Origin: Candidatus Iainarchaeum sp.
Lineage (GTDB): Archaea > Iainarchaeota > Iainarchaeia > Iainarchaeales > 0-14-0-20-30-16
Length of the DNA stretch: 6,542 nt
Assembly (NCBI GenBank): GCA_903916665.1
Contig: CAIWXP010000125.1
Coordinates: 1-6,542 of the forward strand
Direction of reading: 5' to 3'
A model generated the notes under the pieces. That model saw only the letters and a program-made list of their open reading frames with translations. It searched no databases and was not told where the DNA came from. The translations under genes were made by a program, and so were the position numbers. The first letter of the stretch is position 1. Each line of letters begins with the position of its first letter. Shown in pieces: positions 1 through 6,542 of this stretch.

Positions 1-3000
1 GATCCACCATCTTTAATTAATAAACTTTGTATATTAAAATCACAATTTTTTATTGTTACTTCATTAATTTTTGCACTGCCAAAAAAGAATACAGAAATAA
101 TATTTGACAAGTATACTTTGTGATAATTACAATCTATTGTTATATTTTGATCTACACCTGCATTTTCATCAGTAAAACTTAAACCATAATAAAATCCACT
201 AACACTATTAACATCATCTGTTAAATAAATTGTTGAACCTAAATCTGCTTCTGTTAAAGTATTTACATAATCAATTGAATTTGCATTTGTTAATGCTAAA
301 TAATCATAGTAATTTTTATCGGAACCTAAAATAGTTATTGGATTATCACATATTCCTGAAGGTGATTTATCATCAAGAGTACATATTAAATTACCATCTT
401 GCCCATACCAAACGTTTCCACCAATATTCTCAGAAAAATCATTGAAACCCAATAGTGCTCTTTCATTAATATCTTTTGTTAAAACATCATTAAAGTTTAA
501 ATTAACATCATGGTTAATATCGTTATAGGCCACAACAGTTATAAAATTACTATCTTGATTAAAATCTCTAAATATGTTATTATATATTGTTCCAGAATTA
601 ATATCTATTGCACCCATTAATAAAGGAAAATTAGTATCTGAATTTGTTAATACTAAATTTGCAATTATTCCAGAACCATAAAATAAAGCTTCATGATTAT
701 CATTGTATGCGTCTGCTTTAAAACCATTGATATTTAAATTATTAAAATTAGGATTAAAAAATATTACATTATCAGTAATAATATCATTATTTAAAAAATT
801 CATATTAATATCCAAATTAGACACAAAATTAAAAAATATCCACCCAAAGTTAAAAACATTGGAATCATTCAAATTAAAATTGCTAACTGTATTTAAAAAA
901 GCAAATATTACCCCACTATTATTATTAATATCCAATCCCAAGATTATTAAATTATTTAAATTTCCTGCATTCGCCAAAAATAATGCTGCTTTTCCACCAT
1001 TTAAATTACTATCTAAGTAAATTTTTGTATTGTTAAAATTTAAATTTAAATCACCATTAGAATAATTTCCAAAAAAAGCACCATTATTCACATCTATACT
1101 AGAATTATTAAATATAAAATTATTTATGTTTGAATCCGAACTTTTAATAAAACCATCAAAATTCATTCCATTTGAATCTAATTTTAAATCTAAATTCAAA
1201 TCATCAAATTGCAAATAGTTTGCATTTACATTATTAAAATCAAATTTCAAATAACTATCTTGAGGAAAAATAGTTCTGTAAGTATCTGGATTGTCCTGTG
1301 AAATTGCCCAATTATTTGGTATATCATCAGACCAGTTCTCAAAACTAGGATTTAATATTATATTATTATAATTCATTGTTGAATAGGTATTTATATCATC
1401 TAAATAAACTTCACTCCCTGTACTTAAAAAAATTATATCCACATTTGTACTATTATTAACTGTTATAGATGGAATAATTATTTGTGATGAATAATTTGAT
1501 GCAATTCCCAGAGCAGATATATTATTATTACTAGGAATATTTGTCATATCCCAAGAATGCATATTAAAATTGTAATAATAATTATATAACCCATCAAAAA
1601 AATGATACATTAGTCCCAAATTATATGAATGATTACTATTATTTGAACCAGTTTTTGCATAGAAAGTAGTCGTATAGCTTTGATATGAATTCATATATAC
1701 TGTTTGTGTAATACTTGCATTACCATCTGGGTTTGTATTATGGAATTGTAATGCAGAACTACCTGTATTTGCGTTGGTTGATTGTAAAATACTTGGACTA
1801 CTATGATCTCCTGTGTGATCTCCAAACAGATTAGAAAAAAATGCAGTATTTATTAAATTCAAATTACTATCTTTAAAATTAATATGATTATAATCTGATG
1901 CCCCAACAACAATAGGATAGAATGATTCACTGCTATTTAAATCTAAATTTGATATGGTTAAAACATTTGAGTCACCCATATTCAAAAATGGAAGTCCATT
2001 ATTATCATAAAAATTTGAACCAAAAAAATTCAAATCTAGGTTATTTACTTGGAACAAAGAAAACATTCCATTATTATTTAAAACAATATTTGAATCAAAA
2101 ATATTTAATTTATTTAAATCTGCAAAAATAATAAATCCTAGTGAAATATTTACACCATCAAGATTTAAATCAGCATTTGAAATTTCAAAATTACAATTTC
2201 TAAATGTTAATGTATCCATTGCAAAACCAGTTTCAAAAAAACCAGTGAAAGAATTTGAATCTAAATTAATGTTATGATAATTACAATCTATAGTCATATT
2301 TTGACCTATACCTGCATTTTCATCAGCAAAATTCAAATCTAAATATATTCCATTATTTATATTTGAAATATCTGAATTCAAATCATAGATACCATTAATG
2401 TATGATTCATCTATATGATTAATTGCTGGTGGCGGACCAGCTGGTGGCGGACCAGCTGGTGGCGGACCACCTTTTCCATTATCACTAAAAGTTTGCCATT
2501 GCAAATAGGGATAACCATTATTATAATGAGAATCAATATTCCAAATATGATCATCCCAGCCAGCATCTAAAAAAGTTGAAAAATTTGTCATTTCTTCTGT
2601 TGTTTTGGGTGTTCCTTTTCCAGTATTATCGCTTTGACCAGAAGTATTTCTATCATAAAAAGAATTTGTTACTGTTCCAGTATTTATTCCTATTAATCCC
2701 CCATTATGGCTACCACCATTTGTTAGTAAACTTCCTGCAGAATAAGAATTATAAACATTACCTGTATTTGCACCAACTAAACCACCAATATAATCTAAAT
2801 TGCCCCAAACAGAATTAATAGCATAGGAATTATTTATATCGCTATGATTAAATCCAACCAAACCACCAATATAACTACTTAATGAATGTGAATTACAAAG
2901 AGAATAGGAACTTAAAATATTACCATAGCTTTCTCCAACCAACCCTCCAATATCTAAATTTCCAATAATTTGACCTGTCGAATAATTATTTGAAATAGTA

Positions 3001-3440
3001 GTATAATTATCTAAATGACCTATCAATGCACCTACATAGTTATGCCCAGTTATATTTACATCTATTAGTCCTAAATTTCTAATTGTTGCATTATGCGTAT
3101 ATCCAACTAAACCAACATAATCTTGAGTTGATCTATTGATATATAAATTACTTATTGTGTGACCATTACCATCAAATAAACCAGAAAAAGAATTAATATC
3201 ATTTCCAATAGGTGTAAATCCTTTTCCACCATCCCAACTTCGAGTAATATTACAATCAACATCATTTGCTAAAATATAGCTTGCAGATAAATTTTCCTGA
3301 ACCGCATTCAAATCATGACAACCCATAATTTGGTAGGGACTTCCTGATGAACCATCTCCACCACCAAAGGATGCAAAACTAAAACTTAAACAGAAAACTG
3401 TTAAAACAAAGAAAATCAAAAAACTATTTATAAAACGCAA
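1..3440 (-). CDS. Giant secreted surface/adhesin-like protein, N-terminus complete, C-terminus cut by the window edge (at least 1146 codons). Order: signal peptide, GLUG-repeat head, (GPPPA)3 hinge, Asn-rich beta-solenoid-like and jelly-roll-like modules.
   Basis: I checked by hand the minus frame whose codons occupy plus-strand triplets starting at positions divisible by 3. No TTA/CTA/TCA occurs in that register from 3482 down to position 3, so the frame leaves the window open at position 1. That probably explains its absence from the track, which also omits the other edge-truncated ORF. The in-frame upstream stop is at 3483-3485. The first canonical start below it is TTG 3438-3440, 4 nt after AGGTGA. 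The translation starts MRFINSFLIFFVLTVFCLSFSFASFGGGDGSSGSPYQIMGCHDLNAVQENLSASYILANDVDCNITRSWDGGKGFTPIGNDINSFSGLFDGNGHTISNLYINR. It carries six GLUG-type motifs: YVGLVG, YVGALIG, IGGLVG, YIGGLVG (twice) and NGGLIG. Confidence 0.85.
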   Translation of the reverse strand, partial: MRFINSFLIFFVLTVFCLSFSFASFGGGDGSSGSPYQIMGCHDLNAVQENLSASYILANDVDCNITRSWDGGKGFTPIGNDINSFSGLFDGNGHTISNLYINRSTQDYVGLVGYTHNATIRNLGLIDVNITGHNYVGALIGHLDNYTTISNNYSTGQIIGNLDIGGLVGESYGNILSSYSLCNSHSLSSYIGGLVGFNHSDINNSYAINSVWGNLDYIGGLVGANTGNVYNSYSAGSLLTNGGSHNGGLIGINTGTVTNSFYDRNTSGQSDNTGKGTPKTTEEMTNFSTFLDAGWDDHIWNIDSHYNNGYPYLQWQTFSDNGKGGPPPAGPPPAGPPPAINHIDESYINGIYDLNSDISNINNGIYLDLNFADENAGIGQNMTIDCNYHNINLDSNSFTGFFETGFAMDTLTFRNCNFEISNADLNLDGVNISLGFIIFADLNKLNIFDSNIVLNNNGMFSLFQVNNLDLNFFGSNFYDNNGLPFLNMGDSNVLTISNLDLNSSESFYPIVVGASDYNHINFKDSNLNLINTAFFSNLFGDHTGDHSSPSILQSTNANTGSSALQFHNTNPDGNASITQTVYMNSYQSYTTTFYAKTGSNNSNHSYNLGLMYHFFDGLYNYYYNFNMHSWDMTNIPSNNNISALGIASNYSSQIIIPSITVNNSTNVDIIFLSTGSEVYLDDINTYSTMNYNNIILNPSFENWSDDIPNNWAISQDNPDTYRTIFPQDSYLKFDFNNVNANYLQFDDLNLDLKLDSNGMNFDGFIKSSDSNINNFIFNNSSIDVNNGAFFGNYSNGDLNLNFNNTKIYLDSNLNGGKAALFLANAGNLNNLIILGLDINNNSGVIFAFLNTVSNFNLNDSNVFNFGWIFFNFVSNLDINMNFLNNDIITDNVIFFNPNFNNLNINGFKADAYNDNHEALFYGSGIIANLVLTNSDTNFPLLMGAIDINSGTIYNNIFRDFNQDSNFITVVAYNDINHDVNLNFNDVLTKDINERALLGFNDFSENIGGNVWYGQDGNLICTLDDKSPSGICDNPITILGSDKNYYDYLALTNANSIDYVNTLTEADLGSTIYLTDDVNSVSGFYYGLSFTDENAGVDQNITIDCNYHKVYLSNIISVFFFGSAKINEVTIKNCDFNIQSLLIKDGG
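121..179 (-). repeat. Internal dispersed repeat, copy B (module-start motif ...FTDENAGVDQNITIDCNYH...)
   Basis: This is the partner of 2275-2333. Protein similarity continues downstream: TLTFRNCNFEI in module 1 versus EVTIKNCDFNI in module 2. Confidence 0.9.
1386..1800 (-). other. Possible carbohydrate-binding-module-like jelly-roll domain (CBM4_9-like), about 138 aa
   Basis: The segment reads SPSILQSTNANTGSSALQFHNTNPDGNASITQTVYMNSYQSYTTTFYAKTGSNN...NVDIIFLSTGSEVYLDDINTY. It shows the G.sAL.f / ..ItQ.V.....Y...FyAK / ...v.lDDi pattern typical of CBM4_9/galactose-binding-like folds. It is followed directly by ILNPSFENWSDDIPNNWAI, the classic N-terminal NxxFE..W start of another such domain. 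This is motif-level resemblance only. Confidence 0.35.
2275..2333 (-). repeat. Internal dispersed repeat, copy A (module-start motif ...FADENAGIGQNMTIDCNYH...)
   Basis: 53 of 59 nt are identical (hand-aligned, no gaps) to 121-179. The offset is 2154 nt, which is exactly 718 codons and so in frame. Confidence 0.9.
2425..2469 (-). repeat. Perfect 3 x 15-bp tandem repeat (plus strand GCTGGTGGCGGACCA) encoding (GPPPA)3
   Basis: Units 2425-2439, 2440-2454 and 2455-2469 are identical at every base. In the CDS frame they read GGT CCG CCA CCA GCT three times, within KGGPPPAGPPPAGPPPAIN. The repeat is a local GC-rich spike in a very AT-rich gene. Confidence 0.95.
2487..3341 (-). other. GLUG-motif repeat head domain (about 285 aa)
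   Basis: The pattern SPYQI..x..DL..V..NLSASYILANDVD...W.....GF.PIG....F.G.FDGNGHTISNLYINR is followed by repeated x-VGGLVG-x units at about 2688-3122. It ends with GKGTPKTTEEMTNFSTFLDAGWDDHIWNIDSHYNNGYPYLQWQ. This matches my recollection of the GLUG-motif family (Pfam PF07581) and its usual flanks. No HMM was run. Confidence 0.65.
3372..3440 (-). other. Predicted N-terminal signal peptide / membrane anchor of the giant protein
   Basis: MRFINSFLIFFVLTVFCLSFSFA has a basic residue at position 2, an uninterrupted hydrophobic core and a small-residue SFA motif, followed by a Gly/Ser-rich segment (SFGGGDGSSGS). The cleavage site is a guess. Confidence 0.55.
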
Positions 3441-3444
3441 ATCA

Positions 3445-3450
3445 TCACCT
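3445..3450 (-). promoter_or_regulatory. Shine-Dalgarno (AGGTGA) for the giant surface gene
   Basis: The minus strand reads AGGTGATGATTTG. AGGTGAT is complementary to the conserved 16S 3' end (GAUCACCU), with a 4-nt spacer to the TTG. Confidence 0.6.
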
Positions 3451-3489
3451 AAGATATATATATTGTGTGATAAGATTATGATTTACTTA

Positions 3490-3504
3490 TTTATAAATAT
3501 TTCG
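3490..3504 (-). promoter_or_regulatory. Candidate archaeal BRE + TATA box for the surface gene
   Basis: The minus strand reads CGAAATA-TTTATAAA, a purine-rich BRE-like heptamer directly upstream of a TATA octamer at 3490-3497. The octamer centre lies about 53 nt upstream of the TTG. That predicts a TSS near 3467 and a leader of about 27 nt containing the SD. Confidence 0.45.
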
Positions 3505-3546
3505 AAAAAACAAATCAAATAATGTAAAAGATAAGAAGAAAAAATA

Positions 3547-3616
3547 CCACCCAATATTCTGCCATGACAACAGCCTATAGCCATCGAGTATTCTTTCTTT
3601 GGAGTGGACCGCATGC
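3547..3616. ncRNA. GC-rich island: candidate structured RNA element, unclassified, strand unresolved
   Basis: By hand count 34 of 70 nt are G/C, against 9 of 60 in the adjacent 3481-3540. Nested pairings are possible: CCACCC 3547-3552 with GGAGTGG 3601-3607 (one bulge), and AATATTC 3553-3559 with GAGTATT 3586-3592 (one G-U on plus, which is A-C on minus). On the minus strand the outer stem is followed by a T6 run (3539-3544). I recognised no tRNA cloverleaf and no C/D or H/ACA boxes. Confidence 0.3.
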
Positions 3617-3623
3617 ATTTCTC

Positions 3624-3643
3624 TTCTTTGAAAAAAGAAAGGC
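3624..3643 (-). terminator. Candidate terminator directly after the aspS stop (oligo-U tract plus weak hairpin)
   Basis: After the TAA the minus strand reads GCC TTTCTTTTTT CAAAGAAG. TTCTTT (3624-3629) and AAAGAA (3634-3639) can pair around a 4-nt loop. Oligo-T tracts are the usual archaeal termination signal. A second T-rich tract (3533-3544) follows the GC island. Confidence 0.3.
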
Positions 3644-4933
3644 TTATGGAGTTAATCTATCTGGATCTCTTGGAAACAAAACAGCTTCTTTAGTATTATC
3701 TAAATTTGCCATTCTTCCTACTATTCTATCCACACCCATTCCAAAACCACCATGGCTTGGGCAACCATATCTCAAAAGCTTAGAATATTCTTTTAAATCT
3801 TCTAAATTTAATCCTTTTGCCTCTGCCTGTTTCAAAAACAATTCTAATTTGTGCTCTCTTACCGCACCAGTTGTTATTTCTTGACCCTTATACAATAAAT
3901 CAAATGAATTAGTAGTTCGTCCATCTGTATTATAATTATGATAAAATGGTCTACACGAAATAGGATAATCAATTACTAAAACAAAATCCGATTTATCTTT
4001 TTCCAAAAAATGTTTTCCTAAAATTGCTTCTGCTTCAGGATCTAAATCATCATCTAATATTTTCTTACCATATTTTTTATCCAATAATTCCAAAGCATCA
4101 TAGAATTTAATTACTGGAAATCTATTTGGAATATTAAAACTAATATTCATTTCTTTTAATAATTCAGAATCATTTTTTTCTAAATGTGACATAATATATT
4201 TAAACATATTTTCAGTTATGTCAGTAACATCCGATAATTTATTAATAAAAGATAATTCTGCATCCAATCCAGTGAATTCAGTTAGGTGTCTTGTGGTATG
4301 ACTTTTTTCAGCTCTAAATACTGCACCAATTTCATATATTTTTTCAAAACCTGCTGCCTGTAACATTTGTTTATACACCTGCGGACTCTGTGATAAATAG
4401 GCAACTTTACCCATATAATCTACCTTGAATAAAGAAGCACCAGATTCTGCACCTATTGTTGTTATTTTGGGAGTATTTACACTAATAAATCCTTCCTTTT
4501 GAAAATACTCATTTACATAGCCTAATATTTTACTTCTCAAAATAAATATATTCAAATTTTTCCTATGTCTTAAATCCAAAAATCTATTGTCAAATCTTGT
4601 TGAAAATTCTGATTCAATTTTTCCAGACAAATCCAATGGCAAAGGTTCTGCTTTGGTTAAGATTTCTATTTCTTTTGCAACAATTTCAAAACCATTTCTA
4701 GCTTGCTCAGACAATTGTAATAAACCAGAAACATTAACAACACTTTCACAGGTTATTTTTGATAATTCTTCAAACAATTCTGGTGTTTCTTTTTTCTTTG
4801 CAATAATTTGTAAAGTTCCTTGTCTTCTACGTAAAATAATAAATGCTAAATTTCCCAATAGTCTTAACTCTTCAACAAATCCCGATATTGAAACTGTTTT
4901 TCCTGCTTCTTTTTTCAATTCTTCAAATGCCAT
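3644..4933 (-). CDS. aspS: Aspartyl-tRNA synthetase, archaeal/eukaryotic type (class IIb)
   Basis: Complete 429-aa ORF with the N-terminal OB-fold anticodon-binding pattern (VSISGFVEELRLLGNLAFIILRRRQGTLQI). It also has LPLDLSGK...FDNRFLDLR and the Asp-recognition QSPQVYKQ. Motif 2 is FRAEKSHTTRHLTEFTGLDAE and motif 3 is GGFGMGVDRIVGRM, and the C-terminus is VLFPRDPDRLTP. The length and the lack of the bacterial GAD insertion indicate the archaeal type. AGGTGA lies 5 nt upstream of the ATG. Confidence 0.93.
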   Translation of the reverse strand: MAFEELKKEAGKTVSISGFVEELRLLGNLAFIILRRRQGTLQIIAKKKETPELFEELSKITCESVVNVSGLLQLSEQARNGFEIVAKEIEILTKAEPLPLDLSGKIESEFSTRFDNRFLDLRHRKNLNIFILRSKILGYVNEYFQKEGFISVNTPKITTIGAESGASLFKVDYMGKVAYLSQSPQVYKQMLQAAGFEKIYEIGAVFRAEKSHTTRHLTEFTGLDAELSFINKLSDVTDITENMFKYIMSHLEKNDSELLKEMNISFNIPNRFPVIKFYDALELLDKKYGKKILDDDLDPEAEAILGKHFLEKDKSDFVLVIDYPISCRPFYHNYNTDGRTTNSFDLLYKGQEITTGAVREHKLELFLKQAEAKGLNLEDLKEYSKLLRYGCPSHGGFGMGVDRIVGRMANLDNTKEAVLFPRDPDRLTP

Positions 4934-4938
4934 TCAAA

Positions 4939-4944
4939 TCACCT
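4939..4944 (-). promoter_or_regulatory. Shine-Dalgarno (AGGTGA) for aspS
   Basis: The minus strand reads AGGTGATTTGAATG, the same AGGTGAT heptamer as in front of the surface gene. Confidence 0.65.
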
Positions 4945-4969
4945 AAAATTAAATATAATTTTCATAAAG

Positions 4970-5347
4970 TTATCTTGGTTTTCTCAAGCTTTGCAACCAT
5001 GCTTTTGTTTCTCTAGACATTGGTCTTTTACCTTTTTGCCCTCTTGTTAATTCTTGTTTTGGTTTTGGATCTTCTAACTTTCTTATTGGACTAGTTTTAA
5101 CAAATCCTAATGATACTAAAACAATATCTATTTTTGATTGTCTTTCTAATATTGCGTCTCTTTCTTTTTGTGTAGCAACTAACGCATCATAATGTTTTCT
5201 TTTATTATCTGGTTTTCTCGCATTTTTATACAAATCATCTAATTGTAATATTCTTGCAATCAAAAGCATATAATTTTGTCTTAATCTTTCTCGCTCTAAA
5301 ACTAAGGCACTAATTTCTTTTGCATCCATGATAATCATTAACCACAA
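4970..5347 (-). CDS. Hypothetical small protein (119-125 aa) with a predicted helical/coiled-coil N-terminal half and a strongly basic C-terminal tail
   Basis: The ORF is in the supplied track. I recognise no family. The N-terminal half is heptad-like (EISALVLERERLRQNYMLLIARILQLDDLYK; KERDAILERQSKI). The C-terminal tail is TRGQKGKRPMSRETKAWLQSLRKPR. The track start is TTG 5347 (MWLMIIM...). ATG 5338 or ATG 5329 (MDAKEIS...) are at least as plausible. Short gaps of 30 and 36 nt to both neighbours suggest co-transcription. Confidence 0.6.
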   Translation of the reverse strand: MWLMIIMDAKEISALVLERERLRQNYMLLIARILQLDDLYKNARKPDNKRKHYDALVATQKERDAILERQSKIDIVLVSLGFVKTSPIRKLEDPKPKQELTRGQKGKRPMSRETKAWLQSLRKPR

Positions 5348-5363
5348 TATATTATATAATATA
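5348..5363. promoter_or_regulatory. Perfect 16-bp AT-only palindrome TATATTATATAATATA, a possible internal TATA element or operator
   Basis: I verified by hand that the sequence equals its reverse complement. It fills most of the 30-nt gap between the YkgJ-like stop and the small ORF. Its centre lies 26.5 nt upstream of ATG 5329. Confidence 0.35.
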
Positions 5364-5377
5364 CAGTCATAAAAGGT

Positions 5378-6010
5378 TTATAAAAAGGTTCTTAGAATCA
5401 TCAACAAATCATCAGAAATATTTTGCCTTTGACCATCAATAACCAAATATACATTTTCTTTATTTAATTTTGGCAAATATTTCCAAGTGTTTTCTAATTT
5501 GTTATGTTTAACAAATTGCAAATATTTTGTTAATAAAGGATAAAATTGTCTTGGATTTTCTACTTTATATTGCAATCTATCCAAAGCACAAAAATCATAG
5601 TGTTCATCATAAAATTTAAATGCAGGAAATAATCTACAAATTAAAGGTCTTGAGCCATATATTGTACATTGATGATTCTTCAAAAAAATACAGGCACCAT
5701 CTTTTTGTTTTAATGCCAAAATAGAAAATAAATAATATTTCTTATTTTTCAATACAACTTCTAAAAAATCAGTTTTTGCATAATTATCATATTCAGTTAA
5801 TTCAAAATAATAGTCTAAATGGTTTTCAACAAAATTCTTGTAATTTATTTTTAACTTTTTAGCGATTGCTTTTGCTTCATTTGGAAATAAATATATTTTA
5901 TACTTCCTACAACACAGATCACAGCCATTACATAGATTTTCAACAAGCTTTATTTTTGGCTTTATTTTTGATTTAATGTTCTGCTTTATTTTTGCTTTTG
6001 TTTTAACCAT
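5378..6010 (-). CDS. YkgJ-family cysteine-cluster protein (putative zinc/iron-chelating CxxCxxCC domain, UPF0153) with a Lys-rich N-terminal extension
   Basis: Complete 210-aa ORF. It has CNGCDLCC (C-x2-C-x2-CC) near the N-terminus and the second half-site DGACIFLKNHQCTIYGSRPLICRLFP. Together these match the Pfam PF03692 pattern as I recall it. Confidence 0.75.
   Translation of the reverse strand: MVKTKAKIKQNIKSKIKPKIKLVENLCNGCDLCCRKYKIYLFPNEAKAIAKKLKINYKNFVENHLDYYFELTEYDNYAKTDFLEVVLKNKKYYLFSILALKQKDGACIFLKNHQCTIYGSRPLICRLFPAFKFYDEHYDFCALDRLQYKVENPRQFYPLLTKYLQFVKHNKLENTWKYLPKLNKENVYLVIDGQRQNISDDLLMILRTFL
5947..5994 (-). repeat. Three copies of a 12-nt motif (plus strand GCTTTATTTTTG), two of them in tandem, encoding the alternating-Lys N-terminus
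   Basis: Exact copies lie at 5947-5958, 5959-5970 and 5983-5994. On the coding strand they give ..KAKIKQNIKSKIKPKIK... Confidence 0.85.
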
Positions 6011-6060
6011 ATTAAACTATAACTAAAATCCTTTATATTCTTTTAGGTTATATCTATACT
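6011..6060. promoter_or_regulatory. 50-bp divergent intergenic region with one central TATA octamer, a candidate bidirectional archaeal promoter
   Basis: TTTATATT at 6032-6039 is centred at 6035.5, exactly 25.5 nt from the A of ATG 6010 (minus gene) and of ATG 6061 (plus gene). It is flanked by the inverted hexamers CTAAAA (6023-6028) and TTTTAG (6041-6046). Neither gene has an SD-like element at a usable distance. Confidence 0.45.
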
Positions 6061-6542
6061 ATGGAATTTAAAAAGATAACCTATCCTAAAGATGAAGAAA
6101 AACATCAGGATACTGCTGAATGGTGGTATTTCAATGGTTTTTTAGAAAGTAAAACTGAAAAATTTGCCTATATGCATACTTTATTTAGAACCAATCTAAA
6201 ATATAACAATCTATTAAAAATGATTCCTTTTCATAGAAAACTTTTCAAAGATTATTATTTTTCTCATTCTCTATTAATAAATTTAAAAACAAAACAAATG
6301 ATAACTGATATAAAACATCATGTGCACATATCAAAAAAATCATTTAAAGATATTTTATTATCATTTGAATACGAAGATTGTAAATTAAAAGAAAAAAATA
6401 TGTTTGAATATGATTTAAAAAATAAATTTTTAGATTTAAATATGAAATCAAATAAAAAACCCCTATTAGAAAATGCAACCGGAATAATTAAAAACGAAAA
6501 AAATTTCACCTATTATTACAGTTTAACAAATTTAAAAACTAA
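6061..6542 (+). CDS. CrtC/AttH-like lipocalin-domain protein (hydroxyneurosporene-synthase-like / COG5621-like), N-terminal 160 codons, truncated by the window end
   Basis: Frame 1 is open from ATG 6061 to the window end (translated by hand, no stops). It reads MEFKKITYPKDEEKHQDTAEWWYFNGFLESKTEKFAYMHTLFR...NFTYYYSLTNLKT. The YP.D...H....EWWY..G.L........tlFR and YYYS.T.L motifs are the hallmarks I associate with Pfam PF07143. It is absent from the track because it is edge-truncated. Confidence 0.6.
   Translation, partial: MEFKKITYPKDEEKHQDTAEWWYFNGFLESKTEKFAYMHTLFRTNLKYNNLLKMIPFHRKLFKDYYFSHSLLINLKTKQMITDIKHHVHISKKSFKDILLSFEYEDCKLKEKNMFEYDLKNKFLDLNMKSNKKPLLENATGIIKNEKNFTYYYSLTNLKT

What the first reader, a model, noticed from the sequence alone, without database searches (positions are those of the whole stretch)
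1..3440. The largest gene in the window is missing from the ORF track: a TTG-initiated, edge-truncated giant surface protein with an unusual domain combination
More than half of the window is one uninterrupted minus-strand frame, checked triplet by triplet. The three plus-strand track ORFs inside it are only its antisense shadow. The protein combines a signal peptide, a GLUG-repeat head of about 285 aa, a proline hinge, an Asn-rich region with 22-28-aa rungs and a jelly-roll-like domain. Example rungs are NL.LNF.. and N..I.N..F, as in FIFNNSSIDVNNGAFF / LNLNFNNTKIYLDS / NLIILGLDINNNSGVIF, suggesting a beta-solenoid. A second copy of the module then begins just before the edge. I do not recognise this overall architecture as a described family. 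In a small low-GC archaeon, possibly an episymbiont, it would be a prime candidate for cell-cell or host-surface attachment. Function and full length are unknown from this window.
Basis: partly seen in the sequence, partly recalled or inferred. Interest (0 to 1): 0.7.

Follow-up and report, generated by a model that had tools for sequence, protein, structure and literature searches.

The report
Truncated giant archaeal surface protein gene
More than half of this window is the start of one very large secreted cell-surface protein of a small low-GC archaeon. It joins a well-known "GLUG" head to repeat modules of a rare, unannotated family, and it most likely serves attachment, which is a familiar kind of protein in a new combination.

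Summary
The minus strand is stop-free from 3482 to the window edge (1160 codons, chance about 1e-48). The gene starts at TTG 3440 behind an AGGTGAT ribosome-binding site, and the product opens with a signal peptide.

Residues 24-323 are a genuine GLUG head (Pfam E 6.5e-10; thousands of homologues). A (GPPPA)x3 hinge follows. Then comes a 719-aa module whose beginning recurs at residue 1059.

The module matches no Pfam family and no solved structure. Only nine relatives (E<=1e-3) turned up among 1.84 billion proteins. They come from low-GC archaeal contigs, one labelled Diapherotrites. Two of these contigs show the same gene order as the window: CxxCxxCC, small ORF, AspRS, giant gene.

Complete relatives carry 1 to 6 or more modules, CARDB-like domains, and a C-terminal membrane helix rather than PGF-CTERM. 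None found has a GLUG head.

A beta-solenoid fold is probable but not proven. The AlphaFold model reached pLDDT 60, no Foldseek match is significant though most of the best are beta-helix proteins, and NosD matches in relatives are sub-threshold. The jelly-roll/CBM reading is untested.

I read it as a new variant of a known kind: giant archaeal surface adhesin-like proteins.

The parts
3488..3497 (-). TATA-like box TTTATAAATA, 48 nt upstream of the start codon. This is a possible archaeal promoter element.
   Evidence: Read directly from the sequence. It was not tested statistically, and such strings are common in DNA of 25% GC, so it is weak evidence.
3444..3450 (-). Shine-Dalgarno-like AGGTGAT, 3 nt upstream of the start codon.
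   Evidence: Related giant genes have AGGTG or GAGGT at the same place.
3438..3440 (-). TTG start codon.
   Evidence: It is the first in-frame start after the stop at 3483-3485. The product begins MRF, like the ATG-initiated syntenic orthologue P0125.
3372..3440 (-). Signal peptide, residues 1-23: MRFINSFLIFFVLTVFCLSFSFA|SF.
   Evidence: Read from the sequence: a basic n-region, a hydrophobic core and an SFA cleavage-type motif. All relatives start the same way. No signal-peptide predictor was available.
2472..3371 (-). GLUG head, residues 24-323: about six GLUG rungs of 27-28 aa plus the usual N- and C-terminal caps of this domain. By homology it is a beta-helix.
   Evidence: Pfam PF07581 scores E 6.5e-10, 39.2 bits against a cut-off of 20.5, in 3 stretches, with a weak Peptidase_M26_N match. 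There are 3390 homologues, and all 120 listed align over only about a quarter of the query, which I take to be this head. PDB IgA1 protease chains 6xjb, 7jgj and 7uvl match at E 8e-4 to 3e-3. By my numbering of the 665-1963 construct, the matched stretch falls in the beta-helix domain described in PMC7695701.
2424..2471 (-). Proline hinge, residues 324-339: G-GPPPA-GPPPA-GPPPA.
   Evidence: Read from the translation.
2166..2423 (-). Module 1, N-terminal cap, residues 340-425. Conserved motif ...LG.T..L..D......G......L.F.DENAG....I.IDCN.H.......F......I..VT..NC.F, with Cys386 and Cys416.
   Evidence: It aligns with the module-2 start at residue 1059 and with the N-termini of P0121, P0122, P0125, P0128, P0131 and P0132.
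1806..2165 (-). Module 1, first Asn/Asp-rich repeat region, residues 426-545. Presumed solenoid rungs.
   Evidence: phmmer matches to repeat regions of P0121, P0125, L013p and L015p. The rung motif is enriched.
1296..1805 (-). Insert domain, residues 546-715. It is beta-rich and ends ...VYLDDIN...NPSFENW.
   Evidence: Separately conserved. P0127 and P0129 match residues 552-712: E 1e-14 and 3e-13 against the small local family set, and 1.4e-6 and 3.6e-5 against the whole library. Module relatives lack it. There is no Pfam, PDB or PHROG match.
576..1295 (-). Module 1, second repeat region, residues 716-955. It starts with the unit motif SYLKFDFNNVNANYLQFDDLNLDL and is the presumed beta-solenoid core.
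   Evidence: It aligns over about 340 aa with P0122, P0123, P0128, L013p, L014p and L015p (E 1e-12 to 1e-21). In the AlphaFold model made with alignment A5, residues 730-955 have pLDDT 55-81 and about three strands per 21-30 residues. Most of the best Foldseek matches are parallel beta-helix proteins, and none is significant.
267..575 (-). Module 1, C-terminal cap, residues 956-1058: IYNNIF.D.N...(F)N..L...I.ER......GGNVWY..DGNLIC..D...PSGICD....ILGSDKNYYDYLAL, with Cys1020 and Cys1031.
   Evidence: This is the best-conserved part of the family, seen in 19 caps aligned in A7. The corresponding ends of two L015p modules give sub-threshold Pfam NosD matches (E 2.7e-4 and 3.4e-3) to the C-terminal end of that profile. 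The cap itself is poorly modelled, pLDDT 36-50.
3..266 (-). Start of module 2 (N-terminal cap), residues 1059-1146, cut by the window edge.
   Evidence: Local alignment to residues 340-422 scores 164, against a shuffle mean of 50 and a maximum of 68. pLDDT is 60-83 in the model. The same cap-to-cap junction occurs twice in P0132.

Best explanation
**What it is.** Bases 3-3440 (minus strand) encode the first 1146 residues of a giant, Sec-exported cell-surface protein of a low-GC, DPANN-type archaeon.

**Shown:**
- A signal-peptide-like N-terminus.
- A canonical GLUG head.
- A (GPPPA)x3 hinge.
- Tandem modules of about 720 aa. Each is bounded by a conserved, cysteine-bearing N-cap and C-cap, and they belong to a rare family that no domain library describes.
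- In module 1, an extra 170-aa domain inserted between two repeat regions.

**Inferred from orthologues at the same genomic position:** the missing C-terminal part holds one or more further modules, CARDB-like Ig domains, a stalk, a single transmembrane helix and a basic cytoplasmic tail. The protein would therefore stand on the membrane with its N-terminus outermost.

**Inferred from modelling and weak profile matches:** each module is a beta-solenoid rod, probably a right-handed parallel beta-helix of the NosD or pectate-lyase type. Modules in series would form a long, stiff spacer whose length is set by the module number, which ranges from 1 to at least 6 in relatives.

**Most likely mechanism (inferred, not shown):** a fibrous adhesin. 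The rod carries the GLUG head, on its flexible proline hinge, away from the cell. The head, and perhaps the inserted domain, bind a surface ligand on a host cell or a substrate.
For: **Gene reality**
- 1160 open codons, with a chance probability of about 1e-48.
- A Shine-Dalgarno site and a start whose product opens MRF like its orthologue.
- GC3 of 11-15% in every part of the gene and in the neighbouring genes.

**GLUG head**
- Pfam match above the curated threshold.
- 3390 homologues, whose listed alignments cover only about a quarter of the query.
- Sequence matches to the IgA1 protease beta-helix domain.

**Module family**
- Nine relatives (E<=1e-3) in 1.84 billion representatives, plus three loci found with the cap profile.
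- Caps are conserved across 19 modules.
- Module number ranges from 1 to at least 6.

**Orthology and anchor**
- The order CxxCxxCC (62% identical), small ORF, AspRS, giant gene is shared with L015 and L016.
- Complete relatives (P0121, P0122, P0128, P0131, P0132, L016g2) end in one transmembrane helix followed by Lys/Arg.
- CARDB, E 3e-9, in L015p.

**Archaeal origin**
- aEF-1alpha on the L015 contig.
- Archaeal ribosomal and transcription genes next to P0126, and archaease and Hel308 next to P0122.
- P0124 is labelled Candidatus Diapherotrites.

**Solenoid**
- All-beta model with pLDDT 55-81 in the core.
- Most of the best Foldseek matches are parallel beta-helices.
- Sub-threshold NosD matches in relatives.
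- Rung motif enriched about five-fold, with spacings near 25 and 75 residues.

**Adhesion as a role**
- GLUG proteins of archaea have been proposed as adhesins (PMC9723798).
- Giant surface proteins of DPANN archaea are proposed to bind hosts (PMC10266531).
- Pectin-lyase-like surface proteins are predicted in Nanobdella (10.1101/2023.10.27.564410).
Against: - No binding partner, expression data or host is known, so the function rests on analogy only.
- The fold of the modules is not established. No Pfam or PDB sequence match exists for the window protein. No Foldseek match is significant. The model is only moderately confident, and its C-cap is poor.
- The C-terminus of this particular protein is not in the window, and the source contig could not be extended.
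- No relative found has a GLUG head, so the head-on-rod picture rests on this one sequence.
- N-glycosylation sequons (29) are no more frequent than the composition predicts.
Confidence: 0.6

Rival explanations
1. The protein is a surface-displayed glycan-degrading enzyme, not an adhesin. The beta-helix modules, like phage tailspikes, pectate or alginate lyases and the epimerase AlgE6, would cut or modify polysaccharide or S-layer glycan of a host or a food substrate. The inserted domain would act as a carbohydrate-binding module.
For: The weak structural neighbours are mostly enzymes of this kind: WceF, HK620 and P22 tailspikes, PL6 alginate lyases, pectate lyases and AlgE6. A relative's module gives a weak Pfam P22 tailspike match, E 0.088. 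Relatives of the insert domain sit in tandem in a protein of a probable tailed-virus element. Pectin-lyase-like surface proteins of Nanobdella were suggested to degrade the host S-layer (10.1101/2023.10.27.564410).
Against: No match to any lyase, hydrolase or CBM family. No conserved acidic or basic catalytic constellation could be identified; the invariant positions lie in the caps. Up to six or more near-equivalent modules in series is typical of spacers and adhesins, not of enzymes.
Confidence: 0.2
2. The protein is a structural envelope component: an S-layer or halomucin-like protective coat protein. It would have no specific ligand.
For: It has a signal peptide, an acidic pI of 4.05, a large size and a membrane anchor in relatives, all of which fit archaeal envelope proteins. 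GLUG motifs occur in a coding sequence next to halomucin homologues of Haloquadratum (PMC4330952).
Against: Each genome carries two or three divergent paralogues with different module numbers. That pattern is unusual for a lattice-forming S-layer protein. The family is very rare even among DPANN-like contigs. No S-layer family match was found.
Confidence: 0.12
3. The Asn-rich modules are not right-handed beta-helices. They would be another repeat fold, such as a leucine-rich-repeat-like solenoid, or be largely irregular.
For: The rung motifs (L..L.L..SN.) resemble the LRR consensus shifted by one position. The only PDB sequence match of the cap profile is an LRR protein, TLR6/VLR, at E 2.5. 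Several LRR proteins appear low in the Foldseek list. Periodicity is weak. The model has pLDDT 60, and its TM-scores to beta-helices are only 0.15-0.28.
Against: The model has almost no helices and about three strands per rung, which fits a beta-helix better than an LRR. Beta-helix proteins are far more numerous than LRR proteins in both Foldseek lists. NosD is the only Pfam family to recur in relatives.
Confidence: 0.1
4. The frame is a pseudogene remnant or an assembly artefact of low-complexity sequence.
For: The gene is cut by the contig end. A related gene in L016 is broken by a scaffold gap, which shows that such genes are hard to assemble.
Against: 3.4 kb are free of stops at 9% expected stop frequency. 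Domain order is conserved. The caps, with paired cysteines, are conserved across 19 modules. GC3 is uniform. An intact start region is present.
Confidence: 0.03

Closest known systems
GLUG-motif surface proteins (Pfam PF07581; the Peptidase_M26_N beta-helix of Streptococcus pneumoniae IgA1 protease, PDB 6xjb/7jgj)
   Same: Residues 24-323 are a regular member of this domain family. The Pfam match is above threshold, 3390 homologues reach up to 47% identity, and the domain has its usual N- and C-terminal caps. As in most bacterial members, the domain sits near the N-terminus of a large secreted protein. Archaeal GLUG proteins have been proposed as adhesins (PMC9723798).
   Different: There is no M26 peptidase part and no HExxH motif. 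What follows the head is not any of the domains precomputed for the 120 best homologues, which include the T9SS sorting tail, FlgD_ig, PKD, fn3 and SLH. Instead it is a family found only in low-GC archaeal contigs.
The unnamed family of multi-module surface proteins of low-GC DPANN-type archaea: P0121, P0122, P0123, P0124 (GenBank PIU22411.1, Candidatus Diapherotrites), P0126/P0131, P0128, P0132-P0134, and the genes in L014, L015 and L016
   Same: The same module with the same N-cap and C-cap motifs and paired cysteines. The same kind of signal peptide and Shine-Dalgarno-type start region. The same genomic position as the L015 and L016 genes.
   Different: None of these proteins has a GLUG head or the proline hinge; their first module follows the signal peptide directly. 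None of their modules has the 170-aa insert. The window protein's N-caps, like those of P0125, lack the first two of the four cysteines seen in the N-caps of most other relatives.
NosD-type and pectate-lyase-like right-handed parallel beta-helix domains (Pfam PF05048, PF13229)
   Same: A probable all-beta solenoid with rungs of about 21-30 residues. The module end ...IYNN.F....FN......GGN.W....D....G.CD......YDYLPL resembles, from my memory, the end of archaeal NosD-like domains. Two relatives' module ends match the last 100-135 positions of the NosD profile at E 2.7e-4 and 3.4e-3. Most structural neighbours are of this fold.
   Different: No match reaches the Pfam threshold, and the window protein itself gives none. 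No structural match is significant. Composition is extreme, 18-22% Asn.
Giant surface proteins of DPANN archaea: the SPEARE proteins of Nanohaloarchaeota and SVXNc_0300 (PMC10266531)
   Same: A very large, Sec-exported, membrane-anchored, acidic surface protein in a small archaeal genome. Proposed to mediate contact with a host.
   Different: There is no sequence relationship. The relatives here have no VirB4/TraG-like ATPase domain; complete relatives end 7 to about 100 residues after the membrane helix. The building blocks differ: solenoid modules here, Ig, fibronectin and laminin-type domains there.

Membership tests
GLUG motif family (PF07581) | Match to the GLUG profile above Pfam's gathering score, in several consecutive repeats. 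| tested here: met
   39.2 bits against a cut-off of 20.5, E 6.5e-10, 3 stretches. About six GLUG rungs can be read in residues 110-270.
GLUG motif family (PF07581) | Homology of the whole head to other GLUG proteins, and to the solved beta-helix of IgA1 protease. | tested here: met
   3390 homologues with E up to 1e-248; the 120 listed align over about a quarter of the query. PDB 6xjb, 7jgj and 7uvl match at E 8e-4 to 3e-3. By my numbering of the 665-1963 construct, the matched stretch lies within the beta-helix domain of PMC7695701.
M26 IgA1-specific metallopeptidase | Catalytic domain with an HExxH zinc site. | tested here: not met
   Only the N-terminal-region profile matches, weakly (E 0.004, below the cut-off). 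There is no HExxH anywhere in the 1146 residues. The unseen C-terminus cannot be excluded.
Right-handed parallel beta-helix (NosD PF05048, Beta_helix PF13229) | Profile match at or above the curated threshold. | tested here: not met
   No match in the whole protein or in tiles at E up to 10. Relatives' trimmed module ends score 20.9 and 17.3 bits against a cut-off of 23.6. Only 1 of 23 whole modules matches, at E 0.67.
Right-handed parallel beta-helix (NosD PF05048, Beta_helix PF13229) | Three-stranded rungs coiled into a right-handed helix in the 3D structure. | tested here: inconclusive
CBM_4_9 / jelly-roll carbohydrate-binding module (PF02018) | Profile match, or a jelly-roll fold, for residues 546-715. 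| tested here: not met
   No Pfam match for the domain or for its relatives P0127 and P0129 at E up to 10. The profile of alignment A6 finds nothing in the PDB. The fold itself was not testable: the single-sequence model is unusable, pLDDT about 30, and MAFFT could not place the relatives for a second model.
Multi-module surface proteins of low-GC DPANN-type archaea (unnamed) | Module bounded by the N-cap (...IDCN...NC.F...) and the C-cap (YNN.F...GGN[LVY]W...G[IL]CD...Y.DYL.L). | tested here: met
   Both caps are present in module 1, and the N-cap is present again at residue 1059. phmmer E-values to relatives against the small local family set are 1e-12 to 1e-21.
Multi-module surface proteins of low-GC DPANN-type archaea (unnamed) | Same genomic position as other members. 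| tested here: met
   CxxCxxCC (62% identity), small ORF, AspRS, giant gene, in the same order and orientation in L015 and L016.
Multi-module surface proteins of low-GC DPANN-type archaea (unnamed) | C-terminal CARDB-like domains, a stalk, a single transmembrane helix and a basic tail. | not testable with these tools
   The window ends at residue 1146. The source contig could not be extended. The feature is present in P0121, P0122, P0128, P0131, P0132 and L016g2.
PGF-CTERM / archaeosortase-anchored proteins | C-terminal PGF motif followed by a transmembrane helix. | not testable with these tools
   The C-terminus is absent from the window. The complete relatives end in a transmembrane helix plus Lys/Arg, with no PGF motif.
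SPEARE-type giant proteins of Nanohaloarchaeota | VirB4/TraG-like ATPase domain behind the membrane anchor, and Ig or laminin-type ectodomains. | tested here: not met
   No such domain in the window protein. There is none in complete relatives either, whose cytoplasmic tails are at most about 100 residues.

The most novel reading that the evidence does not exclude
The roughly 720-aa modules would be a previously undescribed family of self-capping beta-solenoid rod units. Some DPANN archaea would string them together, in 1 to 6 or more copies, as length-adjustable spacers to project exchangeable tip domains through or beyond cell envelopes. In this genome a GLUG head was grafted on as the tip, and a domain shared with a probable virus tail-fibre-type protein was inserted. 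Together these would determine which host or surface the cell can attach to.
Probability: 0.25. Interest if true: 0.6.

Novelty: new variant of a known kind. Interest (0 to 1): 0.45.

Why it matters
DPANN archaea live attached to other cells, yet the molecules that make and specify that contact are largely unknown. This gene offers a concrete candidate: a membrane-anchored rod of a lineage-restricted module family with an identifiable, widely studied tip domain.

The module family has no entry in Pfam or NCBIfam and no solved relative, so describing it would remove a blind spot in the annotation of these genomes. Variation in module number and the presence of several paralogues per genome suggest rapid diversification, as expected for host-recognition proteins.

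The practical value is modest. The general kind is already known, the function is untested, and the gene is incomplete.

Tried and rejected
**Extending the contig**
- The exact AspRS and the 125-aa protein are not on record.
- The exact CxxCxxCC protein is on a 720-bp contig and on one 5-10 kb contig, probably the window itself.
- Scans of genome and metagenome contigs with the 807-aa non-GLUG part found no relative.

**Sequence searches with the non-GLUG part**
- The word-indexed search of 5.8 billion proteins returned nothing. This was a sensitivity failure caused by low-complexity words, because the exhaustive HMMER search then found nine relatives.
- The same search with the family alignment returned only P0126.

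**AspRS scan of genomes**
- It gave only about 30%-identical aaRS paralogues from bacteria, which say nothing about taxonomy.

**Structure prediction**
- The single-sequence AlphaFold run of residues 340-1146 reached pLDDT 38 and was discarded.
- MAFFT misplaced the N-cap and insert-domain fragments. The second model therefore covers only residues 700-1146.

**Fold libraries**

**Profile searches against the PDB**
- Alignments A1, A6 and A7 gave nothing useful.

**Periodicity**
- Simple autocorrelation is weak, with z at most 3.5.

**Ideas considered and rejected**
- Recent foreign origin of the GLUG head, suggested by the higher G+C of 2250-3500. GC3 there is 12%, as everywhere else, so the difference comes from amino-acid composition.
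- Enrichment of N-glycosylation sequons. The count of 29 equals the shuffle expectation of 28.6.
- An alternative genetic code. The frame is open under table 11 and homologues align throughout.

Full report
**1. The observation**

The minus strand of the window is free of stop codons from 3482 to base 3, which is 1160 codons, and the frame runs off the left edge. This is why the mechanical ORF list omits it.

- With 35% A and 38% T on the coding strand, 9.1% of random codons would be stops. The chance of such an open run is about 1e-48.
- The five other frames of the same stretch contain 70-182 stops.
- The codon before the frame is TAA (3483-3485). No ATG, GTG or TTG occurs in frame until TTG at 3438-3440.
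- AGGTGAT lies three bases upstream of that TTG. TTTATAAATA lies 48 bases upstream.
- The product starts MRFINSFLIFFVLTVFCLSFSFA/SF, which reads as a typical signal peptide. The orthologue found later starts MRFNYLFFLF... from an ATG. This supports the TTG start.
- The three plus-strand ORFs inside the gene match no protein family.

**2. The head**

- Pfam finds the GLUG motif (PF07581) at E 6.5e-10, 39.2 bits against a threshold of 20.5, plus a sub-threshold match to the N-terminal region of M26 IgA1 proteases.
- A search of 5.8 billion proteins gives 3390 homologues. All 120 listed align over only about a quarter of the query, which I take to be this head. The few that carry names come from Balneola, Planctomycetota, Chloroherpeton, Aliarcobacter, Gracilibacteria and others, and one is from the haloarchaeon Halobellus.
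- Their precomputed domains show the head joined to many different C-terminal parts: T9SS tail, FlgD_ig, PKD, fn3, SLH.
- The head also matches the solved IgA1 proteases at E 8e-4 to 3e-3. By my numbering of the 665-1963 construct, the matched stretch falls in the domain described as a beta-helix (PMC7695701).
- There is no HExxH motif, so nothing suggests a peptidase.
- GLUG proteins have already been noted in archaea. Fifteen acquired membrane proteins of Methanimicrococcus were proposed to act in adhesion (PMC9723798). A GLUG coding sequence lies next to halomucin homologues of Haloquadratum (PMC4330952).

**3. The hinge and the module**

After G-(GPPPA)x3 (residues 324-339) comes an Asn/Asp/Ile/Leu/Phe-rich region.

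- Its first 83 residues recur at residue 1059. The local alignment scores 164, against a shuffle mean of 50 and a maximum of 68. One module is therefore 719 residues long, and a second one begins 88 residues before the window edge.
- The non-GLUG part matches no Pfam or NCBIfam family, whole or in tiles, and no PDB sequence.
- The word-indexed protein search found nothing. An exhaustive HMMER search of 1.84 billion cluster representatives found nine proteins.
- Seven of the nine share the module: P0121-P0126 and P0128. Two share only residues 552-712: P0127 and P0129.
- A scan of metagenome contigs with the cap motif added three loci, L013-L015.
- Looking up P0125 gave L016.

**4. Anatomy of the family**

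All members start with a signal peptide followed directly by an N-cap. A typical N-cap reads C.D.N....G.TL.L..DI..W.G.CF.L......G....I.C.....D.N......F.......I.F.NC.

Repeat regions rich in D/N follow, often opening with ..YL.FDFNN.D.NYL.F.DLNLNL. Each module closes with a C-cap: IYNN.F.D.N....F.......DFN..L.EN..KR.....DDSN..GGNLW....G.N.C..D...P.GICD....I.GSD.NYYDYLPL. This cap is seen 19 times.

Module number varies:
- One in P0121, P0122, P0128, P0131 and L014.
- Two in the L016 gene.
- Three in P0132 (L013).
- At least six in the L015 gene.

After the last module, complete members have a Gly-rich linker or CARDB-like Ig domains (CARDB E 3e-9 in L015p). Two have a weak carboxypeptidase-regulatory-like domain. 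All end in a single transmembrane helix and a Lys/Arg stretch, and four of them also carry a conserved YDF[TL].[TS]..Y cytoplasmic tail. No PGF-CTERM is present.

The window protein fits this pattern. It has two N-caps with Cys386/Cys416 and Cys1104/Cys1133, and one C-cap with Cys1020/Cys1031. It differs in two ways: the GLUG head and hinge precede the first module, and a 170-residue domain is inserted between the two repeat regions of module 1.

**5. Origin and orthology**

- The relatives lie on contigs of 22-32% G+C.
- These contigs carry archaeal genes: ribosomal protein L10 with the archaeal insert, Spt5-NGN, FtsZ and IF-2B next to P0126; archaease, RtcB and a Hel308-type helicase next to P0122; aEF-1alpha on the L015 contig.
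- P0124 is GenBank PIU22411.1 from a Candidatus Diapherotrites MAG.
- In L015 and L016 the giant gene follows CxxCxxCC (62% identical to the window's), a small ORF and an AspRS. The window has the same order and orientation.
- The window gene is therefore the positional orthologue of multi-module, membrane-anchored proteins. That is the basis for predicting its missing C-terminus.
- GC3 is 11-15% in every part of the gene, head included, and in the neighbours. The head is therefore not a recent import.

**6. Fold of the modules**

- A single-sequence AlphaFold run failed, with pLDDT 38.
It gave mean pLDDT 60 and pTM 0.53.
  - Residues 730-955: pLDDT 55-81.
  - The C-cap: 36-50.
  - The N-cap of module 2: 60-83.
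  - The model is almost purely beta, with about three strands per 21-30 residues.
- Foldseek against the PDB and against viral models found no significant match (best E 1.2 and 0.015).
- Both lists nevertheless consist mostly of right-handed parallel beta-helix proteins: WceF, HK620 and P22 tailspikes, PL6 alginate lyases, pectate lyases, AlgE6, tapirin and antigen 43.
- The trimmed ends of two L015 modules match the last 100-135 positions of Pfam NosD at E 2.7e-4 and 3.4e-3, just below threshold. Whole modules do not match.
- A rung motif ([LIVFMY].[DNST]S[NDST][LIVFMY]) is about five times more frequent than in shuffles, with spacings peaking near 25-30 and 70-85 residues. Plain autocorrelation is weak.

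I conclude that a beta-solenoid, probably of the NosD or pectate-lyase type, is the best reading, at about 70%. It is not demonstrated. An LRR-like repeat is the main structural alternative.

**7. The insert**

- Residues 546-715 align with P0127 and with two tandem copies in P0129 (alignment A6).
- The domain begins after an N..FE.W strand and ends in ..VYLDD.
- It has no match in Pfam, the PDB or PHROGs. It could not be modelled with an alignment, because MAFFT misplaces the relatives.
- P0129 lies on 40-50 kb contigs of closely packed unannotated genes that include a tail-sheath-like gene (phrog_16991, E 1e-6). This suggests a virus tail-fibre-type context.

**8. Mechanism**

*Shown:* the protein is exported, it has the modular anatomy above, and it belongs to a family whose complete members end in a membrane anchor.

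*Inferred:* the protein stands on the membrane by its C-terminus. The modules form a stiff rod. The GLUG head, on a proline hinge, is the distal tip, and it binds a ligand on another cell or surface, possibly together with the insert.

This matches what has been proposed for GLUG proteins in gut methanogens (PMC9723798), for giant surface proteins of nanohaloarchaea (PMC10266531) and for pectin-lyase-like surface proteins of Nanobdella (10.1101/2023.10.27.564410).

Rivals:
- A surface glycan-degrading enzyme (0.2).
- A structural or coat protein (0.12).
- A non-beta-helix repeat fold (0.1).
- A pseudogene or artefact (0.03).

**9. Novelty**

- The head is known.
- The general kind, a giant anchored surface protein of a DPANN archaeon, is known.
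- The module family exists in public data but is undescribed and very rare.
- The combination of a GLUG head with these modules, and the insert, were seen only here.

I rate it a new variant of a known kind, with moderate interest (0.45).

Noticed in passing
window 3647-4933 (-); L015 5321-6877; L016 8385-9935: The AspRS upstream of the giant gene is of the archaeal non-discriminating type in the window (NF003483, 495 bits). In the two syntenic loci the gene at the same position is a bacterial-type AspRS (NF001750, 617 and 607 bits), only 28-36% identical to the window's. The flanking CxxCxxCC gene is nevertheless 62% identical. This looks like an in-place replacement of one AspRS type by the other.
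   Followed up: partly
C-termini of P0124, P0128, P0132 (L013 about 17000-17248) and the L016 gene (about 16600-16892): Behind the single transmembrane helix and a Lys/Arg stretch, four relatives share a cytoplasmic motif YDF[TL].[TS]..Y. Two of them (P0132, L016g2) also have a charged tail of about 90-100 residues ending ...LKEKTG.D. This suggests a conserved intracellular partner.
   Followed up: no
L016 10001-16892: The database protein P0125 (223 aa) is an artefact of a scaffold gap, a run of N with duplicated flanks near 10690-10790. The real gene is P0125 plus the following 1984-aa ORF. A second giant paralogue starts 60 bases after it (16952 onwards).
   Followed up: yes
L017/L018 6001-7713 (P0129) and neighbours: The only non-archaeal relative of the insert domain carries it in tandem. 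It sits on 40-50 kb contigs (17 contigs carry it) of co-directional unannotated ORFs with a tail-sheath-like gene (phrog_16991, E 1e-6). This is probably a contractile-tailed virus or a related element.
   Followed up: partly
L013 and L015 (both on JGI contig Ga0172371_10000440, 63.8 kb): One genome fragment carries two giant paralogues with 3 and at least 6 modules. The L013 gene shares its neighbourhood (Peptidase_U32, Metallophos upstream, DHH/DHHA1 downstream) with P0121 in L011, so there are at least two conserved genomic positions for such genes.
   Followed up: partly
window 4973-5347 (-): A 125-aa ORF with a TTG start lies between CxxCxxCC and AspRS. It has no Pfam or NCBIfam match. 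A small ORF of 97-154 aa occupies the same position in L015 and L016, but no similarity was detected at E below 1e-5.
   Followed up: partly
window 6016-6540 (+): An open frame running off the right edge matches the CrtC N-terminal lipocalin domain (PF07143, E 3.9e-14). It is divergently oriented from the CxxCxxCC gene.
   Followed up: no
window 5381-6010 (-): The CxxCxxCC (PF03692) protein is found with an identical sequence on ENA assembly ERZ27245625 (contig k141_629406, 720 bp). This points to a sample in which the same organism occurs.
   Followed up: partly
window 2250-3500: G+C is 29-32% here, against 20-26% in 750-1500. The difference lies entirely in codon positions 1 and 2 (Gly-rich head); GC3 is 12% in both.
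   Followed up: yes
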